Source: Candidatus Zhuqueibacterota bacterium (GTDB lineage: Bacteria; Zhuqueibacterota; Zhuqueibacteria; Thermofontimicrobiales; Thermofontimicrobiaceae). Taken from it: a stretch of DNA of 64,000 bases. A program made the translations under genes and the position numbers. The notes under the pieces were generated by a model. It made no database searches. It saw only the letters and a list, made by a program, of their open reading frames with translations, and was not told the origin of the DNA. This document shows, in pieces, positions 1 through 64,000 of the stretch. How positions within the stretch are numbered: position 1 is the stretch's first letter; each line of letters opens with the position of its first letter. The stretch is from the NCBI GenBank assembly GCA_049322915.1, contig JBMOPW010000014.1, positions 541,527 to 605,526 on the forward strand, in the 5' to 3' direction.

Positions 1-544
1 CCAGCGCAGCATCGTCTCCAACTTGAATTGCCTCTGTGTTCACCCAGTCATTTTACAAACCCCGTTCCATAAAAGTGGAGGTCATCCGCGGTCAGGCGCA
101 TTGCCTCCGAATTTCAGCGGACTCAGAAATTGCTCAAAATGTTGTGGAATGATTTTTCTCGACATACAAGATATTGAAAGCAGCCGGCAGAGGTGAAGGG
201 TCGTCGGGAATTCATGCCTGTTTTTTGATCTGAAAAATCACCTTTCTGTCCCTGTGCGTACAGAAAAAGTGTACGCCGCAGGCCGGTTCGGTTCAATTCT
301 CATGGCGCGGGACCATTGGCATTGTCGGGCGCCGGGATTTTGTGTCAGGCCGGAGTGGCTTTGAAAAACGCCCGAAAGAAGCTCTGTCCGTTGGTGAAGG
401 AAGTTAAAATCATCAATGACAATTCTTAGATTGGATGCGCCGACATCGTTTGATTTCAGTCCGCCGCTGTGTGGCGTGGGCGAAAATTATGAAAATACTT
501 CTTGTCAGAGAAAAAAAGTTATAGTATATTTCGATCTTTCAAAA

Positions 545-1960
545 ATGCGCGGAACCAGGGTGGATAAATTGGAAAAAAAATTAGTCAAACAGTTGAGAAA
601 AATATGCGGCGCGGACAAAGTGCTGACCGATTACCGCGACCGTGTATTTTATCAGTACGATGCGTCACTGGAAACCGGATTGCCGGATGCGGTTGTCTTT
701 CCTGAGAGCACGGGGCAGGTTGCTGAAGTCGTGAAATTGTGTCGCGAGCGAAATGTGCCGCTGGTGGCTCGCGGTTCCGGGACAAATTTGAGCGGTGGCT
801 CCGTGGCGATCTGGGGCGGAATTATCCTCCAGCTCTCCAGGATGAACCGAATTCTGGAAATCGATGTGGCGAATCACTGCGCTGTGGTGGAAGCCGGCGT
901 CTACAATCAGGATCTGCAGGATGCGCTGGCGCCGCACGGATTTTACTTCGCCCCGGACCCGGCCAGCATGCGCGTTTCTACGATTGGCGGCAACATCGCT
1001 GAGAATGCCGGCGGTCCGCACTGTCTGAAATACGGCGTGACGTTCAATCATGTCCTCGGGATGGAACTCGTCACCTCAGACGGGGAGGTGATTCAGCTCG
1101 GCGGCAAGGCGTACGACTATCCCGGCTACGATCTGATGGGTTTGCTCATTGGTTCGGAAGGCACGCTGGGCATTATCACACAGGCCACGCTGAAAATTAT
1201 TCCGCTGCCGGAGAACGTTAAAACCATGCTGGCCATTTTCAACAGCATGGAACAGGCGGCGCACACCGTGACCGATATTATTGCCCGCGGCATCATTCCG
1301 GCCACGCTGGAGATGATGGACAAGCCGATCATTCAGACCGTGGAAGCGACCCATCACCTGGGCTATCCGGCAGACGCCGAGGCCATTTTGTTGCTGGAAT
1401 TGGACGGCCCGGCGGTCGGCATGGATGATCAGGCCGAGGAGATCATGGCCATTTGTCGGCAAAACGGATCCCGAAGCATTGAAGTAGCCCAAACCTCTCG
1501 GCAGCGCGATTCCCTCTGGCAGGGGCGCCGGCTTTCGTTTGGTTCGCTGGCCATGCTTGAGCCATCCATCATGATCGCCGATGGCACAGTCCCCCGCAGC
1601 AAGGTGCCGGCGGTTCTGACCAAAGTGATGGAAATCTGCAATCGATATAACCTCAAGGTCGGCAATGTCTTTCATGCCGGCGATGGCAATCTCCATCCGT
1701 TCATTGTTTTTGATGATCGCAACGCGACAGAAAAAGCGAAAGTCATACGGGCCAGTGAAGAAATTCTCGAAGAGTGCATTCGGGTGGGCGGCACAATCAG
1801 CGGAGAGCACGGGATTGGGCTGGAGAAAAAGCCATCCATGAAGGTGCTTTTTAACGGGACAGAACTCCGGGCGATGCAACAGATGAAGCAGGTATTCGAT
1901 CCGGAGGATTTTCTCAATCCCAATAAAATTTTCCCGGTAACTGAGAAAGATAGTATTTAA
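545..1960 (+). CDS. glcD: FAD-linked oxidase, glycolate oxidase subunit GlcD-like
   Basis: Motifs RGSGTNLSGG, PDPAS..STIGGNIAENAGG, GSEGTLG, FHAGDGNLHP, GEHGIG. Start trimmed from ORF 416 to ATG 545 (GTG 560 also possible). Confidence 0.88.
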   Translation: MRGTRVDKLEKKLVKQLRKICGADKVLTDYRDRVFYQYDASLETGLPDAVVFPESTGQVAEVVKLCRERNVPLVARGSGTNLSGGSVAIWGGIILQLSRMNRILEIDVANHCAVVEAGVYNQDLQDALAPHGFYFAPDPASMRVSTIGGNIAENAGGPHCLKYGVTFNHVLGMELVTSDGEVIQLGGKAYDYPGYDLMGLLIGSEGTLGIITQATLKIIPLPENVKTMLAIFNSMEQAAHTVTDIIARGIIPATLEMMDKPIIQTVEATHHLGYPADAEAILLLELDGPAVGMDDQAEEIMAICRQNGSRSIEVAQTSRQRDSLWQGRRLSFGSLAMLEPSIMIADGTVPRSKVPAVLTKVMEICNRYNLKVGNVFHAGDGNLHPFIVFDDRNATEKAKVIRASEEILEECIRVGGTISGEHGIGLEKKPSMKVLFNGTELRAMQQMKQVFDPEDFLNPNKIFPVTEKDSI

Positions 1961-2117
1961 CCTGAATTATTCATGAATTCTACAATAGCCCAACTTAACA
2001 TTATGTTTTCATAATGTGTGAATGTGTATGCAAAATCAAACTCAGTTTTATATTCGAATTTTAAATTTATGCACCATTCAGGTTATCCCGCTTCCTTTAA
2101 AAATACAATGAATAATG
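1958..2117. mobile_element. MITE-like non-autonomous element, copy 1
   Basis: 1958-2085 (128 bp) is bounded by TAACCTGAAT/ATTCAGGTTA. An inverted homologous copy of the same length is at 39658-39785, and homology continues about 30 bp further (CCTTTAAAAATAC.ATGAATAATG). Confidence 0.7.
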
Positions 2118-2384
2118 GTAACCGATCACAGGGATTGAATGTTGTCAGGAGTTTTATTGACAGGATAACAGGATCGAAAGGATTTACAGGATAAATTTCT
2201 GGCGTTTTATGTCTAATAAACATAGACAATGGCTTCTCTGATAGCCTTGCCTGTTTCTTGAACAAAGATCACTTGACTATCAGACCCGTGCCTTGATCAA
2301 CGAGACAAAAACCTAGATCAATTATCCTGTCCATCCTTAACATCCTGTTATCCTGTCAGCTTTTGCATCCCTGTGATCGGTTAC
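2118..2384. mobile_element. MITE-like element with 18-bp perfect terminal inverted repeats and a nested internal inverted repeat
   Basis: GTAACCGATCACAGGGAT (2118-2135) / ATCCCTGTGATCGGTTAC (2367-2384); internal TGACAGGATAACAGGAT (2158-2174) / ATCCTGTTATCCTGTCA (2342-2358). Confidence 0.75.
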
Positions 2385-2447
2385 AACGGATGCACGCCTG
2401 GTCCCGAAACGAAAACATCGTGCTGAAATTAAGGTGATCTAACAAAT

Positions 2448-3782
2448 ATGGGTGAAAGAGTGATTCCCCAAAGCGGACATAGTGATAGAATCAGTACCCC
2501 GGAGGAACTGGCCAGATTTGAAATCGCGGGCAGAGCCGCATCGCAGTTGCTCTACCCTGAGGATAATGCGCAGGTCGCTGAAATATTGACCGCAGCGACC
2601 CGGGAAGGCAGAAAAGTGCTCATCGCCGGGAACAACAGCCAGCGCGATATTGGCGCCGCGATCGAGCGACCTGACTGGGTCATTTCCGTGACGAAAATGA
2701 ACTCGGTCGTAGAACATGATGTGGCGGATCTCATTGTCACGGTTCAGGCCGGCGCGCGACTGCCGTTCATGCAGAATTATCTCAGAAAATCGAATCAGCA
2801 ATTGTCACTGGAAATCCCTGGAGCGGAGGCCCGCACACTCGGAGGTATTGTGGCGACGAACAGTCCGAATGTCTGGCATTCTAGCTACGGCGGCTGTCGC
2901 GATTCAGTCCTGGGTATGAAAGTTGTCTTGCCCGATGGAAGTCTGATCCGCGCCGGGGGCAAGACGGTGAAAAATGTCGCCGGCTATGATTTGAGCAAGC
3001 TTTTCATCGGCACGTTCGGCACGCTGGGTGCGATTACTGAAGTCACCTTCAAATTGTCGCCCATCCCGGCCAGCCGTCAATCGCTCATCGTGGCGTTCGA
3101 TCAGGTTGCTGACGCGTTTTCATTTTCTCAAAAAATTTCCGCAATGAATTTTATAATCAGTCGATATGAATATTATAATCGCGCCTGCGCAGCGACAAAG
3201 TTGAAAGGTCTGATTTCCTCGCCGCAACAACATGGGGTGATTCTGACTGTGATCGGCCATCCGGCCATGGTGCAGGACAGCTCCGGTCGAATCAGAGACA
3301 TTGCCTCCGGGCATGGCGCTGTGGCTGTTCGCGCCATGACCGGGAGCGAGGAAGAATTCCTGCCGAAGCGAATTGCTGAAAATGGAATCACCTCCCACGA
3401 AGCGAATGTCAGGTTCAGCGTGCGCATCAGCGTTCCCAAAGCGAAACTGGCCGAGGCGGCGGCGGTCATCGAAGAGTTCGCCGGACAGCAGAATCTGACC
3501 GCGGCCATCCAGGCTCACATGTTCAGCGGCGTTCTGGACGCTGCATTTACGGCGCAGGAGGTGACTGGTGCTATTTTTCAGCCAATCTACCTGGAGTCGA
3601 TCCGGGAGAAAATCGCTGCGCTGCACGGATCGGTGACCGGGCTGCTCCTGCCTCTGGAACATCGAACGCCGGAGATGGTCTGGGGAAAGACCGGCGGTCA
3701 TTTCGGGCTGATGGCCGCAATCAAAAAGAAATACGACCCGAATGGCATTTTGGTCGCCGGCAGATTCGTCGGCGGGCTGTGA
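2448..3782 (+). CDS. glcE: FAD-binding oxidoreductase, GlcE-like
   Basis: RTLGGIVATN, GGKTVKNVAGYDLSKLFIGTFGTLG, C-terminal KKKYDPNGIL..GRF; lies between glcD and glcF. Confidence 0.82.
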   Translation: MGERVIPQSGHSDRISTPEELARFEIAGRAASQLLYPEDNAQVAEILTAATREGRKVLIAGNNSQRDIGAAIERPDWVISVTKMNSVVEHDVADLIVTVQAGARLPFMQNYLRKSNQQLSLEIPGAEARTLGGIVATNSPNVWHSSYGGCRDSVLGMKVVLPDGSLIRAGGKTVKNVAGYDLSKLFIGTFGTLGAITEVTFKLSPIPASRQSLIVAFDQVADAFSFSQKISAMNFIISRYEYYNRACAATKLKGLISSPQQHGVILTVIGHPAMVQDSSGRIRDIASGHGAVAVRAMTGSEEEFLPKRIAENGITSHEANVRFSVRISVPKAKLAEAAAVIEEFAGQQNLTAAIQAHMFSGVLDAAFTAQEVTGAIFQPIYLESIREKIAALHGSVTGLLLPLEHRTPEMVWGKTGGHFGLMAAIKKKYDPNGILVAGRFVGGL

Positions 3783-4009
3783 CAGGTCACCGATGAATTC
3801 GGGCACAATGGCCTTTTCGCTAGATTGAAAAGAGAGCCCTGTTTTCGAAGAGCGGACTTCAGGTTCTTTGTAATAATGGCCCACATTAGCATTTCTAAAA
3901 TCACCCGAACCGTGAGCGATATTTCTGAAATACCTTACGAATAAGCAACACGATAAATCAACTGGTATCCATTACCGAACAATTGAACTGCAATCGAGGA
4001 GCTTCAGCT

Positions 4010-4732
4010 ATGGGAAACAAAATCAGGATTATGGTATTGGTTTTTTTGATGTTTAGTTCGATGCATCTTTTCGCTCAGTCGTTTGAAGGGAGCATTTCTC
4101 AGAAAGAGACCAACAAAATGGTCGGAGAAGAACCCGATGTCACGATGAGTACGGTTCACGTGAAAAATAATATGATCTGTATGGAAGACGGCAAGGGCAA
4201 TTCCTATATCGTCCGTCCCGAGAAAAATGTCATGTGGCTGGTGTTGAACGAGCAGAAGGCGTATGTTGAAATGGATTTCGATTCATCCATGCCCAGGGAC
4301 ATTCCCGACGATATAGTGGAAGAAGACGAAGTGAAGCCAACTCTGAAGAAAACCGGTGTGACGAAAATGATCAATGGCTTTCAATGCGAACAGGTGATTG
4401 AAAGCAATGAAACCGGAAATGAGGTTGCTGAGTACTGGGTCACAAACAAGAAGTCGCTCAAAGAAGTGCTCATCTCCCTTTCGAACGTCATGGCGAATGT
4501 CATTGGCGATGATTCCGAGTCCGGGGTCCACGGGAATGCATCTGAGTTGGACGGCATCCCGATTTTGACAATCACGCGGTTCTTCGATTCGGAAAACATC
4601 AGCGAGATTTTGAGCATCGTTGAAAAACCGGTTCCGGATGACAAATTCAATATCCCGGCCGGCTATAAAAAAATCACGCTGGAGGATATGATCCGGAAAG
4701 AGATGGAAGACATGAGCAAATTTGATGGCTAA
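4010..4732 (+). CDS. Exported DUF4412-like protein
   Basis: Signal peptide; KKTG.TKMINGFQCEQ and PVPDDKFNIPAGYKK motifs typical of DUF4412. ATG 4010 follows GAGGAG. Confidence 0.65.
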   Translation: MGNKIRIMVLVFLMFSSMHLFAQSFEGSISQKETNKMVGEEPDVTMSTVHVKNNMICMEDGKGNSYIVRPEKNVMWLVLNEQKAYVEMDFDSSMPRDIPDDIVEEDEVKPTLKKTGVTKMINGFQCEQVIESNETGNEVAEYWVTNKKSLKEVLISLSNVMANVIGDDSESGVHGNASELDGIPILTITRFFDSENISEILSIVEKPVPDDKFNIPAGYKKITLEDMIRKEMEDMSKFDG

Positions 4733-4878
4733 TCCTAATCCATGGATCATGTCGTGAAATATTTTTTGCCCTTTGTAGTAATTTGATTTTGGGAAATACA
4801 AATGAGCATTTCAGAGGTGCTGGTTTTTCGGGAGAACGAAATTTTTCCATCCATTGGAGTTTTGCCGCGAGAGAAGAA

Positions 4879-6153
4879 ATGACCGAACGCGAACTGGAAA
4901 TTTTAGGGGAGCAAGCGTATCAGGAGGCGATCCGTTGCATTCGCTGCGGGTATTGTCAACCGACCTGTCCGACATACGTTGTGACCGGCATCGAGCATTC
5001 TGTGGCGCGCGGTCGGAATTATCTGGCGCGAAAGATCTACGAAAAAGAAATCCCCCTGACAAAAGATTTCAAAGATCCCATTTTCGAATGCCTGCTGTGT
5101 GGGGCATGCAACACGAACTGCGCGCCGGTGGTGAAGACGCAGCAGATCATGGCTGCGGCGCGCGCCATGTACATTCATACATTTGGCCAGCCGCCGCTGC
5201 AGCGGTTTGTTTTCAATGAACTGCTGCCAAATCCGCGACGAATGACCCGACTGATGAAACTGGCGTCGCTGGGAAAGCGTTCGGGAATATCCGGACTGGC
5301 GCAGGCATTGCGGGTGTTCAAATGGATCGGGAAGAATATTGCCAATGCCGAAGGTTTGCTTAAGACGCTGCCCGGGAAATTCCTTCGCGAACGATTGACA
5401 GAGATACAATTTCCCGCCCGGGATAGCAATTTGAAAATAGGCTATTTTGTGGGATGCGGCATCAATTACGCATTCCCCGACGTCGGGCTGGCGACGCTCC
5501 ACTATTTGACGCGAAATAAGTATTCCGTCGAAGTGCTGGAAAATCTGTGCTGCGGACTGCCTGCCTCCGGGTACGGCGACGTGGCCGCCGCAAAACGAAT
5601 GGCGCAGCGGAATATCGAAATCGTTGAAAAATCCGGCTGCGACATTGTGGTCAGTGAATGCGGAAGCTGCTCGTCGTTTCTGAGCGAGTACGTCCATCTC
5701 CTGGCCGGCGAGCCGGCTTGGGAGCGCCGCGCGCAGGAGTTCTCCAGGCGGGTCATGGACATCAATGTGTTCCTGACGCAGTTTCCGCGCGCGCGGGAAT
5801 TGAAGGCCACACAGGCTATTGTGACCTATCACGATCCGTGTCATCTGGGACATTACATGAAAATCAAGGAACAGCCGCGTCAACTGCTCCAGCAGATTGA
5901 GGGGATCGAATTTCGCGAAATGGCTGAAGCGGATTGGTGCTGCGGAGGCGCCGGTACGTACAACATCGCGCATTATGATTTGTCCATGAAAATCCTCAAA
6001 CGGAAGATTGAAAACGTGAGGCGAACCGAAGCGTCGGTGCTGACGTCGTCCTGCCCCGGGTGTTTGATTCAGCTTTCCTATGGCATCCGAAAGTACAATC
6101 ACAACGCCCAGGTGAAGCATATTATCCAGATTCTCAATGAGTCACTGGAATGA
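4879..6153 (+). CDS. glcF: Fe-S binding protein, glycolate oxidase subunit GlcF-like
   Basis: CIRCGYCQPTCP and CLLCGACNTNC ferredoxin motifs plus two CCG domains (LCCG, YHDPCHL, WCCGGAGTYN, SSCPGC). Confidence 0.85.
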   Translation: MTERELEILGEQAYQEAIRCIRCGYCQPTCPTYVVTGIEHSVARGRNYLARKIYEKEIPLTKDFKDPIFECLLCGACNTNCAPVVKTQQIMAAARAMYIHTFGQPPLQRFVFNELLPNPRRMTRLMKLASLGKRSGISGLAQALRVFKWIGKNIANAEGLLKTLPGKFLRERLTEIQFPARDSNLKIGYFVGCGINYAFPDVGLATLHYLTRNKYSVEVLENLCCGLPASGYGDVAAAKRMAQRNIEIVEKSGCDIVVSECGSCSSFLSEYVHLLAGEPAWERRAQEFSRRVMDINVFLTQFPRARELKATQAIVTYHDPCHLGHYMKIKEQPRQLLQQIEGIEFREMAEADWCCGGAGTYNIAHYDLSMKILKRKIENVRRTEASVLTSSCPGCLIQLSYGIRKYNHNAQVKHIIQILNESLE

Positions 6154-6262
6154 TGAAAATGGGACAAATAGGCAATTCGGGGTTTTGTAGTTACCTGTTT
6201 TTATGAGATTAACCCCTGTAATAATTAACAGTGAATATTTTTATTTTGTTGAAAATTTATCC

Positions 6263-6293
6263 TTGCATTTCTCAAATTAATTTTTTATCTTTG
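6263..6293 (+). promoter_or_regulatory. Putative promoter of the acidic small protein
   Basis: TTGCAT-17 bp-TATCTT; TATCTTTG also fits the Bacteroidota TAnnTTTG consensus. Confidence 0.4.
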
Positions 6294-6340
6294 CCCGTTA
6301 AATAAGAAATTTTCAGGCCTAAATATTTGAGGTTCAGACA

Positions 6341-6619
6341 ATGAAACATAACGAATTCGAAGAAATTAAAAAGGTAAATGACATGTTCAATTTCACCAAT
6401 GAAGAAGAAAATTGGGAAGAGTCTTCCTGGGAAGAGGAAGATTGGAGCGAAGAAGACGACGATGACTGGAGCGAGGAAGACGACGAAGACTGGGAAGATG
6501 AAGAAGAATGGGAAGATGATGAAGAAGAATGGGAAGACGAAGAAGAATGGTCAGACGAAGAAGAAGAATGGGAAGACGAAGAAGAATGGGAAAATGACGA
6601 CCCAATGAATTGGAATTAA
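6341..6619 (+). CDS. Small, extremely acidic Trp-periodic low-complexity protein
   Basis: 92 aa, repeated (E/D)nW units with 11 Trp; GAGG RBS upstream, own terminator downstream. Confidence 0.65.
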   Translation: MKHNEFEEIKKVNDMFNFTNEEENWEESSWEEEDWSEEDDDDWSEEDDEDWEDEEEWEDDEEEWEDEEEWSDEEEEWEDEEEWENDDPMNWN

Positions 6620-6682
6620 ACCAGGTTATCCAGGGTAGTTTGGCATATTGATAATTCAACCTTTTGTAACACATGAAAATTT

Positions 6683-6715
6683 AAAAGAAGGGCTTTGACG
6701 CCCTTCTTTTTTTTT
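6683..6715 (+). terminator. Rho-independent terminator
   Basis: AAAAGAAGGGC-tttgac-GCCCTTCTTTT followed by a T run. Confidence 0.8.
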
Positions 6716-6957
6716 ACCTCCCCCTGAGGCAGACAGGATTCGATCCGTGAAAATGATATGCTTCTCCCGCGCCCCCCGCATCCTTGCTGTTCCAATGCAG
6801 GATCACTTCCATCTGAAAAAATACATTTCGCATGACCGGCGCTCTAATGTGTGCTGATACCGTTTCAGCAAAAATCCCGCAATACAATCCTTTGCAGAAT
6901 TAATAGTCCATTAGGCGCCATGTGTGGAAATATTATTTCATTCTCCGGATTTTTTTC

Positions 6958-6985
6958 TTGACATTTATGAATTTAATGTTATATT
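6958..6985 (+). promoter_or_regulatory. Sigma70-type promoter of the TonB locus
   Basis: TTGACA, 16-bp spacer ending TGT, TATATT (extended -10). Confidence 0.5.
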
Positions 6986-7111
6986 CTTTTAAAACCATAG
7001 TACTAAAAGGCTGGAGAGAAGCACTATGCGCATTAAAATAGAACGTGCAATTCTTGTGGTAACACATGAATTGCATTTTTTTTTCACAAGAGAAATGGAA
7101 AGGAGTGCCTA

Positions 7112-10100
7112 ATGGCTAAACTCAAATACTTCCTTTCAATTGGTTTGATCGTGTCATTCGTTTTGCCGGCGTTTCTGCTGTCCCAGACAACGGGTAAGAT
7201 CGATGGCTATGTCAAGGATAAGAAGACAGGCGATCCGCTCCCAGGCGTCAATGTGACGCTGAAAACGACGGCAATTGGAGCGGCTACCGGGGCTGATGGT
7301 TATTACTATATGATCAACGTCCCGGCCGGGGACTATACTGTCACCGCCTCCATGATGGGCTACAAAACCTATTCTGTCCAGAACGTTCAGGTGGTCATTG
7401 ATCAGACAACCCGGGTTGATTTTAGTCTGGACGAGACGGTACTGGATGTCGGTGAGGAAATTGTCGTTACGGCTGAGCGACCGCTCATCGATCCCAGTGT
7501 GACGTCCAAAGTCTCCACCATGTCTTTTGATGAAATTAAAAATATGCCGGCGGAAGATATCAGCCGGGTCCTGGCGCTGCAATCGAACATCACCGTGCTC
7601 ACCAACACCCCGTATGCGAAGAGTGGCTACAACATCAGGGGGATTGAAGACATCCGGATGCGCGGAGGACGAAACAATGAGCTTGGCTTATTCATCGATG
7701 GCATGAAAGTGGGCAATCCTCTCTTCGGCGGATTTGGCACACGGATAAACAACAACGCCGTCAACCAGATGACAGTCGCTGCCGGCGGATTCAGCCCGGA
7801 GTACGGCAATGCGTTATCCGGCGTGATCAACCTGACCACGCGCGAAGGCGGCTCCAAATTATCCGGTCAATTGGAATATGGCACGTCCGTCCCATTTGGC
7901 CTTACTGCCCTGGCGTCTCAACGGCAGGAGGAGCGAAATTATCAGAATGTGCAATTCAGCATGAACGGACCTGTGCCATTCATCCCCAATCTGTCCTTCT
8001 TCTTTTCGACAGACCTGAGTTCGGAAGCAGGTACGCTCTATGAATTCGATGATATTATCTGGGATGACAACAGAGGCGATCTCCCCACATCCGCTGAGCT
8101 ATTCCAGGATTTCATTGAGGATGGTTCCATGGATTTGATCACCAAATCCCAGGTGGAGAGCGTACTTTCGCCAGTCGATGTGGGCGGAAAGCGCCGGTTC
8201 ATCAATCCCATGGATACATGGAAGGGCTGGCACGGCATGGGCTGGGATAATAGTTTCGATTATCTGGGCAAGCTCACCTACCGCATCAGTCCCATGATAA
8301 AACTGTCTCTCAGTTTGTCCCAATCCCAGAGCTACTCCCAGATCAATGACTATCACGCCGGGTATTATTACCATTTGCCCGGAGAGTGGTACAATGTGGA
8401 TGCGAGTCCCGTGGATACCCGAACCAATATTGACCGGCTCCTGGTGAGCGAAACCAGCGGGGAGACGTATTACCTCGAATCTGGATTGCCCTTCCCGGAC
8501 GAGTTCCCCGGCAGCGGCGGCGCGTATCAGGTATGGCACAGAAACGGCTCCGGCATGGCTGCGAGAAACGTCCAGTTTCGCCAGAGCAATCGTCAGGGTC
8601 TTGTCTGGAACCATACGATAAATCCATCCAATTTCTACACCATTCGTATTCAGCGATTCTTCCAGTCGCGGCGCATCCGCGTCATCAACGATTACAATCA
8701 TGTCTATGATGAAATTTTTGGGATGAAGAATATCTTCTCACCGGACTGGGATAACATCAAACAAAAGGATCAGTACAATCATTACAGCACCTACGGCGTC
8801 CTGGATCCCTGGGAAGGTTACTTCCGGGTCCGATACGACAATGTGTATTTTGAGGGAGATTCGAGCATCACGTACGACGTTCGGCTGGACTTCACGTCGC
8901 AGATCAACCGAAATCATCAACTGAAATTTGGCGGACAATTCGTGTATTACGATCTCAGCCGCCACGATGATCAGGGTTCATCCGGCCCATCGGATCATCC
9001 GACGGTGTACCACATGTTCCCCAAAGAGGGCGCGTTGTATTTGATGGATAAAATTGAATACGGCACTGTGGTGTTGAATGCGGGTATGCGCATTGACTAC
9101 GCCAATGCTGAAGGGGAAATGTACGCGGATCCATTGGATCCCATTGGCGAACAGGATATTGAAACGCCGATGATCGAATACAACGATTTTGAACGATCAA
9201 AAAAGAAATTCAAGGTAAGCCCGAGAATTGGCATGGCCTATCCGCTCACTTCCAAATCTGTCGTTCATTTTAATTTCGGGCATTTTTATCAGACGCCCAA
9301 TTATCGGGATTTATACCGCGCAACCGGCCAAGCGCGCGAACTGACCCTCAGAAGCGGCGAACTGATGGGCAACAACAATCTGGAACATGAAAAATCCATT
9401 CAGTACGAAGTCGGTTATCAGCAACAGATCGGCGATATCTACGGGCTTAATTTGACACTGTGGTCCAAGGAGACCACCAACCAGGTTGGCTCGGTGTACG
9501 TGCCGCCCTACTCCGATCCGGGAGGCGAAAATCCATTTGGCTATTACGTCTTTTTGAATAACAATTTTGGATCTGCGCGTGGACTGGATGTGACCCTGCA
9601 GCGGCGTTATCGCGACTTCTTCTCCGGGACGCTGAATTACACCTGGTCACGAGCCCGGGTATTGAAGCAAACTTCCTGGGATGGCTACTGGGATGACGAA
9701 AGTTCCAATACCTTGCCCAAACGGGAATCCATTGCCTCCTGGGATCAGCCTCATTCCGTTCGAATCAACCTCAATTTCAGCATTCCAAAAGACGCCGGCC
9801 CCACTGTGTTCAATCAAAAAGTGCTCTCCAACTTTGGCGTGAGTCTGGTGTACTTCGGAGAAAGTGGACGCGTTTACACGCCATACATGGGCGAAGCCGG
9901 TTATCTGGAAGAGGAGAATTCAGCGCGCTGGCCGTTCTTTCACCAGTTCGATTTGCGCGCCTATAAAAATGTCGAAATCTTCGGCTTGACCTATTCCTTC
10001 TTCGCCCAGGTGCGAAACCTGTTCGATCGGCAGAATGTCATTGATGGGTATTCGCAAACCGGATCGGCGACCGATCCCGGCACTGCCAATGCCGATTATA

Positions 10101-10183
10101 GCGCAACGAGCATGGATGGCATCAGCATCAATAATTTTGGACCGCGTCGGGCAGTCACGTTTGGCGTGAGAATTCTGTGGTGA
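7112..10183 (+). CDS. TonB-dependent receptor with N-terminal carboxypeptidase-regulatory-like domain
   Basis: Signal peptide, TTGKIDGYVKDKKTGDPLPGVNV, plug motif RGGRNNE...GGFSPEYGNALSGVINLTTREG, barrel ending in aromatic W. Confidence 0.9.
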   Translation: MAKLKYFLSIGLIVSFVLPAFLLSQTTGKIDGYVKDKKTGDPLPGVNVTLKTTAIGAATGADGYYYMINVPAGDYTVTASMMGYKTYSVQNVQVVIDQTTRVDFSLDETVLDVGEEIVVTAERPLIDPSVTSKVSTMSFDEIKNMPAEDISRVLALQSNITVLTNTPYAKSGYNIRGIEDIRMRGGRNNELGLFIDGMKVGNPLFGGFGTRINNNAVNQMTVAAGGFSPEYGNALSGVINLTTREGGSKLSGQLEYGTSVPFGLTALASQRQEERNYQNVQFSMNGPVPFIPNLSFFFSTDLSSEAGTLYEFDDIIWDDNRGDLPTSAELFQDFIEDGSMDLITKSQVESVLSPVDVGGKRRFINPMDTWKGWHGMGWDNSFDYLGKLTYRISPMIKLSLSLSQSQSYSQINDYHAGYYYHLPGEWYNVDASPVDTRTNIDRLLVSETSGETYYLESGLPFPDEFPGSGGAYQVWHRNGSGMAARNVQFRQSNRQGLVWNHTINPSNFYTIRIQRFFQSRRIRVINDYNHVYDEIFGMKNIFSPDWDNIKQKDQYNHYSTYGVLDPWEGYFRVRYDNVYFEGDSSITYDVRLDFTSQINRNHQLKFGGQFVYYDLSRHDDQGSSGPSDHPTVYHMFPKEGALYLMDKIEYGTVVLNAGMRIDYANAEGEMYADPLDPIGEQDIETPMIEYNDFERSKKKFKVSPRIGMAYPLTSKSVVHFNFGHFYQTPNYRDLYRATGQARELTLRSGELMGNNNLEHEKSIQYEVGYQQQIGDIYGLNLTLWSKETTNQVGSVYVPPYSDPGGENPFGYYVFLNNNFGSARGLDVTLQRRYRDFFSGTLNYTWSRARVLKQTSWDGYWDDESSNTLPKRESIASWDQPHSVRINLNFSIPKDAGPTVFNQKVLSNFGVSLVYFGESGRVYTPYMGEAGYLEEENSARWPFFHQFDLRAYKNVEIFGLTYSFFAQVRNLFDRQNVIDGYSQTGSATDPGTANADYSATSMDGISINNFGPRRAVTFGVRILW

Positions 10184-10253
10184 ACAGCCTGTTGGACCAT
10201 GCAGCCAGGTGAGGTTTGGAGATTAGCAAGAACAGAAAAATTGGAGACTTGAA

Positions 10254-13200
10254 ATGGCAAAACCAAAAAATATAACGATATGGATATTGGCATTGATAAT
10301 AGTGTCACTGACAGGCCCCATTTCAGGCATCGCTCAGGAAAGATTGCCAGTCATTGATGATCAGAAAATTTTTCCAACTGACTTGAAAAAGCCGGCAAGC
10401 TTGTTTGATCGCGGAATCGCGTTTATGGATGCCGGAGAAATGCAGGTGAATGGCGTGGAAAATTTTGGCGTGATCGGCAATCAGGGTCTGCCTTATTGTA
10501 AACACGGCTTTTGGGGTGAAGTCCGTTGGATCATTCCCTATCTGGCGGTTCCGCCCCAACCGTGGGCTACCGCTATTCGGACGGAAGAGGGCGATATCGT
10601 CGATCGAAGTCAGTATTACAACGTCATCGAAAGCATCACCATGCATTTCGGCGTCGGCGTTCAGGGTTGGGGCTACACTGACTGGGAGGCGCAGGACCTG
10701 GGCAGCACGCAATTGATGGGCGATGACACCTGGTCTGATGTGCCGTTGATTGCTACCAGCACCCGTCCCAATTCCTGGCCGATGGGATATTTTGATAAAG
10801 ATCCGCTGTCGCCAACCTACAAGCAGTTCATTGAAACGCCCGACGTGCGGCATTGGCCTGGCTACTGGGCGCTGGACCCGGATCAGGAATCGCCCACGTT
10901 CGGACAGCCGCTGGAGGGCAAATTCGTTTCGGATAAAGATATTTTTTATATCATGAACGACAAGTACAATGGCATTCGCTGGGGCGATGAGGTCAATGTG
11001 GGCTTCCCCATTGGCTTTGATATGGAAGTCTCTGGCTATTGCTATTCGACCCGATCGTACAAAGATATTGTATTCTTCAACTACAATCTAATCTACCGGG
11101 ATGATATTACCGATCCCAACAGGCAGTCTCACACCGGCACAATCGATAGTCTCTATTTCGGTTTCCTGATCGATCCGGATCTTCCCGGACGCGATCCCTG
11201 GGGAAATACCGGCTACGAGCCCGGCTGGGCTGAAGACGATTACTGCATTGCCGATACGGTGCGCGACATTTTTGTAATGTTCGATAAAGACGGGTACGCG
11301 AAGGATGTCGATTCGCCGTACAGTGAAGGCCCTGTGTCCGCGCATGGCATTGCATATTTGAAGACGCCGAAGGATATCGGACTGACATCATTCCATTACT
11401 TCACACAGGAGGATTTCGACGCGGAATCCGGCGGGCAGAAAATGGAAAATATCATCTACGCTATGGCCAGCGGCCGTAAAGAAATTCTCACAGCGCAGGA
11501 TCAGCAGAAATATTTCCACGGCAGCGATCCGTTATTCGATGACTTGAATCTGCTGCGCGACTTGCAGGAGAGTCAGCCGAACGGAAGCCGTCCTGACCCG
11601 TGGTTTATCATGTCCTCCGGGCCATTCAGCGCAACGCCGGGAGACACCATCGCGCTGCATTTCTGCATCGTCGGCGGGGATGATGACCCCGGCGCTCTGG
11701 ACGCCGATGGCTTTCCGACCAATCCCTACGAAGTCCGTTTCGCAGATATCATCAATAATTTTGAAAAGGCCATGGAGTTGTACAGCAACAGCTTCCAGGG
11801 TACCGGCCCACCATTGACACCGACATTGAGCGCCGTGGGCACCAAAGTCCTGGATGAAAACGATATCCCGGTCATTTACGCCGAGGATGGCAAAGTCACG
11901 TTGTATTGGGATAATATCGCTGAAGAGACCATTGATATTTTGACGAAAGAGAAGGACTTCGAAGGCTATAAAATCTACAAAGCCTACTTCGATCGGGACC
12001 TGGATTATATCGATTGGGGGCAGGAGATTTATGAAATAACGGAGAAAGGTACTGTGGGCGATGTGCTCGCCTATGAACCAGTCTTCCAGTGCGATGTAAT
12101 CAATGACTACGAAGGTCTGGACCCCTATCAATCCTGGTTCTACCTGGGCGATAATAGCGGCATCGTTCATTCGTGGACGGATACCGATGTGACCAACGGC
12201 GTTCGCTATCGCTATTGCATCACGGCCTATGATCATCCGTATCCGGATCGATTGTTCAATGCGAATGAGACAGCCAAAGGCACGTCATCCAAGGACCTGT
12301 GCGTTGTGGACGTCATTCCCGGCGTTCGGCCCGGCGGCTATGTGCCAGCCAATATCGACACGGCATTTAAGCGCGTCTCCGGCCTTGGCAACGGCGTGCT
12401 GCAACTGAACGTGGTGGATGATAACGAGGTGTTGGGCCATACGTATCGGATTTCATTCAGCGATTCATCGGGCAAGCTCGCTTACAGCGTGTTTGATGAA
12501 GATGCTAAAATTTTCAAAGTGACCGACCATTCGCCCATCACAAACGAAAGCAGCGGCATCGATCCGGAGCCATTCCCGTTCTTCGACGGTGTTGGCATCA
12601 AAGTGATCAATTACGATAAGCCGGAGTATCTGGCCAATGAGTCGGGTTGGACGAAAATCCTGGGACCTGATACGAGCGATTATCGGATTAATGTTGTTCC
12701 ATTCACCCCCATTGCCGCGGACTATGAAATTCGGTTCCTCGGCGAAAACGCGGACACCAACGCCATTGGCGCCATGACGTTCCCATTCCAGGTATGGAAG
12801 GTGAGCGTTACCCCGCCGAAGCAAATGGATGTCTTGTATACCCCGCCCACCGGCGTGTATCCGAGCGGGGGACAAATTCGAATCTGGGAATATCTCACGC
12901 CGGGTTCGACTGTCCGAACGTTCACCTGGGTCTTTTCCATTACATGGGCCCCGGATACTGTCGTTGTTGGAACGGACACGACGTTCGTCAAAACATGGGG
13001 AGCCAGCCAAGAGCCGGCTGTTGGCGATGTCTACACGTTCAGGACCAAGAAACCCTTCAGTAATGATGTGTTCACATTCAGCACGTACAAGTTATCGACG
13101 AAAGCGGTGACCGAAGATGAACTGGACGCGATCAAAGCTGTGCCCAATCCCTATATTGTCGCATCGAAGACTGAACTTTACACTGGATCCTCAAAATGGG

Positions 13201-13430
13201 ACCAGCACGATGTCCGCTTCACGCACTTACCTCCAAAATGCACGATACGAATTTTTACTCTGACGGGCGACCTCATTCGGGAAATTCAGCACGATAATCC
13301 ATCGTACGGTGAGGCTCACTGGAATTTGCTGACCGAAGAAAATCTGGAAATTTCTTACGGCATCTACATCTACGTGGTGAAAACCCCGGAAGGCAAAACG
13401 AAAATCGGAAAATTGGCAGTAGTCAAGTGA
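10254..13430 (+). CDS. Large secreted hypothetical protein with T9SS-like C-terminal sorting domain
   Basis: Signal peptide; FN3-like DGKVTLYWD...FEGYKIYK...YRYCITAYD; C-terminal AVPNPY...IRIFTLTGDLIREI...GIYIYVV. Confidence 0.75.
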   Translation: MAKPKNITIWILALIIVSLTGPISGIAQERLPVIDDQKIFPTDLKKPASLFDRGIAFMDAGEMQVNGVENFGVIGNQGLPYCKHGFWGEVRWIIPYLAVPPQPWATAIRTEEGDIVDRSQYYNVIESITMHFGVGVQGWGYTDWEAQDLGSTQLMGDDTWSDVPLIATSTRPNSWPMGYFDKDPLSPTYKQFIETPDVRHWPGYWALDPDQESPTFGQPLEGKFVSDKDIFYIMNDKYNGIRWGDEVNVGFPIGFDMEVSGYCYSTRSYKDIVFFNYNLIYRDDITDPNRQSHTGTIDSLYFGFLIDPDLPGRDPWGNTGYEPGWAEDDYCIADTVRDIFVMFDKDGYAKDVDSPYSEGPVSAHGIAYLKTPKDIGLTSFHYFTQEDFDAESGGQKMENIIYAMASGRKEILTAQDQQKYFHGSDPLFDDLNLLRDLQESQPNGSRPDPWFIMSSGPFSATPGDTIALHFCIVGGDDDPGALDADGFPTNPYEVRFADIINNFEKAMELYSNSFQGTGPPLTPTLSAVGTKVLDENDIPVIYAEDGKVTLYWDNIAEETIDILTKEKDFEGYKIYKAYFDRDLDYIDWGQEIYEITEKGTVGDVLAYEPVFQCDVINDYEGLDPYQSWFYLGDNSGIVHSWTDTDVTNGVRYRYCITAYDHPYPDRLFNANETAKGTSSKDLCVVDVIPGVRPGGYVPANIDTAFKRVSGLGNGVLQLNVVDDNEVLGHTYRISFSDSSGKLAYSVFDEDAKIFKVTDHSPITNESSGIDPEPFPFFDGVGIKVINYDKPEYLANESGWTKILGPDTSDYRINVVPFTPIAADYEIRFLGENADTNAIGAMTFPFQVWKVSVTPPKQMDVLYTPPTGVYPSGGQIRIWEYLTPGSTVRTFTWVFSITWAPDTVVVGTDTTFVKTWGASQEPAVGDVYTFRTKKPFSNDVFTFSTYKLSTKAVTEDELDAIKAVPNPYIVASKTELYTGSSKWDQHDVRFTHLPPKCTIRIFTLTGDLIREIQHDNPSYGEAHWNLLTEENLEISYGIYIYVVKTPEGKTKIGKLAVVK

Positions 13431-13459
13431 TTTCTATCGTCTATTAAGGAGGCAATACC

Positions 13460-14491
13460 ATGAAAAAAGTTATTTTATTGATAGTGATCGCGGTGAGTGC
13501 TCAGGCGCTTTTCGGGCAGGGAGAAGTGAATAAGGTCGGCACGACGGCTGCAAATTTCCTGAAGCTCGAAGTTGGCGCGCGCGCGATGTCCCTGGCGGGC
13601 GCGTACACGGCCGTCGCCAATGACGTCACTGCGCTGCAATGGAATCCGGCCGGGATTTCCTCGCTGGGAAGAATCACGGCTTCGTACAACAACACCAACC
13701 TGTACGCCGGCATCAAACATCAATTCCTCGGCGTGGTGGTCCCGATGGGAATTAACAATTTCTTCGGATTTTCATTGAACTACGTGGATATCGGACGCAT
13801 CGAAAAAACAACCGTGGATGACCCGGATGGCACCGGCATTATGTTCGATAATTACAACATGTCCGCCGGCGTGAGCTATTCGCGCATGCTGACCGACCGC
13901 GTCACGTTTGGCGTGACCGGGCGCTGGGTGCATGAACAAATCTGGGAGCAGGGCGCCGATGGCGTCAGCATGGATATGGGAATCATTTTCGCGCCTCAGG
14001 TGAGCGGCCTCAAAATTGGAATGAGCATCACCAATTTCGGACCGGATATGACCATGGATAACGGCCCGTTGACGACGTTCGCCTACGAACCACAGGAAGA
14101 AATGGAAGGCGTCGGCAACCGGGACCTGGACGCCCAGCTTCAGGTTGAAAAATATGCGCTGCCCATCAGCTTTCAGTTGGGGGCGTCCGTCGATATTATG
14201 GGAGCGAACAGCTCGTTCGTATCGGATAAATCCAATCGCATATCCGCTATTTTCGAGCTGAACGACTCGTTCGATAATGCCATGCGCGCGAAATATGCCC
14301 TGGAATATGAGTGGCGACATCTGTTGGCCTTGCGCGCCGGCTACAAACAAAATTACGATCTGGCCACCTTCTCCTGGGGCGGTGGTTTGAAAATTCCGGT
14401 CCGTGGAATGGACCTGCGATTCGATTACGGCATGGCCGATTATGGCGATCTGGGATATGTCAATGTCACGTCGATTCAGATCGGTTTTTGA
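13460..14491 (+). CDS. PorV/PorQ-family outer-membrane beta-barrel
   Basis: KVGTTAANFLKLEVGARAMSLAGAYTAVANDVTALQWNPAG signature; terminal Phe. Confidence 0.85.
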   Translation: MKKVILLIVIAVSAQALFGQGEVNKVGTTAANFLKLEVGARAMSLAGAYTAVANDVTALQWNPAGISSLGRITASYNNTNLYAGIKHQFLGVVVPMGINNFFGFSLNYVDIGRIEKTTVDDPDGTGIMFDNYNMSAGVSYSRMLTDRVTFGVTGRWVHEQIWEQGADGVSMDMGIIFAPQVSGLKIGMSITNFGPDMTMDNGPLTTFAYEPQEEMEGVGNRDLDAQLQVEKYALPISFQLGASVDIMGANSSFVSDKSNRISAIFELNDSFDNAMRAKYALEYEWRHLLALRAGYKQNYDLATFSWGGGLKIPVRGMDLRFDYGMADYGDLGYVNVTSIQIGF

Positions 14492-14722
14492 TTTCGCTGT
14501 ATGTTCTCTCTGACCGCTTTTTTGTCGAGTGATTAGCGTTTCGTTTGTATCAAATGAATTCACATTTTGAACGATGAGAAATCTGTCCAAAAACCCGGGC
14601 GCCCGGTGGGACAGATTTCTCATTTTAACCGGTTTTGGTCAAATGACTTCGGCCGTCCGACAGAATTTTACATGGCCCGTGCCGGCAAAAACATACCTTC
14701 AAAAAATAGGAGTGATGTGCCC

Positions 14723-15364
14723 ATGAAAAATAGACTTGTTCTGCTGATGCCTCTCGTCCTGTTTATGCTGAACTGCGCCGGTGGAATTCCCTCTATGGAA
14801 GAACCAATGCAGGGAAAAAACCTGATCATTGGATCCATCATTTTTGAAAACAAGGGTTACGAAAATAGAAATGATGTCTATTTCGAGAATCTGGATGTCG
14901 CCATCATCGGCATTTATGAGGAAAATGGCAAAGAAAAAATATTCGGAAAATGGACGACCACAGATAAGAATGGTTATTTCTTTCTGCCCAATGTGCCGGA
15001 TGGAAAATACGCGCTCAAAGCATTTCGTATCAATATGTCCGGCCAGGCCTATTTGACCGTCGCCAATGAATTTCGCTCCAACGTGGATAATTACAAAGTC
15101 TGGCCCACGGAGAACATCGCGTTCAGCGGGACATTTTTCGAGACCCGGCCGGTGAATCATGTCATCAATCTCAAACACAACTATTTCACATTTTACCTCA
15201 ACCAGGAAATTCGGCACGGGGCTTACGATAAAATCGATCAGTTCAAAGCCGCCAATGGCGAGGTGCTGAGCCGACCCATGATCTTTCAATATGTTATCGA
15301 TACCTATCCCCAGAGCGGCTGGAACCCAACTCTCAAAGCAATTCTGGATACTTACGAATATTAG
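14723..15364 (+). CDS. Hypothetical lipoprotein with carboxypeptidase-regulatory-like segment
   Basis: MKNRLVLLMPLVLFMLNC lipoprotein-type signal; TTDKNGYFFLPNVPDGKY motif; RBS AGGAG. Confidence 0.6.
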   Translation: MKNRLVLLMPLVLFMLNCAGGIPSMEEPMQGKNLIIGSIIFENKGYENRNDVYFENLDVAIIGIYEENGKEKIFGKWTTTDKNGYFFLPNVPDGKYALKAFRINMSGQAYLTVANEFRSNVDNYKVWPTENIAFSGTFFETRPVNHVINLKHNYFTFYLNQEIRHGAYDKIDQFKAANGEVLSRPMIFQYVIDTYPQSGWNPTLKAILDTYEY

Positions 15365-15374
15365 GGCAATCGCA

Positions 15375-16718
15375 ATGGCCAGTTCAAGATCAATCATCGC
15401 CGTCGCTGTGCTCGGAATGATGGCGATGGCGTTTGCAGCCCACGCATCAACCGACCCGATTCGGTTTTATACGGATAATGCGGGCTTCAAAAATTTCAGC
15501 GATGACCGGAAAACCTACCAGGAAATTTATATTTCCTTTGCTAACTATCAATTGACCTACAAGCAGGTCGGCGACCGCTTTCTGGCCGGCTACAAATTGA
15601 CTGTTTTGATACAGGATTCCACCGGCAAGCCTGCCGCGGAAAAGACATGGCAGAACATGAGTCAGGTGGATTCGCTCCGTCAGGTCGATGATTTGACCAC
15701 GCTGGAACTTGCCGGATTTTTATTGCAGCCCGGCAGGTACACCGCCGAAATCATTGTGCAGGATATGGAATCCCTGGCGGCCGGCTCCGACGAGCGAACC
15801 ATTGTGGCGCCCTCGTTCGAAGGCGCGACGCTCCGGATCAGCGGGATTGAATTTGCCCGTTCCATTGAACGGAGCGAAGGGAAAAATCAATTCACGAAAA
15901 ATGCAGTGGAAGTCGTTCCCAATCCATCCCGCGTATTTGGCATTGAATCGCCCTTTGTTTATTTTTACACAGAAATCTATCATCTCCAGGCTGACTCGCT
16001 GCAAGCCGGGAATATCACGAAAGAATACATGATCCGCGATTTCAATGGCAATGTGCTGATTTCATCCCGGAAAGAGGCTGCGCCAGGAACCAGCTTCGCT
16101 TTATGGGCGGATAAGATCAATGTGCTGGATCTGGTTTCCGGCAAGTACCAGTTGAATTTGAAGGTGACAGACAATCGCTCCGGCGCCGGCGCAGAAACGA
16201 CAGGTGAATTCTGGATACACAATCCGTTCAAAACCATTTCGCTGGCGCAATACAGGGAAGAGGATATTGAGGAATTCCGCGCGCAGATCATGCACATCAC
16301 CGATCAAGGGGAACTCGAGCTGTTTGACCAATTGAATACCCCGGCCAGGATTGAATTTATCAACAACTACTGGCGCGGCAAAGACCCAAATTTTCGGACC
16401 GAGCATCTCAAGCGATTTTACCTGGCCTCCGAGCGATTCAATTCGCCTTCTCTGCCTGGCTGGAAATCGGATCGCGGGCGCGTCTTCATCATGTATGGGC
16501 CGCCGGACGAGATCGAGCGCGAGCCGGCCGGCATGGAAAAACGGGCCTATGAAGTCTGGACGTACGAGACTCTCGACCAGCAGGGGCAGGTGCATTTTGT
16601 GTTCTGCGACTTTGGCACCTTTGGCAACTATCAACTCATTCACTCGAATATCAAAAGCAGTCAGCGCTCGGAAATCTACAATGAGAACTGGTACGACGAC
16701 ATAAAGATTGCAAAATAA
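15375..16718 (+). CDS. GWxTD domain-containing protein
   Basis: PGWKSDRGRVFIMYGPPDEIER...YEVWTY motif; signal peptide. Confidence 0.82.
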   Translation: MASSRSIIAVAVLGMMAMAFAAHASTDPIRFYTDNAGFKNFSDDRKTYQEIYISFANYQLTYKQVGDRFLAGYKLTVLIQDSTGKPAAEKTWQNMSQVDSLRQVDDLTTLELAGFLLQPGRYTAEIIVQDMESLAAGSDERTIVAPSFEGATLRISGIEFARSIERSEGKNQFTKNAVEVVPNPSRVFGIESPFVYFYTEIYHLQADSLQAGNITKEYMIRDFNGNVLISSRKEAAPGTSFALWADKINVLDLVSGKYQLNLKVTDNRSGAGAETTGEFWIHNPFKTISLAQYREEDIEEFRAQIMHITDQGELELFDQLNTPARIEFINNYWRGKDPNFRTEHLKRFYLASERFNSPSLPGWKSDRGRVFIMYGPPDEIEREPAGMEKRAYEVWTYETLDQQGQVHFVFCDFGTFGNYQLIHSNIKSSQRSEIYNENWYDDIKIAK

Positions 16719-16822
16719 TGAGAGCCAACTCCTGGCGCCATTGGAGCGCCTGCGTCCCTGGCAGGCGACCTTCCCTTCCGAAAAAGCCATTGTCATACTG
16801 TGAGTAGATTCAGAGGTTCAGG

Positions 16823-19084
16823 TTGAAACGCGACAACATCAAAACCACAATCGGGCAAAAAGTCCTATTGATCAGCTTCGGGATTTTTATCCTTTTCCTG
16901 ATCGAAGCGGGGCTGCGAATCTTTCATGTGAGCGAGCGCGGGACACAGTCCGATCCCTTTGTTGGGTTCGAAAAAATTTACCCGCTGTTTGGCGAAAAAA
17001 CCAATGCGGAGGGGAAGACCGTATTGGCGACCAACCCCAATAAACTGTCCTTCTTCAATCACCAGGAATTCGAACGAGCGAAGTCGGCCAACGCCTATCG
17101 GATATTTTGCTTTGGCGGCTCGACGACCTACGGCAGTCCCTATCGCGCTGAGACGGCATTCCCGAATTGGATGAAGCTGATACTGGCTTCGATCGATTCG
17201 ACGCGAACGTACGAAGTGATAAACGCCGGCGGCATCTCGTATGCCAGCTATCGCATTATTCACCTTGTCGAAGAGGCGCTTCAATACCAGCCGGATCTGT
17301 TCGTGCTGTACACCGGGCATAATGAATTTCTTGAGGCGCGCACGTATGAAAATATTTTGCAGCAGCATTCCACCCTGAAAAAGATTCGCATCGCGCTGGA
17401 CAGGTCGCATGCGTATCGCCTGCTGCGCGACATTGTATCGCCTGCCGATCACGCATCGAATTCAATCAATCCCCAAAACAATCTGGCTCAGGAAGTGCAG
17501 ACCATTCTGGACGAGAGTGCCGGTCTGGATCGGTACACACGGGCTACCCTGCAGCAGAAGAAGACATTCAGTCATTTTCGGTTCAATCTGGAAAAAATTA
17601 TCCGACTTGCCCGGGCCAATGGCGTGGGCATCATGTTCGTGACTCCCGGGAGCAATGTCCGGGATTTTTCTCCGTTCAAATCTGAGCACGAACAGGGCCT
17701 TTCTGAAAGCGAGCGCGTTGCATGGGAAGAATCGTTTCGGATCGGGCAAATCAATCAGCGCCAGTCCCGCTTCAAAGACGCGCTGATAGCGTACGAAAAA
17801 TGCCTGCAAATCGACAACCAGTATGCGGAACTGGTTTACAACATCGCTATTTGCATGGACAAGACAGGGCAATTCGACCTGGCAGGAAAGTATTTCGACA
17901 TGGCGAAAGAGCTCGATGTCTGCCCGCTGCGCGCGCCGAATGCCATCCATGCAATCATCAAAGAAAATTGTGAGAAATATAATGCGCCGGTCATTGATAT
18001 GGCGGCGGAATTTCAAAACCTGTGTCCGAATCAGATTTCCGATAATACCATGTTTATCGATCACGTTCATCCGACCATTCGCGGAAACCAGGTTATCGCC
18101 GAACGGCTGGTGGAAGCGATGCAACGGGAAGGCTGGATTTCTTCAGCGAATAAGCTGAGTCCGCAGACCCTGCAGCCGGTTTACGACACATTGCTTTCAT
18201 CTTTGCCAAATGACTACTACCTGGCAGGGCTCATCAACCTGGCCAAAGTGCTTGGCTGGGCCGGCAAAGAGCAGGAAAAACTGGCCATTCTCATTGCCAA
18301 TGCTGGTAAGCTGACCGGCTTTTTCGAGTATCATTCCATGATCGGAACCAGCGCGCTCCGGGTCGGAAAATTCGATGAGGCCATCGGGCATTTCAGGGAG
18401 TCGATCCGGCTCAATCCCGGGCATAGTGCAGGATACACCAATCTCGGCTTTGCATTGGAAATGTCCGGCTCGCCGGATGAGGCGCAAAAATTCTACGAGC
18501 AGGCCCTGTCCCTGAATCCGGAAGATTACGTGGCCAGGGCTAATGTGGCGCGGATTTTTTTCATCAAAAGTGAGTTCGACAAAGCGGTTACTGAATATAA
18601 AAAAGCCATAACGCTGAACGAAGATTACGCGGTCGCGCGCCAGGGATTGGGCGTGGTGTATTTCAAACAGGGCAATACCGCGCGGGCGCTGGAAGAGCTC
18701 AATGAGGCCGTGCGCCTGGACCCCAATTATGCCGAGGCGTATTATGACATGGGACTTGTCTATCTCGAAACACGGCGAATCGATGACGCCATGGTACAAT
18801 TTCAAAAGGCCATAAAAATCGATCCCTTTTATGCAGACGCCTATTCCAGTCTTGGCGTGTGTTTGTATTCGAAGCATCAGTTGGAAGACGCCATCGCCAA
18901 TTTGAAACGAGCCGTGGACATCAATCCGAACCTGGGCAAGGCGCACAACAATCTGGCCATTGCCTATCACAGCGCCGGGAATTTAGAATTGGCCCTGCAT
19001 CACGTCCGCGAAGCGCAGCGAAATAATTACACGGTTCACCCCCAATTTTGGGAACTGCTGCAAAATGAGGCGAGGCAGAAATAG
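16823..19084 (+). CDS. Membrane-anchored SGNH/GDSL-like + TPR protein
   Basis: N-terminal TM; FCFGGSTTYG, INAGGISYAS, YTGHNEF, DHVHP SGNH blocks; many C-terminal TPRs. Confidence 0.8.
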   Translation: MKRDNIKTTIGQKVLLISFGIFILFLIEAGLRIFHVSERGTQSDPFVGFEKIYPLFGEKTNAEGKTVLATNPNKLSFFNHQEFERAKSANAYRIFCFGGSTTYGSPYRAETAFPNWMKLILASIDSTRTYEVINAGGISYASYRIIHLVEEALQYQPDLFVLYTGHNEFLEARTYENILQQHSTLKKIRIALDRSHAYRLLRDIVSPADHASNSINPQNNLAQEVQTILDESAGLDRYTRATLQQKKTFSHFRFNLEKIIRLARANGVGIMFVTPGSNVRDFSPFKSEHEQGLSESERVAWEESFRIGQINQRQSRFKDALIAYEKCLQIDNQYAELVYNIAICMDKTGQFDLAGKYFDMAKELDVCPLRAPNAIHAIIKENCEKYNAPVIDMAAEFQNLCPNQISDNTMFIDHVHPTIRGNQVIAERLVEAMQREGWISSANKLSPQTLQPVYDTLLSSLPNDYYLAGLINLAKVLGWAGKEQEKLAILIANAGKLTGFFEYHSMIGTSALRVGKFDEAIGHFRESIRLNPGHSAGYTNLGFALEMSGSPDEAQKFYEQALSLNPEDYVARANVARIFFIKSEFDKAVTEYKKAITLNEDYAVARQGLGVVYFKQGNTARALEELNEAVRLDPNYAEAYYDMGLVYLETRRIDDAMVQFQKAIKIDPFYADAYSSLGVCLYSKHQLEDAIANLKRAVDINPNLGKAHNNLAIAYHSAGNLELALHHVREAQRNNYTVHPQFWELLQNEARQK

Positions 19085-19204
19085 AGAAAAGAGAGGAACC
19101 ACAGAGCGCTCAGAGTTTTCACTGAAGGCGTTGAGTTTTTTTATAACTTAAATTTATAAAATGGATTTTTATAATCAAATTTAGCTATTTAATTTCTAAA
19201 AACA

Positions 19205-19260
19205 TATGGAGTGAATTGACTGTGTCAATACATGCATCGACACAGTCGATGCACTCCATA
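19205..19260. repeat. Long intergenic palindrome (REP-like)
   Basis: TATGGAGTG.ATTGACTGTGTC...GACACAGTCGAT.CACTCCATA. Confidence 0.6.
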
Positions 19261-19332
19261 CAAAAATAATACGTTATACGCGTATTAGAAATTCCTCCTG
19301 AATTTTACCCCTGCCGCGTGTAAATTCTCTGC

Positions 19333-19361
19333 TTGACATTTGTCTGAATATTAAATATATT
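19333..19361 (+). promoter_or_regulatory. Sigma70-type promoter
   Basis: TTGACA-17 bp-TATATT upstream of nifS-selD. Confidence 0.55.
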
Positions 19362-19517
19362 CATAAAAATGTGAATCATATAGAGATATCTCCCCACGAA
19401 ATAGGCGGAAGAACACGGAATTGAATACCGAAATGCTTCATCCGCGATTTTTCGTATTTTCAGCGGGCAAAATATTTTTCTTTCTTTGTATTTCAGGATA
19501 ACTAAAAAAGGGCTTGA

Positions 19518-21728
19518 ATGAAACCGATTTATTTAGACCACAACGCAACCACTCCCATCGATTCGGCGGTTGCGGACGCCATGATGCCGTATTTAAAGGA
19601 GGGATTCGGCAATCCATCCAGCTCGCACTGGTACGGCGTGCAAACCAAAAAGGCGGTGGAAAATGCGCGCCGGCAGGTGGCTGCGTTGTTAGGCTGCGAC
19701 TCGGACGAAATCATTTTCACCAGCGGCGGGACTGAGTCCAACAACTACGCCATTCGCGGCGTCGCTGAAACATTTCGCGAAAAGGGCAATCACATCATCA
19801 CGTCGTCGGTGGAACATCCGGCTGTGATCAATGTCTGCAATTATCTGGAAAGACATGGCTTCGAGGTGACCTATCTGCCGGTGGATTCCTACGGCATGGT
19901 TCAGGCCGAAGAAGTTGAAAAAGCCATCCGACCGGGCACCGTTCTGATTACCATAATGCACGCGAATAACGAAGTCGGCACGATTCAGCCCATTTCGGAG
20001 GTTGCCGAGATCGCGAAAAAACATGGGATTTTATTTCACACCGACGCGGCGCAGTCGGTTGGCAAAATCGCGACGCGCGTGAAAGAACTGGGCGTGGATA
20101 TGATGTCCATCGCCGGGCACAAACTGTACGCACCAAAAGGCATCGGCGCGCTGTACCTTCGCCGCGGGTTGAAATTACAGTCGTTGATGCTGGGCGCCAA
20201 TCACGAGGCCGGCCGCCGCGCCGGCACTGAAAATGTGCTGGAAATTGTGGGATTGGGTAAAGCATGCGATTTGGCTGGACAGCATTTTGAAGCGAATCAA
20301 CAGCACATGAAAAAACTGCGCGACCGTTTGTGGGATGGATTTCAGCGCCAATTGCCGGACACGATTTTGAATGGTCACCCGGAAAAACGGCTGCCCAACA
20401 CGCTCAACGTGTCGTTCCCCGGCATCGACGCCAACACCCTGTTGGACGAATTGACCGAAGTGGCAGCTTCCCCCGGCGCTGCCTGCCATACCGATGTAGC
20501 GGAACCGTCGCCGGTACTTCTGGCCATGAAAGTGCCGATCGAGCGGGCGCTGGGCACCATTCGTTTTTCCACCGGCAAATTGAACGACGAGGAACAGATC
20601 GACCGGGCAATCGACTTTATCGCGAGCGCCGTGAAGCGGCTCCGCCCGGACAGCGCGGAGGAAGCGCCGATTATTTCGGTCGGCAAAGAAATTAAACTGA
20701 CCCATTTCACGCACGGTCTGGGCTGCGCCTGCAAATTGCGGCCGCAAAATCTGGAGGAGGTGCTGTCCTCGTTCGCTGCCATCACCGATCCCAATGTGCT
20801 GGTGGGAATTAATACGTCGGACGACGCGGCTGTGTACCGTTTGAGCGACAGCCTCGCCATTGTGCAGACTGTCGATTTTTTCACGCCCATTGTGGACGAT
20901 CCCTACCATTTCGGCGCCATCGCCGCGACCAATTCGCTGAGTGATATTTATGCCATGGGCGGCCGTCCCATTTTCGCGCTGAACATTGTCGGTTTTCCGG
21001 AGAAGCGTTTGCCCATGCAGGTGCTGAAGCAAATCCTCCAGGGCGCAGCGGATAAAGCGCACGAGGCCGGTATCGAAATTTTGGGCGGCCACACAGTGGA
21101 GGATTCAGAGCCCAAGTTCGGATTGACCGTGACCGGGACGATACATCCGCAGAAAGTATGGACCAACGCCGGCGCCCAACCGGGGGACGCTTTAATTTTG
21201 ACCAAGCCCATCGGACTGGGAATAATCACCACTGGCATCAAGCGGGGACTTGTGAATGAAGATATTGAAGCATTGGCCATTCACATCATGAGTCGCCTGA
21301 ACAAGGACGCGGCTCAGGTCGGTAAAAATTATACCATCCATGCCTGCACTGATGTGACGGGATTTGGGTTGCTGGGCCATTTGAAAGAAATGACTGCCGG
21401 CAGCAAAGTGAATGCGACAATCTATGTCGAAAGCGTTCCGTTCATCCCCGAGGCCCGCGAACTGGCCGCTGCCGATGTAATTCCCGGCGGCACCAGAGCG
21501 AACATGGAATATGTCGCTCCGTACGTTCGCTGGGGCGACGCTGTCTCCGAAATTGACAGGGTGCTGCTATGCGACGCCCAAACCTCCGGCGGATTGATAC
21601 TGGCTGTGCCGCAGAATGAAGAGGACGCACTGTTAGCCGACCTGGTGCAGCGAGGATTGACAGATACCCAAATTATTGGGGAAATGACGGAAGCGGGTAA
21701 GGGGATGATCACAGTAAATACGAAATGA
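19518..21728 (+). CDS. selD: Fusion of cysteine desulfurase/selenocysteine lyase (NifS-like) with selenide, water dikinase SelD
   Basis: N-half IYLDHNATT, FTSGGTESNN, HTDAAQSVGK, GHKLYAPKG, GAACH; C-half THGLGCACKL, DDAAVY, QTVDFFTPIVDD, TDVTGFGLLGH, DAQTSGGL. Confidence 0.92.
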   Translation: MKPIYLDHNATTPIDSAVADAMMPYLKEGFGNPSSSHWYGVQTKKAVENARRQVAALLGCDSDEIIFTSGGTESNNYAIRGVAETFREKGNHIITSSVEHPAVINVCNYLERHGFEVTYLPVDSYGMVQAEEVEKAIRPGTVLITIMHANNEVGTIQPISEVAEIAKKHGILFHTDAAQSVGKIATRVKELGVDMMSIAGHKLYAPKGIGALYLRRGLKLQSLMLGANHEAGRRAGTENVLEIVGLGKACDLAGQHFEANQQHMKKLRDRLWDGFQRQLPDTILNGHPEKRLPNTLNVSFPGIDANTLLDELTEVAASPGAACHTDVAEPSPVLLAMKVPIERALGTIRFSTGKLNDEEQIDRAIDFIASAVKRLRPDSAEEAPIISVGKEIKLTHFTHGLGCACKLRPQNLEEVLSSFAAITDPNVLVGINTSDDAAVYRLSDSLAIVQTVDFFTPIVDDPYHFGAIAATNSLSDIYAMGGRPIFALNIVGFPEKRLPMQVLKQILQGAADKAHEAGIEILGGHTVEDSEPKFGLTVTGTIHPQKVWTNAGAQPGDALILTKPIGLGIITTGIKRGLVNEDIEALAIHIMSRLNKDAAQVGKNYTIHACTDVTGFGLLGHLKEMTAGSKVNATIYVESVPFIPEARELAAADVIPGGTRANMEYVAPYVRWGDAVSEIDRVLLCDAQTSGGLILAVPQNEEDALLADLVQRGLTDTQIIGEMTEAGKGMITVNTK

Positions 21729-21865
21729 AAAAGATTGCAGACTAAGCGGTAGCAATCCAACGTACTTATTTAATTGAATCATTTGAATGATGACTGAAAT
21801 TGGATTTGGTTTTGGTATTTGAATTTTTTTATTCGATTCAGTCGTTCATTAAAAAGGAGGGTACC

Positions 21866-23011
21866 ATGAACCGTTCAATGCTGGCTGTTTTTCTGTTTTT
21901 CATCGCTGCTCATGCCGGGGATAACTGGAAAGGCGAAATTAAAATCATCGATGGCGTTACCCATGTTTTGAATACTACAGAGCCGCTCAATCCGAAATTC
22001 ACCATTTCATTGGAGAAGCAAGTCGTTCTGGGCGATGATATTAACGCCGAAGAATTCGTTTTCGAGCAGATCATCGACGGTGATGCGGACGAAAACGGAA
22101 ACATTTACCTGCTGGACTTCACCGCGTGTCACGTGCTCGTATTCGACAAAACCGGAGAATTGATCAAAACCATCGGGCGCAAGGGACAGGGACCAGGAGA
22201 ATTCACCTATCCCATGTCGATTTCAATAGTCGGGCCGGATACATTTTTTGTGGCCCAGGCAAATCCCAATCGCTTCACGTTTTTCAATTTTCAGGGCGAA
22301 CACATCAAGGATTTTACACTCGTTTTTACGGGCACATTTACCAAGGCGCGGCTTTTTTCACCCGGCAAACTCATTTATTCCAAATCAGAATTTTCAATGA
22401 AGGGCGAAAAATCATTCATGAAATTGAGCCTGAATACACGGGATATTGGGCAGGAAAATGATGCCGTTTTTTTTGAGACGGAAAAAGAAATGGATTTCAT
22501 GCGAACGAAAAAAGTATCTCAAAAAAGTACGCCCACTCTGCTGTGGACCTTCGATAAATCTGGAAGTGTGTACGCTGTCGATGATGTTTTTGATTACAAA
22601 ATCAAGGTCGCAGACTGCGCCGGTGAGGTGTTTCGCCTCATCGTGAAAAAATTCAGCCCGGTGAAAAAGACCAAAGAGGAAGTCGAAAAGGAAATGAAGC
22701 AGTTCGATGAAATACAGGAGCGAATGGGCGTGCAAATCGATTTTGATTATGAGACATCGCCGGAGAAGAGCATCATCAGCACGCTGCTGACGGATGAAAA
22801 AGGACGCTTGTGGGTAATCACACCGGAGGACGCGCCCAAAGACGGGATGGCGTTCGACGTATTTAACAGCGACGGAAAATTTTTGAACAAGATAAAAATC
22901 GAATCCATGAAGCCCGGGAATTTATTCATCAAGGGGAATCATTTATACAGCATTTACAGGGATGAGGATGAGCTATCGAAATTTGCGCGGTATAAGATTA
23001 TTGAGAAGTAG
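21866..23011 (+). CDS. Exported 6-bladed beta-propeller (NHL-like) protein
   Basis: Signal peptide; GNIYLLD...FDKTGELIKTIGRKGQGPGEF motif; AAGGAGG RBS before ATG 21866. Confidence 0.75.
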   Translation: MNRSMLAVFLFFIAAHAGDNWKGEIKIIDGVTHVLNTTEPLNPKFTISLEKQVVLGDDINAEEFVFEQIIDGDADENGNIYLLDFTACHVLVFDKTGELIKTIGRKGQGPGEFTYPMSISIVGPDTFFVAQANPNRFTFFNFQGEHIKDFTLVFTGTFTKARLFSPGKLIYSKSEFSMKGEKSFMKLSLNTRDIGQENDAVFFETEKEMDFMRTKKVSQKSTPTLLWTFDKSGSVYAVDDVFDYKIKVADCAGEVFRLIVKKFSPVKKTKEEVEKEMKQFDEIQERMGVQIDFDYETSPEKSIISTLLTDEKGRLWVITPEDAPKDGMAFDVFNSDGKFLNKIKIESMKPGNLFIKGNHLYSIYRDEDELSKFARYKIIEK

Positions 23012-23082
23012 AGTTGAATTTTCTTTCGTTCGGGGAAACAATCACCCCTGTTGTCCGAAGGACGCCGGGTGTGTTAGCCGGT

Positions 23083-24519
23083 TCACCGCGAAACTATAAG
23101 CAATTTTTCTGAATAATGTTCAATCCCATTGTGCAGCGCTCTGGCCACGCTCTGACAGTATGATTCTGATGTCAACAATTGTTCATCCATGGAGTTGGTC
23201 AAAAATCCAACCTCGACGAGAATGGCCGGCATCTCGGCGCCAATGAGCACGACAAATCCTGCCTGTCGGACGCCGCGGTTATTCTGGTTGGTTCCCGCGA
23301 TCAAATGATACTGGATTAACTCTGCAAATTCCCGGCTCTCTTCTGTCTTGCAATTTTTCAATATATCACTGAGAGTCGACTCCAACTGGCTGAACGAAAT
23401 ATGCGCGGTTGTATTCTCGAAAGCGGCCACGCGCCGGGCTTCTTCATCTTTGGCAAGCGACAGATAATAGGTCTCGATCCCGTTTCGGTCGCTGAATTGA
23501 TGCGCATTCGCATGGATGCTGATGAACAGGTCGCCGTGTTTCTGATTGGCAAACGCGGTACGTTCCTCCAGCGGGAGATACACATCCGATTCCCGGGTCA
23601 GATGAACAGCGACATGTTTATCCTGTTTCAGTAAAGCGGCCAACTGTTTGGCGATGTGCAGGGTAATGTCTTTTTCCTGAACGCCGGTGGGACTCACCGC
23701 GCCGGGGTCTTTTCCGCCGTGCCCGGGATCGATGATAATGGTGTTCACTTTCAAACCCAACTCCTGCGCCAGTGTGCTTTCAGAATGGGGAGCAGAGCTA
23801 TTTACTTCGGAAGCGAACCCCAAATTTTTCGAGGCCGAGTTTGCAGCCACCCGGGTGGAACCATCGGCGCGGGGCGTGAGAGGACCGGCGAACGAAAAAT
23901 CAACGTACATCTGGTTCAGACGGCTGTCCTGCGTGATAGCGAAGGCGACTGCCTGGCTCAGGTCCAGGACAATGCGGGCGGTGTTTTTATCGAACTGACC
24001 GGCGCGTATCATTTTGACAAAGCCATCATTAATTTCAACGACCTTTTTATTCGGTTCGAGATAAGTTTGGTTGAGGTCAATGTAAAGCCTGTCCGGCTGT
24101 TTCAATACATTGGCCTTATATTCTGGCAGATAGTCGAGCAGAATGGTGAGCCGATAATGATCAGGCTCTGCCGAGAGATAAAAGTCTTTGATGTGAGTCG
24201 ACCGGTTGTCCCGTGACAAATCCAAATGGTTTGCATCATTGCGGTCCCGCAAATGCGCTGTTGCCGGCTGGCTGTCCGATCCATTGCGCCGTGCATTGTT
24301 CTTATTTTTTGACGAAGCGACGTCCAGCGTCCCTTCGATTGCCTCGGAGGATAGCGTCGGATACTGAAACGGCGCAGGTCGAATTTCATCGGAGGCAGCG
24401 TTGTAATTTTGAACAGAGTGGATGAATGTTCGGAGTCTGGCGCCCGGGGTGCACGAGAAAATTAAAATCAAAATGCTGACCCCCAGACGCATTCCTGATT
24501 TCAATAGCTCTTCTACCAT
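23083..24519 (-). CDS. N-acetylmuramoyl-L-alanine amidase (AMIN + Amidase_3)
   Basis: IIIDPGHGGKDPGA, EKDITL, FISIHANA, PAILVEVGFLTN; AMIN motif PDRLYIDL...IRAGQFD..ARIVLDL. Start uncertain. Confidence 0.9.
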   Translation of the reverse strand: MVEELLKSGMRLGVSILILIFSCTPGARLRTFIHSVQNYNAASDEIRPAPFQYPTLSSEAIEGTLDVASSKNKNNARRNGSDSQPATAHLRDRNDANHLDLSRDNRSTHIKDFYLSAEPDHYRLTILLDYLPEYKANVLKQPDRLYIDLNQTYLEPNKKVVEINDGFVKMIRAGQFDKNTARIVLDLSQAVAFAITQDSRLNQMYVDFSFAGPLTPRADGSTRVAANSASKNLGFASEVNSSAPHSESTLAQELGLKVNTIIIDPGHGGKDPGAVSPTGVQEKDITLHIAKQLAALLKQDKHVAVHLTRESDVYLPLEERTAFANQKHGDLFISIHANAHQFSDRNGIETYYLSLAKDEEARRVAAFENTTAHISFSQLESTLSDILKNCKTEESREFAELIQYHLIAGTNQNNRGVRQAGFVVLIGAEMPAILVEVGFLTNSMDEQLLTSESYCQSVARALHNGIEHYSEKLLIVSR

Positions 24520-24820
24520 GGGTATTCGACCTTTTTTCAACATTTGTATCAGCGAATTAACCCTACTCCGTCATTTAGCAAGTTCTGCACAATATATTGT
24601 ATGTTATGTTGTCAGAAAAAACGATATATTGTGCTAATAATTCTAAGTGACGTTGTAGGGTTAATATGAAAAGCATCTACTATATTTTCGACACACTCAT
24701 TGAAAAACCTTAACAATTGGCAGTGAACTTTGCACGGAATGATGGTGTTTAATCGGCAACACGTGTTGTTACAAAAATATATAATATTCTCTACCGGGCA
24801 ATTTCAGGAAAGGAAGAAGG

Positions 24821-26065
24821 ATGAGCACTCTGGCCTGTCTGGGCGGCGCGCCGATCTCAGAAAATGTATTGCAGCAGTCAGAACTGGTAAAGCGACCGGA
24901 TTTGGAAAAAAAGTACCTGCTGGAGGTGTACGACTCCGGCGCCTGGGACGATTGGCCCGGTGAAAATTCCATGGCGTCGCTTTTTCAAAAAGAATGGGCG
25001 GAATTCAATAATTCCAGGCATTGCGCGTTGCTCACCAATGGGACCCATACGCTGCAAGTGGCGCTGGAATCACTGGATATTGGGGTTGGCGACGAAGTGA
25101 TTGTGCCCGGGCTCACCTGGCAGGCGACTGCCAGCGCCGTGTGCGATGTGAACGCAACTCCGGTTCTGGTCGATGTGGAACCGGACACGCTCTGCATTGA
25201 TCCGCAGAAAGTGGAGCAGGCGATTACATCGCGGACGCGGGCGATTATTCCTGTGCATTTGTATCATCGCATGGCTGACATGGACCGGTTTCTGGCAATC
25301 GCTAAAAAGCACAATCTGCATCTCATTGAAGACAGCGCCCACAGTCACGGTTCGCTATGGCGGGGCAAGAACGCCGGCACCATGGGGGTGTTCGGCTCGT
25401 TCAGTTTTCAGCGGTCAAAATTAATGAACGCCGGCGAAGGCGGTGCGCTGCTGATGCAGGATGAATCGCTCTATTGGAAAGTGGTGAGCCAGCGCAGTTG
25501 CGGCCGGGAATACCAGACTACAAAAGTTCACAGCGGAAATTATCGCATCACCAGCTTTCAGGCTGCTGTGCTGCGGGGACAGTTAGCAGCGCTGAAACAA
25601 AATATTGACACCATCAATTCGCGCGGGCTGTCCTTAGATAGGGCAATCGCCGACGCGCCAGGCGTGACGCCCCTGCGCCGCGACCCGAATATCACGCGGC
25701 AATGCAGCTACGCGTTCATTTTCCTGTTCGATCCCGAAGCATTCAACGGGCTGGACGTCGCTCATTTCCGGGAGGCATTATCGGCGGAGCTGGGCATCCC
25801 GTTTTACACGACGTACACCCCGCTCTCCCATAGCGAGGTCTATTACCCGCACACGAAAAGGCGGCATTCTCTCTCCGAAGCTTATTTAAAAGCGATCACG
25901 CCATCGCGCTGGGAATTGCCGGTGGCCGATGATATCTGGAAAAACAGAGCGGTGCTGACCCAATGGAACGTGTTCGGCTGCCCGGCGGAAAAGACGAAAT
26001 TGTTCACCGATGCTGTGGCCAAAATTTATGAACATCGCGGCGAGCTACTCCGCGCCCGCGCGTGA
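24821..26065 (+). CDS. DegT/DnrJ/EryC1/StrS PLP aminotransferase, scyllo-inosose aminotransferase (StsC/BtrR)-like
   Basis: GDEVIVPGLTWQATASAV, LIEDSAHSHG, FSFQRSKLMNAGEGG; the C-terminal ALSAELG...KRRHSLSEAYLKAITPSRWELP segment resembles StsC/BtrR as recalled. Confidence 0.82.
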   Translation: MSTLACLGGAPISENVLQQSELVKRPDLEKKYLLEVYDSGAWDDWPGENSMASLFQKEWAEFNNSRHCALLTNGTHTLQVALESLDIGVGDEVIVPGLTWQATASAVCDVNATPVLVDVEPDTLCIDPQKVEQAITSRTRAIIPVHLYHRMADMDRFLAIAKKHNLHLIEDSAHSHGSLWRGKNAGTMGVFGSFSFQRSKLMNAGEGGALLMQDESLYWKVVSQRSCGREYQTTKVHSGNYRITSFQAAVLRGQLAALKQNIDTINSRGLSLDRAIADAPGVTPLRRDPNITRQCSYAFIFLFDPEAFNGLDVAHFREALSAELGIPFYTTYTPLSHSEVYYPHTKRRHSLSEAYLKAITPSRWELPVADDIWKNRAVLTQWNVFGCPAEKTKLFTDAVAKIYEHRGELLRARA

Positions 26066-26086
26066 GAATTATTCACTGGTACGACT

Positions 26087-26839
26087 ATGAATTTGAATGA
26101 ATTCTGGAGCCCGTTTTGTGGCGCCGTCTCCATTACGTTCGACGACGGGACGGATAATCAACTGGAAAAAGCAGTCCCCCTCCTGGATAGCCACAGGATT
26201 TTGGGGACGTTCTATCTTCATCCCCATGGTTCGCACTGGGAGCGCCATCAGAAAACGTGGCAGGCAATTGGCGAGACAGGGCATGAAATTGGCAATCATT
26301 CGCTGTCCCATTATTGCCCCAACAATCTGACGGGCCGGCGCGGCAATCTAGAGGATTTGACGCTGGCCGATATCGAAAAGGATATTCGAATCGCGCAGGA
26401 GCGGCTATCGCCAATCGCCCCGCATCAGAAAAACTGGACATTTGCCTATCCGTGTTACTGCACCTATGTGGGACAGGGAATCGCGCAGCAAAGCTACGTC
26501 CCGCTGGTTGCGCAGCACTTTCTTGCCGGTCGGGCTGGCGGCGAATATGGCTTTGGCAACTGGCCGGGACTGATCGATCTGGCAAACATATCGGCCATGG
26601 CAACGGACCGCATGAGTGGATTCGAAATGATCGGTTTGGTCGAAGAACTGACGACGCGGGGGCAATGGGTCGTGCTGGTCTTTCACGAAATTAATGGCCC
26701 GCGGCTCACTGTGGGGAGCCATGATTTTCAAATGCTTCTCAACTACTTGCAGCGAAAATCGAACGAAATTTGGACCGCTCCGGTCGCTGCTGTCGCTTCG
26801 AAAATTGCTGAATATAACGACGAATTTTCAGCCCCATGA
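26087..26839 (+). CDS. Polysaccharide deacetylase (NodB/CE4 family)
   Basis: SITFDDG, GHEIGNHSLSH, FAYP, VLVFHEI motifs. Confidence 0.85.
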   Translation: MNLNEFWSPFCGAVSITFDDGTDNQLEKAVPLLDSHRILGTFYLHPHGSHWERHQKTWQAIGETGHEIGNHSLSHYCPNNLTGRRGNLEDLTLADIEKDIRIAQERLSPIAPHQKNWTFAYPCYCTYVGQGIAQQSYVPLVAQHFLAGRAGGEYGFGNWPGLIDLANISAMATDRMSGFEMIGLVEELTTRGQWVVLVFHEINGPRLTVGSHDFQMLLNYLQRKSNEIWTAPVAAVASKIAEYNDEFSAP

Positions 26840-26997
26840 TTCAGTGGATCTGATGCTCGCTTGCACGACGTCCATTCATCTTCTTTTCAACCATAACGAC
26901 GCCAAAAAGAAAACGCTATTACCCGGGTTTGGCGTCGCCGGGTAAGCCTCATGACAAAAATTTTAAACCCATCGAACTGTCCTGCAATTGCCATTAA

Positions 26998-29931
26998 ATG
27001 TTAACCATGAAAAGGAGCGCGTTGATGAGGAAATTTCTGAATAGCTTCCAGTACAATATGAACTTGCTGCTCGTTGCAATAATTCCCTGGGTGAGTTGTC
27101 ACCGGAGCGGCAGCCGCGAACTGGTCAAAAAGAATTCTGTGTTTTACTCGCCCCGTGTTGTGGAAAAAATGCAGCGCGCAATCGGCTCGGATCCCTGGGC
27201 AGCCGACGTAAAAACGACCTGTCTCGAAAATGCCCGGCCGTGGCTGGAGTGCCCGGATGAAAAACTATGGTCAGCCATGTTCGGGCCCACCATTTCCCGA
27301 ACGTGGATGGTGTGGTCCAATGGCTATTGCCCATCGTGTAAAAAGTCCGTGCCCATGTACACCTGGAAAGTCGACCCGCTCCGGAATCCCTGGAAAGTGC
27401 AGTGCCCCCATTGCGCCGAAAATTTTCCCAGGAATGATTTTCTGGCTTTTTATCAATCCGGGCTGGACGAGCACGGCGTGTTCGATCCCCAGCGCGGCGA
27501 CAGGTCGCTGCTGTTCAATAGCGAGCATTCGGCTGTGGGCGATTCGCTTCGCACATTCGGCGTGGACGATGGCGAAGGATATGTCAACGGCCCCAATCGC
27601 TGGCGGTTCATCGGCGCGTACCTCATTCACGGCCAGTGGAAACGATTCGTGTACGACGGCATATTGAACCTCGCTCTGGCGTATCTGGTCAGTCAGGATT
27701 CGGTCAATGCGCACAAAGCCGGGATTCTGCTGGATCGCGTGGCAGATCTGTATCCGGGCTTCGATTTCGTCACCCAGGGGTACTCGTACGAAAGACAGGA
27801 CCCGATTTTGGGGCACGGCTATATTTCTGTCTGGCATGACGCCTGCGCCGAGACGCGCGAGATGGCCCTGGCCTACGATGCGATTTTCGATGCGCTGAAA
27901 AAGGACAAAGCGCTCGTTTCGTTTTTGGCGGAAAAAGCCCGGCAGCATAAACTGGCCAATGCCAAGTCGTCCTTCCAACTGATTCAGAAAAATATCGAGG
28001 ATCGAATATTCAGCGATGCGCTTCAGAATCGCCATAAGATCGAAAGCAATTTCCCGCAAACAGAAATCACTCAGGCGATTATTGAAACGGTGCTGCACTG
28101 GCCGGAGCAGCGCAGTCGCACGCTGGAGGCAATCGACGCGTTCATTTCACCCGGGCTGAGAAATGATGGACTGAGCGGCGAGAAGGGGCTCGCCGGCTAT
28201 GCAGTCGGCTTTCCGCGGTCGTTAGCGCAATTCCTGTCGCTGTACAATCAAATCGATGAAGGCCTGTTGAAGTCATTGTTCGAACGGCGCCCGGGCATCC
28301 AAAAGGCGTTCCGATTTCATGTCGATACCTGGGTTGACCAGTCGTATTACCCCAAAGTGGGTGATACCGGCGTCATCGGACAGAAGGACAGCCATTACGT
28401 CGGCGCGCAATTTTTGAAAAAGCCCATGCAGGAGCGGCCATCGATGTACGCGTTTCTCTCCATGTACTCGTTTTTCTGGAAGTTGTTCGAGCTGACAAAC
28501 GACACGGTCTACGTTCAGATTCTGTTCCGGGAAAATGAAAGCAATGCAGAGGGGCTGCCTTTTGATCTGCTGTGCGACGATCAGTCCGGATTCCAGGCCC
28601 GGGTGCAGCGCGTCATCGATGAGGCAGGGGAAAACGTGCCGGAATCGTCGGTGAATAAAACCGGATGGTGTCTGGGATTGCTTCGCGCCGGGACCAGTCC
28701 TCATCAGCGGACGGTGTGGCTCGACTACGATGTGGGCGGAAACCACTGTCACGCAGATGGCATGAATATGGGTTTGTTCGCGTACGGACTGGATATGATC
28801 CCCGGTTTTGGCTATCCCCCGGTGCAATTCGGCGGCTGGCATTCCCCCCGGGCCATCTGGTATCGCAAAACCGCTGCGCACAATACAGTGGTTGTCGATG
28901 GTATGGATCAGATTCCACATGTTGGGCAGCGCGAAACCGAACCATTGGCCGTGCAATTGAACCCGGAGAAGCGACTCGTACGCGGCAAAACAACGCTGTG
29001 GGCTGTGGGCGAGCATGTTCAGGCAATTCGGGCGACCGGGCCGGATTTGTACGGCGCCGGAAAATTGAAGCAATACGAACGCATGCTGATGCTGGTGGAT
29101 ATTTCAGAAAATGCAAGCTATGTGCTCGATGTCTTTCGCGTCGTCGGAGGGAGCGATCACGCGAAGTTTTTGCACGGCCATTTCGGAACCATGGAAACGA
29201 CCGGGCTCAATCTGTCGCCTCATCCTGATTTTGGCATGGAGACCCAGATGCGAAATTTCAATCGGGACGCCAACCCGGCGAGCGGATGGAGCGCCACGTG
29301 GCGTTTGCGCGACGTCCATTCCTATCTGCCGGATAGCGCCTCGGTATTCCTCCGCTATTTTGATCTCACGCGGAACGCTGCTGCTTTCACGGCAGAGACC
29401 TGGGTGGCGTTCGGATTTAATGACAGCAATGAGGCATGGCTGCCGTCGCTGGTGGTGCGGAATCACAGCGATGCTGCGTCACTTGCCACGAACTTCGTCG
29501 GTATTCTCGAACCATTCGAAACAGCGCCCCTGGTCAGATCTGTCAAACGGTACGACGTCATCAACAAACAGGGTGCACTCTATTCGGACATGAATGTCGC
29601 CCTCGAGGTGGAACTGGTGAATGGTTCGAGAGACATCCTCGTGTCGGTGGATGCGGAAAATCCACTGGCTGTTGAGCCATCGTGCACCGTGGAGAAATAC
29701 ATCAGGCTCCCGGAGTGGGATCTGGAAACGGATGCAGCGCTCTGTTTCATCCGCTTGAACCGGGAGCGTCAGATTCAGTCGATCGCCATTGCCGGTGGAA
29801 GCTTCGTGAACTGCGCCGGGGCGTCCCTGTCGCTGACTCGCCGGTCGGATTTTTTTGAAATCATAGTTGAAAATGGCAGACCGATTGTCCTGACCGGGGA
29901 CGAAGCTGACATTGAGCATATCTCCCTGTAG
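26998..29931 (+). CDS. Heparinase II/III-like exported protein with N-terminal CxxC pair
   Basis: GGNHCHADGMNMGLFAYG...GYPPV...AAHNTVVVDG motif; CPSC and CPHC near the N-terminus; possible lipobox VSC. Start uncertain. Confidence 0.7.
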   Translation: MLTMKRSALMRKFLNSFQYNMNLLLVAIIPWVSCHRSGSRELVKKNSVFYSPRVVEKMQRAIGSDPWAADVKTTCLENARPWLECPDEKLWSAMFGPTISRTWMVWSNGYCPSCKKSVPMYTWKVDPLRNPWKVQCPHCAENFPRNDFLAFYQSGLDEHGVFDPQRGDRSLLFNSEHSAVGDSLRTFGVDDGEGYVNGPNRWRFIGAYLIHGQWKRFVYDGILNLALAYLVSQDSVNAHKAGILLDRVADLYPGFDFVTQGYSYERQDPILGHGYISVWHDACAETREMALAYDAIFDALKKDKALVSFLAEKARQHKLANAKSSFQLIQKNIEDRIFSDALQNRHKIESNFPQTEITQAIIETVLHWPEQRSRTLEAIDAFISPGLRNDGLSGEKGLAGYAVGFPRSLAQFLSLYNQIDEGLLKSLFERRPGIQKAFRFHVDTWVDQSYYPKVGDTGVIGQKDSHYVGAQFLKKPMQERPSMYAFLSMYSFFWKLFELTNDTVYVQILFRENESNAEGLPFDLLCDDQSGFQARVQRVIDEAGENVPESSVNKTGWCLGLLRAGTSPHQRTVWLDYDVGGNHCHADGMNMGLFAYGLDMIPGFGYPPVQFGGWHSPRAIWYRKTAAHNTVVVDGMDQIPHVGQRETEPLAVQLNPEKRLVRGKTTLWAVGEHVQAIRATGPDLYGAGKLKQYERMLMLVDISENASYVLDVFRVVGGSDHAKFLHGHFGTMETTGLNLSPHPDFGMETQMRNFNRDANPASGWSATWRLRDVHSYLPDSASVFLRYFDLTRNAAAFTAETWVAFGFNDSNEAWLPSLVVRNHSDAASLATNFVGILEPFETAPLVRSVKRYDVINKQGALYSDMNVALEVELVNGSRDILVSVDAENPLAVEPSCTVEKYIRLPEWDLETDAALCFIRLNRERQIQSIAIAGGSFVNCAGASLSLTRRSDFFEIIVENGRPIVLTGDEADIEHISL

Positions 29932-30222
29932 CGCTTCCCGCTGGCGTGTCGGGGTTAATGCAGGTAACCGTAGAAACTGGTCATTTCATCGGCAGCACAT
30001 TGAGACGAAGAAATCGCTTGATTTTTTGGACATCTTTGTGTAGTTTATCGTCAACTTTTTCAATAAGACCGATAGGTTATTTTTAAGAACTTTACCAGGT
30101 CAGATTGAGCCAATGTGGACATCAGAAATTAACTTTCGCAACGTGTGCAGGCGTTGTAACATAGCGTCGCATACCATTGCTGTGAAAATTAGTCGAAGTA
30201 AAAATAACAGTTGGAGGGTAAC

Positions 30223-30639
30223 GTGACACTTCATTTCTCAAACCTGAATCTCTGGGCTATTCTTGTCTGTATCGTCAGCAATATGGTCATTGGTGGACTG
30301 TGGTATTCGCCGATTCTGTTCGGGAACATCTGGCTGAAAAGCATCAACAAGAAAGCGAGCGACATCAGCAGAGAAGACGCTAACAAAACCATGATGATTA
30401 GCCTTATCCCGGCGATCCTGACGGTCTTCTTTCTGGCAGTCACCATCTCTTTCGTCAACGCTGTGACTGTAGTCGATGCGTTGGTTATTGGAACACTGGT
30501 GAGCCTGGGTTTCATCGGGATGAATCTCATAAATTTGGTTTTGTTCGAAAATCGCTCGATGAAACTCACGCTGATTAGCATCGGGTATTCATTTGTCTCA
30601 CTGAATATTGCCGCTGTCATTCTCACTCTGTGGAAATAG
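30223..30639 (+). CDS. DUF1761-family membrane protein
   Basis: NLWAILV...IGGLWYSPILFGNIW motif, four TM segments; GGAGG before GTG 30223. Confidence 0.75.
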   Translation: MTLHFSNLNLWAILVCIVSNMVIGGLWYSPILFGNIWLKSINKKASDISREDANKTMMISLIPAILTVFFLAVTISFVNAVTVVDALVIGTLVSLGFIGMNLINLVLFENRSMKLTLISIGYSFVSLNIAAVILTLWK

Positions 30640-31099
30640 CCGCGATTTACCAATTGGGCGCCGGGACACGTGCACGGGATGGCGCTGTCGGAATGAACTT
30701 GCGCCGTCCCGTACAATGTGTGGCGTGCCGGAAAAATTACCGACCTGAAATTGCATCGGTTGCCCTGTGTCAATTGACCGCTTTTAACTCATTGCCTCAG
30801 TGAGACTCGTATCCCCCCATGATTCGATTCAGCCCCCAATTCGAAAATTAGCTGTGCGTCGTAGTTCACGGGACGATTCGATTGCGCCTGGTTTTTGTAA
30901 ACGTGAATAACGCAGCAGTGATCCAATTTTAACAGCATCGGAGTCCTGAAAAAATAGCGCAAGGTTTTTTCGCAGATGCCGTCTAATGAATTGAAACAGG
31001 ATGAAATTGTCCGAGTGGTCGGCGTCGCCGCCCTGTTGATGTTTCAAGTCGCATGCACTATTTTAACAAAAAATAATTATAACCTGAAAGGAAAAACGT

Positions 31100-31609
31100 A
31101 TGAAAACAAAACTGAGTTTGGGACTGGCAATCGCTGTCATCGTGATTGCGACTGTGGTGTTTGCCCAGATTCCGATCAAAGAGCGACAGGCCAGACAGCC
31201 TCGTCTGGATAAGCTTGAATTGACGGATGAGCAGGAATCGAAAATTCAGGATCTCCATCTTGCTTTGCAGAAAGAAATTCTTCCGATGACGAGTAAAATT
31301 CGCTCACTCGGGGATGAGATCAAACAGGAAATGATCGCTGAAAAATTCAACCAGTCCAAAGTGAAAGGCCTCATTGAACAGAAAGAGCAGATTCGAACTG
31401 AGATTCAGTTCAAACGAGCGCTCAATCAACGGGCAGTTCGCGAAATTCTGACTCCGGAACAGCAGAAGAAATTTGACCTGGGTGTGCTGCGCATGGGAAA
31501 GAGAATGGGAATGCGATTCCACGGCGAAGACAGGCGGCCCGGCCGACCCATGCGCATGGGCATGGATCAGCCGGAACCGGAAGCCCCACTGCCTGATCGG
31601 GAACAATAA
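31100..31609 (+). CDS. Spy/CpxP-family periplasmic protein
   Basis: Signal peptide; LELTDEQESKI and ILTPEQQKKF LTxxQ motifs. Confidence 0.8.
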   Translation: MKTKLSLGLAIAVIVIATVVFAQIPIKERQARQPRLDKLELTDEQESKIQDLHLALQKEILPMTSKIRSLGDEIKQEMIAEKFNQSKVKGLIEQKEQIRTEIQFKRALNQRAVREILTPEQQKKFDLGVLRMGKRMGMRFHGEDRRPGRPMRMGMDQPEPEAPLPDREQ

Positions 31610-31640
31610 CGCGATTGGCGCCTGTGTCGAATGAAAATAG

Positions 31641-31675
31641 AATGGAGCAGATTGAGTTTTGCTCCATTTTTTTTT
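31641..31675 (+). terminator. Rho-independent terminator
   Basis: AATGGAGCAG...TTGCTCCATT plus T run. Confidence 0.75.
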
Positions 31676-31771
31676 GTTTGTCCGAAACGCGCAGTGAGCG
31701 TATGGAGAATAGGAAGTGAAAAATTCGTGACTGTTTAGTCATTTTCAGTACACAAAGACTGCCCTCCGATC

Positions 31772-31866
31772 GTTCGGGATATTCATCCCGAACCGTGCGC
31801 ACATTCCGGGACATAGGTCCCAGCCATTGCCCGCGCTGGAAGGATGTGAACCATCCGGAAAAATGT
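31772..31866 (+). ncRNA. Candidate structured RNA (unassigned)
   Basis: 9-bp hairpin at 31772-31793, then a four-way-junction-like fold at 31801-31866; lies between two terminators. Confidence 0.3.
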
Positions 31867-31876
31867 AATTAAAACG

Positions 31877-31909
31877 AAACCGGGTCTTGAAAAGAGGCCC
31901 GGTTTTTTT
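31877..31909 (+). terminator. Rho-independent terminator
   Basis: AAACCGGGTCTT-gaa-AAGAGGCCCGGTTT (one bulge) plus T run. Confidence 0.7.
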
Positions 31910-32048
31910 ATGAGATGTCAATATTGTTTTCAAATAATGAGTTGATTCTTGGAAAAATTTTATTAAATTATCAAAATTACACCGAACAGGAATGTCGAAG
32001 GTTTAAATTCCAGTCATCTGCTATAACTATATTCCACAGGAGAATATA

Positions 32049-35000
32049 ATGATTGAAATTGCCGGTTTTATAGGTAAAATATTATCTGAAAAGGCGCTCG
32101 AAAAATTGTTGAACAACATTTTTAATGGCAACAAATCCGCGCTGCAAAAAGCGTATGAAAAGGCGTTTGAAAATACAGTTAATTATTACGAGTATAATTA
32201 CCGCAACAAGTATGGTGCAAAGAATAACCGCTTTTTTAACTACCAGTCCGCGGAAGAAGAACTGATTAAACTCACCTTTGTCCGCCAAAATCCTGACCCG
32301 GACATGCTGGCGCAGATTGAGTGGGAGCATGGTGTAACAACTCCCCCAAAAATTATTTTAGATTTTGTGAACTACCTGCGTTATCAGATGTCCCAATTCA
32401 GGGAATGCGAGGACATTCTCGTGGAAAAGGATAAATATCAATCGTTGATGAATATTGATAAAAATACAGATGGAATTGCCCGAAATATTAAAGAGCTCAC
32501 CAACCATTTTGTAAAAAAAGAACCCGAAGAAGATACCAGGCCGCTCCACTGGAAACACCTTTACAACGCCTTTAAAGACCGGAAGCTGCATGAAGTCTCC
32601 ATAAAACATGTTGGCGGTGGTTTGTTGGGACCGGAAACCCTCCCGCTGGAAGATGTATTTTTTGTGCAGGATGCAGGTTTTCGATGGCTGGGAATTGGAA
32701 TGAAATCTGCCAAAGTGCAGAAGAAAGAAAACAAAAACAGTGAACTGTTCGATGAGCTGACTGTTTGCGAAGGACATGTTTGGCGAGCGCTGCAGGAGCT
32801 GCAAATAAATACAAGCCATATAAGAAAAATTATGGATGGAATCGATAAAGAAAAAATTTTAAAAATTGCCGCCGAGTTTGCAGTAAAATATAATAAACAT
32901 TCAACGGTTTTCGGCAATCAGCATTTTCAGCAAATTGTTGATCAATTGGCCCAACGATTTGAGTTGACTTCTTCTCACATCATTGCCGCGTTGAGTCTTT
33001 ATTTTACAGAAACGATTAAACGCGAGCCAGTCCTTGATTTGCTGAAACCGCCCTGTTCCGCATTTGTTATCGGGGACGCCGGCGTGGGAAAAACAACGGT
33101 GATGCGAAGGCTGGCTCTGAATTTATTCCATCGACTGGAAAACGGCGAAGAAAATGTACCGCTGCCTTTATTTGTCAGGCTTGACAAGATCGAGGATTAT
33201 ATAAAAGAAAAACAGAGCATCCATCAAGGGAAAAAAGCGTTGCTGCAATATATCGCTGACCATTGGAAATCGCATGTCAGTCATGAATCCGACATTTCAG
33301 CGTCTGCCATTGAACAATGCGAATTACCCCTGCAAATAATGCTGGATGGGTTGGATGAAATCCCATCCGCCAATATCCGGGAAAAATTAATCCTCGTCAT
33401 TCGCGATCTTGTTCAGGGACAAACGTGCAATATTATTATCACCTCCAGGCCGACTGCCGTGGATACGGCGTTAATTAAAACTTCTGAATTAAATGAGATT
33501 CGCCTGCTGGAATTAACATCCAAACAAACAAATGAATTTGTGAACAAATTTTTTGAAATATACAATTGTCCGAAATCAGGCAAAGCCGACAGCGCCAAAT
33601 TCAAATCTGCGTTAGAGCTTTCCGACGCGGCCATGCTGTTTGCCGGCAATCCGCTTTACCTGACCGTGATGATTTTAATGCACAAGAAAAATGAGGTGCT
33701 GCCCAAAAAAAGGTTGGAACTGTATGCGGAATTTTACCAGATGTTGCTGTTGCAGCGTTCGACCGGGCAATTCAAAGGCAAACTGGCAGACAGGCCTGCG
33801 CTGCGCATTCAGGATGAAAAAATTATTCACTGGGGCGAGGCCGTTTATACGCCTCTGCTGCAATGGATCGCTTACCTCACCCACAGCAATGACGCAGACA
33901 GCGTTAGCATCGAGAAACAATATGTGATTGACGCGATTAAAAAGGAAGATTTGCAGCAGGAGTTAAAACTGATCAGCCTGGAAAATCTGGCAGAACGATT
34001 CATTAATTTTGCCGATGAAGAGCTGGGATTGCTGGTCTCGCGGGGACAGTTTTACGGATTCAGCCATCGGTCGCTGCAGGAATTTTTAGCGGCCATGCAT
34101 CTGGCTGATTATCAGAAAGAACCATCCATTGAACAGTTTTGGACGGACCAGGCGCTGAAAAAACCGGATCGCTGGATGGAAGTGGCCCGGCTGCTGTTCT
34201 GCAAAATTCTGGATAAAAAATTTTTCGCGACCTGGGTGCGGGATATAAACGATACAAAAGATCCCCGCGTGATCCGGTTAATTCAATCCATTATTTTCGA
34301 TCTGGAAGAGTTCTTTCCCGGGGGCGGCGGCATTCAGTCGCAGAAGGAAAGTGTGCAAAAAGCGCTTGTTTCCCGGCGGGATAAATCCCACGGCTCACCG
34401 GACATGTTCCTCGCCTGCTCCGATGCACTTGGTTCCATGGATGTTCCGCCAATTTCCATTGCCGATCCGCCTGTGGTAAAATTGGTGGCACGGGAGCCGT
34501 TCACCATGGGGATTAATTATTTCGATGATGATACGAAACCTGAATTTAAGGCAACTTTGTCACCCTATTACATGGGGCAATACCCGGTCACCAATAAGGA
34601 ATTTGCCGAATTTATCAACGATGGCGGGTACACCGAGGAAAAATATTGGCGCAGCAGTCATGAAATGTTTACTTTTGATGGAAAAAAAATTTTAGAGGAT
34701 TTAAAAAATAAAACTCCTGAGTATTGGGATGACGAACGATTTGGCAAAAAACGTCCCCTGGTCCCTGTCGTGGGCGTGAGCTGGTACGAGGCCATGGCGT
34801 ATTGTTTATGGTGGAATGAAAAATATGGCGCGGCATGGGCAGAAAGTCATGGTCGTAAAAAAATACTGGTGCGCCTGCCCACCGAAGCGGAATGGGAATT
34901 TGCTGCGCGTGGCTATTCAGGCAGAAAATATGCCTGGGGCGATGAAAATATTGAAACGGACAGGTGTAATTTTTCTTCCTCCAACTTAGACAGAACCTCG

Positions 35001-35300
35001 ACTGTCGGCAGCTATCCCCGGGGCAAAACGCCGGACGTCGATCTGTACGACTTGAGCGGCAATGTCTGGGAATGGTGCATCGATTGGTACAATGAGAAAT
35101 TTTATGCGGAGTGCAAAAGACAGGGTGTCGTGGAAAATCCTGTATGCGCCAGTAAAGGTTCGTACCGCGTGATGCGCGGCGGTAGCTGGGACTTCACTGC
35201 TGACTACTGCCGATCGGCGAATCGTAGCAGGGGCCGTCCTGGAAGGCGTAACAGCCTTGTTGGCTTCCGCCTGGTGTTCGTCCCGCAGTCAGTTGTGTAG
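32049..35300 (+). CDS. DGR target 1: NACHT/STAND NTPase + FGE-sulfatase (C-type lectin fold) domain protein
   Basis: Walker A GDAGVGKTT, Walker B MLDGLDEI, ITSRP, NPLYLT, FSHRSLQEFLAA; FGE motifs VTNKEF, PVVGVSWYEA, RLPTEAEWEFAARG, LYDLSGNVWEWC, RGGSW, GFRL. Confidence 0.92.
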   Translation: MIEIAGFIGKILSEKALEKLLNNIFNGNKSALQKAYEKAFENTVNYYEYNYRNKYGAKNNRFFNYQSAEEELIKLTFVRQNPDPDMLAQIEWEHGVTTPPKIILDFVNYLRYQMSQFRECEDILVEKDKYQSLMNIDKNTDGIARNIKELTNHFVKKEPEEDTRPLHWKHLYNAFKDRKLHEVSIKHVGGGLLGPETLPLEDVFFVQDAGFRWLGIGMKSAKVQKKENKNSELFDELTVCEGHVWRALQELQINTSHIRKIMDGIDKEKILKIAAEFAVKYNKHSTVFGNQHFQQIVDQLAQRFELTSSHIIAALSLYFTETIKREPVLDLLKPPCSAFVIGDAGVGKTTVMRRLALNLFHRLENGEENVPLPLFVRLDKIEDYIKEKQSIHQGKKALLQYIADHWKSHVSHESDISASAIEQCELPLQIMLDGLDEIPSANIREKLILVIRDLVQGQTCNIIITSRPTAVDTALIKTSELNEIRLLELTSKQTNEFVNKFFEIYNCPKSGKADSAKFKSALELSDAAMLFAGNPLYLTVMILMHKKNEVLPKKRLELYAEFYQMLLLQRSTGQFKGKLADRPALRIQDEKIIHWGEAVYTPLLQWIAYLTHSNDADSVSIEKQYVIDAIKKEDLQQELKLISLENLAERFINFADEELGLLVSRGQFYGFSHRSLQEFLAAMHLADYQKEPSIEQFWTDQALKKPDRWMEVARLLFCKILDKKFFATWVRDINDTKDPRVIRLIQSIIFDLEEFFPGGGGIQSQKESVQKALVSRRDKSHGSPDMFLACSDALGSMDVPPISIADPPVVKLVAREPFTMGINYFDDDTKPEFKATLSPYYMGQYPVTNKEFAEFINDGGYTEEKYWRSSHEMFTFDGKKILEDLKNKTPEYWDDERFGKKRPLVPVVGVSWYEAMAYCLWWNEKYGAAWAESHGRKKILVRLPTEAEWEFAARGYSGRKYAWGDENIETDRCNFSSSNLDRTSTVGSYPRGKTPDVDLYDLSGNVWEWCIDWYNEKFYAECKRQGVVENPVCASKGSYRVMRGGSWDFTADYCRSANRSRGRPGRRNSLVGFRLVFVPQSVV
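35156..35288 (+). repeat. DGR variable repeat VR1
   Basis: 133 bp colinear with the TR; 15 mismatches, all at TR adenines. Confidence 0.95.
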
Positions 35301-35401
35301 TTATTCAATTTTCCTGTGAGCAAAACGAGCTGTTTGAACGGAGTGAACGAGGCGGCGAGGGACGAGCCGCCGAGAGAGTGGAGTGAAAACAGCGAGTTGG
35401 G
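35289..35401 (+). repeat. Post-VR conserved element (IMH/hairpin region), copy 1
   Basis: 113 bp, 4 mismatches to 38019-38131; not present after the TR. Confidence 0.85.
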
Positions 35402-35456
35402 GGGGATGTATAAAATTAGTGAAAATACATTATAAATAGGCTGATTAGATTGAAAC

Positions 35457-35543
35457 CTGTCATTGCGAGGAACGTTTTTTGTGACGAAGCAATCCCCTTG
35501 GGCACAGTAGATTGCTTCGACAAAAACCGTCTCGCAATGACAG
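35457..35543. repeat. 87-bp palindromic element (GTCATTGCGAG...CTCGCAATGAC type)
   Basis: CTGTCATTGCGAG/CTCGCAATGACAG outer arms and CGAAGCAATC/GATTGCTTCG inner arms. Confidence 0.8.
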
Positions 35544-35599
35544 TATCCTAGAAAGATTTAGATGTACTATGCCAATATATTGAAATGGGCATCAATCGC

Positions 35600-35732
35600 A
35601 GGTTCGAACCGCGTGATGCGCGGCGGTAGCTGGAACAACACTGCTGACAACTGCCGATCAGCGAATCGTAACAGGAACAATCCTGAAAGGCGTAACAACA
35701 ATGTTGGCTTCCGCCTGGTGTTCGTCCCGCAG
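35600..35732 (+). repeat. DGR template repeat TR
   Basis: 34 adenines, 11 AAY codons in the target frame; all 99 non-A positions are identical in VR1 and VR2. Confidence 0.95.
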
Positions 35733-35862
35733 CTCACAGGAAAGTTGGATGACTACCTCTGAACAGATTGCTGTCCCACTCGCTGAAAGGCGATAAATAA
35801 CGAAACAGAATACACAGCGCTGGTAGGGCAAATGGATGTTTGTTTCGAAGGCGCTGTGTGTT
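35733..35862 (+). ncRNA. Putative structured spacer of the DGR template RNA
   Basis: Hairpins TCGC-tgaaag-GCGA and AATACACAGCGC(35809-35820)/GCGCTGTGTGTT(35851-35862) enclosing TGGTAG...CGAAG. Confidence 0.55.
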
Positions 35863-35900
35863 TGATAATTGGATTGTTTTCAAGAGGAAAGGTTATACAA

Positions 35901-38030
35901 ATGGTTGAGATTTTTAAGCCCATTATTGATCTGTTAACAAACCCTTTATCTCATTTATTTAAAACTCTCGGATTCGGTGACAAGGCGGCAAATGCCTTTG
36001 CAGCGGTTTTGCTTGCATTAATTTTCTATCTTATCATTATCTTATTGAAAGATCAATTTCGAAGGTTTAAAAATAGGCGCAGCGCCAGAGATTTAAAACC
36101 CGAATTTGATTATAAGACAATTAAAGGCTTTCGTGAAATTTTTATTCCCTCAAGATATGATCGGATTTCTCCCAATAGGTATGATAATCCCCATGAGGCG
36201 CATAAGCATAGTGAACCCCGTAAGCTTATTCCATTTATGTTAAAAAAGTCATTTAACGAACGGGTTGAAAATGAAAAGTTTTATTTAATTCTTGGAGACT
36301 CCGGGATGGGGAAGACCGCATTTATGGTCAATTTGTATATAAAATTTCATTCAGTTTTCAGATTCAACCGGAATCATAAAATGAAATTATTTCGTTTCCA
36401 GCCGCCGGATATAGATGATCCCGAAGACGTAATTGAGAGAATAAAAAAGATAGATCGCGAGGAAGCAAAAAATACAATTTTATTATTAGATGGATTAGAC
36501 GAAGACCCTTATATTTTATCCAAAGATCCGAAAGTCACCGATGACGCTGCTTTTGAGAAGAGATTAAATAATATCGCCAGCAGCACTAAAAATTTTTGTG
36601 ATGTTGTTATCACCTGCCGTACACAATATTTTCCACAGGAAGAGTTGCAGGATTATGTCCTTAGTATTCGAAAACCTGATGGCGGATTTTTTAAATTAAA
36701 TAAATATTACTTGTTTCCCTTTTCTGATAAAGAAGTTAAAAAGTATTTAAGAAAAAAATATGGAGTGCTCAGATTTTGGAACCGGCCAAAAAAGAAAAAA
36801 GCGAAATTGTTAGTTGAGAATTCTCATAAATTAATGTCCAGACCGATGTTGCTCTCGTATCTGGATGATTTAGTTGTTGAGGAGGATGTTAAATATAGAA
36901 ATTGTTATCAAATTTATGAAACGCTGATTGAAAAGTGGATTGACCGGGAAAGTAAAAAATGTAAAAAACCAAATGAACAGGAGAAATTTAAAAAAAATTT
37001 AAGAAAGCTGGCGCACGAAACTGCGCTGGATATGTACGCGAAATGGCAATCCGAGGGTGTGTTGTTTCTTAAAAAAGAGGATACCGATAACCTGGCAAAT
37101 AAGTATAATATTGAATTAAAACCTGAAGAGGTTAAAGGCAAGTCCTTGCTCACCTGCGATCCGTTGCGAAACTGGAAATTCGCCCATAAATCCATTCTTG
37201 AATATTTTCTGGCAATAGAATGTTTTAATAAATTGGAGTTTGCAGTAAACTTCAATTTCACCGGTATGGACATGGTGAAACATTTTTATGAAGAGATGCA
37301 GCCCTTTATTAATGCAACCGATTTTGTCAAAGTGGAATTTGGTGTTTTTAAAATGGGTGATGAGTATGGCGATCTAGGCTCTAGTGAAAAACCGGTGCAT
37401 GATGTAAAAATTTCCGATTTTTATATGAGTAAAACTTTAGTGACGCAAAAATTCTAGAACGATATTATGGGAAGCAATCCATCACATTTTAAGAATGGAG
37501 GAGAATACCCGGTTGAACAAGTGAACTGGGATGATGTTCAGGAATTTATTGAAAAGTTACACCAAAAAACAGGCATGAAGTTTCGTTTGCCCACAGAGGC
37601 TGAATGGGAATATGCAGCCCGCGGCGGCCACAAAGCCCCGGTAAAAGATGGCGTGCATGTTGGGAAATTCAGGTATGCCGGCAGCGATAACCTGGATGAA
37701 GTGGGTTGGTATGAAGGAAATTCAGATAAAAAAACTCACCCGGTTGCCGGTAAAAAACCGAATGAACTGGGGCTGTACGACATGAGCGGCAATGTGTGGG
37801 AGTGGTGTCTGGACTGGTATGATGAAAAATATTATAAAGAATGTCAGAAACAGGGTGTTGTGGAAAATCCTGAGTGCACCAGGGAAGGTTCGTACCGCGT
37901 GATGCGCGGCGGTAGCTGGAACAACACTGCTGACTACTGCCGATCAGCGTATCGTCGCGGGGGCAATCCTGTTAGGCGTTTCGACTTTGTTGGCTTCCGC
38001 CTGGTGTTCGTCCCGCAGTCAGTTGTGTAG
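35901..38030 (+). pseudogene. DGR target 2: TM + NACHT NTPase + FGE/CLec protein interrupted by an in-frame TAG at 37455-37457
   Basis: ORFs 35832-37457 and 37467-38030 share a frame; VTQKF*NDIMGSNPSHF spans the stop. GDSGMGKT, LLLDGLDE, FAHKSILEYF; FGE motifs downstream. Confidence 0.8.
37886..38018 (+). repeat. DGR variable repeat VR2
   Basis: 133 bp colinear with the TR; 15 mismatches, all at TR adenines. Confidence 0.95.
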
Positions 38031-38131
38031 TTATTCAATTTTCCTGTGAGCAAAACGAGCTGTTTGAACGGAGTGAACGAGGCGGCGAGGGACGAGCCGC
38101 TGAGAGAATGGAGAGAGAACAGCGAGTTGGG
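38019..38131 (+). repeat. Post-VR conserved element, copy 2
   Basis: Near-identical to 35289-35401. Confidence 0.85.
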
Positions 38132-38203
38132 TTTGCGGCGTATTGATAGAATTAAATCTATTTTTGGTCTATGCACGTGCGCGTAATGTTAGTCGTTGAA
38201 ACG

Positions 38204-38857
38204 AGCCCCAACGGGGCGAGATACTTTAGCTCAGGGCAACGCCCTGAGTAGATGGTAATTAACACGAACAAATCACCACAACACCCATCAACAAACCGAG
38301 GGTGCCATCACCCAAACAGGAGAGAAAGGAGGAATGATGCCACAAAGCCTGTCCAAAGTATACATTCATTTAGTGTTCAGCACAAAAAATCAAAAAGAAA
38401 TTATCGATCCTGACATTGAAAAAGAGTTGTATCCCTACATGGCGGCGCTATTTCGTGAAAGCGATTCACCGGCGATTATTATAAATGGTGTATCGAATCA
38501 TGTGCATAATTTATTTTTACTCTCCCGGAAATTTGCAATCAGCCAGGTTGTTGAAAACGTAAAAAAGAAATCATCAAAATGGATAAAAACAAAGGGTGAG
38601 CGGTATAAATCATTCTATTGGCAAAACGGATACGGGACTTTTTCAATCAGTCGCACGCATGTTGATGTGGTGAAAAAATATATTTTAAACCAGAAATCGC
38701 ATCATGCACAGACCTCGTTTCAGGGCGAATACCGGAAACTCCTTAATAAATACAATATCGAATATGATGAGCGATATGTTTGGGATTAGGGCGTTTATTG
38801 AGTTCCGTGGTCATCAGGGCGTTGCCCCGGGTTGGGATAAGTCGCTCCGTTGGAGCT
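38204..38857 (+). mobile_element. IS200/IS605-like (Y1) element flanked by inverted REP-like double hairpins
   Basis: AGCCCCAACGGGGCG...CAGGGCAACGCCCTGA (38204-38247) and its inverted counterpart TCAGGGCGTTGCCC...CGCTCCGTTGGAGCT (38814-38857) flank tnpA. Confidence 0.75.
38334..38789 (+). CDS. tnpA: IS200/IS605-family Y1 (HUH) transposase
   Basis: YIHLVFSTK, NHVH (HUH), KKKSSKWI, WQNGYGTFSIS, YILNQKSHH. Confidence 0.9.
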   Translation: MMPQSLSKVYIHLVFSTKNQKEIIDPDIEKELYPYMAALFRESDSPAIIINGVSNHVHNLFLLSRKFAISQVVENVKKKSSKWIKTKGERYKSFYWQNGYGTFSISRTHVDVVKKYILNQKSHHAQTSFQGEYRKLLNKYNIEYDERYVWD

Positions 38858-39036
38858 AAAATTCAGAAAATTCCACCGCAAGGTTTTTTCCCTGGTATCG
38901 TCAAAACAAGTAGTCGTTCTAATCATGAATTAATTCAGACCAACCACAGGAAATTTTTTTAACGTGCATGGCAGATTTTTCGAATGTGACACATAGCGCA
39001 GAAATCCGGAGACAGAAACGTGATCGGGCGACTCCC

Positions 39037-39612
39037 ATGGATGAGCTGGAACTGCTGGAAAAATTGAAATCCGGACAGGCGGATGCATTCAAATTTCTGG
39101 TGGATGCGTACCATGAAAAAGTATTGAATACCTGCTTTCGATTTCTGAATAATAAAGAGGACGCGGAGGATTTGGCCCAGGAAGTCTTTGTGACGGTGTA
39201 CCGGTCGGTCGGTGATTTTCGGGGGGAATCCAAAATTTCATCGTGGATTTATCGCATTGCCGTCACTCGTTCGCTGGACGCCTATCGCAGGAAAAACCGG
39301 AAAAAGCGTTTCGCGAAAATGCAGCGCCTGATTGGACTTAAGGAAAACGAAGATGCGCTGCAAATTCCCGATGCTCAGAATCCATCCGCTGAATTGGAGG
39401 ACAAAGAACGGGCGGCGATATTGCAGCGGGCGCTGAATGGGCTGCCGGAGAATCAGCGCGCGGTCATCACGTTGAACAAGTACGAGGGGTTCAGCCAAAA
39501 AGAAATTGCAGACATCATGGGGACATCTGTTTCGTCGGTCGAGTCGTTGATGCATCGTGGAAAGAAGAATTTGTTTAAACGGCTGTACGCGTACTATGAT
39601 AAAATTATTTAA
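39037..39612 (+). CDS. ECF RNA polymerase sigma factor
   Basis: DAEDLAQEVF, FRGESKISSWIYRIA, LPENQR...EGFSQKEIADIMGTSVSSVES. Confidence 0.9.
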   Translation: MDELELLEKLKSGQADAFKFLVDAYHEKVLNTCFRFLNNKEDAEDLAQEVFVTVYRSVGDFRGESKISSWIYRIAVTRSLDAYRRKNRKKRFAKMQRLIGLKENEDALQIPDAQNPSAELEDKERAAILQRALNGLPENQRAVITLNKYEGFSQKEIADIMGTSVSSVESLMHRGKKNLFKRLYAYYDKII

Positions 39613-39618
39613 TGTACT

Positions 39619-39785
39619 TAGCCTGCATTATTCATAGTATTTTTAAAGGAGGCTGGCTAACCTGAATGGTGCTCTTTTTAGAATAAACGTATAAAAACTG
39701 AGTTTCAAAATAGCTTAGCCTTTAGCTAATTGAAAATCTAAATGTTGACTCAAATTCTGAGCAAGTTCATGAATAATTCAGGTTA
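39619..39785. mobile_element. MITE-like element, copy 2 (inverted relative to 1958-2117)
   Basis: Ends TAGCCTGCATTATTCAT / ATGAATAATTCAGGTTA, internal TAACCTGAATGGTGC at 39658. Confidence 0.7.
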
Positions 39786-40045
39786 GACGCAACTCTGGAA
39801 AATTCGGACATCCTTCCTTGCTCCCCTTCAAAGGGGGGATGCGGTCAACTTTAGCTATTGGCTTTCATTGACAAGTAGCGATTGAACGTTGACAATTGAC
39901 TATTTCTTTTTTCCTTTCAATGGCGAATTGCAAAGGGAGAATTGTCAATTGTGAATGAGGAATTGATGTTACTATAATATTTTACTATTATTTATATGAA
40001 TGACCAGTTAAAATTTTGGCGCCTATATCATTATTGGGCATTCGC

Positions 40046-40073
40046 GTAGTGGACGGTCGCGACTGTCCACTAC
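40046..40073. repeat. GTAG-type REP-like palindrome
   Basis: GTAGTGGACGGTCGCGACTGTCCACTAC. Confidence 0.6.
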
Positions 40074-40165
40074 ATATACAAAAGTGGATCGAATTTATTG
40101 CACATGCTTTCAACTGGTCCTTCATATTATTCATATAACCACATCTTTTTCGAAGAGGGATAAAG

Positions 40166-40474
40166 ATGAACCGAAAACAAAAAATCGAACAGGAAATTGA
40201 AAAAACGCTCGGGCAATTTGAGCGGGCGGAACGGCTGCCGTCCAATCCTTATTTCCACACCCGGGTTCAGGCGCGACTCAATGAGACGCCGGAGCCGAGC
40301 GGGGTGTTAAAACCGATATTCCTCGCAGTCCTGCTCACGCTGAATATCCTGACGGCCGTTTACTTCATTGGCGGAGGAACCTCGCAGTCGACGGCCCGCA
40401 GCGATTTGCTGAGCGAATTTGCCCAGGAAATTGGTCTTGAAGAAAGCGAAACTGAATTCATCAATATTCAATAA
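40166..40474 (+). CDS. Putative single-TM anti-sigma factor
   Basis: NPYFHTRVQARL motif then a TM helix; lies downstream of the ECF sigma. Confidence 0.6.
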   Translation: MNRKQKIEQEIEKTLGQFERAERLPSNPYFHTRVQARLNETPEPSGVLKPIFLAVLLTLNILTAVYFIGGGTSQSTARSDLLSEFAQEIGLEESETEFINIQ

Positions 40475-40483
40475 GGTGCGACG

Positions 40484-41029
40484 ATGGATATTTTTACAAA
40501 AAACAGACTTACCATAATCACCATTATTTTGCTGGTCATTTTCAACCTGATTACGCTGGCCATTATTTGGAGTGAAAAAATTCGCCCATCGGGGAGACCA
40601 CTTGCGCAGCATCCGATTGAGCAGCGTATCAGGACAGTCATGTTCCTGAAAAATGAACTGGGGCTGAAGCCGGACCAGGTTCGGGAATATCGCACGCTTC
40701 GCTCGCAGTACCGGGAGCGGATGAGAACAAACAGCGAAGAGATCAGGATGTTAAAAAAGGAATTGCTCAACCAGTTATTTCAGGATAAAATAGACAGCCT
40801 GGAGGTGGAGCGAATCATCGGTCGCATTGGTGATAAGCAGGAGCATATCGAGCGACTCACATTGGGCCATTTCCATCAGTTGAAAAAATTATGCGGCAAT
40901 GACCAGCAGCAGAAGCTGCATCGACTGCTGGGTGAATTGTTTCGTCCGCCGGATCGTCCGCCTGAAATCGACGAGGACATGCCCCGGCCGCAACATCCCG
41001 ATGTTCGGCCCCCTCGGGAGGAATACTGA
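40484..41029 (+). CDS. Periplasmic heavy-metal-sensor/Spy-like protein
   Basis: N-terminal TM, FLKNELGLKPDQ, helical body, LCGNDQQQKL. Confidence 0.7.
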   Translation: MDIFTKNRLTIITIILLVIFNLITLAIIWSEKIRPSGRPLAQHPIEQRIRTVMFLKNELGLKPDQVREYRTLRSQYRERMRTNSEEIRMLKKELLNQLFQDKIDSLEVERIIGRIGDKQEHIERLTLGHFHQLKKLCGNDQQQKLHRLLGELFRPPDRPPEIDEDMPRPQHPDVRPPREEY

Positions 41030-41261
41030 CAGATAAATATAGAAATTTTTGGGCGAACGCCCTGACGATTTAGGATTAACTCTCCTCTCCGCCATACATG
41101 GCGGAGTTATTCATTAACTTTGACTGGCTCCGTTCTTTGGAACGGAGATTTTCATAATTCACCTGGAGTTATTAGGCTTTAGCCCGGATGATACATCAAT
41201 TTTTTTTGCTGGTCATTCCTATTATTAACAAATCACAGGAGTCATCGAATAAATTGGAGCA

Positions 41262-42125
41262 ATGTCCATGAAAAAACAAATGCTGATAGGTTGCATCCTC
41301 TGGGGGCTGTCCAGCCTGTTAGGATGTCGCGAAACTAAACTGGAGAACCAGTGGGTGGCGGAGGAAGTGATCGTTGATGGAAAAGACGATGAATGGAAAG
41401 GAGGCTCGCTCACGTACGCCGAAGCGATGAATTTGGCGCTGGGGACGGCGAACGATGCGCATCATCTGTACGTGATGTTTCGATTGAATGATCCCGATAT
41501 GGCGCGGAAAATACAGATGATGGGAGTGACGGTCTGGCTGGATGCGGAAGGAGGCAAGGAAAAAACGTACGGCATGGTCTACCGCGGCAGTGTCGAGATG
41601 CAGCGTGATCTGGCGCCAAAAGACCAGTTCGATGCCAGGGAAGAAAATGCCGGCACAGGAAGAAGGAGACCCATGATGGAGCGATTCGGCGCGGACTTGC
41701 CGGAGTTTGGAAAGATTCGCATGATTGAAAGAAGCGACAAAAGGGATTTGTCAGCCAATAACCCGGACGGCCCGGCCGCCGGATCCGCGTTGAGCAATGG
41801 ATATTATACATTCGAGTTTCGGCTGCCGCTTCCTGTCTCGGTGACAGGCGATGATAAAATGAATTTGTGCCTGGAATTGGGCGGAATGAGCAATGAAGAA
41901 AAGGCTAAAATGAGAGAAGCAATGCCTGGCGGCGGAAGAGAAGATGGGCCGCCGGAAGGTGGTCGACCCGGTGGCGGAATGGGCGGCCGGCCCGGCGGAA
42001 TGGACGGTGGTCAGGGAGGCATGCGAGGCGGCGGCCGACCCGGGGGCATGACGCAACCAGGCCAGGGACTGGAAAAACAGGAATTGTGGTTTGCGATTCA
42101 ACTCGCTGCTCAAAGTAAGGAGTAG
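41262..42125 (+). CDS. Hypothetical lipoprotein with Gly-rich tail
   Basis: LLGC lipobox; VIVDGKDDEW motif; GGRPGG repeats. Confidence 0.65.
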   Translation: MSMKKQMLIGCILWGLSSLLGCRETKLENQWVAEEVIVDGKDDEWKGGSLTYAEAMNLALGTANDAHHLYVMFRLNDPDMARKIQMMGVTVWLDAEGGKEKTYGMVYRGSVEMQRDLAPKDQFDAREENAGTGRRRPMMERFGADLPEFGKIRMIERSDKRDLSANNPDGPAAGSALSNGYYTFEFRLPLPVSVTGDDKMNLCLELGGMSNEEKAKMREAMPGGGREDGPPEGGRPGGGMGGRPGGMDGGQGGMRGGGRPGGMTQPGQGLEKQELWFAIQLAAQSKE

Positions 42126-42363
42126 CATTTCGATGCGATCAATTTACTCTCCTGCGCGATTACACAGGGCTAATCCCTGCGGTGGAATGAATGGAGATTC
42201 GCGATGATGTCATTGAATTTGGCTGACAAAGGTTTTGTCGCGCATGGAATGGCTGTGCCGGAAGGCGAACATATACCGACAATAGAATAAATCACCTTCG
42301 AGAGAAAATAGCCGGGGAGAAAGGAAAGCCGGCAGGACAGGATTTTTCAGTTTTTAATTTCAG

Positions 42364-42400
42364 AAGAGCCCCTGAGGACGTGAGCGCCAAAGGGGCTTTT
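42364..42400. terminator. Possible bidirectional terminator
   Basis: AAGAGCCCCT...AGGGGCTTTT between convergent genes. Confidence 0.5.
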
Positions 42401-42411
42401 GTATTATTGAA

Positions 42412-44004
42412 TTACTGAGTCGCTTTCAATGACTCAAATTTTATAAAGCCTTCCGGATTTTGCGCCTTCCCGTCCTGCCTGATTTCGAAATGAAGATGCG
42501 GGCCGGTCGATTTTCCGGTTTTGCCGACGCGGCCGATCAACTCACCGGCTGCCACATGACGCCCCATGTCAACCAGCACTTCGTCCAGATGTGAATAAAA
42601 CGTTTCGAACCCATTTTCATGCTGAATGATGATGTATTTTCCGTTGCCACTGGCTTCGTTCTTGTCATCCGAAATGGCGCGAGTCACTGTGCCCGAGGCA
42701 GCGGCTGTGACTTCGGTACCGATTGGAGCCGCCACATCGACGCCATTGTGGAACGCTTCCTTTTTCGTGAACGGGTTGATCCATTTCCCATACGGAGCCG
42801 TGAGTTTGCCCACCTGTATTGGAAGGATGAAAGGCGGATTTTCTTTCTGGACAGGCGTAGCAGATTGTCCTGCCGCTATTGCGCCATCCGGGAGAATTTC
42901 AGGATTCTGTATGAACGCACCGGCCATAGGCAGCAGAAAAATCCCGACCAGAATAAATGTGCTGTATAAAAGTAACGATTGGTATTTTCCCATAAACGAG
43001 TCTCCTCTTAAATTGTTAATCCGGTAAACTAATTTTTTCCGTTGGCTGCCAAATCCCGGCAGCACCTTTATCTCTTCAGCGCTAAAAAGATTCAATTTTA
43101 AAATGGCCATAATCCCGTTGCCATAATGTGAGCGGGAAATTTTCTTCTTCGCCAGAACCCGGCTGTCGCAATCGCATTCGCGGGACAGGCTGATTTGGCT
43201 ATTGAGGAACCAGACCATTGGATTAAAAAAATAAGCGATTTGCAAAAGGCTGAACAGCCTCATCCACAAATTATCCCACCGCTGGATGTGAGCCATTTCG
43301 TGGGCGATAATTGGTTCGACTAAAAAATAATTCCGCGATTCAATGGCCTTTTTCGGGATGAAAATGACCGGGCTCCAAATGCCTGATGTAAAAGGCGACA
43401 AATAGTGTTCGGAACAAACCAGTTTGACTTTTCGCCGGATGCCGAAAAGGGTGCTCCATTTATCAACTAATTCTAAAATACCGGCGCTTCGAACCGGGAA
43501 CGACTGTCTCACAGTGGTTTGAAAACTCTGGAGTTTTCTGAGGTAGATGATCAGCAAAACCATAGCCCCGAAACACCAGGCCAGAAACAGGAGGGCTAAA
43601 AGCGCATTGTGTTTTGAAATCTCCAAAGAAGGGATTACAGTCGACGCATTCGAAGCAATGTCGCCTTCGTCTCTGTTACCATTCCACAAGTCGCCGGAAT
43701 AATCGATTCCCTGTTTATCGTCCTGTCCGAAAAAGTCGAACCAGTGAACCAGCCGCTCAAAAACCGGCATGTGGCCTAGCAAATTCCACGAGCTGAGCGG
43801 GTGCGACAGGTTCGGCGGCAGGATGAGGCGGATTAAAATTAAAAGCCACAATGCATATCGCCAGCGCGGTGATTGAATTTTGAAGATTTTAATCAGCATC
43901 CAGACTAGGAAAAAGACAATGCCGGCGTAAATCGAGTTTTGCCAGAAAAATGGAATGACCGCTTTCCCGGTTTGAATGAAGTGGTGTATAATTTCGATGA
44001 TCAT
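42412..44004 (-). CDS. BlaR1/MecR1-type M56 peptidase fused to an M23 domain
   Basis: IIAHEMAHIQRWD, FFNPMVW, RECDCD (M56); HNGVD, GKSTGPHLHFEIR (M23). Confidence 0.9.
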   Translation of the reverse strand: MIIEIIHHFIQTGKAVIPFFWQNSIYAGIVFFLVWMLIKIFKIQSPRWRYALWLLILIRLILPPNLSHPLSSWNLLGHMPVFERLVHWFDFFGQDDKQGIDYSGDLWNGNRDEGDIASNASTVIPSLEISKHNALLALLFLAWCFGAMVLLIIYLRKLQSFQTTVRQSFPVRSAGILELVDKWSTLFGIRRKVKLVCSEHYLSPFTSGIWSPVIFIPKKAIESRNYFLVEPIIAHEMAHIQRWDNLWMRLFSLLQIAYFFNPMVWFLNSQISLSRECDCDSRVLAKKKISRSHYGNGIMAILKLNLFSAEEIKVLPGFGSQRKKLVYRINNLRGDSFMGKYQSLLLYSTFILVGIFLLPMAGAFIQNPEILPDGAIAAGQSATPVQKENPPFILPIQVGKLTAPYGKWINPFTKKEAFHNGVDVAAPIGTEVTAAASGTVTRAISDDKNEASGNGKYIIIQHENGFETFYSHLDEVLVDMGRHVAAGELIGRVGKTGKSTGPHLHFEIRQDGKAQNPEGFIKFESLKATQ

Positions 44005-44396
44005 TTTTTTCCTTCGTCAGCGTTCTGCAAAACCAGGGCGTGCAACTCTTCGATTTCTTCGGGTGTAAGGGCTTTGCTTCTGGCAAACAGCGAAACGACC
44101 GAGCCGACGTCCATTTCCAGCACACGGTCGGCAAAAAACTGAACCATGCGCGCCAACCCTGCCGGACGGGAGATGAGCGGCGTGTATAAAAATACCCCAT
44201 GAAAATTCTCGCGGGCCAGAAGGTTCTTTGCGACCAATCGGTCCATCATTGTTTTTGTGGTGGTATAGGCCCAGTCGTAGGTAGCTGAGAGGTGTTGATG
44301 CACTTCACGGACACTGAGCCGTCCCGATTTCCAGAGCACGCGCAGAATATCGTATTCGGCGCGCGATAAATCGATCAGGGTGTTGGAGGATTCCAT
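44001..44396 (-). CDS. BlaI/MecI/CopY-family repressor
   Basis: LSRAEYDILRVLW, WAYTTTKTMMDRLVAK, LTPEEIEEL. Confidence 0.9.
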   Translation of the reverse strand: MESSNTLIDLSRAEYDILRVLWKSGRLSVREVHQHLSATYDWAYTTTKTMMDRLVAKNLLARENFHGVFLYTPLISRPAGLARMVQFFADRVLEMDVGSVVSLFARSKALTPEEIEELHALVLQNADEGKK

Positions 44397-44432
44397 GCGT
44401 TATTCCGTTATACTGTTAATGGATAATTGAAT

Positions 44433-44447
44433 TACTACAATGTAGTA
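44433..44447. promoter_or_regulatory. Putative BlaI-type operator
   Basis: TACTACA-A-TGTAGTA palindrome just upstream of the repressor gene. Confidence 0.6.
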
Positions 44448-44750
44448 GTGCTGTGTAATATAAATAACGCTGTGGAAAAAGTCAAGAGGTTTTTTGAAAA
44501 AATGTTGTTGAAAAAAATGGGAAATGAGAAGGTACGGGATGCTATTTCAGTCCTGACGTTTTGAACGATTAAAGACCGCGCGCCAGCCTCCTCGTTCCAT
44601 TTGGTGCTATTGGAACGAGGAGAGGTTGAGAACGAGATGCAACCAAAGCTGTTCAGGCCCGGTGCGCACAACCCAGCGAAATTCACGTCGCCATGGAATC
44701 GATCGTGCGCGTGGGGTGAGGCTATCGCTGCGCGAGACTAACAATCTCCA

Positions 44751-46505
44751 TCATTGAATCCTGAAAGAGTAGGGCATCATGGGCCAGATGAATACGCGCT
44801 GTTTGTTCAAAAATGACTGCACTGCGCTGCCGAGGTTGCCCTGGTTCAGGCCGCTTTGAACCAGCCCAAACGGATCGGATAGCAGCCTATCGATGAGGCT
44901 TTTTTGCGTTTCATAAACGACGACTTTGATGCTCGCGCTGGTGTCGATCTGAGCCTTTTCCCGGGCGATTTCGATGGCCCTGTCCAATCCGCCAAGTTCA
45001 TCGATCAATCCGAATTGCTTCGCTTGAGTCCCCATCCACGAGCGGCCCTGGGTGTACGGCTCCAGTTCTTCATAGGCTTTGCCGCGGGACGCTGCCGCTT
45101 TGGAGACAAATTCATGATAGGTGCTTTGAATGTAGTCCCGATACAGTTCTTTTTCATGCGAGGACATTTTTTTGGTGAACAGCATCATGTCCGCATATTG
45201 CCCACGCTTGACATTCTCTTCGACGAGTCCCAGTTTATCGTACAATCCGCTCAGATCCGGGAAAATTCCCCAGATACCAATGGACCCGGTGAGCGTGGTC
45301 GGCTGGGCGACAATGGCAGTGGCGCCCATGGAAATCCAGTAACCACCGGAGGCGGCGTAATCGGACATGGAGACAATGACCGGTTTGATTTTTTTCGCCT
45401 CGAGAATTTCCCGCCAGACCAGGTCGCAGCCCAGGCCGCTGCCGCCGGGGGAGTCGACCCGGAAAATGATCGCTTTAACCGATTTGCTCTTTGCCGCGCG
45501 GCGAATGGCCTGAATGATGGGAGTAGTGCCGGCGGATTGTTCCATGGACAGCAGGCTAACCGTGTCATCTCCTTCCTGAACAATGCCCTGCGAATAGATT
45601 AAAGCGATGCGGTCTTTGCCCTTATTGAGCCCTAATGATTCCATGGTGATGTCGGAATAGGTCTCCGAGGTGATCTGGTTGAGTTGTCGATGAAGTCCTT
45701 CGTGATTCAGTTGTTTCAATCGCTCGAATAGCTGGTCTTCGTACAAAATGCCGGTAAGCCAACCCAGCTCTCTGAATTTCTCGGCGCGAATGTACCCTTT
45801 ATCGATCACTGCGGTGACTTCGGATGGGGAGATATTCCATCGCGTTGCAATGCCGTTCACCAGGGTGTTGTATTCCTGATCCAGAAGATCGTTCAACATC
45901 TCCAGCACCGGCTCGGTGTGTTTCTTGCGACCGTAGGTCTCCCCTGAATGGGACTTGTATTTCCCAAAAGCGAAATACTCCAGTGAAATGCCGAGTTTTT
46001 CAAACAGCCCCGGCAAATGTACTGTTTCAATCACCAGACCATTCATTTCCAAAAATCCGCCGGGCACAGCAAAGACGCTGTCTGCTGCCAGCGCGGTGTA
46101 ATACTCCTTTTCGGACACATACGAACCCAGATAGGCGATGACATATTTTCCCGAGGACTTGAAATCGATGAGCTTTTGTCGGATCTCTTCGACCTTGGCC
46201 CAACCCATGAGGTTAGCGTTGATTTTCAAAAGGATCCCTTTGATGCGGCGATCAGCTTTGGCTTTTTCGATGTTGTCCAGAATATCCTTCATGTTTGTAG
46301 CCTTGCTGATATGCAACGGAAAGTCCGATGCGGCAGTGTGCTCCGGAATGGCGCCGGCCAGCGTGATGACCAGAGTGGAATTACCTTCGACGACGGGTTC
46401 GGTATCAGATAGGCCGCGTACAATGAGAAACAGGCCCAAAAAAGATAGTATCGCCAGGACGAGCAGTGTCAGCAAGACATACAAAATGACGTGAATGGGT
46501 TTCAT
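44751..46505 (-). CDS. sppA: Signal peptide peptidase SppA (protease IV, long form)
   Basis: RVDSPGGS, SMSDYAASGGYWIS, TLTGSIGI, QGRSWMG...GLIDELGG; two S49 domains. Confidence 0.9.
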   Translation of the reverse strand: MKPIHVILYVLLTLLVLAILSFLGLFLIVRGLSDTEPVVEGNSTLVITLAGAIPEHTAASDFPLHISKATNMKDILDNIEKAKADRRIKGILLKINANLMGWAKVEEIRQKLIDFKSSGKYVIAYLGSYVSEKEYYTALAADSVFAVPGGFLEMNGLVIETVHLPGLFEKLGISLEYFAFGKYKSHSGETYGRKKHTEPVLEMLNDLLDQEYNTLVNGIATRWNISPSEVTAVIDKGYIRAEKFRELGWLTGILYEDQLFERLKQLNHEGLHRQLNQITSETYSDITMESLGLNKGKDRIALIYSQGIVQEGDDTVSLLSMEQSAGTTPIIQAIRRAAKSKSVKAIIFRVDSPGGSGLGCDLVWREILEAKKIKPVIVSMSDYAASGGYWISMGATAIVAQPTTLTGSIGIWGIFPDLSGLYDKLGLVEENVKRGQYADMMLFTKKMSSHEKELYRDYIQSTYHEFVSKAAASRGKAYEELEPYTQGRSWMGTQAKQFGLIDELGGLDRAIEIAREKAQIDTSASIKVVVYETQKSLIDRLLSDPFGLVQSGLNQGNLGSAVQSFLNKQRVFIWPMMPYSFRIQ

Positions 46506-46724
46506 TCGGTCCTCCGAATTTTGATCAACTTGAAAAGTGAAATTTCAATTTTCTTCGAAATGTATGGAGATGCAAGATTGTCGTTTGGTTCTACGGTTCG
46601 AAGTGCAATGAGTTCAGTTGAATTTAACGAACATGTTTATTCTTTTCTTTGTAACATGATGGCGCGAATGAGGCCGACGCGACTTTGAATCTACGTGAGC
46701 CATGGTAATGGCGCTTCATTCGAT

Positions 46725-47969
46725 TTATGGATAGATCAAATACTTTGAACGAATTGCATTGAATTCCTCAATCTGCCGCACCCAGTCCGCCATGATCTCT
46801 TCTGCCGATTTTCCTGCGGTTGCCATGGCCCGAACCTGGTTCGTTCCAAAAGCTTTATCGAACATGTCAATCCTGTTTTCTGTGAAGATGTTCATCTGGG
46901 GATGCAATTTTTGGATCGATGTCAGAATATGGATCTGGGCAATGGCCGGGTCGAATTTCTTTGCATCCATGATGTGAATCTGAACGCCCTGGCAGAGTTG
47001 GTCTTTATAGTGCAAATAGTATGGCTTGAAAAATGTCGGTCGAAAATAAACGCCAGGTAATTTTCGCGCATTCAATTCATGGGCCAGGGCGTCGGCGTTC
47101 ATCCACGGCGCGCCGATCAATTCGAATGGCGACGTGTAGCCCACACCGACAGAAAGGGTGTTCAATTCGCCGATGCACCCGGTGGCGACGACAAACTCGG
47201 CCGTCCCGGCATGGGGCACGTGCGGAGACGTGGGAATCCACACCAGCCCTGTCTCGTCGTATTTCATGGCGCGGCGCCAGCCTTCCATGGGGACAACTTC
47301 GAGATCGCAGTTGATTTTGAATTCTTCATTGAAGAGTTGAGCCAACTCGCCCACGGTCATGCCATAGACATAGGGAATGGGATACAGTCCGATGAATGAA
47401 CTGAATTCCGGATCGAGTACATTGCCGGCAACCCGATCGCCGCCCAAAGGATTTGGCCTGTCCAGAACGATGAATTTGATACCAAATTTTTTGGCTTCTT
47501 CCATGGCATAGGCCATGGTGTAAATGTACGTGTATGCGCGCGAGCCAATATCCTGAATATCATAGATTAACACCTCGATGTCACGGAGCATGTCCGGTGT
47601 GGGCCGGCGCGTTTTGCCGTACAGACTGAATACAGTAATCCCGGTCTTCGCGTCCGTATAGGTCGATACGGTTTTCCCGGCTTCGACATCACCGCGGACA
47701 CCGTGCTCAGGACCGAACAGGGCAATTAGCTCGACGCCAGGTAAATGACTCAGAACATCAACGGTGGACATAAGCTGACTGCTCACCCCGGTCGCGTTGG
47801 TGATGAGGCCAATCTTTTTTCCGGTCACCAGGTTCAGCTTTTTTTCAACCAGTACGTCAATGCCAGGTTTCACGATCGGCGTATTTTGCAACAATGGCGC
47901 CTGGCCCAGAAGTCCTGTCAGCGGAGCGAGGATAAGCCCCCAGAGAATAGTCCGTAATGTTTCTTTCAA
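46725..47969 (-). CDS. namZ: Exo-beta-N-acetylmuramidase NamZ (DUF1343)
   Basis: GLITNATG, LFGPEHGVRG, YDIQDIGSRAYTYIYTM, VLDRPNPLGG, WIPTSPHVP. Confidence 0.85.
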   Translation of the reverse strand: MKETLRTILWGLILAPLTGLLGQAPLLQNTPIVKPGIDVLVEKKLNLVTGKKIGLITNATGVSSQLMSTVDVLSHLPGVELIALFGPEHGVRGDVEAGKTVSTYTDAKTGITVFSLYGKTRRPTPDMLRDIEVLIYDIQDIGSRAYTYIYTMAYAMEEAKKFGIKFIVLDRPNPLGGDRVAGNVLDPEFSSFIGLYPIPYVYGMTVGELAQLFNEEFKINCDLEVVPMEGWRRAMKYDETGLVWIPTSPHVPHAGTAEFVVATGCIGELNTLSVGVGYTSPFELIGAPWMNADALAHELNARKLPGVYFRPTFFKPYYLHYKDQLCQGVQIHIMDAKKFDPAIAQIHILTSIQKLHPQMNIFTENRIDMFDKAFGTNQVRAMATAGKSAEEIMADWVRQIEEFNAIRSKYLIYP

Positions 47970-48032
47970 TGTACACCTCTTTCGGCTGTTGTTTTGTGAT
48001 TCTGTACCTTCAGACAGCGCGGTTTAAAATAC

Positions 48033-48058
48033 AAAAACACGGCCGGAGACCGTGTTTT
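48033..48058 (-). terminator. Terminator of the atp operon
   Basis: AAAAACACGG...CCGTGTTTT hairpin downstream of atpC. Confidence 0.6.
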
Positions 48059-48139
48059 AAATTTCGAAATACATTTTAGTTAACTGGAGCAACTCACAAC
48101 CGAAATCAGAATCAGCGTCAGAGATATAAGACGTGCACC

Positions 48140-48556
48140 TCATGATTGATGCACTTTCCGGGAAATTTTGAGACGGTTCTTGGCGCGGAACCATGCGTCT
48201 TTGGCTCGCTCCAGATCTGTTCCCGGCACGCGTTCGGCCAGGCGTCGCTCCGCGCGTTCTTTGGAAAAGATGGCGCGGGATTCATCAATCTCTGTGGCAG
48301 ATTCGGCGGTTTCCACCAACACGGTCGTTTTGTGGGGCAATACTTCCACTGTGCCACCGCTGGTCGCAAAGAACTTTCGCTCGTTGTCAATGTCAACTTC
48401 AATTTCACCAATCCTGAGAGTGGTGATGAACGGAGCGTGCCCGGCCTTGACGCCAAAATAGCCATCGATACCAGGCATGTGAGTGTGCGTCACTTTTTCA
48501 TGGTAGACGATTTTGAACGGCGTGATTATTTCAAAGTCAAAGTATTTATCTCTCAT
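48140..48556 (-). CDS. atpC: ATP synthase F1 epsilon
   Basis: EIITP, PGIDGYFGVKAGHAP, SGGTVEV. Confidence 0.92.
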   Translation of the reverse strand: MRDKYFDFEIITPFKIVYHEKVTHTHMPGIDGYFGVKAGHAPFITTLRIGEIEVDIDNERKFFATSGGTVEVLPHKTTVLVETAESATEIDESRAIFSKERAERRLAERVPGTDLERAKDAWFRAKNRLKISRKVHQS

Positions 48557-48565
48557 AGCGGGCTA

Positions 48566-49966
<1,401 letters not shown>

Positions 49967-49999
49967 TTAAACTAAAATTCCTGATTTCAATATGTTTAA

Positions 50000-50860
50000 T
50001 TAACCCTTCAACGCCTCGCTGCCGCTCACAATTTCCAGAATTTCTGTCGTGATGCTTTCCTGGCGAATTCGGTTGTATTGCATCGTCAATTCATTGATGA
50101 GCTTTTCGGCGTTCTCTGTGGCATACTCCATCGCTGTCATCCGTGCGCCCATTTCAGCGGCGTACGATTCCAGCAGCACGCGCCAGATTTGAACATTCAA
50201 ATTTTTGGGACAGAGGTCGTTCAAAATGGTGACGGCGTCCGGTTCGAAGATATAATCCGCCAAATACTTCTTGTCTTCCGGTAAAATGGGAACAATGGGC
50301 AGCACCTGCTCCACAATCACCTGCTGCTGCGCTGCGGATTTGAATTCATTATAAACAAGAAAGATGCGATCCAGCTTTTGCTGGATGTACAGGTTTTGCA
50401 GCAGGGCGGAAATATCCACAGCCTCGGAAAAATCCAGATGCTTGAAGAATGCCACGTACTCTCCGATGACCGAATAGCTTCTTTTTACGAAGTAATCGCG
50501 GCCTTTTCTGCCGATGAGAACCAACTCGATCGCTGCATCACCTTGTTGAACCATTTCCCGTTCCGCACGCCGGATGATGTTTTGATTAAAGGACCCGCAT
50601 AACCCCTGATCGCCGGTGACGACGACAAAACAGATCCGTTTCGGTTCGCGCACTGCCAGGAGCGGATGCAGGTCATGATCGATTTTGCTGGCGATGTGCC
50701 CCATAATTTCTTTCAAATGCTGGGCATAGGGGCGAGCCTGCAAAATATTCTGCTGAGCGCGCCTCAATTTTACAGCAGAAACCATTTTCAGTGCACGGGT
50801 TATCTGCTGCGTCTTTTTCACGCCGGTGATGCGATTTTTTATATCTCGGAGTGTGGCCAT
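50000..50860 (-). CDS. atpG: ATP synthase F1 gamma
   Basis: QQITRALKMVSA, GLCGSFN, RQESITTEILEIVSG. Confidence 0.97.
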   Translation of the reverse strand: MATLRDIKNRITGVKKTQQITRALKMVSAVKLRRAQQNILQARPYAQHLKEIMGHIASKIDHDLHPLLAVREPKRICFVVVTGDQGLCGSFNQNIIRRAEREMVQQGDAAIELVLIGRKGRDYFVKRSYSVIGEYVAFFKHLDFSEAVDISALLQNLYIQQKLDRIFLVYNEFKSAAQQQVIVEQVLPIVPILPEDKKYLADYIFEPDAVTILNDLCPKNLNVQIWRVLLESYAAEMGARMTAMEYATENAEKLINELTMQYNRIRQESITTEILEIVSGSEALKG

Positions 50861-51103
50861 AGAGATTAATTTTTATTGTAAACTGATTTCAACGTGATTA
50901 ATGAACCAACCCGTCTTTCTATTCGAAAAGAGGATTGGGCAAAACGCCTGATAGCCGTTCTGTGACATGGGAATACAGTCAAATTGTAAATGGAGTATTT
51001 GTAATCCTCAGACTGCTGTGCTATACTCGCCATGGAGCGGATTACCGACATTGATTCTCCGCAGACAGATCGGATGGAATAGCGTTCATCATCAAATTAC
51101 ATG

Positions 51104-52612
51104 TTAAACCGTAATTCCGCTCATGAAATCCTGACAGGCCGATGCCAATGCCGATTGCACTTTTTCATCCAGCTTCTTCTGGCTGGCGATATCGCTGAGG
51201 ATGCTGGCGTATTTGCTGTCCATAAACTGGTAGAATTCCTGCTCGATGCGTTGTATTTGACCGACAGGGACTGCATCCAGAAAGCCCTGGGTTCCCAGGA
51301 AAATGACAGCAATCTGTTTTTCAACGGGCAGCGTCTGGTTCTGACCTTGCTTCAGAATCTCGACCATTTTCTGACCGCGAATCAGTTGCGTCTGGGTTGT
51401 TTTGTCCAGTTCAGAACTGAATTTAGCGAAGCTTTCCAGTTCGCGGTATTGAGCCAGATCAAGCCGCAATTTTCCTGCGACCTGCTTCATGGCTTTGATC
51501 TGGGCATTGCCGCCAACGCGGGATACGGACAGACCGACATTCACTGCCGGGCGAATACCGCCGTAAAACAGATCCGGTTCCAGATAAATCTGACCGTCTG
51601 TAATCGAAATGACATTGGTCGGAATATAGGCTGAAAAGTCGCCAGCCTGGGTTTCAACGATGGGCAGCGCGGTGAGTGACCCGCCGCCGAGGCTGTCGCT
51701 GAGTTTTGCAGCCCGCTCCAGCAGGCGTGAATGGAGATAGAAAATATCGCCGGGATAGGCTTCTCGTCCCGGTGGCCGGCGCAGCAGCAAGGATACCTGA
51801 CGATAGGCCCAGGCATGTTTGGACAGGTCGTCGTAGACAACCAGACTGTGCATGCTGTTATCGCGGAAGTATTCGCCCATGGCCGCGCCGCTGTATGGCG
51901 CAATGTACAGCATGGGAGCCGGATCATTGGCTGAGGACATGACGACCGTGGTGTATTCCATGGCGCCATGTTCCTCGAATGTCCTCACGACTTTGGCAAT
52001 CGTCGATCCTTTTTGGCCAATGGCCACGTAGATACAAAACACTCCCTGACCCTTCTGATTCAGGATGGTATCGATGGCGATGGTGCTCTTCCCAATCTGG
52101 CGGTCGCCAATGATGAGTTCTCGTTGACCGCGGCCGATGGGGATCATGGAATCGATCGCCTTCAATCCTGTCTGAAGCGGCTCTTTCACCGGCTGGCGAT
52201 AGACAACGCCCAGCGCTTTTCGTTCGATGGGCAGAAAGTAGTTCGTATTGATGGGGCCTTTCCCGTCCAGTGGCTGACCCAGTGGATTGACAACGCGTCC
52301 CACCAGAGCTTCCCCGACCGGCACCTGCATCACCTTGCCGGTGCGCTTGACGCGATCTCCTTCTTTGAGATATTTCTCACTGCCGAACAGGATGCAGCCG
52401 ACATTGTCCTCTTCCAGGTTGAGCGCCATTCCGAAGACGTTGTGGGGAAATTCCACCAATTCGTTGGCCATGACATTTTCAAGCCCGTAGACGCGGGCAA
52501 TACCATCGCCAACCTGAATGATTTCGCCCACTTCTTCGAAATCGGTTGTCAATTCGTATTGTTCAATCTGCCGTTTTAAAATTGTTGATATTTCGTTCGC
52601 CTTGACTTCCAT
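51104..52612 (-). CDS. atpA: ATP synthase F1 alpha
   Basis: [30 protein letters not shown]. Confidence 0.98.
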
Positions 52613-52618
52613 AGTTTT

Positions 52619-53152
52619 CTAATTTTTGGTGATGTATAGTTTCAATTTTTTAAAATGCTCGGCAAGACTTGCATTGTATTCTTGCCCATCCATTTCAATG
52701 ATAATACCACCGATAATTGATTTGTCCACGGTGTTTTCGATGACAACATTCGCCGCCTTGTAGCTCGAAATCGTCTGCATCAATTCGCGCAGCGCTTCGT
52801 CTGTCAACGGCAGCGCGGTGATGACATTCGCCCGAACCCGGTTTTGCGCCCGGTCGTTCAGTTCGCGATAGGCCAGAAAAATCTGCTGCAGCATATCGGC
52901 GCGTTTGTTTTTCAATACGACCAATAGAAAATTGAAGAACAAAGGAGAATACTGATCCCGGAAAAGCTCCGAAATCAATTTTTCCCGATGCAAATCATTG
53001 GGATATTTCAGCAGGGAATGAAGCTCGCTGCTACTCTCGATTTGCTTCAGGAACGATTCGAATTCACCCAGGATTGAATCCACGAGGCGATTTTCCTGCG
53101 ACAATTCGAACAGCGCTTTGGCATAGCGTTTTGCTGTTGACGTGATTATCAT
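52619..53152 (-). CDS. atpH: ATP synthase F1 delta
   Basis: AKRYAKALF, VDKSIIGG; operon position. Confidence 0.92.
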   Translation of the reverse strand: MIITSTAKRYAKALFELSQENRLVDSILGEFESFLKQIESSSELHSLLKYPNDLHREKLISELFRDQYSPLFFNFLLVVLKNKRADMLQQIFLAYRELNDRAQNRVRANVITALPLTDEALRELMQTISSYKAANVVIENTVDKSIIGGIIIEMDGQEYNASLAEHFKKLKLYITKN

Positions 53153-53643
53153 CGTGCTTGACTTAATTCGTTCACGGATTTCTCAATTAATCGAAGATGG
53201 TTTTTGTCTGTCAGGGTCTCACGGAGAACCTTTTCTGCAGCGGCCAATGAGATTTCCACTGCATATTTTTTTACATCGTTGATAGCGGCATCTTTGCTGA
53301 GATCGATCTCTTGCTTCGCCCGTTCTAACATTTTCTCCGCTTCAACTCGGGCTTTCTCAACGATTTCCTTGCGGACCTTTTCAGCATTTTTCTTGCTTTC
53401 ATTGAGCATCTGAATGGATTCCCTGCGCACTTTATCCAGCAAAACTTTCTGCTCATCAAGATATTTTTGAGCTTCTTGTTGATCCTGCTCTGCCTGAGAT
53501 AATGCGGCCTTGATTTTATTCTCACGATCTTCCAGCGTCTTGAGAATCGGTTTCCATGCATATTTTTTCAACACCAATAAAAGCAAAATGAATGTGACAA
53601 CCGTCCAGAAGATTGACCCGGTATTTGGTTCTAATAAACCCAT
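53149..53643 (-). CDS. atpF: ATP synthase F0 b
   Basis: N-terminal TM, KYAWKPILKTLEDRE, coiled coil. Confidence 0.93.
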   Translation of the reverse strand: MGLLEPNTGSIFWTVVTFILLLLVLKKYAWKPILKTLEDRENKIKAALSQAEQDQQEAQKYLDEQKVLLDKVRRESIQMLNESKKNAEKVRKEIVEKARVEAEKMLERAKQEIDLSKDAAINDVKKYAVEISLAAAEKVLRETLTDKNHLRLIEKSVNELSQAR

Positions 53644-53724
53644 GAATAGATTTCCTGATTAATGATGTCTGATTACACCAGGAGTTGAGACGCACGTTGT
53701 ATTCGTCTCAAATCTCAGTATCGT

Positions 53725-53952
53725 TTATTTGAAGCTGAGCAAAAAGCAAATGACCAATGCCAGCAGGGCCACGCCTTCGATCATGGCGGCGGTGATAATC
53801 ATAACGCCACGGATGTCTTCTGTCGCTTCCGGCTGTCTGGCAATACTTTCCACCGATGCCTTTGCAATCTGGCTAATTCCGAATGCGCCGCTGAACGCAG
53901 CTCCTACAGCACCAATACCTGCGGCTAAAAATGCCCATGCAGTCTCTGTCAT
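53725..53952 (-). CDS. atpE: ATP synthase F0 c
   Basis: IARQPEA loop, AAMIEGVAL. Confidence 0.95.
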   Translation of the reverse strand: MTETAWAFLAAGIGAVGAAFSGAFGISQIAKASVESIARQPEATEDIRGVMIITAAMIEGVALLALVICFLLSFK

Positions 53953-53995
53953 AAATCCTCCTTAAAAGTTAAAATTAGCTATTGAAGTAATTTTC

Positions 53996-54826
53996 TTAAT
54001 GATGCGGGTTCACCGCCAAGCCGATGAACACCGCAGAAAGAATTGTAAAAATATATGCCTGAATTAAAGCGATTAAAATTTCAAGTAGACTTACAAATAA
54101 AATTCCCAGTACCGGCAGGGGTGAGATCAGGAAATTCTTGAACATGAAGATCAGGCCCATGATGGTGAATATGACCAGGTGGCCGGCAACCATATTGGCA
54201 AAAAGTCGAATGGCCAGCGCGAAATGCTTCGTCAGCATGCCCAGGATTTCAACGACGAAAATAAGCGGAACGACAGCTTTGGGCAGGCCGGACGGGATGA
54301 AACTTTTTACATACCCCTTCAATCCATTTTTTCGGATGCTGGAAAATTGCACCAAAAACAGCGTGATGAGCGCCAGACCGGCTGTGATGGAAATGTTGCC
54401 GGTGGCCGTTGCTCCCATTGGCACCAGACCTAATAAATTGCAGGTGATGATGAAGAAGAAAGCGGTCAGCAAATAGGGAGCAAATTTATAAGCGTCTGCG
54501 CCGAGATTTGGCTGAATGACGGTGTCCTTCAGGAAGACGACAATCCATTCGATGAAGTTCACCGGCCCTTTGGGCGCCAGGGCGCGACTTCGGATGATTG
54601 CCGGCAACAGCGTCATCAAAATCGCCGCGGCAATCCAGATCATGATAATGTGTTTGGTGATGGAAAGGTCGAAATTGAAAAGATGGATGGGAATCACAAC
54701 GTGGTCCTGAACGTGGTGCATAATGAATTCTTTGATTTCATCGCTTCCCTGCTCAGCGTGTTCGCCATGCTCTTGTACCAATCTGACTAAAAAACCTGCA
54801 AAATTCCCATGAACAAAACCGATCAT
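53996..54826 (-). CDS. atpB: ATP synthase F0 a
   Basis: ALAIRLFANMVAGH, IQAYIFTILSAVFI. Confidence 0.95.
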   Translation of the reverse strand: MIGFVHGNFAGFLVRLVQEHGEHAEQGSDEIKEFIMHHVQDHVVIPIHLFNFDLSITKHIIMIWIAAAILMTLLPAIIRSRALAPKGPVNFIEWIVVFLKDTVIQPNLGADAYKFAPYLLTAFFFIITCNLLGLVPMGATATGNISITAGLALITLFLVQFSSIRKNGLKGYVKSFIPSGLPKAVVPLIFVVEILGMLTKHFALAIRLFANMVAGHLVIFTIMGLIFMFKNFLISPLPVLGILFVSLLEILIALIQAYIFTILSAVFIGLAVNPHH

Positions 54827-55212
54827 TTTTTCCCTTTTGAGATGGTGGCACTGATAAATCGTATTTCGAAAAATTGATAAACAAGATAAAACACAAAAAA
54901 GAAAACGATAAAAATAAGGATGTCAATTTCAGTGAATTTAAGAATGACAAATATCGCTGCGCCGATGAGCGCGAAGCGGAGGATCATTCCTCCGAGGACG
55001 ATCCCCATTAACGTTTTCAACGGCTTTTTGAACGCCCAGTGGATGGAGAGAAATCCGAACAGGAATAAAAATAAACTGAAGCCATAGCCGGCAGCGACCC
55101 CGGAAAATAACGCCCGGTTATCCGTCAAGTACAACGCAAGAATTGCGCCAGCCGCCAGCACCAGACTGACGCCAGATAATTTGAGTATAATTTTTCCGGG
55201 TGTGTTCGCCAT
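54823..55212 (-). CDS. atpI: ATP synthase protein I-like membrane protein
   Basis: Four TM helices, LGGMILRF; first gene of the operon. Confidence 0.7.
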   Translation of the reverse strand: MANTPGKIILKLSGVSLVLAAGAILALYLTDNRALFSGVAAGYGFSLFLFLFGFLSIHWAFKKPLKTLMGIVLGGMILRFALIGAAIFVILKFTEIDILIFIVFFFVFYLVYQFFEIRFISATISKGKK

Positions 55213-55361
55213 GAGTCATTGTTTTATTCGATTTCGGACCTGGATTGCCACGTGACAGAATCTCGGTTGGACTCTGCGTTGACGAACCAACGTCGTTCCT
55301 GCTCGTTGCGCAACCTCAACATCGTTAAAACAGCCTGTTTCATTCGTTTCAAATTTTCGAT

Positions 55362-55390
55362 ATTTTACGAAATTATCAGGTGAATGTCAA
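55362..55390 (-). promoter_or_regulatory. Sigma70 promoter of the atp operon
   Basis: Minus strand TTGACA-17 bp-TAAAAT. Confidence 0.6.
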
Positions 55391-55461
55391 GCGAATATTT
55401 TGTCAATAAAACCAATTTCCAGGTTTGGAGATTGCCCTCCTATCCTCGTTCTGCATTTATA

Positions 55462-56955
55462 TTAAAAAAATATGATGGTCACAAGGATGAAAATGGGTAT
55501 TAAAATAAGAAAAGAATAAGCCATGTAACCAAAGAATCCCGGCATTTTAATTCCGCCTTCTTCAGCAATCGATTTGACCATAAAATTGGGAGCGTTGCCA
55601 ATATAGGTGTTTGCTCCCATGAACACAGCGCCGCAGGAGATGGCCATGAGGTAAACTGCCTTATTGGCGATTAACTCGCGAATGGCTTCTCGTTCCGGCA
55701 TGCCAGGGTAAAAATTACCCAGCTCTGTATTTAAAAATGTCAGATAGGTGGGGGCATTATCCAGAAAACTGGAGAGTATGCCGCTCCCCCAGAAATAGTG
55801 CGCCGGCTCTTTCACCGATTTGATGATGAATCCAAGATTCCCGGCGATACCGGCTTTCAACATCAGCAGCGCGGGAATGATGGTCATGAAAATTCCGGCG
55901 AACAGGATCGCAACCTCTTTGATGGGGAACCAGGTGAATCCGTTTCCATCGCGAATATTTTTCGGGGTGAAATAAATCGATAACGCGCCCATCAACAGCA
56001 GCAGCAGGTCACGCAGAAGATTTTGCAGATCTAATTGAATGCCGAGAACAGGAAACGAACCCGGGTGCAGGAGTCCACTCATCAGCACAGCGCCCACGAC
56101 GCCGACCAAAAACAGGGCGTTGTAGAGACCTCTGATTTTGAGTGTGGGTGACGAAGTATCTCCTGCAGTTAGATCGCGCGTTACTACCTCGATCGTCGCT
56201 TTCATGCGGGCCGCATATTCCTGACGATAGAGGCGCATATCGAAAATGTAGAACAGTGCCAGCAGGATGCCAGAAACAAAAAGCATCGGCCAGATCAGGT
56301 TCAGAGTCCAGAAAAACGGGACGCCATGAAGGAATCCCAGGAATAACGGTGGATCACCGAGCGGAGTCAACGAACCCCCGATATTGCTCACCAGGAAAAT
56401 GAAGAACACAATGATGTGCACTTTATTTTTTCTATCTTCGTTAGCGCGAAGCACCGGGCGAATGAGAAGCATGGAGGCCCCGGTGGTTCCGATCCAGGAG
56501 GCGATGACGGTTCCGATGAAAAGGAAAAGCACGTTGAGCGACGGCGTCCCTTTGAACTTACCCTCGATTAGAATGCCGCCGGATATAGTGAACAGAGACC
56601 AGAGAAGGATGATAAACGGAATATAGTCCAGCAAATAGATATGAAGAATTTCATGGAACGCGTCATGGCCGTAACCGGCGACAAACGGTATGGCTAAGAT
56701 CAGCGACCAGAATGCCGATACTTTTCCAAAATGATGATGCCAGAATTTTGGGGCAAAAATTGGAAACAAGGCAATGGACAAGAGAATCCCCACAAACGGC
56801 AGCGCGCTCCACAGCGGCAATGTTTCCCCTAACGTTGAGGTATGTGGCGCGCTATGGTCGCCTTCAGGCAGTGCATGATTCTGATTGTGGAAAACGAACG
56901 CATAGACTGCAAGTATGAGAATAATCACGACAAGAGAGATGATTATTTTTTTCAT
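55462..56955 (-). CDS. IT-superfamily transporter (putative Na+/H+ antiporter / citrate-transport-like)
   Basis: SNIGGSLTPLGDPPLFLG, SSFLDNAPTY, GANTYIGNAPNFMV; many TM helices. Confidence 0.8.
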   Translation of the reverse strand: MKKIIISLVVIILILAVYAFVFHNQNHALPEGDHSAPHTSTLGETLPLWSALPFVGILLSIALFPIFAPKFWHHHFGKVSAFWSLILAIPFVAGYGHDAFHEILHIYLLDYIPFIILLWSLFTISGGILIEGKFKGTPSLNVLFLFIGTVIASWIGTTGASMLLIRPVLRANEDRKNKVHIIVFFIFLVSNIGGSLTPLGDPPLFLGFLHGVPFFWTLNLIWPMLFVSGILLALFYIFDMRLYRQEYAARMKATIEVVTRDLTAGDTSSPTLKIRGLYNALFLVGVVGAVLMSGLLHPGSFPVLGIQLDLQNLLRDLLLLLMGALSIYFTPKNIRDGNGFTWFPIKEVAILFAGIFMTIIPALLMLKAGIAGNLGFIIKSVKEPAHYFWGSGILSSFLDNAPTYLTFLNTELGNFYPGMPEREAIRELIANKAVYLMAISCGAVFMGANTYIGNAPNFMVKSIAEEGGIKMPGFFGYMAYSFLILIPIFILVTIIFF

Positions 56956-57483
56956 ACGGATGATATGCTCCCGTGAATGTTGTTACAGCTATGGTTGTCA
57001 TTCAATGTATTATCAGTGGACAATCTTTAATGGGTCGATCGAAAGCCTATTGAACGACTCAGTCAATGTATGGTTCCGGATCGAATTGGTATAAACAGGA
57101 TGCTTTGCTTTTCGCTGTTCGCGATGAAAGGATTAATATAACATGTTAATAATAAAAGTCAAGAAATAAATGCGCCAGCATGATTTTATTAAACTATTTT
57201 CATTTTGGATTACATGATCGCGCTGGATATTTATCCAGTGAGGGGAATGGATTGGAACGCAAATTCCCTGATAGCCGCACCGTTCGGGGTGAATAGTCCG
57301 AATGATCGGTTGGCAAACTTTGCATATTATAAAGGACTGAACAGTAACTGGATTGAATAAAAAACCTGCCCGGGCCGTTCATTCCAAAGAATGAAATATT
57401 GTGCCGGAGCAGGTTTTGTCCGAATTGATGATGAAAGAAATCGCCCGGCCGGGTGGGAGTGGCCGCGTCGATACCGTGATCCA

Positions 57484-58077
57484 TTAATGAATTCGGAAAT
57501 CCTTGCCTTCGACGTAATCTTCGACCAAATACCAGAAGTCCTCGATGTCCAGGGTCATGACGATGAGATCGCGTCGCCGATTTCGGATATCCGTGACTTG
57601 TTTCCGAAATGTAGCCTCTTTGCGAAAGCCCAGTTTTTCAAAAGCAGCAATGGCCGATTCCTGAGTCTCCATCATTTCAGCTTGAATTTTATAAATTTTT
57701 ACTTTGAGGGCATGGAAGAAAATCTCACGAACGAAGATGGTCGCCAGCCCTTTGCGCTGAAAATCAGGAGAGATGACCACCCGAATTTCTCCCAGGTTCC
57801 GCTTCCACCCGAACTCGGCCCGATCCAGGGTTGCAATACCGACAATTGTATTGTCGTTCACAGCAATGATCGGGTAGGTATGATTGTAATCCAGGTTGCT
57901 GAAGCGGCGTTGAACATTCCGCTCATCCGTGATATCGAACCGAAGGAACAGCCGGTCGGATTCCGGTATTGATTTATAAAATTGAGCCAACCGGCTAACA
58001 TCATCTCTCACAAGCAACTGCAACTGCACCGATTTCTTGTCTTTTAGCTTCACAGTTTTTGGATATTCTGCCATCAC
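57484..58077 (-). CDS. GNAT-family N-acetyltransferase
   Basis: VISPDFQRKGLAT, AIAAFEKLGF motifs. Confidence 0.85.
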   Translation of the reverse strand: MMAEYPKTVKLKDKKSVQLQLLVRDDVSRLAQFYKSIPESDRLFLRFDITDERNVQRRFSNLDYNHTYPIIAVNDNTIVGIATLDRAEFGWKRNLGEIRVVISPDFQRKGLATIFVREIFFHALKVKIYKIQAEMMETQESAIAAFEKLGFRKEATFRKQVTDIRNRRRDLIVMTLDIEDFWYLVEDYVEGKDFRIH

Positions 58078-58680
58078 GTACCTCCTTATTAGTATGTGCG
58101 TAACGTTAGAAATTAACCATGTCTGAAATTCAATGAATTAAATCAGATGCGTAGAATGATTTCCATGGGAGGTCAACACAATCCATTCAGTGATCAATGT
58201 AGCGACGACTTCTGCGCCATGCAAAAAGGCGCCCGGCACTGAACCTTATTATAAATGCAAAATCAATGACTGTTATCGCGAGGGTGCTATTCAGAAAAGA
58301 ATTAAATAATCTTATTGCACCCAATTGACATGAGCATGATTCGTTGAATAGGATGAGTCGTATGGTAGAAAAACGCAAGCAGCGCAGATATTCGGTTCTG
58401 AAAGCGACAGCAGGAAACAATCTGCAGGAAGGGATTCGTCGGAAAGAGCGTTGTAATTTTCGCCACAGCTACCAATGAAAGATACTGGTTACATAATAAG
58501 AAAAAAACCGAAAAAGTCAAGAGGTTTTTCTGAACGAGCGAGACGATTCTTTTCACAGGTGGCTTGATGCGATCGCACAGCCGTCCGGGGGAGTAGAGAT
58601 GTAACAATGGATGGCGGCGATGCGCTCAGTGTGAGATACCGGCAGGGTAAGTGATTTTTTCAGTGATGTAAGCCGTTGGA

Positions 58681-59487
58681 TTAAAATACAAAAATGGCCG
58701 TGACCATCAGACCGTCGGATCCGGCGGGTTCAATTTTCACAGCGGAGACACCGGGCAGATCCCTTGGGTCGGATTTTGCAATGAGCGCGTCGAAAAAGGA
58801 GTAGAGCCAAATGCCGGCGGTGCACAGGGCAAGGCCGTTTCTCCATTTGTACAGAGCATTATAACGATCATATCGCGATTCAATATCACTTGGATCAGTG
58901 GCCTCGAGATACGCGTCGTGGGCGTTATTCTGGAGTATGTGAAGCATGCCGGTTCCGAAAATTGACAGGCCCGCAGCGCCAGCCAGACTGTAACCTTTGC
59001 GTTTTTCCTTCTTGTACAACTGCCCCCAGCCAGGCAGCGCCAATGACCGCAATGCTGCTGCCGGACGGGGATCGCGAATCAAAATATACCGCGGCGGCTG
59101 TGCTGTATTTGATGCATTTTCAGGAGTGGATTGAATATAGCGCAGCTTTTGCTCGTTAAAAAATTGGATGATCTTGGGCGAAACATACACGGAATCTAAC
59201 TGGGCATTGTCATCGATGGACAGGGCCGATTCGAATTGATTTTTCGCCACGTCCATATCGCCCTCTGAATATGCAATGACGCCAAGGATTTTATGCGTCT
59301 CGGCCAATTGATACAGGCTATGCGAGGCGTAATCCGAAGTGATTTTCTGTCCCAACGCCTTGGCTGTTTGATAATCTAACTGTTGGTACGCTCTGAGCAG
59401 TTGGTCATACGGTGACTGCCGGGACTGAGAAAGCCCAATGCTGGCGATCGAGAAAAGGAAAAGCGCTAATAACTTGCAACGGGTCAT
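58681..59487 (-). CDS. Exported TPR protein with C-terminal membrane (DUF5683-like) domain
   Basis: Signal peptide, TPR, AALRSLALPGWGQLYK motif. Confidence 0.7.
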   Translation of the reverse strand: MTRCKLLALFLFSIASIGLSQSRQSPYDQLLRAYQQLDYQTAKALGQKITSDYASHSLYQLAETHKILGVIAYSEGDMDVAKNQFESALSIDDNAQLDSVYVSPKIIQFFNEQKLRYIQSTPENASNTAQPPRYILIRDPRPAAALRSLALPGWGQLYKKEKRKGYSLAGAAGLSIFGTGMLHILQNNAHDAYLEATDPSDIESRYDRYNALYKWRNGLALCTAGIWLYSFFDALIAKSDPRDLPGVSAVKIEPAGSDGLMVTAIFVF

Positions 59488-59766
59488 CTGGTTATTTCTT
59501 GAAATGTTGTCTGATAGGATGAATGGAAATATGTAATTTCACGAACCCGGCTATCCGTCCCTGTATGAACGTTAGCGGCAGGCTCTGCAAAATAGGCATT
59601 GCCTTTCGCCAACGGATGCAACTCACTGACCTCATATAATAAGTCATCGCTGCCGGTTTCAGCAGGGAGCTGTTGATGCGGGCGATGTAAGCATTGCATG
59701 GCGATGAATTGGACGGATGCACCTTCCGGGATGCGGTCTATTAAACTCGCCGGGGGTATTAATGGT

Positions 59767-61041
59767 TCACTTGATCAGACTCATTCTCAACACATCGGGC
59801 CTGGAATGCGCTGAAGTGAGCCGTGCGAAATAAATCCCTGACTCCAATGTGCGGCCGAATGCATCGCAGCCATCCCAGAAAATCTGATGCCGGCCGGGTT
59901 GCACGAAGTCCAGGTCAAATGCTCGGAGAGCAGCGCCGAGTATGTTGAAAATTTCAAGCCGAATTTCCTTCTGGCCAGAAACGATTTCGAATTCAATGAC
60001 AGTGCCGGCGTTGAACGGATTGGGGTAATTTCCCAACAGGCCGAAATGATCCGGGAGACCGGGCAAATCGGTTGCTGCCGCAACAGAGGACGAATTGTAG
60101 GTCATACACTGAGCCGTGCTGAGCACGCCGCTTGTTTCATTCAGACCGCCGAAAATATAAATATTACCATCGTATTCCACGGCGCTCAATCCGGCCCGGG
60201 GAGAAGTCAGCGTTACAGCCAGCGTGGCCCAAGTATCGGATTCGACATTATAAAAATCGATGGAATCCAGTGTACCGGTGATTCCGTAGCCGCCCAGGCA
60301 GAAGATAGAATCCCGGACAGCGACGCCGGCGAAGTAAAATCGCTCGCGGGGCAGAGGACTGAGCCACAACGAACCGTGGCCGCTCTGGTACATCTCCAAT
60401 TGATTCAACGGCGCGACAGAGACTCCGCCAAAGGTGAAGACCATATTGTGAATGACCAGTGACTGCATGGCGACGCGGGGCGTTCGCAAACGCCAGTGAT
60501 TGGAAACCTTCCACGACGATGATTGTTCGTGCCAGAATTCGACGACATCCAATGGCTGAGTTATCCAGCCATTGCCGCTTGTGCCGCCCAAAACAAATAG
60601 CGTATCGTTTAACACAACCGAGGTCAATCCCTCCCGCTCATAATTCATCGCTTCGAAGTCATGCCATGAATTTGTTTGAGGGTCATAATATTCAACGCTG
60701 TTCAGTTTGTTCGTCAAAAAACCGCTGCCGCCAAAGACAAAAATTTTGCCCTGATGGACCAATGCCGATGCATTGAATCGGGGCGTTTTCATTTCAGGCA
60801 CATCGTCCAGCCATTGGCCGCTGCTTAAATCGAAGCAGTCCACTTCGCTCATTGTCATGTTCAGCCGACTTTTTCCACCGATAATCCATATCTTCCCCTG
60901 AAAGACGACTGAACAATGGCCGTAGCGGGCCGTCGGCATGTCGGGCAGGTTCGTCCATTCCCATGTCTGCGAAAAGCCGGGAAGGGTCATTGCCAACATC
61001 CAGAGGCTCAGTATAAAGGCGTATCTTCTCATATCATTCAC
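59767..61041 (-). CDS. Kelch-repeat protein with T9SS/FlgD-like C-terminal domain
   Basis: Repeated MPTARY/IFVFGG Kelch units; GNYPNPFN...IFNILG...WDGCD...SGIYFARL. Confidence 0.85.
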   Translation of the reverse strand: MNDMRRYAFILSLWMLAMTLPGFSQTWEWTNLPDMPTARYGHCSVVFQGKIWIIGGKSRLNMTMSEVDCFDLSSGQWLDDVPEMKTPRFNASALVHQGKIFVFGGSGFLTNKLNSVEYYDPQTNSWHDFEAMNYEREGLTSVVLNDTLFVLGGTSGNGWITQPLDVVEFWHEQSSSWKVSNHWRLRTPRVAMQSLVIHNMVFTFGGVSVAPLNQLEMYQSGHGSLWLSPLPRERFYFAGVAVRDSIFCLGGYGITGTLDSIDFYNVESDTWATLAVTLTSPRAGLSAVEYDGNIYIFGGLNETSGVLSTAQCMTYNSSSVAAATDLPGLPDHFGLLGNYPNPFNAGTVIEFEIVSGQKEIRLEIFNILGAALRAFDLDFVQPGRHQIFWDGCDAFGRTLESGIYFARLTSAHSRPDVLRMSLIK

Positions 61042-61120
61042 AACTCAATTCTATAGTGTCATGAGGCTCAAAAAATATTCTGATATTTTTCAATAAAGTA
61101 ATTTCAAAAAATATGCCAGA

Positions 61121-62767
61121 TTAGCGTCGTGGCTGAAGGTAGATATTTTTCCGAAGCGTCTCACCGACCGCAACGAATACCTGTTCGCGCGCCACGTCCA
61201 ACTGGGGATGGCGAACCATGAGCTCGTGCAGGCCAGGCGTCAGTTTGACGGGACGGTTGTTCGGAATAGGGCTGATGTCGACCGAGTCCCCATCGATCCA
61301 GATTTCACCCCAGGGCACGACAGAAATTTGAAGATAACCCACCTCGCGCCATAAGTCGATGTGAATTATTTGCACAGACTGCGCATAATTTGATAGATGT
61401 TTACGGATGACCGGGAATACCGGATTCCGAAATTCCAGGTGGCGCGACGTGTCCTTCGGCGCCATGCGTATTTTCACCGGCGTGATGCCCAGTGAATCTT
61501 CTCCCCAGAAGACAAACGCCCGGGGATCGCTGGTAATGACCATCTCCTGCGTTTTCATTGCGGACGGGAGGTCGGTTCGCGAAGGGATGGAATTATCATG
61601 AATCGTCTCACCCCCGGACGCAGCGTCGGAACGATCTGCCGGAGTTGTTCGATCGAATCGCTGCAATGAATCCTCAGCCGCGCCTGCGTGCAGCGAGTCC
61701 AATCCTTCGGTTTCGGATCCCGCGGCATTATCCTGATGCATCGAATCCGCTGCATTGAAAATAAATTGTCGCCGAAGGCCGGGCACGCTGACGAGAGTCA
61801 CGATCAACGCCAGGATGAGACCGGCAACCAGCAGCGCCGTTGCTCTCCGCTTTTTCCTGCCCACCGGTTGAACCGGGATTTCGGCCGCAACAGGCATCAG
61901 GGTTGATGGTTGATGCTGATCCGGGTTGGCAACATAGTTCCCTAAAATTTGCTTGCCTACCGGTCGTGCTAATTGCGAGGATAGCTGATCCAACCGGGAG
62001 TTCAATTCCCTGGCGCTCTCCACGCGATCCGCCGGATTCTTGCTGATGAGCATTTCGATGAGCGCGGAAAACGGGCCTGGCAAATCACGGTTGACTGCGC
62101 CCGGGGGCATGGGTTTCAAATTGACAATCCGATTCAGGACGGTGTGCATGGTTTCTGCGGCGAAGGGGTTTTCGCCTGTGAGCATTTCATAGCCCACAAT
62201 GCCCAGCGAATAGAGGTCGCTGCGAAAATCCACAGCGGATCCGAGTACGAGTTCCGGGGGCAGATACGCCGGCGTTCCCTGAATTTCGGTTCCCGTGTTT
62301 TTGAGCGAGGTCGAAAAGCCCAGGTCGCCGAGCTTCACATCGCCCTGACTGGAGATGAAAATGTTCTCCGGTTTGATGTCCTGATGGATTATCTGATGAT
62401 CGTGAATGGCGGCCAGCGCTTCGGACAATTGGCGCAGAATGAAAAGCGCGACATCCCAGGGAATGGTTGCATTGCGGCCGATAATTTCAGCCAGTGTGTC
62501 GCCTTCGATGAACTCGGTCACCAGAAAGGGGATGCCATCCTCTTCGCCGAAATCAAAGATGGTGATCACATTCGGCGATTTCATTTTGGCCAGGACAAGG
62601 CCTTCCTGTTTGAATCGGCCAAGCAATTCCGCATCCCCGACGATTTCAGGGTTCAGTTGTTTGAGCAACACCACGCGCTGCAATTCGGTCTGAACCGCCT
62701 TGTACACGTGGGTGATTGGCCCGCGCTGGATCTCTGAGAAAATCTGGTACTTACCGATCTTCTTCAT
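61121..62767 (-). CDS. Hanks-type Ser/Thr kinase, TM, PEGA-like C-terminus
   Basis: IIHQDIKPENI, KLGDLG, GTPAYLPPE, RSDLYSLG; TM helix; PEGA-like GDSVDISP. Confidence 0.85.
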   Translation of the reverse strand: MKKIGKYQIFSEIQRGPITHVYKAVQTELQRVVLLKQLNPEIVGDAELLGRFKQEGLVLAKMKSPNVITIFDFGEEDGIPFLVTEFIEGDTLAEIIGRNATIPWDVALFILRQLSEALAAIHDHQIIHQDIKPENIFISSQGDVKLGDLGFSTSLKNTGTEIQGTPAYLPPELVLGSAVDFRSDLYSLGIVGYEMLTGENPFAAETMHTVLNRIVNLKPMPPGAVNRDLPGPFSALIEMLISKNPADRVESARELNSRLDQLSSQLARPVGKQILGNYVANPDQHQPSTLMPVAAEIPVQPVGRKKRRATALLVAGLILALIVTLVSVPGLRRQFIFNAADSMHQDNAAGSETEGLDSLHAGAAEDSLQRFDRTTPADRSDAASGGETIHDNSIPSRTDLPSAMKTQEMVITSDPRAFVFWGEDSLGITPVKIRMAPKDTSRHLEFRNPVFPVIRKHLSNYAQSVQIIHIDLWREVGYLQISVVPWGEIWIDGDSVDISPIPNNRPVKLTPGLHELMVRHPQLDVAREQVFVAVGETLRKNIYLQPRR

Positions 62768-64000
62768 CCTTCCACTCCTTCAATCGATAATGGAGCCAGC
62801 GCCGGGAGACGCCCAACTGGTCGGCTGTCCGGGAGATATTATCGTCGTTTTCATCCAGTGTTTTCTGCACGATATATTTTTCAAAATCCTTCAACGACAT
62901 GTGTTCGGGCAATTGGATTTCTGCCTGGGGCAGATGCAATTGCTCCGGCTGAATGAGCGCGTCCTTGGTCAAAATGACCGCGCGTTCGATGGTGTTTTCC
63001 AACTCCCGAATATTGCCGGGCCAGGCATACTGATTCAGACGCTTCAGCGCCTCCGGGCTGAATCCTCTGATCGATTTGCCGGATTTGGCAGTGAATTTAT
63101 CCAGAAAGAAATTGGCCAGTAGTGGGATATCCTCTTTTCGCTCGCGAAGCGTCGGCAGGTGAATGACGATGACATTGAGCCGATAGTACAAATCCTCGCG
63201 GAACTGCCCGGCTTTCACCAGCCCGGCCAGGTCTTTATTGGTCGCGGCAATGATTCGTACATTCACATGGCGCACCTGAATTTCGCCGATGCGCTTCACT
63301 TCACCTTCCTGAACCACGCGCAATAGCTCGGTCTGAATTTTGTGGGACAGATCGCCGATTTCGTCCAGGAAAAACGAGCCGCCATCGGCCGCTTCGAACA
63401 GGCCTTTTTTATCGGCAGTGGCGCCGGTGAAGGCGCCTTTTTTATGGCCGAACAGCTCGCTCTCCAGCAGGTTTTCAGAGAGCGCGCCGCAAAACAACGC
63501 CATGAACGGCTTGTTCTTCCGAACGCTGTTGTAATGCAATGCCCGGGCGACCAGTTCCTTGCCTGTCCCGCTTTCGCCCAGTATCAGCACTGTGCTGTCC
63601 GAGTCGAGCACGCTGGTCATGATGTCGAAAACTTTTTTCATCGCCTGACTGCGCCCGATAATGCCCTCGAATCCATGCGCCTGCTGCACTTCTTTTCTCA
63701 AATGGCGATTCTCTTCGCGCATGCTTTCGTACAGTTCGGCATTTTCAATGGCGATCGCCGCCTGATGGGAAAACGCATTGAGGAACGGGATGACTTCCGC
63801 GGTGAAACCCTGGCGCGAGTTCTGGCTGTCCAGATAGATAGCGCCGATGGGACGGGATTTCATTGTCAGCGGCACCGCCGCGATCGACTGAATCCGTTGA
63901 ATGCGGATGCTCTCAGCGCCTTTGAATCGTTCATCCGCCAGCGCGTCGTAGCTGAGTACCGGCTCGCCGGTTTTCATCACCTGCTCCAGCACGCTGTTGG
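62751..64000 (-). CDS. GAF + sigma-54-dependent Fis-family activator (5' end outside window)
   Basis: [51 protein letters not shown]. Confidence 0.92.

Follow-up and report, generated by a model that had tools for sequence, protein, structure and literature searches.

Two NLR-like STAND NTPases with lectin-fold C-termini written from one DGR template repeat in a KSB1-like bacterial genome

Introduction

The locus described here contains two genes for large NTPases, T1 and T2, which flank a single template repeat (TR) and each end in a variable region (VR1 and VR2), raising the question of whether they encode NLR-like sensors diversified by a DGR and whether that diversification still takes place. 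A preliminary description had read them as an adaptive-like receptor pair with membrane-acting effectors in an FCB-group host. The locus lies on contig C14 of an assembly that is 96.3% complete in 45 contigs, and all coordinates are positions in the window, the 64,000-nt stretch of DNA that was analysed. The host is a KSB1/Zhuqueibacterota-like genome; full-length homologues carry the name 'candidate division KSB1', a division that NCBI assigns to the FCB group, in agreement with the preliminary assignment.

The architecture of an NLR-like STAND NTPase joined to a DGR-written lectin domain is already published in two papers. STAND NTPase-FGS (FGE/CLec) conflict systems were linked to DGRs by Kaur, Iyer, Burroughs and Aravind (eLife 2021), and clade 5D DGRs were described from Thiohalocapsa PB-PSB1 and other multicellular bacteria by Doré et al. 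(PNAS 2024), whose text also cites the experimentally studied bNACHT and Avs anti-phage STAND proteins. DGRs of the HRDC type ('architecture C') were treated by Wu et al. (NAR 2018).

Results

Domain structure of the two targets

T1 (32049-35300; this and all features below are on the forward strand unless stated otherwise) is an intact protein of 1083 aa comprising an N-module, a pre-NACHT helical region, a NACHT domain, a helical/winged-helix region and an FGE/CLec domain. The Pfam NACHT model matched residues 339-503 with 54.9 bits (cut-off 26.7), placing the NTPase core at 33063-33557 with the Walker A motif GDAGVGKTT (33072-33098), the Walker B motif IMLDGLDE (33336-33359) and a TSRP motif (33441-33452), followed by the winged-helix signature FSHRSLQEFLAA (34059-34094). 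These motifs are invariant or near-invariant among 12 family members, with His673 of the winged helix conserved in 12/12. FGE-sulfatase was matched by residues 817-1076 (34497-35276) with an E value of 1.8e-50, giving an FGE-sulfatase / C-type-lectin-fold domain at the C-terminus.

T2 is not a single open frame but is split by an in-frame TAG codon at 37455-37457 into parts of 541 aa and 187 aa. ATG 35832 falls within a conserved non-coding hairpin, and the first residue of homologues corresponds to 35901. The N-terminal part (35901-37454, 518 codons) contains a short tail, a transmembrane (TM) helix (35994-36047), the sequence DLKPEFDY (36090-36113), the NTPase with Walker A GDSGMGKTA (36294-36320), Walker B LLLDGLDED (36480-36506) and winged-helix motif FAHKSILEYFLA (37179-37214), and the start of the FGE domain; the C-terminal part (37458-38030) holds the remaining FGE/CLec domain (FGE-sulfatase, E 1.9e-39).

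Pfam nSTAND3 matched T2 at 29.4-29.8 bits (cut-off 27.2), while NACHT reached 24.7-25.3 bits and remained under its cut-off of 26.7; across the T2 family nSTAND3 matched 20/27 members and NACHT 7/27. Membership of the NACHT/STAND class had been named beforehand as decisive, and both proteins score above a cut-off within it, so that the description of both as NLR-like STAND NTPases stands. Both proteins contain Walker A, a DGxDE-type Walker B, the sensor Arg and the winged-helix His (FxHxSxQEaLAA), conserved in their families; these are the elements that we take, from the NLR literature, to be the Walker, sensor and winged-helix motifs. Residues 24-495 of T2 were modelled with a pLDDT of 79.4, and Foldseek returned NOD2 (5irm, E 2.9e-9), NLRP3 and NLRC4 as the top matches among 126 at E<=1e-3. 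The TM-scores against the solved NLRs were modest, at 0.36-0.44, and the model has a predicted NBD-HD1-WHD-HD2 fold like that of the solved NLRs.

The family profiles of T1 and T2 both matched FGE structures, and among solved structures the variable domain came closest to Treponema denticola TvpA, matched by the T2-family profile (2y3c, E 1.7e-48). TvpA is a lipoprotein and not an NTPase fusion.

Variable regions, template repeat and accessory block

The 133-nt TR, which contains 34 adenines, lies between the two genes (35600-35732), and the 133-nt VR1 (35156-35288) and VR2 (37886-38018) each lie at the C-terminal end of an FGE/C-type-lectin-fold domain. Each VR differs from the TR at 15/34 TR-adenine positions and at 0/99 others, so that 15/15 differences fall on TR adenines in both cases and the non-adenine positions are identical in 99/99 across the three copies; the last 30 nt are identical in all three, an IMH-like identity. 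The TR codes for 19 variable codons, none of them convertible to a stop, allowing approximately 10^17.5 protein variants per VR. The coding flank immediately 5' of the VRs is identical between T1 and T2 at only 88/113 positions (78%). The C-termini of T1 and T2 have been written by a DGR from a single TR, and homing at VR1 and VR2 took place after the divergence of the two genes. VR variants were absent from the Logan contigs, which drop rare alleles.

The 3' flank of VR1 (35289-35401) is duplicated behind VR2 (38019-38131) with 109/113 identical positions, and these are the only two copies in the genome; it contains a 6-bp GC hairpin (35351-35371) that is not significant by itself (z -1.28). 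The spacer 3' of the TR (35733-35870) is 73-79% identical across many related TR loci and contains a hairpin (35809-35862) retained through compensatory changes at 8/41 pairs in 4 loci, a covariation that, with four sequences, is suggestive only.

T1, TR and T2 form an accessory block of 6.2 kb (31972-38204, no strand assigned), as is evident from the empty site in the same-genus genome G124, where 76 nt stand in its place, and from the occurrence of the T1 family with its N-module in 8/167 genomes of the phylum. The GC content of the block is 0.38-0.48 compared to approximately 0.50 in the flanks. Between T1 and TR is a perfect REP/MITE-like palindrome (35457-35543, no strand assigned; z -8.79), of which further copies occur on C14 and on five other contigs, with very high depth in the contig data. 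It occupies the spot where relatives of the locus have an accessory gene and a reverse transcriptase (RT).

The missing reverse transcriptase

The window contained no RT or accessory gene, and no ORF of at least 80 aa was present between T1 and T2. RVT_1 was not matched on C14, and its matches in the assembly were limited to C16, a complete Avd-type DGR with RT and Avd that is the sole Avd site in the assembly, and C34, an RT-TPR-primase fusion beside Cas6. In related loci the cassette is accompanied by its own enzyme: one genome (G118) has an HRDC accessory gene, RT, TR and T2 orthologue in order, with 20/20 differences at A; a second (G051) has a T1 orthologue, HRDC accessory, RT and TR in order, with 25/25 differences at A; and in a third (G135) the T1 orthologue is followed downstream by the HRDC accessory and RT. 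These cognate RTs are 64-72% identical among themselves and just 34-37% identical to the C16 RT. Searches of the assembly, which is 96% complete, turned up no member of their clade, and a tblastn search of the genome for the HRDC accessory gave a best E value of 0.031. The diversifying engine of this locus has thus probably gone. Continuing hypervariation is doubtful, as neither the locus nor the assembly has the HRDC accessory gene or a cognate RT.

An alternative, which we consider possible with roughly half the weight of the main reading given below, is that the cassette still diversifies, with the TR-spacer RNA copied in trans either by the C16 Avd-type RT or by a cognate HRDC-type RT located off the assembly or on a mobile element. 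At 96.3% completeness and 45 contigs, a cognate RT could have escaped assembly or sit on a different replicon, and Kaur et al., in their account of these systems, allow for an RT and accessory gene located 'elsewhere in the genome'. All 34 TR adenines are kept, the spacer hairpin is intact and neither VR has drifted at non-adenine positions despite the 78% identity of the adjoining coding flank, a pattern that recent or continuing activity also fits. The complete DGR on C16 would offer an enzyme; however, its RT is distant from the cognate clade, it is accompanied by Avd rather than HRDC, and its TR resembles that of the window by only 73% over 92 nt, with no flank similarity found. Doré et al. 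infer trans activity and report RT-bearing structural variants in long reads, but in the trans cases set out there the VRs correspond to the very TR that is linked to the RT, and not to a second TR. The interruption of T2 also argues against continued writing, as do two relatives (G147 and G155) in which the cognate RT was likewise not found, the T2 orthologue of G155 being truncated ahead of its VR.

RT-less TR modules nevertheless recur in the lineage, comprising the window, G147, G155 and 5/13 informative metagenome loci, which favours trans service and could reflect a maintained state rather than decay. That RT-less cassettes of template, spacer and target in this HRDC-type lineage are a maintained mobile state, passing from genome to genome with no RT of their own and then rewritten in trans by a host or transient RT, is a broader proposal that we regard as improbable. 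If true, mobile RT-less cassettes would here have the C16 Avd-type enzyme as writer, with occasional bursts of re-diversification of NLR-like sensors.

N-terminal modules

The helical region at the N-terminus of T1 was noted as unrecognised in the preliminary description. The N-module (approximately residues 1-155, 32049-32513) is all-helical and belongs to a rare family; it matched no Pfam family, and the fold search gave nothing above background, the best Z of 6.0 being under the helical background. The Atlas offered leads to N-terminal helical families of NACHT proteins, at no more than 0.85-0.88. Within the pre-NACHT region (residues 160-335, 32526-33053), residues 226-327 form a confidently predicted small helical sub-domain with weak HTH-like fold matches (Z 4.3-5.5). 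In one related protein (P0011) a DUF4062 domain takes the place of the N-module, and in another (P0155) the N-module (40% identity, E 2.8e-26) is fused to a CAP12/Pycsar TIR domain (E 9.9e-27). This single example provides the fusion to an effector domain elsewhere by which Kaur et al. recognise an EAD, but their other mark, a genome with at least two copies of which one is on the NTPase and the rest are on effectors, was not seen, one copy being present in the host genome (G000) and one match in each of the 8 genomes of the phylum that have it. The T1 N-terminus is predicted to be a soluble helical module and is a candidate for a new signalling or adaptor domain.

These observations bear on the proposal that the pair permeabilises the membrane upon activation, through an amphipathic helix in T1 and the TM helix in T2, to which we assign little likelihood. 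As presented by Doré et al., STAND defence proteins as a rule carry their effectors at the N-terminus, and T2 does have a single strongly hydrophobic N-terminal segment (KD19 2.79), as first described, that is conserved in the aligned members of a family with >1000 matches. A lone TM helix with a basic stretch behind it is the pattern of ordinary anchoring, however, and that of T2 looks like a membrane anchor, in a protein that is truncated by the TAG. T1 has no TM segment, its maximum KD19 of 1.43 being located inside the NTPase. Some amphipathicity was found in its first 30 residues (Eisenberg moment 0.07-0.46), but it is weak and the helices there are low-confidence predictions (pLDDT 58-67). 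The exchange of the T1 N-module for DUF4062 and its fusion to TIR are more in keeping with an adaptor or regulator than with a pore.

Assignment to an anti-phage defence family was also not borne out by PADLOC, which gave only a P-loop-level match to mad8 for T1 (E 0.0019) and no match for T2; NCBIfam gave T1 a weak match to the NACHT antiphage protein EruA, whose 29.8 bits fall short of the cut-off of 1000.

The stop codon in T2

The TAG of T2 aligns with a conserved aromatic codon of the FGE domain; among 13 homologues, eight have W at this position, two have Y and three have F. It recurs in a separate 2212-nt contig from run X1 (depth 60) with 0 differences, a contig that is probably from the same sample as the assembly. 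That T2 functions despite the TAG, as a minority allele or consensus error, by readthrough, or as a split protein with a 541 aa NTPase and a 187 aa lectin part begun at ATG 37467, 9 nt past the stop, is unlikely even with the rest of T2 intact and conserved and VR2 free of non-adenine drift, because TAG terminates both T1 and T2 and so is a stop in this organism, the break lies inside the FGE fold, and the homologues, among the matches listed, are mostly single chains of ~700 aa, with 13/13 aligned uninterrupted at this site. The premature stop also weakens the reading as a receptor pair.

Discussion

The reading that best accounts for the locus, with a probability of about 0.6, is that of a DGR-written cassette of two NLR-like sensors that has lost its engine, leaving T1 with a fixed specificity and T2 as a pseudogene. 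The 6.2-kb accessory cassette would encode two cytoplasm-facing NLR-like sensors from two different protein families: T1, a soluble NACHT protein bearing a rare helical N-module, and T2, an nSTAND3/NACHT-like protein presumably held to the membrane via its one N-terminal helix. Both end in a TvpA-like FGE/C-type-lectin domain, and mutagenic retrohoming from the one TR wrote the putative ligand-binding tip of each, with its 19 variable codons. By analogy with the NLR/Avs paradigm, and in line with the hypotheses in print, an invader or other ligand would be bound by the variable lectin surface, and this binding may free the NACHT module for nucleotide exchange and oligomerisation, and the N-terminal module may then signal or recruit an effector. 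With the engine absent and a nonsense codon in T2, the specificity of T1 as a sensor is now probably fixed, and T2 is probably a pseudogene. The adaptive-like sensor reading coincides with the hypothesis printed in Kaur et al. (2021) and Doré et al. (2024), and keeps that status here.

The systems presented by Kaur et al. share with this locus a variable N-terminal module, a STAND NTPase and a C-terminal FGS domain. Compared with that presentation, in which cyanobacteria are emphasised, the present host is KSB1-like, the T1 N-module belongs to no Pfam family, the cassette has its own TR but no RT, and one target is broken. Especially close are DGR 3, with two NACHT-CLec targets, and DGR 6 of Doré et al. 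In the clade 5D loci, as portrayed there, two targets likewise stand in tandem, both built around a central STAND NTPase with one CLec domain and an uncharacterised extension at the N-terminus. One target is soluble while the other has a TM segment, and incomplete loci and neighbourhoods shaped by transposons are further points in common. For most of the loci in that account, diversification in natural populations was demonstrated, whereas the present locus was read from contigs, and the accessory gene of its lineage is of the HRDC type. The relatives of the cassette and the DGRs of Wu et al. have in common an RT with an adjacent HRDC accessory gene; the remote targets set out by Wu et al. share an RT-linked TR, whereas the window has a TR without RT.

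T1 and T2 also follow the tripartite logic of bNACHT and Avs proteins, in which an N-module, an NTPase and a C-terminal sensor are combined, and the likeness extends to the superposition of the T2 model on NOD2, NLRP3 and NLRC4 and to the weak EruA match of T1. The sensors of bNACHT and Avs proteins are repeats or other fixed domains and not DGR-written lectin folds, and T1 and T2, known here from sequence, are without a PADLOC match to a defence family.

To our knowledge no DGR-diversified NLR-like sensor has been experimentally characterised, and among bacterial proteins these come closest to receptors varied by hypermutation. The locus adds a third-party example from a little-studied phylum, in the form of a compact 6.2-kb cassette in which one template is common to two different NTPase families. 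It is also a clear case, among several in its lineage, of a template and its targets persisting without an RT. Should these cassettes be served in trans, DGRs would be less strict in their specificity than has been supposed; should they be relics, they would show how hypervariable sensors turn into fixed ones.

Domain structure of the two target proteins

The first of the two DGR target genes, T1, lies on the forward strand at 32049–35300 and encodes 1083 amino acids. The second, T2, is present as two forward-strand reading frames in the same frame, an N-terminal piece of 541 amino acids (35832–37457) and a C-terminal piece of 187 amino acids (37467–38030). Comparison with Pfam gave a NACHT domain in T1 (residues 339–503, 54.9 bits against a cut-off of 26.7) and an FGE-sulfatase domain at residues 817–1076 (E 1.8e-50). 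T2 matched nSTAND3 (29.4 bits, cut-off 27.2), its NACHT match fell narrowly below the cut-off (24.7 against 26.7 bits), and its FGE domain was split across both pieces. The NTPase motifs named in the preliminary description were all located, as GDAGVGKTT, IMLDGLDE, TSRP and FSHRSLQEFLAA in T1 and as GDSGMGKTA, LLLDGLDED, TCRTQY and FAHKSILEYFLA in T2, and were invariant or near-invariant in alignments of 12 T1-family and 14 T2-family proteins. When genome contigs were searched with a profile of the T1-family alignment, the result was dominated by the FGE motif RLPTEAEW and the 78 loci obtained were nearly all distant FGE proteins.

Residues 24–495 of T2 were modeled with AlphaFold from an alignment of 27 sequences (pLDDT 79.4, pTM 0.73). 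A Foldseek search with the model yielded 126 matches at E ≤ 1e-3; the top 50 ranks were all animal NLRs, headed by NOD2 (5irm, E 2.9e-9) and followed by NLRP3, NLRC4/NAIP and NLRP1/2/7/9. The TM-scores against these NLRs were modest at 0.36–0.44, as expected for multi-domain chains. These matches, together with the motifs and the Pfam results, place the NTPases in the NACHT/STAND class, as had been proposed.

T2 is interrupted by a TAG codon at 37455–37457. Read as X, this position aligns with tryptophan in 8, tyrosine in 2 and phenylalanine in 3 of 13 homologues, so the stop looks like a TGG-to-TAG change; the T2 homologues found in the search were mostly single chains of approximately 700 amino acids. 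Recoding of TAG was rejected, since T1 and T2 both end in TAG and the codon is thus a true stop in this organism. A 2212 nt Logan contig of depth 60 from public sequencing run X1, which is probably the source sample of the assembly, spans 35703–37914 with zero differences, TAG included. This excludes an assembly slip and is still compatible with the stop being a minority in the population. The T2 homologues begin at the residue matching 35901, and the ATG at 35832 falls within a conserved non-coding element.

Template repeat and variable regions

A repeat of 133 nt occurs three times in the window, at the end of T1 (VR1, 35156–35288), between the genes (35600–35732) and at the end of T2 (VR2, 37886–38018). 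The intergenic copy is the template repeat (TR) and contains 34 adenines. VR1 departs from TR at 15 positions and VR2 also at 15, all of them adenines in TR, and the non-adenine positions are the same in all three copies (99/99). Immediately 5′ of the VRs, the coding sequences of T1 and T2 are identical at 88 of 113 nt; on the 3′ side of the VRs the two agree at 109 of 113. Because the non-adenine positions of the VRs are identical while the upstream coding flank matches at only 88/113, both VRs were overwritten from TR after the divergence of T1 and T2. The 19 variable codons of TR, ten of which are AAC or AAT and none of which is able to become a stop, allow approximately 10^17.5 protein variants per VR. 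With the T2-family profile, the closest solved relative of the variable domain was the DGR protein TvpA (2y3c, E 1.7e-48). The sequence 3′ of the VRs contains a 6-bp GC stem, with a fold no better than that of shuffled sequences (z −1.28 and −0.24). Contigs of three further sequencing runs (X2–X4) contained just pieces of related or repetitive sequence, X1 alone matching the window; these contigs are uninformative on rare alleles.

A stretch comprising the TR and approximately 130 nt on its 3′ side is conserved, with 73–78% DNA identity to the T2-linked TR regions of three relatives (G147, G155 and G118). RNAalifold analysis of the four sequences predicted a hairpin at 35809–35862 plus smaller stems, with changes on both sides in 8 of the 41 predicted pairs; from four sequences, these compensatory changes are no more than suggestive of a conserved TR-spacer structure. 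At three metagenome loci (L118, L125 and L127) the target's VR end runs on into sequence with 75% identity to the window TR spacer, so that in this lineage VR and TR can have more than 130 nt of common 3′ flank.

N-terminal regions

The STAND NTPase-FGS proteins described by Kaur et al. (2021) are widespread and carry variable N-terminal effectors or effector-associated domains (EADs), and many of the targets treated by Doré et al. (2024) have uncharacterised N-terminal extensions. A search of 1.84 billion representative proteins with residues 1–335 of T1 gave just 26 hits at E ≤ 1e-3. The model of this region was all-helical (pLDDT 71), with no Foldseek match at E ≤ 1e-3 and no Pfam family. 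The best VIA-align score (Z 6.0, CagA) and the HTH-like rows for residues 226–327 (Z 4.3–5.5) were within the background of helical models. The NACHT N-terminal helical families NNH1/2/3, suggested by Atlas scores of 0.85–0.88, were unconfirmed by hmmscan at E ≤ 1. The first helices of T1, where an amphipathic helix had been proposed, are weakly amphipathic, and no transmembrane segment was found in T1.

The first approximately 155 residues of T1 behave as a swappable module. In P0011 the module is replaced by DUF4062, and P0155, a metagenomic protein of 448 amino acids, combines a T1-type module (40% identity) with a CAP12/Pycsar-type TIR domain and a C-terminal region of approximately 140 residues; this was the only effector fusion of the module found. 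In this respect the module resembles an adaptor, as in the EADs of Kaur et al. (2021). It is single-copy in the window's own genome, with one match per genome in all eight phylum genomes that have it, so it does not occur in the paired copies by which EADs are recognised.

The transmembrane segment proposed for T2 is present as one strongly hydrophobic helix, at residues 32–49 counted from 35901. A basic stretch follows which, by the positive-inside rule, would make the NTPase and the lectin domain cytoplasmic.

Accessory cassette: empty site and distribution

In a genome of the same genus (G124) the flanking genes are contiguous, with 76 nt in place of window positions 31972–38204. The left flank of this empty site contains DUF1761 and LTXXQ proteins and the right flank an IS200-like Y1 transposase, an ECF sigma factor and further sequence matched through 40124–40978. 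The GC content of the cassette is 0.38–0.48 compared to approximately 0.50 in its surroundings, and inspection by eye of the cassette ends revealed no target-site duplication or inverted repeats. The Y1_Tnp gene lies just outside the cassette at 38334–38789 (E 3.4e-24); its copy in G124 is without approximately 100 nt, including the start.

The 299 nt between T1 and TR contain only a REP/MITE-like palindrome, 87 nt long and near-perfect, at 35457–35543 (DNA fold −30.9 kcal/mol, z −8.79). Copies were located at C14:117609, C44:160374, C16:25380, C26:227599, C7:141057 and C35:107694 of the same assembly, and two metagenome runs contain the palindrome at very high depth. The transposase gene is 2.8 kb downstream of it.

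Genes for LTXXQ/Metal_resist periplasmic proteins occur on both sides of the cassette (31100–31609 and within 38968–41029), and next to the cassette, in addition to the ECF sigma factor, a small ORF with a hydrophobic stretch (40166–40474) may encode a membrane or anti-sigma protein. In character the surroundings resemble an envelope-stress neighbourhood and not a defence island. Elsewhere in the window, at 6451–6609, tandem repeats of 18–24 nt rich in GAA/GAC/TGG would translate to an acidic D/E/W-rich repeat.

T1 orthologues bearing the N-module were identified in 8 of 167 phylum genomes and T2-family matches in 29 of 167; these tallies include two unpublished genomes (G158 and G162), on neither of which a specific claim depends. 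Adjacent T1-family and T2-family targets were found in this window only.

Reverse transcriptase and accessory gene

No reverse transcriptase (RT) was found in the window. The genome assembly consists of 6.25 Mb in 45 contigs and is 96.3% complete; its RVT_1 matches are restricted to contigs C34 and C16, and the window is on C14. In relatives the cognate genes normally lie beside TRs of this lineage. In G118 the order is HRDC-domain accessory gene, RT, TR and T2 orthologue (66–67% identity), with 20/20 TR/VR differences at adenine, and in G051 it is T1 orthologue, HRDC accessory, RT and TR (25/25). The T1 orthologue of G135 (67% identity) has an apparently frameshifted HRDC gene and RT downstream; between this orthologue and the HRDC–RT pair, at 1500–3600 of locus L101 (G135:C168), are approximately 2 kb of nested MITE-like direct repeats together with a DUF559 endonuclease-like gene. 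The three RTs are mutually 64–72% identical. Neither this RT clade nor the HRDC accessory (best E 0.031) was found in the window's own genome, and the cassette has most likely lost both genes.

Incomplete loci are described by Doré et al. (2024), who inferred activity in trans. Service of the present cassette by an RT encoded elsewhere is possible, though less likely. The candidate within the genome is a complete, separate DGR at C16:7981–10856 (L002, L111), with an FGE target, Avd (NF033474, 108.6 bits), TR and an RT of 357 amino acids. Its TR is 73% identical to the window TR over 92 nt; no similarity to the window TR flanks was found beyond the TR core, and its RT is 34–37% identical to those of the three relatives. 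The C16 target is not a STAND protein and is preceded by a HEAT-like ORF, a Ser/Thr kinase and an FHA-domain regulator, with a run of N breaking the sequence upstream. The C34 RT (L112, C34:428837–433978) was rejected as a DGR enzyme, being a 982-residue RT-GIIM-TPR-AEP primase (TOTE)-Gam-like fusion which adjoins Cas6 and a Card1-like CARF nuclease gene.

A metagenome scan for the TR-end/spacer junction pattern returned 36 loci. Nine of these, with ≤53% identity to the window TR, were not TR-like, and four were VR ends. Many of the contigs were too short to judge, and upstream sequence of 1.4 kb or more was available for 13 TR-like loci. A cognate-type RT (63–77% identity) ending 59–270 nt before the junction was present in eight of these 13, with an HRDC gene upstream of it in six, and RT was absent throughout the locus in five. 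Four of the five share a contig-name series and probably represent a single lineage; one of them, L149, is poor in adenine and could be a VR. In G147 (91% complete) an intact T2 orthologue follows a TR (17/18 differences at adenine), and a DGR-type RT was absent at E ≤ 1e-10. G155 has only distant RTs (42–46% identity), and its T2 orthologue is truncated just before the VR (L114, G155:C36, 9830–9850) with the upstream TR kept. Positions 1–140 of L114 are repeated at 10928–11067 with 100% identity. Since cognate RT is missing from five of the 13 metagenome loci, from G147 and from G155, RT-less template-target modules are recurrent in this TR lineage.

Discussion

The cassette is real and well formed, and it extends a published system to a new host lineage. 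Targets containing NTPase are listed by Wu et al. (2018), in whose survey HRDC-type cassettes make up 14 of 372 DGRs. Literature searches on KSB1 or Zhuqueibacterota in connection with DGRs or RTs gave nothing on such targets. Homologues carry the name candidate division KSB1, a taxon that NCBI assigns to the FCB group, in agreement with the host group first suggested. STAND NTPase-FGS proteins were proposed by Kaur et al. (2021) to be analogues of hypermutating immune receptors; for the present cassette we infer the immune function, the ligand and the effector. On the most likely reading, in which the RT and its accessory partner have been lost, T1 is intact and would now sense with a fixed specificity, and T2 would be a pseudogene.

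Follow-up and report, generated by a model that had tools for sequence, protein, structure and literature searches.

The locus described here lies in a window of 64,000 nucleotides, that is, the whole stretch of DNA that was analysed. It consists of one template repeat (TR) with an intact 3′ spacer RNA element, placed between two genes for STAND/NACHT-CLec "sensor" proteins, each of which carries a copy of the repeat (VR1 and VR2) at its end (Table 1).

Table 1. Features of the locus, in positions of the window
Feature	Position	Strand	Basis or remark
Target gene 1, 1083 aa, intact ORF: NACHT/STAND NTPase with C-terminal FGE-sulfatase (CLec-type) domain	32049..35300	+	Pfam, ORF list
VR1, 133 nt at the variable C-terminus of target gene 1	35156..35288	+	15 TR mismatches, all at TR adenines
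VR1 flank: TCAG and 4-nt linker (35289-35296), X′ (35297-35321)	35289..35321	+	X′ overlaps the target 1 stop codon
GC hairpin 3′ of VR1, stem GGCGGC/GCCGCC, loop GAGGGACGA	35351..35371	+	In every predicted flank fold
REP-like palindromic element, where relatives carry HRDC-RT	35447..35542	.	Copies elsewhere
TR (template repeat)	35600..35732	+	34 adenines, mostly in AAC/AAT codons; homologues in six related loci 75-88% identical
X, first 26 nt of the spacer RNA 3′ of the TR	35733..35758	+	Reverse complement of X′
Conserved spacer core CTGAACAGATTG..GTCCC..TCG; hairpins H1 (35780-35793) and H2 (35828-43)	35759..35860	+	Intact here; six related loci
Target gene 2, STAND NTPase with FGE-sulfatase domain, broken by an in-frame TAG	35901..38030	+	Pfam on both halves; start M24 by homology
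VR2	37886..38018	+	15 TR mismatches, all at TR adenines
VR2 flank: TCAG and linker, X′ (38027-38051), hairpin (38081-38101)	38019..38130	+	108/112 identical to VR1 flank; fold

The three 133-nt repeats align without gaps, as originally predicted; MAFFT gives the same alignment for TR, VR1 and VR2, and the same three copies were recovered by a separate repeat search. On recounting, all 30 mismatches (15 in VR1 and 15 in VR2) fall at TR adenines and none outside them, and the non-A positions are identical throughout (99/99 in VR1 and 99/99 in VR2). The probability that 15 mismatches would all fall by chance on the 34 adenines among 133 positions is 7.6e-11 per VR (hypergeometric). In the reading frame of the target ORFs, 20 of the 22 positions that are mutated in at least one VR are the first or second of a codon, and the codons concerned are mostly AAC or AAT. 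The divergence that had been noted just upstream of the VRs is likewise present, with 88 of 113 nt identical between the two upstream flanks. Downstream, the flanks share 108 of 112 nt, a stretch that is not templated by the TR, and beyond it the similarity is gone (22/88). The A-poor 3′ end, GGCTTCCGCCTGGTGTTCGTCCCGCAG, is the same in TR, VR1 and VR2 and forms a GC-rich end of the IMH type, while a hairpin (35351-35371 and 38081-38101) follows the VRs only and is absent after the TR. No further TR or VR copies of this family were found by BLAST of the whole genome.

According to Pfam, both targets have a NACHT/STAND P-loop NTPase domain N-terminal to the variable CLec-type domain, the latter assignment coming from the FGE-sulfatase domain, and the VRs occupy the last 44 codons of each. 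Target 1 matches NACHT (1.3e-14, residues 339-503) and FGE-sulfatase (1.8e-50, residues 817-1076). The FGE-sulfatase match of target 2 (1.9e-39) is in its C-terminal half and is accompanied by nSTAND3 (7.3e-7) and by NACHT at 2.4e-5, which is below Pfam's cut-off. The TAG that interrupts this gene, at 37455-37457, lies opposite a conserved W of an intact 710-aa homologue, to which the read-through product (with X at the TAG) is 66% identical over 711 columns. Neither target was matched by a PADLOC model. STAND NTPases and conflict systems were reportedly described as targets of DGRs in multicellular bacteria by Kaur et al. in 2020. In such bacteria, diversity-generating retroelements (DGRs) hypermutate the "antigen sensors" of STAND NTPase and conflict systems (Dore et al. 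2024, PMC10907252), and the targets here are alike in being NACHT/STAND NTPases with a C-terminal CLec (FGE-sulfatase) domain that bears the VR. By contrast, the main text of that study names neither HRDC, orphan loci nor hairpins.

A DGR is defined by its reverse transcriptase (RT). Among the ORFs of the window there is no RT, HRDC, bAvd or other accessory gene, and there is no RVT_1 match on the 1.09-Mb contig that holds it. The assembly (45 contigs, 96.3% complete) has two such matches, on contigs C34 and C16. The one on C34 is an RT-TPR-primase gene beside Cas6. The one on C16 belongs to a separate Avd-TR-RT DGR with its own VR, whose TR copy has A at 15 of 16 TR/VR differences; its RT, with motifs LGNQTSQ and YVDD, is the only DGR-type RT of the genome. 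When the genome was searched by tblastn with four cognate RTs and three HRDC queries, the RT matches were those on C16 and C34 only (34-38% and 26-29% identity), and no cognate RT or RT fragment was found in the 6.25 Mb of the assembly. The HRDC matches lie elsewhere in the genome, the best being on C4 (E = 7.6e-7). A search for HRDC or RT remnants in 35250-35900 and 38000-39000 (tblastn, word size 2, E up to 100) gave noise only, with a best E of 0.006 in a 1.6-kb database; a short match at the TR is explained by the relatives, where the RT tail and the TR overlap. The interval between VR1 and the TR is only 311 bp, including the REP-like palindrome, copies of which, in either orientation, were found on contigs C44, C16, C26, C7 and C35, at other places on C14 and in the genomes of many relatives. 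A genome of the same genus (G001) matches this REP element only and has nothing for the TR/VR part. A promoter and terminator scan of 35250-35950 gave no plus-strand site, with counts as in shuffles. Thus, the original prediction of a DGR acting on CLec-type targets holds for the TR/VR anatomy, the adenine pattern and the FGE-sulfatase targets, but the locus lacks an RT.

In its relatives, the gene order is target-VR, HRDC, RT, TR-spacer, target-VR, with HRDC and an RT (IGNLTSQ/YMDD) directly upstream of a homologous TR, 0-150 nt separating RT and TR. These cognate RTs are 66-73% identical among themselves and 34-38% to the C16 RT, and six related loci match the TR and spacer at 73-83% identity over about 270-283 nt. 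Lineage-wide, 956 of 1096 mismatches in 58 TR-VR pairs are at TR adenines. The RT is absent from the fetched locus (at least 1.5 kb upstream each) at 23 of 59 TR-spacer junctions, and 14 of these 23 have no detectable VR, compared with 7 of the 36 RT-bearing junctions. The VRs of RT-less loci have more non-A mismatches (one-sided Mann-Whitney p = 0.02, with rows that are not independent and duplicate contigs kept), and the comparison of RT-less with RT-bearing loci for zero non-A mismatches is weak (Fisher p = 0.33). Four of five other genomes with RT-less loci have an RT match, the best being 33-47% identical to the cognate class, and none of the five has a cognate RT. On one metagenome contig (L080), a single RT is accompanied by two TR-spacer copies that are separated by 4.4 kb and identical at 260 of 262 positions; consequently, the presence of a cognate RT does not preclude a TR copy without an RT of its own.

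DGRs that contain HRDC correspond to "Architecture C" of Wu et al. 2018 (PMC5758913), for which the Treponema DGR is the representative and which comprises 14 of 372 DGRs. The relatives agree with it in having an HRDC gene, an [I/L]GxxxSQ RT, a TR and CLec-type targets on one strand, and the window agrees in its identical IMH*/IMH ends but differs in being devoid of HRDC and RT. For some DGRs with identical TR/VR ends (IMH* and IMH), the same authors wrote that recognition "would have to extend downstream" (PMC5758913). Complementarity between the 3′ flanks of TR and VR goes unmentioned in the available text of that paper, which describes only a GC-rich repeat after the IMH (PMC5758913).

It is in these flanks that the TR and the VRs of the window are related by complementarity. 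X, the 26 nt just 3′ of the TR, is the reverse complement of 25 nt (X′) that start 9 nt 3′ of each VR. Both 25-nt X′ arms are 88% complementary to 35732-35756, all three mismatches being of the G·T type, and the duplex with the VR1 flank, TCAG:CUGA included, has a calculated energy of -40.8 kcal/mol (z = -4.6 vs shuffles). Throughout the lineage, a duplex of 25-27 bp is found in 43 of 45 distinct combinations of X and flank, with X′ beginning 5-8 nt after the VR, and X′ follows every VR, including those that lie +1.7 to +5.1 kb downstream of the TR and one 7 kb upstream. Cognate duplexes average -41.6 kcal/mol, against -31.6 kcal/mol for non-cognate ones (permutation p <= 5e-5), and the mismatches comprise 75 of the G·T/T·G type and 0 of the A·C/C·A type. 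Across 24 to 43 loci, 93-94% of the cells in 30 column pairs are paired, and 12 of the 30 pairs are compensatory, with both sides changed, although, because the loci are related, the cell counts overstate the number of independent events. The observed percent paired, compensatory pairs, compensatory cells and covariation score were reached by none of 500 shuffles, and the count of extra pair types by 51 of 500; in slid controls, 31-47% of cells were paired. At the level of a lineage this complementarity is new, and its covariation supports the published hypothesis that cDNA-linked RNA pairs with target DNA.

Two other origins of X and X′ were considered and rejected. Copying of X′ from X at each homing does not fully explain the bulges that are conserved or the G·T-type mismatches that are common to loci. 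Similarly, terminal inverted repeats of a mobile HRDC-RT-TR cassette would not be expected after downstream VRs, where X′ is also found, or to have strand-asymmetric mismatches (75 vs 0).

Taken together, the locus is probably a recently orphaned DGR of the HRDC class, that is, the donor-and-target part of such an element without its HRDC and RT genes, and it is probably inactive. The enzyme genes would have been deleted recently, since there is no non-A drift yet. Inactivity is suggested by the nonsense codon in target 2, by the lack of a cognate RT in the assembly and by the unrelated spacer of the other DGR in the genome. It had been proposed that the perfect non-A identity indicates recent activity; this does not stand as argued, as the same identity fits recent enzyme loss equally well as recent homing.

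Alternatively, the locus might still be active, with a cognate HRDC-type RT acting in trans from the unassembled 4% of the genome, from a plasmid, phage or other replicon, or from other cells. This is unlikely, but it carries some weight. The VRs have 0 non-A differences in 2 × 99 positions, and the spacer and both X′ are intact, as in an active element. The assembly is 96.3% complete and in 45 contigs, which leaves room for such an RT in the missing part; in the 6.25 Mb that it covers, however, neither a cognate RT nor a fragment of one is present. For Thiohalocapsa PB-PSB1, Dore et al. (2024, PMC10907252) described incomplete DGR loci without a working RT that still show diversification, the use of components in trans, and structural variants of the same population in which the RT is intact, and L080 provides an RT-less TR copy beside a cognate RT; by contrast, the five other genomes with RT-less loci hold no cognate RT. 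Activity is also at odds with the broken target 2 and with the VR contigs, which have a single haplotype at about flank depth. These haplotypes come from assembled Logan contigs of four runs, one of which holds the locus, the other three having only conserved parts of relatives or REP copies. The locus-holding run has the TAG of target 2 and one haplotype each of VR1 and VR2, at depths of 68.6 and 93 versus 60-78 in the flanks, which is weak evidence on activity because contigs drop rare variants.

How the cDNA of a DGR finds the VR and avoids the TR is called poorly understood in papers from 2024-2026 (bioRxiv 10.1101/2023.10.23.563531; PMC12875486). For the lineage described here, we tentatively propose, from sequence comparison, that an RNA guide made of roughly the first 30 nt of the spacer may pick the target, so that this pairing, and not the IMH, would separate VR from TR, and that the cDNA may sit on the lagging-strand template much as an RNA-primed Okazaki fragment does. 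The TR-spacer RNA would be reverse-transcribed with misincorporation at adenines, and X, the 26 nt at the start of the spacer, would pair, together with CUGA, with the sense strand just 3′ of the VR (TCAG, linker and X′). The RNA, still joined to the cDNA, would thus dock at the VR instead of the TR, the 3′ ends of which are otherwise the same, and the mutated cDNA would then replace the VR. As the TR 3′ end is a second possible partner of X, it may be that reverse transcription, too, is licensed by docking at the target. The contig has a positive GC skew over its entire length; by the skew convention, the targets are therefore probably co-directional with replication, with the sense strand as lagging-strand template. 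The complementarity suggests a simple retargeting rule for the HRDC-class lineage: if the guide operates as proposed, only a matching X′ beside a new gene would be needed, and any incoming cognate RT would find ready-made substrates in orphan TR/VR sets such as this one.

The DGR of Bordetella phage BPP-1 has an IMH, a GC stem-loop after the VR and a spacer RNA that primes at A56, and it was proposed that the cDNA-linked RNA primer pairs with the IMH DNA of the VR (Naorem et al. 2017, PMC5703328). The window is similar in the GC hairpin after each VR and the structured spacer after the TR, part of which is predicted to pair with the TR 3′ end in the manner of a template:primer duplex, and in a spacer segment that is complementary to target DNA 3′ of the VR, as those authors proposed. 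There are also differences. The accessory protein of this lineage is HRDC instead of Avd, and the RT is upstream of the TR. The BPP-1 pairing is that of a primer strand of roughly 10 nt with the IMH, proposed from one element (PMC5703328), whereas here there are 25-27 bp plus 4 bp beyond the TR/VR-identical IMH, with covariation. As the covarying spacer/target-flank match is found at dozens of loci in several phyla, it makes the 2017 proposal of RNA-primer/target pairing testable by compensatory mutation.

A point against the guide model is that the sequence data are compatible with pairing of X′ in either form, the DNA or the target mRNA with its 3′ UTR. The helix might be RNA:RNA with no role in target choice, either through binding of the TR transcript to the target 3′ UTR or as a processing stalk in a target-HRDC-RT-TR co-transcript, to which we give a rather low probability. 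X′ is part of the target mRNA, because it starts at the stop codon and precedes the terminator-like hairpin and T-run of relatives. Mismatches of the G·U type only suit RNA:RNA as well as RNA:DNA, and in the commonest gene order HRDC-RT-TR is flanked by X′ and X, all on the same strand. Nevertheless, a single processing helix does not require X′ after every VR. Moreover, X′ is 5-8 nt from the exact end of TR/VR homology, where some feature has to tell donor from target, as the TR and VR ends do not differ.

That the Avd-type RT on C16 copies the TR of the window in trans is very unlikely. In its favor, the assembly has no other DGR-type RT, the target of the C16 element, too, is an FGE-sulfatase protein, and the TR bodies are 73% identical over 92 nt; outside this coding-derived body, however, the TR flanks have nothing in common. 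The C16 element has no X/X′ and no TR-flank/VR-flank complementarity (z = +0.27 vs -4.6 for the window), its RT is only 34-38% identical to the cognate class, and the RT-Avd of Bordetella needs its own spacer RNA (PMC6182149; bioRxiv 10.1101/2023.10.23.563531). An RT of the same broad class is present in four of the five other genomes with RT-less loci, which means little because DGRs are common in these phyla. Finally, the idea that there is no DGR and that three paralogous repeats with chance differences were kept alike by gene conversion has only the absence of an RT from the window in its favor and is, in our view, refuted by the adenine counts (30/30, at 7.6e-11 per VR, and 956/1096 over 58 TR-VR pairs), as well as being opposed by the relatives, in which DGR-type RTs adjoin the same TR-spacer family. 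In any case, a working DGR is not proven by an adenine-only TR/VR pattern, as this locus has lost its enzyme genes and one of its targets is broken; pipelines anchored on RTs would miss this locus, and a reading anchored on repeats over-calls it.

Some observations on RNA structure remain. Two of them speak against a guide role for X: it can pair with the TR's own 3′ end instead, its 3′ half (GGATGA) with TCGTCC in predicted folds, and the flanks, when folded as single sequences, do not exceed their shuffles in stability (z = -1.09, +0.26 and +0.27). An Rfam scan of 35000-39000 gave nothing for the TR-spacer and only a sub-threshold Acido-Lenti-1 match at a transposase repeat. RNAalifold returned a weak consensus for 39 spacers and 43 VR flanks (-8.3 and -3.3 kcal/mol) and did not recover the hairpins seen by eye, of which H1 and H2 have compensatory changes, also by eye, in the alignment of 39 spacers (the window and 38 others). 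It does pair GGGACG of the flank with CGTCC of the VR end, in columns that are invariant and so give no covariation. The hairpin loop, GAGGGACGA, is conserved and complementary to TCGTCCC near the TR/VR 3′ end, and 35 of 46 distinct flanks have GGGACG at 67-73 nt downstream of the VR.

The three 133-nt repeats at this locus, the template repeat (TR) and the variable repeats VR1 and VR2 near the ends of targets 1 and 2, align without gaps, as the original prediction had it. Its claim that only adenines are mutated also held: each VR has 15 mismatches, all 15 at TR adenines, and neither VR departs from the TR at any of the 99 non-A positions. The TR contains 34 adenines in its 133 nt, and the probability that 15 mismatches would all fall on these is 7.6e-11 per VR. 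It shares the reading frame of the targets; 16 of its adenines are at first and 14 at second codon positions, mostly in AAC or AAT codons. Mutations in one or both VRs affect 22 positions, of which 20 are the first or second of their codon. The predicted divergence 5′ of the VRs was likewise found (88 of 113 positions identical between the targets), while the two 3′ flanks are identical over 108 of 112 nt without being templated by the TR, and farther on the similarity is gone (22 of 88). In the 6.25-Mb assembly, neither TR nor VR sequence occurs again, and the VR flank has no further copy. The repeat pattern is real and is the product of a diversity-generating retroelement (DGR). Eight TR-adenine positions are changed in both VRs, six of them to the same letter, versus one-third expected if substitutions were independent and random; this excess suggests either common ancestry of the VRs or selection for the same residues.

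Features of the window locus and of the two places elsewhere in the genome that have a reverse transcriptase (RT) match (C14, C16, and C34, contigs of the genome; L003, fetched locus on C16)
Feature	Coordinates	Remarks
Target 1	32049-35300	1083 aa; NACHT and C-terminal FGE-sulfatase (CLec-type)
VR1	35156-35288	near the end of target 1
X′ after VR1	35297-35321	
Loop of hairpin after X′ (VR1)	35357-35365	
REP-like palindrome	35447-35542	~95 nt; in the place of the HRDC-RT of relatives
TR	35600-35732	
X	35733-35758	first 26 nt 3′ of the TR
Target 2	35901-38030	start by homology; nSTAND3/NACHT and FGE-sulfatase matches
In-frame TAG of target 2	37455-37457	
VR2	37886-38018	near the end of target 2
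X′ after VR2	38027-38051	
Loop of hairpin after X′ (VR2)	38087-38095	
Inverted repeat, left arm	38204-38247	44 nt
Y1 transposase gene	38334-38789	IS200/IS605-type; Pfam Y1_Tnp 3.4e-24
Inverted repeat, right arm	38814-38857	44 nt
ECF sigma factor gene		downstream of the targets
RT-TPR-AEP-primase fusion	C34:430973-431578	open frame of 988 aa; beside a Cas6 gene
C16 DGR	L003 7981-10856	FGE-sulfatase target
C16 VR	L003 8800-8928	
C16 bAvd	L003 9124-9477	
C16 TR	L003 9482-9610	
C16 RT	L003 9783-10856	

Relatives of this element are found in other genomes. A DNA search of 61 related genomes for the TR region recovered the TR and ~130 nt 3′ of it in six genomes from several families, with 73-83% identity. 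Four fetched loci carry an RT of 329-390 aa with the motifs IGNLTSQ and YMDD, and three of the four also have a gene for a 153-157-aa HRDC-domain protein. The RT is directly upstream of the TR in three of these loci; the fourth is arranged as TR, target-VR, HRDC, RT. In addition, a spacer-core scan of GTDB genomes gave 24 loci, comprising 15 true TR-spacer junctions and nine chance matches without a TR end, and a metagenome scan for the junction gave 81 stretches. After removal of three same-contig repeat loci, the final set comprised 93 loci with 96 junctions and 88 distinct sequences.

The DNA just 3′ of the TR is complementary to the DNA 3′ of the VRs. An inverted-repeat search found positions 35732-35756 to be 88% complementary to both copies of X′, a 25-nt stretch that begins 9 nt after each VR. 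In the window, X and X′ read CTCACAGGAAAG and TTTTCCTGTGAG; in relatives, both differ from those of the window yet are complementary to each other, as in CTCATGGGTATGG and CCATACCCATGAG, CTCAAAAGCAAAG and CTTTGCTTTTGAG, or CTCATAGGTAAAG and CTTTACCTATGAG. Across the lineage, 58 TR-VR pairs were found, six of which were set aside as having less than 70% of their mismatches at adenines; the 52 kept represent 45 distinct combinations. An X:X′ duplex of 25-27 bp, with energies of -28 to -55 kcal/mol (RNA parameters), can form in 43 of the 45, the exceptions being a locus with a different flank (L099) and one with an insertion (L107), and it is also present in five of the six pairs set aside. Mean duplex energies are -41.6 kcal/mol for cognate versus -31.6 kcal/mol for non-cognate partners (permutation p <= 5e-5), and the cognate flank is the best partner for 14 of 21 distinct X sequences.

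The two sides also covary. In 42 distinct combinations, 1172 of the 1260 cells in 30 column pairs are paired, and 12 pairs have changed on both sides; aligning 24 contiguous loci with MAFFT gave 93.8% paired cells, with two-sided changes at 12 pairs (50 cells). When partners were shuffled 500 times, no shuffle came up to the real alignment in percent paired, in the numbers of compensatory pairs and compensatory cells, or in covariation score, whereas the count of extra pair types was reached in 51 of the 500. When the partner was slid by 1-3 columns as a control, pairing was 31-47%. As a further control, the Avd-type DGR on C16 lacks complementarity between TR flank and VR flank (z = +0.27 versus -4.6 in the window). 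Transition differences between X and the exact complement of X′ comprise 75 G·T or T·G and 0 A·C or C·A, which rules out an inverted repeat that a protein would recognize as duplex DNA. This same asymmetry indicates that the pairing joins two sense strands, that is, the TR transcript and either the target sense strand or its mRNA.

Other elements accompany the duplex. X is followed by an invariant CUGA, for which 39 of 46 distinct flanks offer TCAG after the VR as a pairing partner, and GGA(C/T)GA within X is able to pair with TCGTCC of the TR end. Beyond X, the spacer reads CTGAACAGATTG..GTCCC..TCG, followed by two hairpins with compensatory changes as judged by eye in a 39-sequence alignment, for which the RNAalifold consensus is weak. 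Each VR flank has a long hairpin after X′ with GAGGGACGA as its loop, which complements TCGTCCC near the 3′ end of VR and TR; both sides are nearly invariant, which places this match beyond the reach of a covariation test. Of 46 flanks in the lineage, 35 have GGGACG at a distance of 67-73 nt 3′ of the VR.

From this anatomy and covariation, we infer the steps of a possible mechanism. The HRDC-class RT would copy the TR-spacer RNA, misincorporating at A. The 5′ part of the spacer, X-CUGA, linked to the cDNA, would then anneal to the target sense strand at TCAG-linker-X′, which would place RNA and cDNA end to end along it. Were cDNA synthesis to begin at the final nucleotide of the TR, with the A of CUGA as the putative primer, the RNA-cDNA chimera would run collinear with the complementary strand of the target flank, a small internal loop aside. 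Annealing at this site would set the VR apart from the TR, which has an identical end. The GC skew of the contig is positive throughout and, by the usual convention, the targets would therefore be co-directional with replication and their sense strand would be the lagging-strand template. This inferred orientation is the one in which the Bordetella element was found to work best in E. coli (PMC12875486). Naorem et al. 2017 (PMC5703328) proposed, for BPP-1, that a cDNA-linked RNA primer pairs with VR DNA. Few DGRs contain HRDC (Wu et al. 2018, PMC5758913, counted 14 among 372), and the openly available main texts that were searched gave no description of a covarying duplex between spacer and target flank in this class. 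The X:X′ pairing found throughout the lineage may represent a previously undescribed form of DGR target recognition.

The genome of the window seems to lack the enzyme for such a reaction. No RT, Avd, or HRDC protein is present among the scanned ORFs of the window (8 + 36), and the TR is more than 500 kb from both contig ends, since the window spans C14:541527-605526 of a 1,092,223-bp contig. In the whole genome, RVT_1 matches occur in two places. The match on C34 was rejected as a DGR RT, as it belongs to a CRISPR-associated RT-TPR-AEP-primase fusion with Cas6 adjoining. The one on C16 is part of a complete, textbook DGR of a class other than that of the window. Its RT has 357 aa with the motifs LGNQTSQ and YVDD ([I/L]GxxxSQ being the hallmark of DGR RTs), and 15 of 16 TR/VR differences have an A in the TR copy. 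This RT is 34-38% identical to the relatives' RTs, which share 66-73% among themselves, and the C16 TR matches the window TR at 73% over 92 nt only in the coding-derived body, the flanks being unrelated. Upstream of the C16 element are genes for a Ser/Thr kinase and an FHA/Trans_reg_C regulator, and its target region contains a 227-nt tandem duplication. When the genome was searched by tblastn with four cognate RTs (the HRDC-type RTs of relatives with the same TR-spacer) and three HRDC proteins, no copy and no convincing fragment was obtained. Homology of the window to RT-bearing loci starts ~20 nt 5′ of the TR, and only ~180 nt, REP-like palindrome included, separate the VR1 flank from the TR. 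This REP-like element recurs, in either orientation, on five further contigs (C44, C16, C26, C7, and C35) and, on the window's own contig, at C14:117609; related genomes contain many additional copies. The HRDC-RT thus appears to have been deleted from the window locus.

Copies that lack the RT are frequent in this lineage, and they tend to show signs of decay; incomplete DGR loci and STAND-CLec targets have also been described by Dore et al. 2024 (PMC10907252). For 59 junctions with at least 1.5 kb upstream, the RT is directly upstream in 32, elsewhere in the locus in four, and absent from the fetched DNA in 23, 13 of which have at least 3 kb on both sides; some near-duplicate contigs are included in these numbers. 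No VR is detectable for 14 of the 23 RT-less TRs versus seven of 36 RT-bearing ones. The VRs of RT-less TRs have more non-A mismatches (12 VRs versus 38; one-sided Mann-Whitney p = 0.02, near-duplicates partly kept), while the share of VRs with none does not differ significantly (3/12 versus 16/38; Fisher p = 0.33). In five other genomes with RT-less loci, an RT match exists in four, the best being 33-47% identical to the cognate class, and a cognate RT in none. The window locus is among the best-preserved RT-less loci. VR/TR recombination is one route to RT loss. In contig L052, a VR mutated at TR-adenine positions (14168-14300, oriented) ends a 1586-aa ORF and is followed by the donor-type flank, X and spacer, rather than X′; this arrangement is the product expected of such recombination, which would delete the DNA between the two repeats. 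Duplicated TR-spacers also occur on two metagenome contigs: L080 has two near-identical copies (260/262) with a single RT, and its one VR agrees with either TR at every non-A site, and L061 has two copies (257/262 identical), each TR following a CLec gene and a ~55-aa C-terminal remnant of an RT.

The window locus is an RT-less, probably inactive DGR of a known kind. In X1, a sequencing run containing the locus, 91% of sampled words of 34900-38200 are present, and the assembled contigs, which break at repeat borders as repeats cause, were compared. VR1 is covered by a single piece at depth 68.6 and VR2 by another at depth 93, each identical to the window, with flanks at 60-78. No alternative letters within the VRs are reported in these contigs; because contigs drop rare variants, single haplotypes count only against heavy ongoing diversification. 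The TR could be transcribed by read-through from target 1, since a scan of the interval from VR1 to target 2 gave no promoter-like or terminator-like site on the plus strand.

Target 2 is interrupted by an in-frame TAG, which is also present in a contig assembled from a sequencing run. When this codon is read as X, the protein is 66% identical over 711 columns to an intact 710-aa homologue, the TAG falling opposite a conserved Trp. Directly adjoining the VR2 flank is the Y1 transposase unit (38204-38857), which could be REP-associated (RAYT-like); the left arm of its inverted repeat has a sub-threshold match to the Rfam Acido-Lenti-1 RNA (33.2 bits for a gathering score of 37, E = 6e-5).

Follow-up and report, generated by a model that had tools for sequence, protein, structure and literature searches.

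Covarying antisense complementarity between the TR flank and the VR flanks in an HRDC-type DGR clade suggests a candidate guide strand

The locus described here raises the question of how mutagenised DGR cDNA is brought to its target, since its installation in the target is still called incompletely understood in the accessible text of a 2026 study (PMC12875486). In the window, by which we mean the whole 64-kb stretch of DNA that was analysed, the DGR cassette and its surroundings consist of the following features.

32049..35300, + strand: target gene 1, a NACHT/STAND NTPase with a C-terminal FGE-sulfatase (C-type-lectin-fold) domain bearing VR1 (ORF and Pfam)
35157..35288, + strand: VR1, 132 nt, with 15/15 mismatches to the TR at TR adenines
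35458..35542, no strand assigned: palindromic MITE-like repeat with located inverted arms, occupying the position of the HRDC and RT genes of intact relatives
35601..35732, + strand: template repeat (TR), 132 nt, with 33 adenines
35902..38030, + strand: target gene 2, nSTAND/NACHT plus FGE-sulfatase (ORF and Pfam)
37887..38018, + strand: VR2, 132 nt, with 15/15 mismatches at TR adenines

By its TR/VR adenine-mismatch pattern, the window element is a true DGR. Each VR is situated at the C-terminus of a C-type-lectin-fold (FGE-sulfatase) target, where the Pfam FGE-sulfatase domains of the two targets (1.8e-50 in target gene 1, which also scores 1.3e-14 for NACHT, and 1.9e-39 in target gene 2) both end at the VRs, and the final 31 nt are identical across the TR, VR1 and VR2. 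Target gene 2 is interrupted by an in-frame TAG at 37455-37457. No RVT_1 match is present in the 64-kb window, that is, the cassette is without a DGR-type RT, and a scan of 16 surrounding ORFs found no Avd or HRDC accessory gene. Genome-wide there are two RVT_1 matches, on contigs C16 and C34. When proteins of the HRDC-type clade analysed below are compared with the genome, the best match of the RT is the Avd-type RT of C16 (41% identity) and the sole match of the HRDC protein is a 718-aa frame on C4 (E 1.4e-6); no RT or HRDC of the cognate type was found in the assembly. Being without RT and HRDC, the window cassette may be no longer active. In other metagenome runs the depth over the MITE-like repeat varies and is very high; the four runs used consist of assembled contigs, which are broken at repeats.

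The sequence-only reading of this DNA had claimed that the segment 3' of the TR is antisense to the sequence 3' of both targets, and this claim is borne out. The segments involved, which we call X on the target side and X' on the RNA side, are listed here together with the element that follows X.

35289..35321, + strand: X copy 1, target-side arm, made up of TCAG (35289-35292), the 4-nt side of an internal loop and a 25-nt core (35297-35321)
38019..38051, + strand: X copy 2, identical to X copy 1
35732..35762, + strand: X', RNA-side arm directly 3' of the TR, in which 35732-35756 is extended by the internal loop and CUGA
35322..35400, + strand: post-X element copy 1, with an outer stem (35329-35335:35388-35393) and an inner hairpin (35351-35370, loop GAGGGACGA)
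38052..38130, + strand: post-X element copy 2

Positions 35732-35756 match 35297-35321 and 38027-38051 with 22 of 25 Watson-Crick pairs and 3 G:T pairs, and all three of the latter place G on the TR flank opposite T on the VR flank. The pairing resumes past a 2x4 internal loop, with CUGA (35759-35762) opposite TCAG (35289-35292, 38019-38022), the four bases immediately 3' of the last base common to TR and VR. Within the 64-kb window the 25-mer occurs, with at most 3 mismatches, at exactly 3 places (0.00 expected from 100 dinucleotide shuffles), and the genome holds exactly 2 copies of X, each 3' of a VR only. Complementarity was assessed with an ungapped score and with short-arm duplexfold, since the shuffled controls of long-flank duplexfold (ViennaRNA) had energies too strong to be plausible. 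The ungapped complementarity score in the window is 23.5, against 7.98 +/- 1.23 for shuffles, and was reached by 0/300 of these. With RNA parameters, the X:X' duplex is predicted by short-arm duplexfold at -43.2 kcal/mol, compared with -12.0 +/- 3.1 kcal/mol for 500 shuffles, the strongest of which reached -24.8; X' by itself folds weakly (-4.9 kcal/mol). The two post-X copies are identical at 115/130 positions, and the element is conserved across the clade, its inner stem varying with pairing kept as judged by eye, rather than by formal count, among the relatives.

Other DGRs are where the sequence-only reading had expected covarying complementarity to be sought, and in the HRDC-type clade it is present: 19/19 distinct TR/VR pairs, comprising 13 distinct X' and 19 distinct X, are complementary over ~31-35 nt and covary. 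The labels of the loci span several phyla, Calditrichota-type, Anammoxibacter, Deltaproteobacteria, Thermoanaerobaculia and Desantisbacteria among them, and X and X' vary in sequence from locus to locus. With the ends fixed by the filter excluded, the 19 pairs contain 369 Watson-Crick, 60 G:U, 0 A:C and 4 other combinations and 45 gap columns, counts that overstate the number of independent events because the pairs are related by descent. Viewed by column, G:U occurs at 13 and A:C at 0, and at least 2 Watson-Crick pair types, that is, compensatory changes, occur in 13/33. The mean score of cognate X/X' is 49.9 versus 41.1 for non-cognate combinations, the observed sum was reached by 0/20000 permutations, and the cognate X ranks top for 9/19. 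Judged from these alignments, X:X' complementarity appears to be under selection and strand-specific (60 G:U versus 0 A:C), a conclusion that we regard as supported.

Several loci were left out of the pair counts. In L090 the contig end cuts the VR flank; L097 has a 35-nt hairpin inserted in X, the remainder of which is still visible; L088, L096 and L104 carry insertions in X'; and G148/L151 has a GIY-YIG insertion in the VR flank, where X nevertheless fits. VR-X is present in G018 and G015, in which a TR was not found, and TR-X' is present in G095, in which a VR was not found (this assembly is 80% complete). A full HRDC ORF together with a full RT is encoded in 11/37 relative loci, and in the intact relatives the HRDC accessory ORF (Pfam HRDC 1.9e-13 in L066) adjoins the RT, with no Avd. 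The search of viral contigs returned a single match, a chance one, the same as L089, and the clade looks cellular.

X begins 0-1 nt past the last base common to TR and VR, and it lies directly 3' of every VR seen, be it upstream of the TR, downstream of it (VR2 of the window, L045, L055 and L053) or on other contigs than the TR (C33 and C172 of G014). A terminator-like hairpin with a T run was seen by eye 3' of the post-X element in L048, L053, L064 and L066, which would put X and X' on different transcripts in those loci. The position of X is the geometry that the sequence-only reading had proposed, namely a pairing just past the VR that is colinear with the cDNA/VR duplex.

The RNA around the TR has further conserved parts.

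35587..35597, + strand: 5' arm of helix P1 (GGGCAUCAAUC), just 5' of the TR, pairing with 35766-35777
35762..35765, + strand: AACA between X' and P1, by analogy with BPP-1 the likely region of the priming adenosine
35766..35777, + strand: 3' arm of P1 (GAUUGCUG-U-CCC), 11 pairs and one unpaired U
35779..35794, + strand: P2, a short hairpin followed by an A-rich run, 99.3% paired, with both-side changes in 3/4 pairs
35812..35859, + strand: P3, a long spacer stem-loop, 95.1% and 99.2% paired (two helices), with both-side changes in 11/15 pairs

Across 34 sequences, pairing in the two halves of P1 amounts to 94.7% and 86.8%; P1 is mostly invariant, and its covariation rests on one variable pair that shows 6 standard pair types. 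P3 also appears in the MFE fold, and no Rfam family covers the spacer. An ATG for target gene 2 (35832) falls in the P3 loop, which is conserved, and this makes 35902 the likelier start. P1, P2 and the A run provide the arrangement expected of a cPRT Stop-type structure, in which a duplex between the TR upstream flank and the spacer is followed by a short hairpin and adenosines. In the accessible text of the BPP-1 study (Handa et al., preprint 10.1101/2023.10.23.563531), Sp A56 precedes the strand named cPRT Stop by 2 nt, and by analogy AACA at 35762-35765 is likely to be the region of the priming adenosine; the invariance of AACA / CUGAACAGAUUG in our sequence set is a product of the search pattern and carries no evidential weight. 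RNAalifold and the MFE fold both pair the 3' end of the TR (UCGUCC) with GGACGA within X'. On these predicted folds, X' may be partly occupied within the RNA, or the cDNA may begin at a point 5' of the TR end; the X/X' duplex would then not abut the cDNA/VR duplex. As the main partner of X', the TR 3' end was rejected: at column 241 it would oppose G to G in 4/34 sequences, and with X as the partner instead this column is G:C in 4/4 pairs where X' has G.

How might these parts work together? We lean towards the hypothesis that X' (~31 nt, 35732-35762) serves as a long primer, or guide strand, which remains attached to the cDNA and base-pairs with sense-strand sequence beyond the 3' end of the VR. 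P1 joins the TR 5' flank to the spacer just 3' of X', as does the cPRT Stop duplex of BPP-1. The cDNA would be primed in cis from an adenosine of AACA, between X' and P1, and X' would stay covalently continuous (5' to 3') with the adenine-mutagenised cDNA. Such an RNA-cDNA chimera would have the order and polarity of the target's antisense strand, with X' preceding the antisense VR, and it could therefore anneal along the sense strand, the cDNA on the VR and X' on X, with the DNA of the target as the presumed partner and homing as the step that would be affected. It may be likened to an Okazaki fragment with a long RNA primer. Given that the last ~30 nt of TR and VR are identical in the clade, X versus X' is the sole local feature that distinguishes recipient from donor, and the pairing would account for this discrimination when IMH and IMH* are identical. 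A pairing of this kind has a precedent in the model of Naorem et al. (2017), according to which the spacer 5' of the priming site matches the sense flank of the VR better than that of the TR; complementarity to the VR flank is found in 19/19 pairs.

The direction of replication can be compared with this hypothesis. The GC skew of the + strand is positive over the whole contig (1.09 Mb); thus, both target genes would be co-directional with replication and their sense strand would be the lagging-strand template. The accessible text on the E. coli reconstitution reports a preference for the target sense strand as lagging-strand template (PMC12875486), with which the orientation in the window agrees, a weak consistency check that comes from a single locus.

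A bolder version of the guide-strand hypothesis, which we put forward only tentatively and hold to be somewhat less probable than its opposite, is that X' is a programmable RNA guide, that in HRDC-type DGRs the RNA-linked cDNA mimics an Okazaki fragment, its 30-nt RNA 'primer' choosing the target through pairing with the sense strand, that the HRDC protein does the annealing instead of Avd, and that cassettes without RT and HRDC, that of the window included, are non-autonomous satellites served in trans. If X' is a programmable guide, joint change of X and X' would retarget the element, and the pairing would give a retargeting rule for DGR-based mutagenesis tools.

The most serious alternative is an RNA:RNA pairing in trans, in which X' of the DGR RNA would bind X as part of the 3' UTR of the target mRNA. 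The duplex could hold the RNP at the target transcript while this is being made, and hence at the VR locus. Other possible roles are processing (e.g., by RNase III), with a cut in the DGR RNA close to the end of the TR, and control of the target mRNA. X lies past the stop codon and, where one is present, ahead of a terminator-like hairpin, and so would be transcribed with the target. Tolerance of G:U with absence of A:C is moreover the classic signature of an RNA helix, and a duplex of perfect length, ~30 bp, is predicted. However, a tether would not require X to start 0-1 nt past the VR or X' to start at the last base of the TR. In BPP-1, the precedent, it is target DNA (the IMH) that takes part, and cDNA is made independently of the target. 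By itself the sequence is compatible with both a DNA and an mRNA partner; we consider the mRNA reading the less likely of the two.

Improbable, in our view, is target-primed reverse transcription, in which a free sense-strand 3' end at the end of X (...GAGC-3'), lying on X', primes copying of the TR from its last base. The helix does start exactly at the TR boundary, so that the DNA end ...GAGC would abut the first templated base. The topology of the product argues against this, since a sense VR-X joined to an antisense TR copy would be a fold-back and would not replace the VR in place. Furthermore, the spacer has an architecture of the BPP-1 cPRT-Stop type, and BPP-1 cDNA synthesis is self-primed and target-independent.

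Still less credible is the alternative that the sequence-only reading had offered, in which X and X' of a single RNA, extending from the VR flank across the TR, form a long-range closing helix in cis. In the window the X of VR1 precedes X' by 410 nt on the same strand, and both could conceivably be transcribed together. The role of closing the TR, however, falls to other segments, namely the conserved helix P1 (35587-35597:35766-35777). In addition, X also follows VRs that are 2.4-3.2 kb downstream of the TR or on other contigs, and intact relatives hold 1-2 kb (the HRDC and RT genes), some of them also a terminator-like hairpin, between X and X'. Least probable of all is a DNA-level inverted repeat with no RNA role, such as recombinase/invertase sites or the relic of an inverted duplication: the arms do form 25-bp inverted repeats around a retroelement core, but a double-stranded site or neutral relic should gain A:C as often as G:T, compensatory changes across phyla speak against a relic, and no conserved recombinase gene adjoins the cassettes.

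We return to the guide-strand hypothesis and its relation to known DGRs. The sequence-only reading knew of no description of such a pairing; the concept had in fact been published for BPP-1, where the accessible text of Naorem et al. (2017; PMC5703328) proposes base pairing, over 10 nt, of the VR IMH with a spacer RNA primer still attached to the cDNA. In the openly available literature we found no antisense complementarity between TR flank and VR flank, or covariation, beyond that study. A long, covarying and strand-specific pairing of spacer and target flank would constitute the first comparative evidence for the RNA-primer/IMH idea. We reproduced the BPP-1 match: Sp47-56, which ends at the priming A56, pairs with the VR IMH over 10 nt (9 Watson-Crick and 1 G:U) and with the TR IMH* over 7 nt, a match that by itself is within chance (reached by 53/300 shuffles). 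The Avd-type DGR on C16 of the same genome has no such complementarity (score 8.5 versus 9.3 +/- 1.4 for shuffles). Based on these two results, the long form of the pairing is specific to the clade.

The likenesses to BPP-1 are extensive. In both, a segment of the spacer RNA that precedes the priming site is complementary to sense-strand sequence of the target lying 3' of its mutagenised portion, and the match is better to the VR side than to the TR side. In both, this segment adjoins a duplex between the TR upstream flank and the spacer with 11 bp and one unpaired U, followed by a short hairpin and adenosines; in BPP-1 this is avd369-379:Sp59-70, next to the primer strand Sp47-56, according to the accessible text (10.1101/2023.10.23.563531). 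The segment is ~31-35 nt long here, whereas it is 10 nt in BPP-1, and it takes up all of the RNA between the end of the TR and the presumed site of priming, a stretch that in BPP-1 contains an Avd-binding stem-loop. X, with which it pairs, is outside the TR/VR homology, with IMH equal to IMH*, whereas the BPP-1 partner is the IMH itself. The accessory gene is HRDC rather than Avd, the RT is upstream of the TR in the clade, and the pairing, unlike that proposed for BPP-1, is supported by covariation.

The target signal of the BPP-1 and Legionella DGRs (Guo et al. 2011, PMC3240598) is described, in the accessible texts of PMC5758913 and PMC12875486, as the IMH plus a GC-rich stem-loop or cruciform. 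As there, a cis element directly 3' of the VR and absent from the TR marks the recipient, and a conserved hairpin (35351-35370) follows X; the post-X element is a possible counterpart of the BPP-1 stem-loop 3' of the IMH. That signal is a local inverted repeat, whereas X would form an intermolecular helix for which the DGR RNA supplies the second arm. According to Wu et al. (2018; PMC5758913), recognition has to reach further downstream where IMH equals IMH*, and the accessible text does not describe complementarity between the flanks. The same text defines the HRDC-containing DGRs as Architecture C, represented by the Treponema DGR. The intact relatives resemble this architecture in having an HRDC ORF by the RT, no Avd and a target of the C-type-lectin/FGE-sulfatase fold, and the window cassette differs from it in having lost both HRDC and RT.

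The diversity-generating retroelement (DGR) of the window consists of a template repeat (TR) and two variable repeats that end target genes 1 and 2:

35601-35732, TR, 132-nt repeat
35157-35288, VR1, 132-nt repeat ending target gene 1
37887-38018, VR2, 132-nt repeat ending target gene 2

VR1 and VR2 each differ from TR at 15 positions, all 30 of them at TR adenines with no non-adenine drift in either repeat, and all three are identical over their last 31 nt. Both target genes encode a NACHT/STAND NTPase with an FGE-sulfatase (C-type-lectin-fold) domain, and a segment of ~112 nt 3' of VR1 is repeated 3' of VR2. We refer to the arm directly after TR (35732-35762) as X' and to the arm directly after each VR as X. 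The sequence-only reading reported that 35732-35756 is antisense to both VR flanks, and the recomputed comparison bears this out: it matches the reverse complement of 35297-35321 and 38027-38051 at 22/25 positions, and each of the remaining three places a G on the TR-flank side opposite a T on the VR-flank side. A search of the window for the 25-mer, allowing 3 mismatches, finds these 3 sites and no others (0.00 expected from 100 shuffles). The ungapped complementarity score of the flanks is 23.5, compared with 7.98 ± 1.23 after shuffling (0/300 shuffles as high), and the predicted energy of the X:X' duplex is -43.2 kcal/mol versus -12.0 ± 3.1 for 500 shuffles. Beyond this core, a 2x4 internal loop leads to CUGA (35759-35762) opposite TCAG (35289-35292 and 38019-38022), the first bases past the TR/VR homology.

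The same arrangement is found in relatives. A window-like layout is present in two further genomes, G003 (same family, different genus) and G014 (different family); in both, the flanks have diverged from those of the window (in G003, in their middles) but are still complementary. Two public collections were scanned for a 19-letter spacer motif located 3' of the X' arm. Among the 68 loci matched, 36 with GCTCA at most 45 nt upstream are clear TR-spacer units, three (L088, L096, and L104) are units with an insertion and were excluded, and the remaining 29 look like chance matches; with the window, this gives 37 units. A VR lies within the fetched DNA of 20 units, and an X-like arm follows 23/23 of their VRs. 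The spacer motif, the first five X' bases, and the last X bases were fixed by the pattern and filters, and invariance there is meaningless.

These loci yield 19 distinct TR-flank/VR-flank pairs, from 13 distinct X' and 19 distinct X. Plain scoring of whole arms gives 510 Watson-Crick, 57 G:U, 0 A:C, and 5 other pairings (18 pairs), and removal of the filter-fixed ends leaves 369, 60, 0, and 4, with 45 gap columns (19 pairs); the pairs are related by descent, and these counts are of cells rather than events. Two or three Watson-Crick pair types occur in 13 of 33 X' columns, G:U occurs in 13 columns and A:C in none, and L053 carries a compensating insertion, GGG facing CCC. Cognate arms fit better than non-cognate arms (mean 49.9 vs 41.1), with the observed cognate sum reached in 0/20000 permutations; the cognate X ranked first in 9/19 cases, pairs sharing the consensus X' being indistinguishable. 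The covarying spacer/post-VR complementarity that was to be sought in other DGRs is found in relatives within this clade of HRDC-type DGRs and is absent from the Avd-type DGR on contig C16 of the same genome, where the same ungapped score found nothing comparable between TR flank and VR flank.

At a protein-binding site in double-stranded DNA, or in a neutral inverted duplication, A:C should arise as often as G:T, but there is no A:C. Because G:U is tolerated without any A:C, we infer that both partners of the helix are + strand sequences: X' is RNA, and X is either sense-strand DNA or mRNA.

The sequence-only reading also offered X:X' as a helix closing the TR RNA, a role that is filled by a separate helix. 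In this helix, P1, the 11 nt directly 5' of TR (35587-35597) pair with spacer 35766-35777, leaving one U unpaired. Its halves are 94.7% and 86.8% paired in 34 sequences; its only variable pair occurs in six standard combinations and is unpaired in 13/34 cells. In five of the 34 (L065, L071, L079, L094, and also L051), the 5' flank resembles a target gene, and the VR- or TR-like repeat leads into X' and spacer instead of X. These five would be either recombinants between VR and TR or chimeras assembled across the repeat ends that the two share. 3' of P1, a short hairpin with its A run precedes a long stem-loop, P3; both structures show many compensatory changes. In alifold and MFE folds the TR 3' end also pairs with GGACGA inside X'. 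This local helix is disrupted in 4/34 sequences by an X' G at column 241, which X pairs in 4/4 pairs having that G. The local helix may play a part in priming, and cDNA synthesis may begin at a point 5' of the TR end.

In intact members, the order is target with VR-X and a conserved post-X hairpin, HRDC-domain ORF, RT, and TR-X'-spacer, with a terminator-like hairpin after the post-X hairpin in some loci. Full HRDC and RT genes occur together in 11/37 loci, directly upstream of TR in nine and downstream of it in L053 and L068, and the RTs, from loci labelled as different phyla, share 68-86% identity with the L066 RT. X comes after VRs located upstream of TR, 2.4-3.2 kb downstream, or on other contigs, and is therefore part of the target, not of the TR transcript. 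In five relatives, the helix arms are interrupted by a small element bounded by inverted terminal repeats (CCCTGTGAAATA / TATTTCACAGGG), inserted in the TR flank of L088 and L096 and the VR flank of L016, L092, and L151. The element usually has an ORF of ~90 aa, putatively GIY-YIG-like, the L092 copy being an ORF-less mini version, and an X'-like CACAGGGTAAAG is re-formed at its right end.

The window itself contains no RT or accessory gene, and 299 nt between VR1 and TR (35302-35600) stand in the position that the HRDC and RT genes occupy in relatives. Two RVT_1 matches occur in the genome (96% complete), one belonging to the canonical Avd-type DGR and the other at C34:430790-431761 (-), inside a 988-aa open frame and 28% identical to the clade RT; no cognate-type RT or HRDC gene was found anywhere in the assembly. 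Short or remnant-bearing cassettes also occur in other assemblies (L056, L082, L095, L061, L064, L043, and L058). Either the window cassette is non-autonomous and relies on functions supplied in trans, or it was disabled recently. A palindromic, MITE-like, high-copy repeat (35458-35542; arms TGTCATTGCGAG / CTCGCAATGACA) sits at the site of the missing genes, and several metagenome runs cover its core to very high depth. The second DGR (C16:8200-10860) comprises an FGE-sulfatase target, Avd-like ORF, TR, spacer, and RT, its target gene broken by an N run (C16:7871-7968).

Target gene 2 has an in-frame TAG at 37455-37457, within the FGE-sulfatase domain, which separates ORFs 35832-37457 and 37467-38030. 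This looks like a recent nonsense change, since position 37456 is G (codon TGG) in X3, a low-depth contig from another metagenome run. The ATG of the first ORF falls within the conserved loop of spacer stem-loop P3 (CAAAUGGAU), and a start at 35902, preceded by a purine-rich stretch, is more plausible. After the flank of VR2 lies an IS200-like Y1 transposase gene (38334-38789, +), and just upstream is an Acido-Lenti-1 RNA motif match (38204-38248, -; 33.2 bits vs a gathering score of 37, E 4.7e-05). The post-X hairpin, with conserved loop GAGGGACGA, is at 35351-35370 and 38081-38100, within a purine-rich conserved element 3' of X; in relatives inspected by eye its stem varies in sequence and keeps its pairing. 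This hairpin may correspond to the stem-loop at the BPP-1 target.

If X' RNA, a putative priming adenosine, and cDNA are covalently joined, the resulting chimera would share its order and polarity with the antisense strand of the target. It could then anneal to the sense strand without a break, X' pairing with X and cDNA with VR. The earlier proposal that X' guides the cDNA to its target gains partial support from this fit and from the strand-specific, covarying complementarity. Literature searches returned no report of long TR-flank/VR-flank complementarity or its covariation. Naorem et al. 2017 (PMC5703328) described more extensive pairing of the RNA primer with the VR IMH than with the TR IMH*, and primer-IMH and cDNA-VR pairing were proposed to direct integration as an Okazaki-like fragment. 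In the BPP-1 record, Sp47-56 is complementary over 10 nt to the VR IMH (9 Watson-Crick and 1 G:U) and over only 7 to TR; the 10-nt match alone is not above chance (53/300 shuffles). Wu et al. state that cases with IMH = IMH* require recognition reaching downstream, and a 2026 reconstitution study (PMC12875486) describes integration as incompletely understood and favours cDNA annealing to the lagging-strand template.

Intact members have architecture C of Wu et al. 2018. For the BPP-1 RNA, a preprint (10.1101/2023.10.23.563531) describes an 11-bp avd369-379:Sp59-70 duplex with U63 unpaired, then a short stem-loop and adenosines, with the primer strand Sp47-56 (priming A56) 2 nt 5' of the duplex. 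The clade spacer resembles this account, with P1 of 11 bp and one unpaired U, then a short hairpin and A run. The matching layouts make X' the positional counterpart of the BPP-1 primer strand, although it is three times as long. It takes the place of the Avd-binding stem-loop found immediately 3' of TR in Avd-type DGRs.

What the first reader, a model, noticed from the sequence alone, without database searches (positions are those of the whole stretch)
35324..35398. Strand-specific 75-nt hairpin of tandem G-A pairs with a GGA triloop after each VR
Seen: arms AAC-GA-GCTGTTT-GA-AC-GGA-GT-GA-AC-GA-GGCGGC-GA-G and C-GA-GCCGCC-GA-GA-GA-GT-GGA-GT-GA-AAACAGC-GA-GTT around loop GGA, i.e. five GA/GA steps and one GGA/GGA in exact register. 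Repeated at 38054-38128. Established: sheared tandem G-A pairs and GNA triloops stabilise ssDNA hairpins, and a hairpin 3' of the VR is needed for BPP-1 target recognition. Inference: an elaborate target-recognition structure that folds on the top strand only, which standard folding tools would miss.
Basis: partly seen in the sequence, partly recalled or inferred. Interest (0 to 1): 0.75.

Follow-up and report, generated by a model that had tools for sequence, protein, structure and literature searches.

The report
One-strand G·A hairpin beside DGR targets
After each target of a bacterial gene-diversifying element lies a hairpin, held together by unusual G·A pairs, that can fold on one DNA strand only; it sits right next to a stretch that the element's own RNA could pair with, and together they suggest how this family finds its targets.

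Summary
The 75-nt hairpin is real: five GA/GA steps, one GGA/GGA step and a GGA triloop in exact register, with one A·A mismatch and two G·T pairs. It beats 300 of 300 shuffles and scores only on the top strand. In 30 homologues the Watson-Crick stems co-vary while the GA steps stay fixed. G·A rods mark HRDC-type diversity-generating retroelements (DGRs): 46 of 56 targets carry one, against 1 of 54 phage DGR targets. Best model: the RNA-cDNA anneals as a colinear guide to single-stranded top-strand target DNA, and the rod holds that strand open or docks the RT/HRDC complex. Primer-target pairing and a stem-loop are in print for phage BPP-1; I found neither this rod nor this long guide in print. 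Function is untested, DNA versus mRNA is not settled, and this locus has lost its RT and HRDC genes.

The parts
32049..35300 (+). Target gene 1: NACHT/STAND NTPase plus C-terminal FGE-sulfatase (C-type lectin fold) domain, 1083 aa
35156..35288 (+). VR1, 133 nt; 15 differences from the TR, all at TR adenines
35289..35320 (+). Guide-complement 1: reverse complement of the RNA 3' of the TR (27 WC + 3 G·T of 32 RNA nt); overlaps the last codons and stop of target 1
   Evidence: (inverted repeat I4)
35324..35398 (+). G·A rod hairpin 1 (five GA/GA, one GGA/GGA; conserved tip GA-G-GGA-C-GA at 35357-35365)
35458..35543 (.). Multi-copy REP-like inverted repeat, lying where relatives have the HRDC and RT genes
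35586..35597 (+). Segment upstream of the TR that pairs with 35766-35778 (analogue of the BPP-1 'cPRT Stop' duplex; inferred)
   Evidence: bioRxiv 10.1101/2023.10.23.563531 passages
35600..35732 (+). Template repeat (TR), 133 nt, 34 adenines
35733..35764 (+). Spacer 5' domain: CTCA + 23-nt guide + TGAAC; the flanks form the predicted template:primer duplex, and the whole is antisense to the guide-complements
35765..35865 (+). Rest of the conserved, structured spacer RNA
35832..38030 (+). Target gene 2 (STAND NTPase + FGE-sulfatase domain), interrupted by an in-frame TAG at 37455-37457
37886..38018 (+). VR2; 15 differences from the TR, all at TR adenines
38019..38050 (+). Guide-complement 2, identical to copy 1
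38054..38128 (+). G·A rod hairpin 2 (4 changes from copy 1, all in the 3' arm)
38204..38857 (+). Y1 (IS200-like) transposase gene 38334-38789 with flanking inverted repeats; a neighbour, probably not part of the DGR

Best explanation
The hairpin is the target-side structural signal of HRDC-type ('Architecture C') DGRs and works on single-stranded top-strand DNA as one half of a two-part target site: VR - 32-nt guide-complement - G·A rod. Steps: (1, inferred by analogy with BPP-1) the RNA 3' of the TR folds back, G-CUCA pairing with UGAAC, and primes mutagenic cDNA synthesis at the TR 3' end; (2, shown as sequence fact) the resulting RNA-cDNA chimera is then an almost gap-free complement of the target top strand from the rod base through the VR; (3, inferred) it anneals when the top strand is single-stranded, most simply as lagging-strand template or non-template strand in transcription; (4, inferred) the rod, built from sheared tandem G·A pairs, a GNA/GNA zipper and a GNA triloop, folds on that strand only, cannot form a cruciform, and keeps the site open, pauses the polymerase that approaches from the 3' side, and/or is bound at its conserved tip by the RT-HRDC complex; (5, inferred) the hybrid is processed like an Okazaki fragment. 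At this locus the RT and HRDC genes are lost, so the cassette is an orphan: idle, or served in trans by a gene missing from the assembly.
For: Register and shuffles. Covariation of rod pairs in 30 homologues: 86.9% of cells paired, 13 of 22 pairs with changes on both sides, 0 of 500 shuffles, all slid controls lower; GA/GA kept in 27, 26 and 28 of 30 at three steps and G-N-A/G-N-A in 29 of 30 at the zipper. GA is specific: at least 2 steps in 46 of 56 with GA, 15-18 of 56 with AG, GG or AA, 0-2 with six other dinucleotides; 48 of 56 beat all 15 shuffles. 180 of 278 GA steps are in the pyrimidine-GA-purine context against 307 of 653 for all GA in the region, the context described for sheared tandem pairs in DNA (PMC10085684, passages). 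Loop G-GGA-C in 37 of 56; other loops are mostly GNA or GNNA; GNA mini-hairpins are much more stable in DNA than RNA (PMC13037366, passages) and GGA/GGA zippers are solved DNA structures (PMC11014236, passages). Lineage link: 46 of 56 HRDC-clade targets vs 1 of 54 phage targets. Guide pairing: cognate duplex -43.0 vs non-cognate -28.1 and shuffled -27.7 kcal/mol in 56 pairs; phage controls -28.1 vs -25.3; ungapped runs of 12 or more pairs in 45 of 56 vs 1 of 54; 8.70 vs 4.25 of 10 matches over 31 distinct guide 10-mers; transitions 94 top-strand wobbles vs 11; the rod starts within 10 nt of the guide-complement end in 45 of 52. Contig C14 is G-rich on + in all 22 bins, so the top strand is the lagging-strand template here, the orientation favoured for BPP-1 in E. 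coli (PMC12875486, passages). The accessory protein's C-terminal half folds like the RecQ HRDC domain (Z 10.4, rmsd 3.0, 73 aligned).
Against: No experiment shows folding, binding or a role in homing. Sense-strand bias fits mRNA as well as top-strand DNA. The triloop is closed by G-C, about 3 kcal/mol less stable than C-G (PMC3201870, abstract). 10 of 56 targets have fewer than 2 GA or GNA steps, and rod length and sequence vary widely. 37 of 56 also have a second, perfect GC-rich inverted repeat further downstream, which could be the real BPP-1-type signal; it is absent after VR1 here. Four truncated copies in unpublished genome G107 lie in a Y1-transposase-linked repeat without a VR. The wobble asymmetry could partly reflect deamination bias on an exposed strand rather than selection (inference). 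The adenine just before the predicted primer pair is unchanged in 50 of 50 VRs, so the exact priming nucleotide is not fixed by my data. The scorer is home-made, and the loci are related, so the counts overstate independence.
Confidence: 0.62

Rival explanations
1. The rod is an RNA structure in the 3' UTR of the target mRNA (stability or protein binding), and the spacer pairs with the mRNA rather than with DNA.
For: Every strand-asymmetric signal (GA steps, G·T/G·U wobbles) points to the sense strand, which is also the mRNA sequence. Tandem G·A pairs are also stable in RNA (established knowledge). The element follows the stop codon.
Against: GNA triloops dominate the tips and are far more stable in DNA than RNA (PMC13037366). 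No terminator-like site at either copy. The pairing runs up to the TR/VR boundary, making the RNA-cDNA colinear with the target, which makes sense for annealing to DNA. In BPP-1 the downstream stem-loop acts as DNA (PMC3240598, passages).
Confidence: 0.17
2. The complementarity is a by-product: during homing the RNA part of the RNA-cDNA is sometimes copied into the target flank, so flank and spacer track each other without pairing being required; the rod is an independent ssDNA signal.
For: Copying would also give locus-specific complementarity and identical flanks at several targets of one locus (window VR1/VR2; L024, L136).
Against: Bulges and G·T differences recur at the same places in many loci, whereas copying should give near-perfect complements; substitutions are 94 to 11 in favour of pairs that still pair on the sense strands. 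Copying would itself need the same annealing step.
Confidence: 0.1
3. The rod belongs to another single-strand system (end of a Y1/HUH-transposase or REP element, or a primase/primosome signal) that happens to sit after these genes.
For: A Y1 transposase follows copy 2; four truncated copies in unpublished genome G107 are part of a Y1-linked repeat; another GA/GNA rod lies at the end of an IS21-like istAB element on C29 of this genome; earlier notes of this scan describe similar rods in other mobile elements (unchecked).
Against: Only the window and L044 have such a transposase among the 215 sequences searched. 21 of 22 full rods from the pattern scan and 20 of 21 covariance-model hits above 70 bits directly follow an FGE VR, the exceptions being cut by a contig end. 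The position is fixed relative to the guide-complement. No comparable rod in ColE1 or phiX174 (best 30.5 and 30).
Confidence: 0.08
4. The arms fold as two local mini-hairpins (each GA-NN-GGA-NN-GA) around the central stem rather than as one rod.
For: In the window copy both registers pair about equally well (AC/GT and GT/GT).
Against: Across 30 homologues the local pairs give 72.5% paired with 99 of 500 shuffles as high, and one pair is broken in 15 of 30, while the rod pairs of the same columns co-vary.
Confidence: 0.03

Closest known systems
Bordetella phage BPP-1 target stem-loop (Guo et al. 2011, PMC3240598; passages read)
   Same: A hairpin a short distance 3' of the VR, absent after the TR, with variable stem sequence and a conserved purine loop beginning with G and ending with A.
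   Different: BPP-1 type: perfect GC-rich 7-10 bp stem, 4-nt GRNA loop, 4-34 bp from the VR, forms on either strand (cruciform). Here: a 75-nt rod interrupted by G·A steps, 3-nt loop, 36 nt from the end of TR/VR identity, foldable on the top strand only. MyDGR's rule (PMC6602519, passages) would not detect it, and Wu et al. found GC-rich inverted repeats in only 127 of 372 DGRs (PMC5758913, passages).
BPP-1 RNA primer:IMH pairing and Okazaki-like integration model (Naorem et al. 2017, PMC5703328, passages and Discussion read; Handa et al., bioRxiv 10.1101/2023.10.23.563531, passages)
   Same: cDNA primed in cis from the spacer; the RNA primer pairs better with the VR end than with the TR end; the stem-loop is proposed to unwind or pause replication; an upstream:spacer duplex follows the primer segment.
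   Different: In BPP-1 the template:primer duplex is about 10 bp (TR118-129 with Sp47-56) and the partner is the TR-homologous IMH. Here about 32 nt pair, the partner has no homology to the TR, and the sequence changes freely between loci with compensation, like a guide. There is no Avd.
HRDC-containing DGRs, Architecture C, exemplified by Treponema denticola (Wu et al. PMC5758913; Nimkulrat et al. PMC4891356; passages read)
   Same: HRDC accessory gene overlapping the RT gene, FGE-sulfatase/CLec targets, several targets; 76 of 80 RT relatives carry the HRDC gene, none an Avd match.
   Different: The passages found with my terms describe neither a G·A rod nor spacer-target complementarity. I did not examine T. 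denticola itself or the supplements. The window locus lacks RT and HRDC.
DNA hairpins of CGAG blocks (PMC10085684), (GGA)2 guanine zippers of satellite III (PMC11014236) and GNA mini-hairpins (PMC13037366); passages read
   Same: The same three building blocks: pyrimidine-GA-purine tandem sheared pairs, GGA/GGA intercalation, GNA triloop.
   Different: Those are human repeats or model oligos; here the blocks are combined in one bacterial element under evolutionary constraint. The closing pair is G-C, not the most stable C-G.

Membership tests
DGR (general) | TR/VR pair differing only at TR adenines | tested here: met
   15 of 15 differences at adenines in each VR
DGR (general) | VR at the 3' end of a CLec-fold target gene | tested here: met
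   FGE-sulfatase domains end in the VRs
DGR (general) | Cognate RT in the cassette or genome | tested here: not met
   No RT at the locus; the assembly (96% complete) has two RTs: one in a separate Avd-type DGR on C16 (38% to the HRDC-clade RT) and one in a 988-aa frame on C34. Relatives have the RT at this position.
HRDC-type DGR (Architecture C) | HRDC accessory gene beside the RT | tested here: not met
   Not in this genome (only a 718-aa frame and a weak hit). Met in homologous loci with the same TR end, spacer and rod, so the locus is a deletion derivative of this kind.
HRDC-type DGR (Architecture C) | [quoted passage not shown] | not tested
   No tree was built and no Treponema sequence was examined.
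BPP-1-type target stem-loop | Perfect GC-rich 7-10 bp stem with 4-nt GRNA loop | tested here: not met
   Longest WC blocks are 7 and 6 bp, broken by GA steps; the loop is 3 nt
BPP-1-type target stem-loop | Can form on either strand (cruciform) | tested here: not met
   By sequence only: the bottom strand has TC/TC opposite and scores 12 and 9 vs 71 and 63.5; its WC blocks alone can still pair
BPP-1-type target stem-loop | Lies 3' of VRs and not of the TR | tested here: met
BPP-1-type target stem-loop | Required for efficient homing | not testable with these tools
   Needs a homing assay
Rfam RNA families | Match to a curated covariance model | tested here: not met
   No match at E up to 1 over either copy or the spacer; the only hit in 31000-40000 is Acido-Lenti-1 at 38204-38248, below its gathering score
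Intrinsic terminator | GC-rich stem followed by a T run | tested here: not met
   No terminator-like site at either copy
REP / Y1-transposase end hairpin | Linked to a Y1 transposase and dispersed in many copies | tested here: not met
   Two copies in the genome; transposase neighbour in 2 of 215 sequences. Exception: truncated copies in unpublished G107.

The most novel reading that the evidence does not exclude
HRDC-type DGRs are RNA-guided in a practical sense: a freely variable 23-25-nt loop of the DGR RNA, unrelated to the TR, chooses the target by pairing with top-strand DNA, and a non-canonical, one-strand-only G·A rod with an invariant tip is the structure that the small HRDC protein (in place of Avd) reads to load the RT complex. 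Swapping the guide and its complement would retarget hypermutation, and the rod would be a natural case of sheared-G·A and guanine-zipper DNA acting as a protein-read signal in vivo.
Probability: 0.35. Interest if true: 0.87.

Novelty: new variant of a known kind. Interest (0 to 1): 0.7.

Why it matters
How DGR cDNA finds and enters its target is described as unresolved in the papers read (PMC5703328, PMC12875486, bioRxiv 10.1101/2023.10.23.563531). This lineage writes the answer into its sequence: a long co-varying RNA:target duplex that ends at the TR/VR boundary, and a hairpin that can exist only on the strand the cDNA must pair with. That gives direct support, from evolution, for annealing to single-stranded top-strand DNA rather than cruciform recognition, and it makes precise compensatory-mutation tests possible. 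It may explain part of why perfect inverted repeats were found after only a third of DGR targets, gives a motif for finding remote targets, and points to an Avd-free, possibly reprogrammable hypermutation tool.

Tried and rejected
Cloverleaf of local mini-hairpins: not supported by covariation. Primosome-assembly or single-strand-initiation likeness (a lead recalled from memory): ColE1 and phiX174 records were scanned and gave no comparable rod (best 30.5 and 30 vs 71). Rfam: nothing over the element. Terminator scan: nothing. More targets in this genome: blastn with TR, spacer and rod, a seed scan of 1205 sites and the covariance model found only the two copies; other FGE genes have different 3' flanks. 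Trans service by the C16 DGR: it is Avd-type with a different spacer, no guide pairing and no rod, so it is an unlikely partner. Current activity: no RNA holder listed; contigs laid on the locus listed no VR variants in the run that holds it, and contigs cannot show absence. The N-terminal 55 residues of the HRDC protein gave only middling fold matches (best Z 5.2), so no assignment. Priming nucleotide: adenine-change counts near the boundary were too sparse to place it. Literature: 9 searches and 15 papers read by passage search, one Discussion section and one abstract; none described this rod or this long pairing. No supplements were read; those of Wu et al. (TR-VR alignments, inverted-repeat calls) may bear on novelty, and most subscription papers are not in the library. 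Four papers gave nothing relevant for my terms (10.64898/2026.09.22.753630; 10.1101/2024.11.15.621889; PMC10907252; PMC8867640). Look-ups of earlier findings by place, by sequence and by the first word set returned nothing.

Full report
Observation. The element at 35324-35398 has the symmetry described: pairing inward from both ends gives five GA/GA steps, one GGA/GGA step and a GGA loop without a gap, plus two G·T pairs and one A·A mismatch. The copy at 38054-38128 differs at four positions in the 3' arm. With a home-made scorer the copies reach 71 and 63.5, their reverse complements 12 and 9, and 0 of 300 shuffles each come near (maximum 34.5). ViennaRNA sees only the Watson-Crick blocks, on both strands. 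Rfam has no match and there is no terminator-like site.

Context. The locus is a DGR: two NTPase + FGE-sulfatase genes end in 133-nt VRs that each differ from the TR at 35600-35732 at 15 positions, all adenines. It has no RT or accessory gene. The assembly holds a separate Avd-type DGR on C16 and one other RT on C34, and no small HRDC protein. Homologous loci in relatives read target - rod - HRDC gene - RT - TR - spacer - target - rod; here a multi-copy REP-like repeat (35458-35543) lies where HRDC and RT were. Target 2 has an in-frame stop at 37455-37457. The cassette is therefore an orphan of the HRDC type (Architecture C in PMC5758913), recently active by its clean adenine pattern, now idle or served in trans.

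Is the fold conserved? In 30 close homologues (alignment A2; chosen by a 5'-arm motif, so the 3' arm is an independent test) the rod's 22 standard pairs are formed in 86.9% of cells, 13 pairs change on both sides, 0 of 500 shuffles reach this and all slid controls are lower; 'further pair types' alone was not exceptional (47 of 500). GA/GA is kept in 27, 26 and 28 of 30 at three steps but only 13 of 30 at the fourth; the zipper is G-N-A/G-N-A in 29 of 30. The alternative of two local mini-hairpins fails. For a wider test I collected 80 metagenome loci with the RT of an intact relative and 80 viral loci with more distant RTs and called TR/VR pairs. Of 130 pairs kept after dropping 7 duplicate loci, I removed 3 reverse-direction calls, pairs with short flanks and pairs with identical flanks (window VR2 among them), leaving 56 HRDC-clade pairs in 50 loci, 54 phage pairs and 3 cellular Avd-type pairs. 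At least two GA or GNA steps occur in 46 of 56 top strands, 0 of 56 bottom strands and 1 of 54 phage top strands. Rewarding AG, GG or AA instead gives 15-18 of 56, six other dinucleotides 0-2; 48 of 56 beat all 15 shuffles. Rod sequence and length vary widely, but the tip G-GGA-C recurs in 37 of 56 and most other tips are GNA or GNNA loops. The loci are related, so these counts are not independent trials.

Is it tied to VRs? A pattern for the 5' arm and loop in 185,579 genomes gave 33 loci (35 match rows, two of them repeated from one contig): 21 full rods after an FGE VR, 1 full rod at a contig edge, 8 chance matches with neither rod nor VR, and 5 rows after a VR with a damaged or cut 3' arm. 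A covariance model with G·A declared as pairs finds only the two copies in this genome and 27 hits in 18 of 151 genomes of the phylum; many of these went into the model. Of 21 hits above 70 bits, 20 follow an FGE VR and one is cut by a contig end. Against exclusivity: four truncated copies in unpublished genome G107 lie in a repeat linked to a Y1 transposase, with no VR, and one weak hit is a tandem repeat. Two of the 21 strong hits (L246, L253) also come from unpublished genomes; the other counts in this report do not use them.

The repeat finder shows an inverted repeat between the sequence after each VR and the sequence after the TR (I4 and I5). In the window 27 of 32 spacer bases pair Watson-Crick, and 3 more as G·T, with 35288-35320. 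Across the clade the cognate duplex averages -43.0 kcal/mol against -28.1 for non-cognate and -27.7 for shuffled partners; phage controls give -28.1 against -25.3. Ungapped runs of 12 or more pairs occur in 45 of 56 against 1 of 54. Over 31 distinct guide 10-mers, cognate targets match 8.70 of 10, non-cognate 4.25, with several pair types per column. Transition differences are 94 that remain wobble pairs between the sense RNA and the top strand and 11 that would not. In 52 of 56 pairs the spacer begins G-CTCA or G-CTTA, carries a loop of mostly 23-25 nt and then TGAAC or TAAAC, and these two 5-mers co-vary. The next segment pairs with sequence upstream of the TR (cognate better than the non-cognate mean in 39 of 40). 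This is the layout of the BPP-1 template:primer and 'cPRT Stop' duplexes (bioRxiv 10.1101/2023.10.23.563531, passages), with the loop between the two primer strands serving as the antisense segment. The rod starts within 10 nt of the end of the complement in 45 of 52. An earlier unchecked note of this scan reported the same flank pairing in another genome (e1-4684014); I saw it after my own tests and it is not independent support.

Mechanism. Shown from sequence: the rod, its strand, its position, the guide pairing and its strand. Inferred: priming near UGAAC makes an RNA-cDNA chimera that is colinear, to within one or two bases, with the target top strand from the rod base through the VR. It would anneal where that strand is single, and be finished like an Okazaki fragment, as proposed for BPP-1 (PMC5703328, Discussion). 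In E. coli BPP-1 homing prefers targets whose cDNA-complementary strand is the lagging-strand template (PMC12875486, passages); C14 has that orientation by GC skew (one locus). A rod that folds on this strand alone could hold the gap open, pause the incoming polymerase or dock the complex; its building blocks are solved DNA structures (PMC10085684, PMC11014236, PMC13037366). The invariant tip with a sub-optimal G-C closing pair (PMC3201870, abstract) suggests recognition rather than maximal stability. The accessory protein is a small beta-alpha-beta-beta domain plus a RecQ-like HRDC domain, a plausible but untested reader. Against: DNA versus mRNA cannot be settled from sequence; 37 of 56 targets also have a perfect GC-rich repeat further on; the adenine next to the predicted primer pair is never changed (0 of 50); strand-biased deamination could add to the wobble asymmetry.

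Comparison and verdict. It works like the BPP-1 target stem-loop (PMC3240598) but fails that family's defining shape: no perfect stem, no 4-nt loop, no cruciform. Existing rules would miss it (PMC6602519), and perfect repeats were found after only 127 of 372 DGRs (PMC5758913). Nine searches and 15 papers (passages; no supplements) did not describe this rod or the long guide; primer-target pairing as an idea is in print. I file it as a new variant of a known kind: a real, lineage-wide, non-canonical target signal that, with the adjacent guide site, makes the open question of DGR homing directly testable. Interest 0.70.

Noticed in passing
G000:C29:61800-61875 (+), outside the window: A different GA/GNA rod with a GTA triloop (score 61.5) lies just beyond the 3' end of an IS21-like istAB pair (label from the look of the two ORFs, not from a family search), on the opposite strand.
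   Followed up: partly
L017/L040, L039, L059, L032/L245, L243, L037, L154, between VR and rod: A small element with TTCACCC...TGTGAA-like ends, in several cases around an ORF that looks like a GIY-YIG nuclease (label recalled, not searched), has inserted repeatedly in or beside the guide-complement, suggesting a hot spot.
   Followed up: partly
L261-L264 (G107, unpublished genome): Four truncated rods with the tail of a guide-complement sit inside a repeated unit of up to about 1 kb that carries a Y1 transposase gene or its remnant, away from any VR.
   Followed up: partly
window 38204-38857: Y1 transposase gene flanked by 44-nt inverted repeats; the left one matches Rfam Acido-Lenti-1 below its gathering score.
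   Followed up: partly
window 37455-37457: In-frame TAG inside the FGE domain of target 2, upstream of the VR; a contig of run X1 covers it with no other letter.
   Followed up: partly
window 35458-35543: REP-like inverted repeat present in several copies in this genome and in many relatives; it replaces the HRDC and RT genes here.
   Followed up: partly
G000:C16:8209-10860 (L001): A complete, separate Avd-type DGR (target, avd, TR, RT) with 15 adenine-only differences, without rod or guide pairing.
   Followed up: yes
HRDC-clade loci, downstream of the rod: 37 of 56 have a second, perfect GC-rich inverted repeat, 25 of them with a 3-nt loop (GAA in 10), often followed by A and T runs; none was found after window VR1.
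   Followed up: partly
G000:C7, C18, C45 FGE-domain genes: Several other FGE genes end in VR-like sequence and are followed by what look like remnants of avd or RT genes, possibly decayed DGR loci.
   Followed up: no
HRDC accessory protein, residues 1-55 (L077): A well-predicted beta-alpha-beta-beta domain with invariant M1, N21, F23, W45 and no clear structural match (best Z 5.2).
   Followed up: partly
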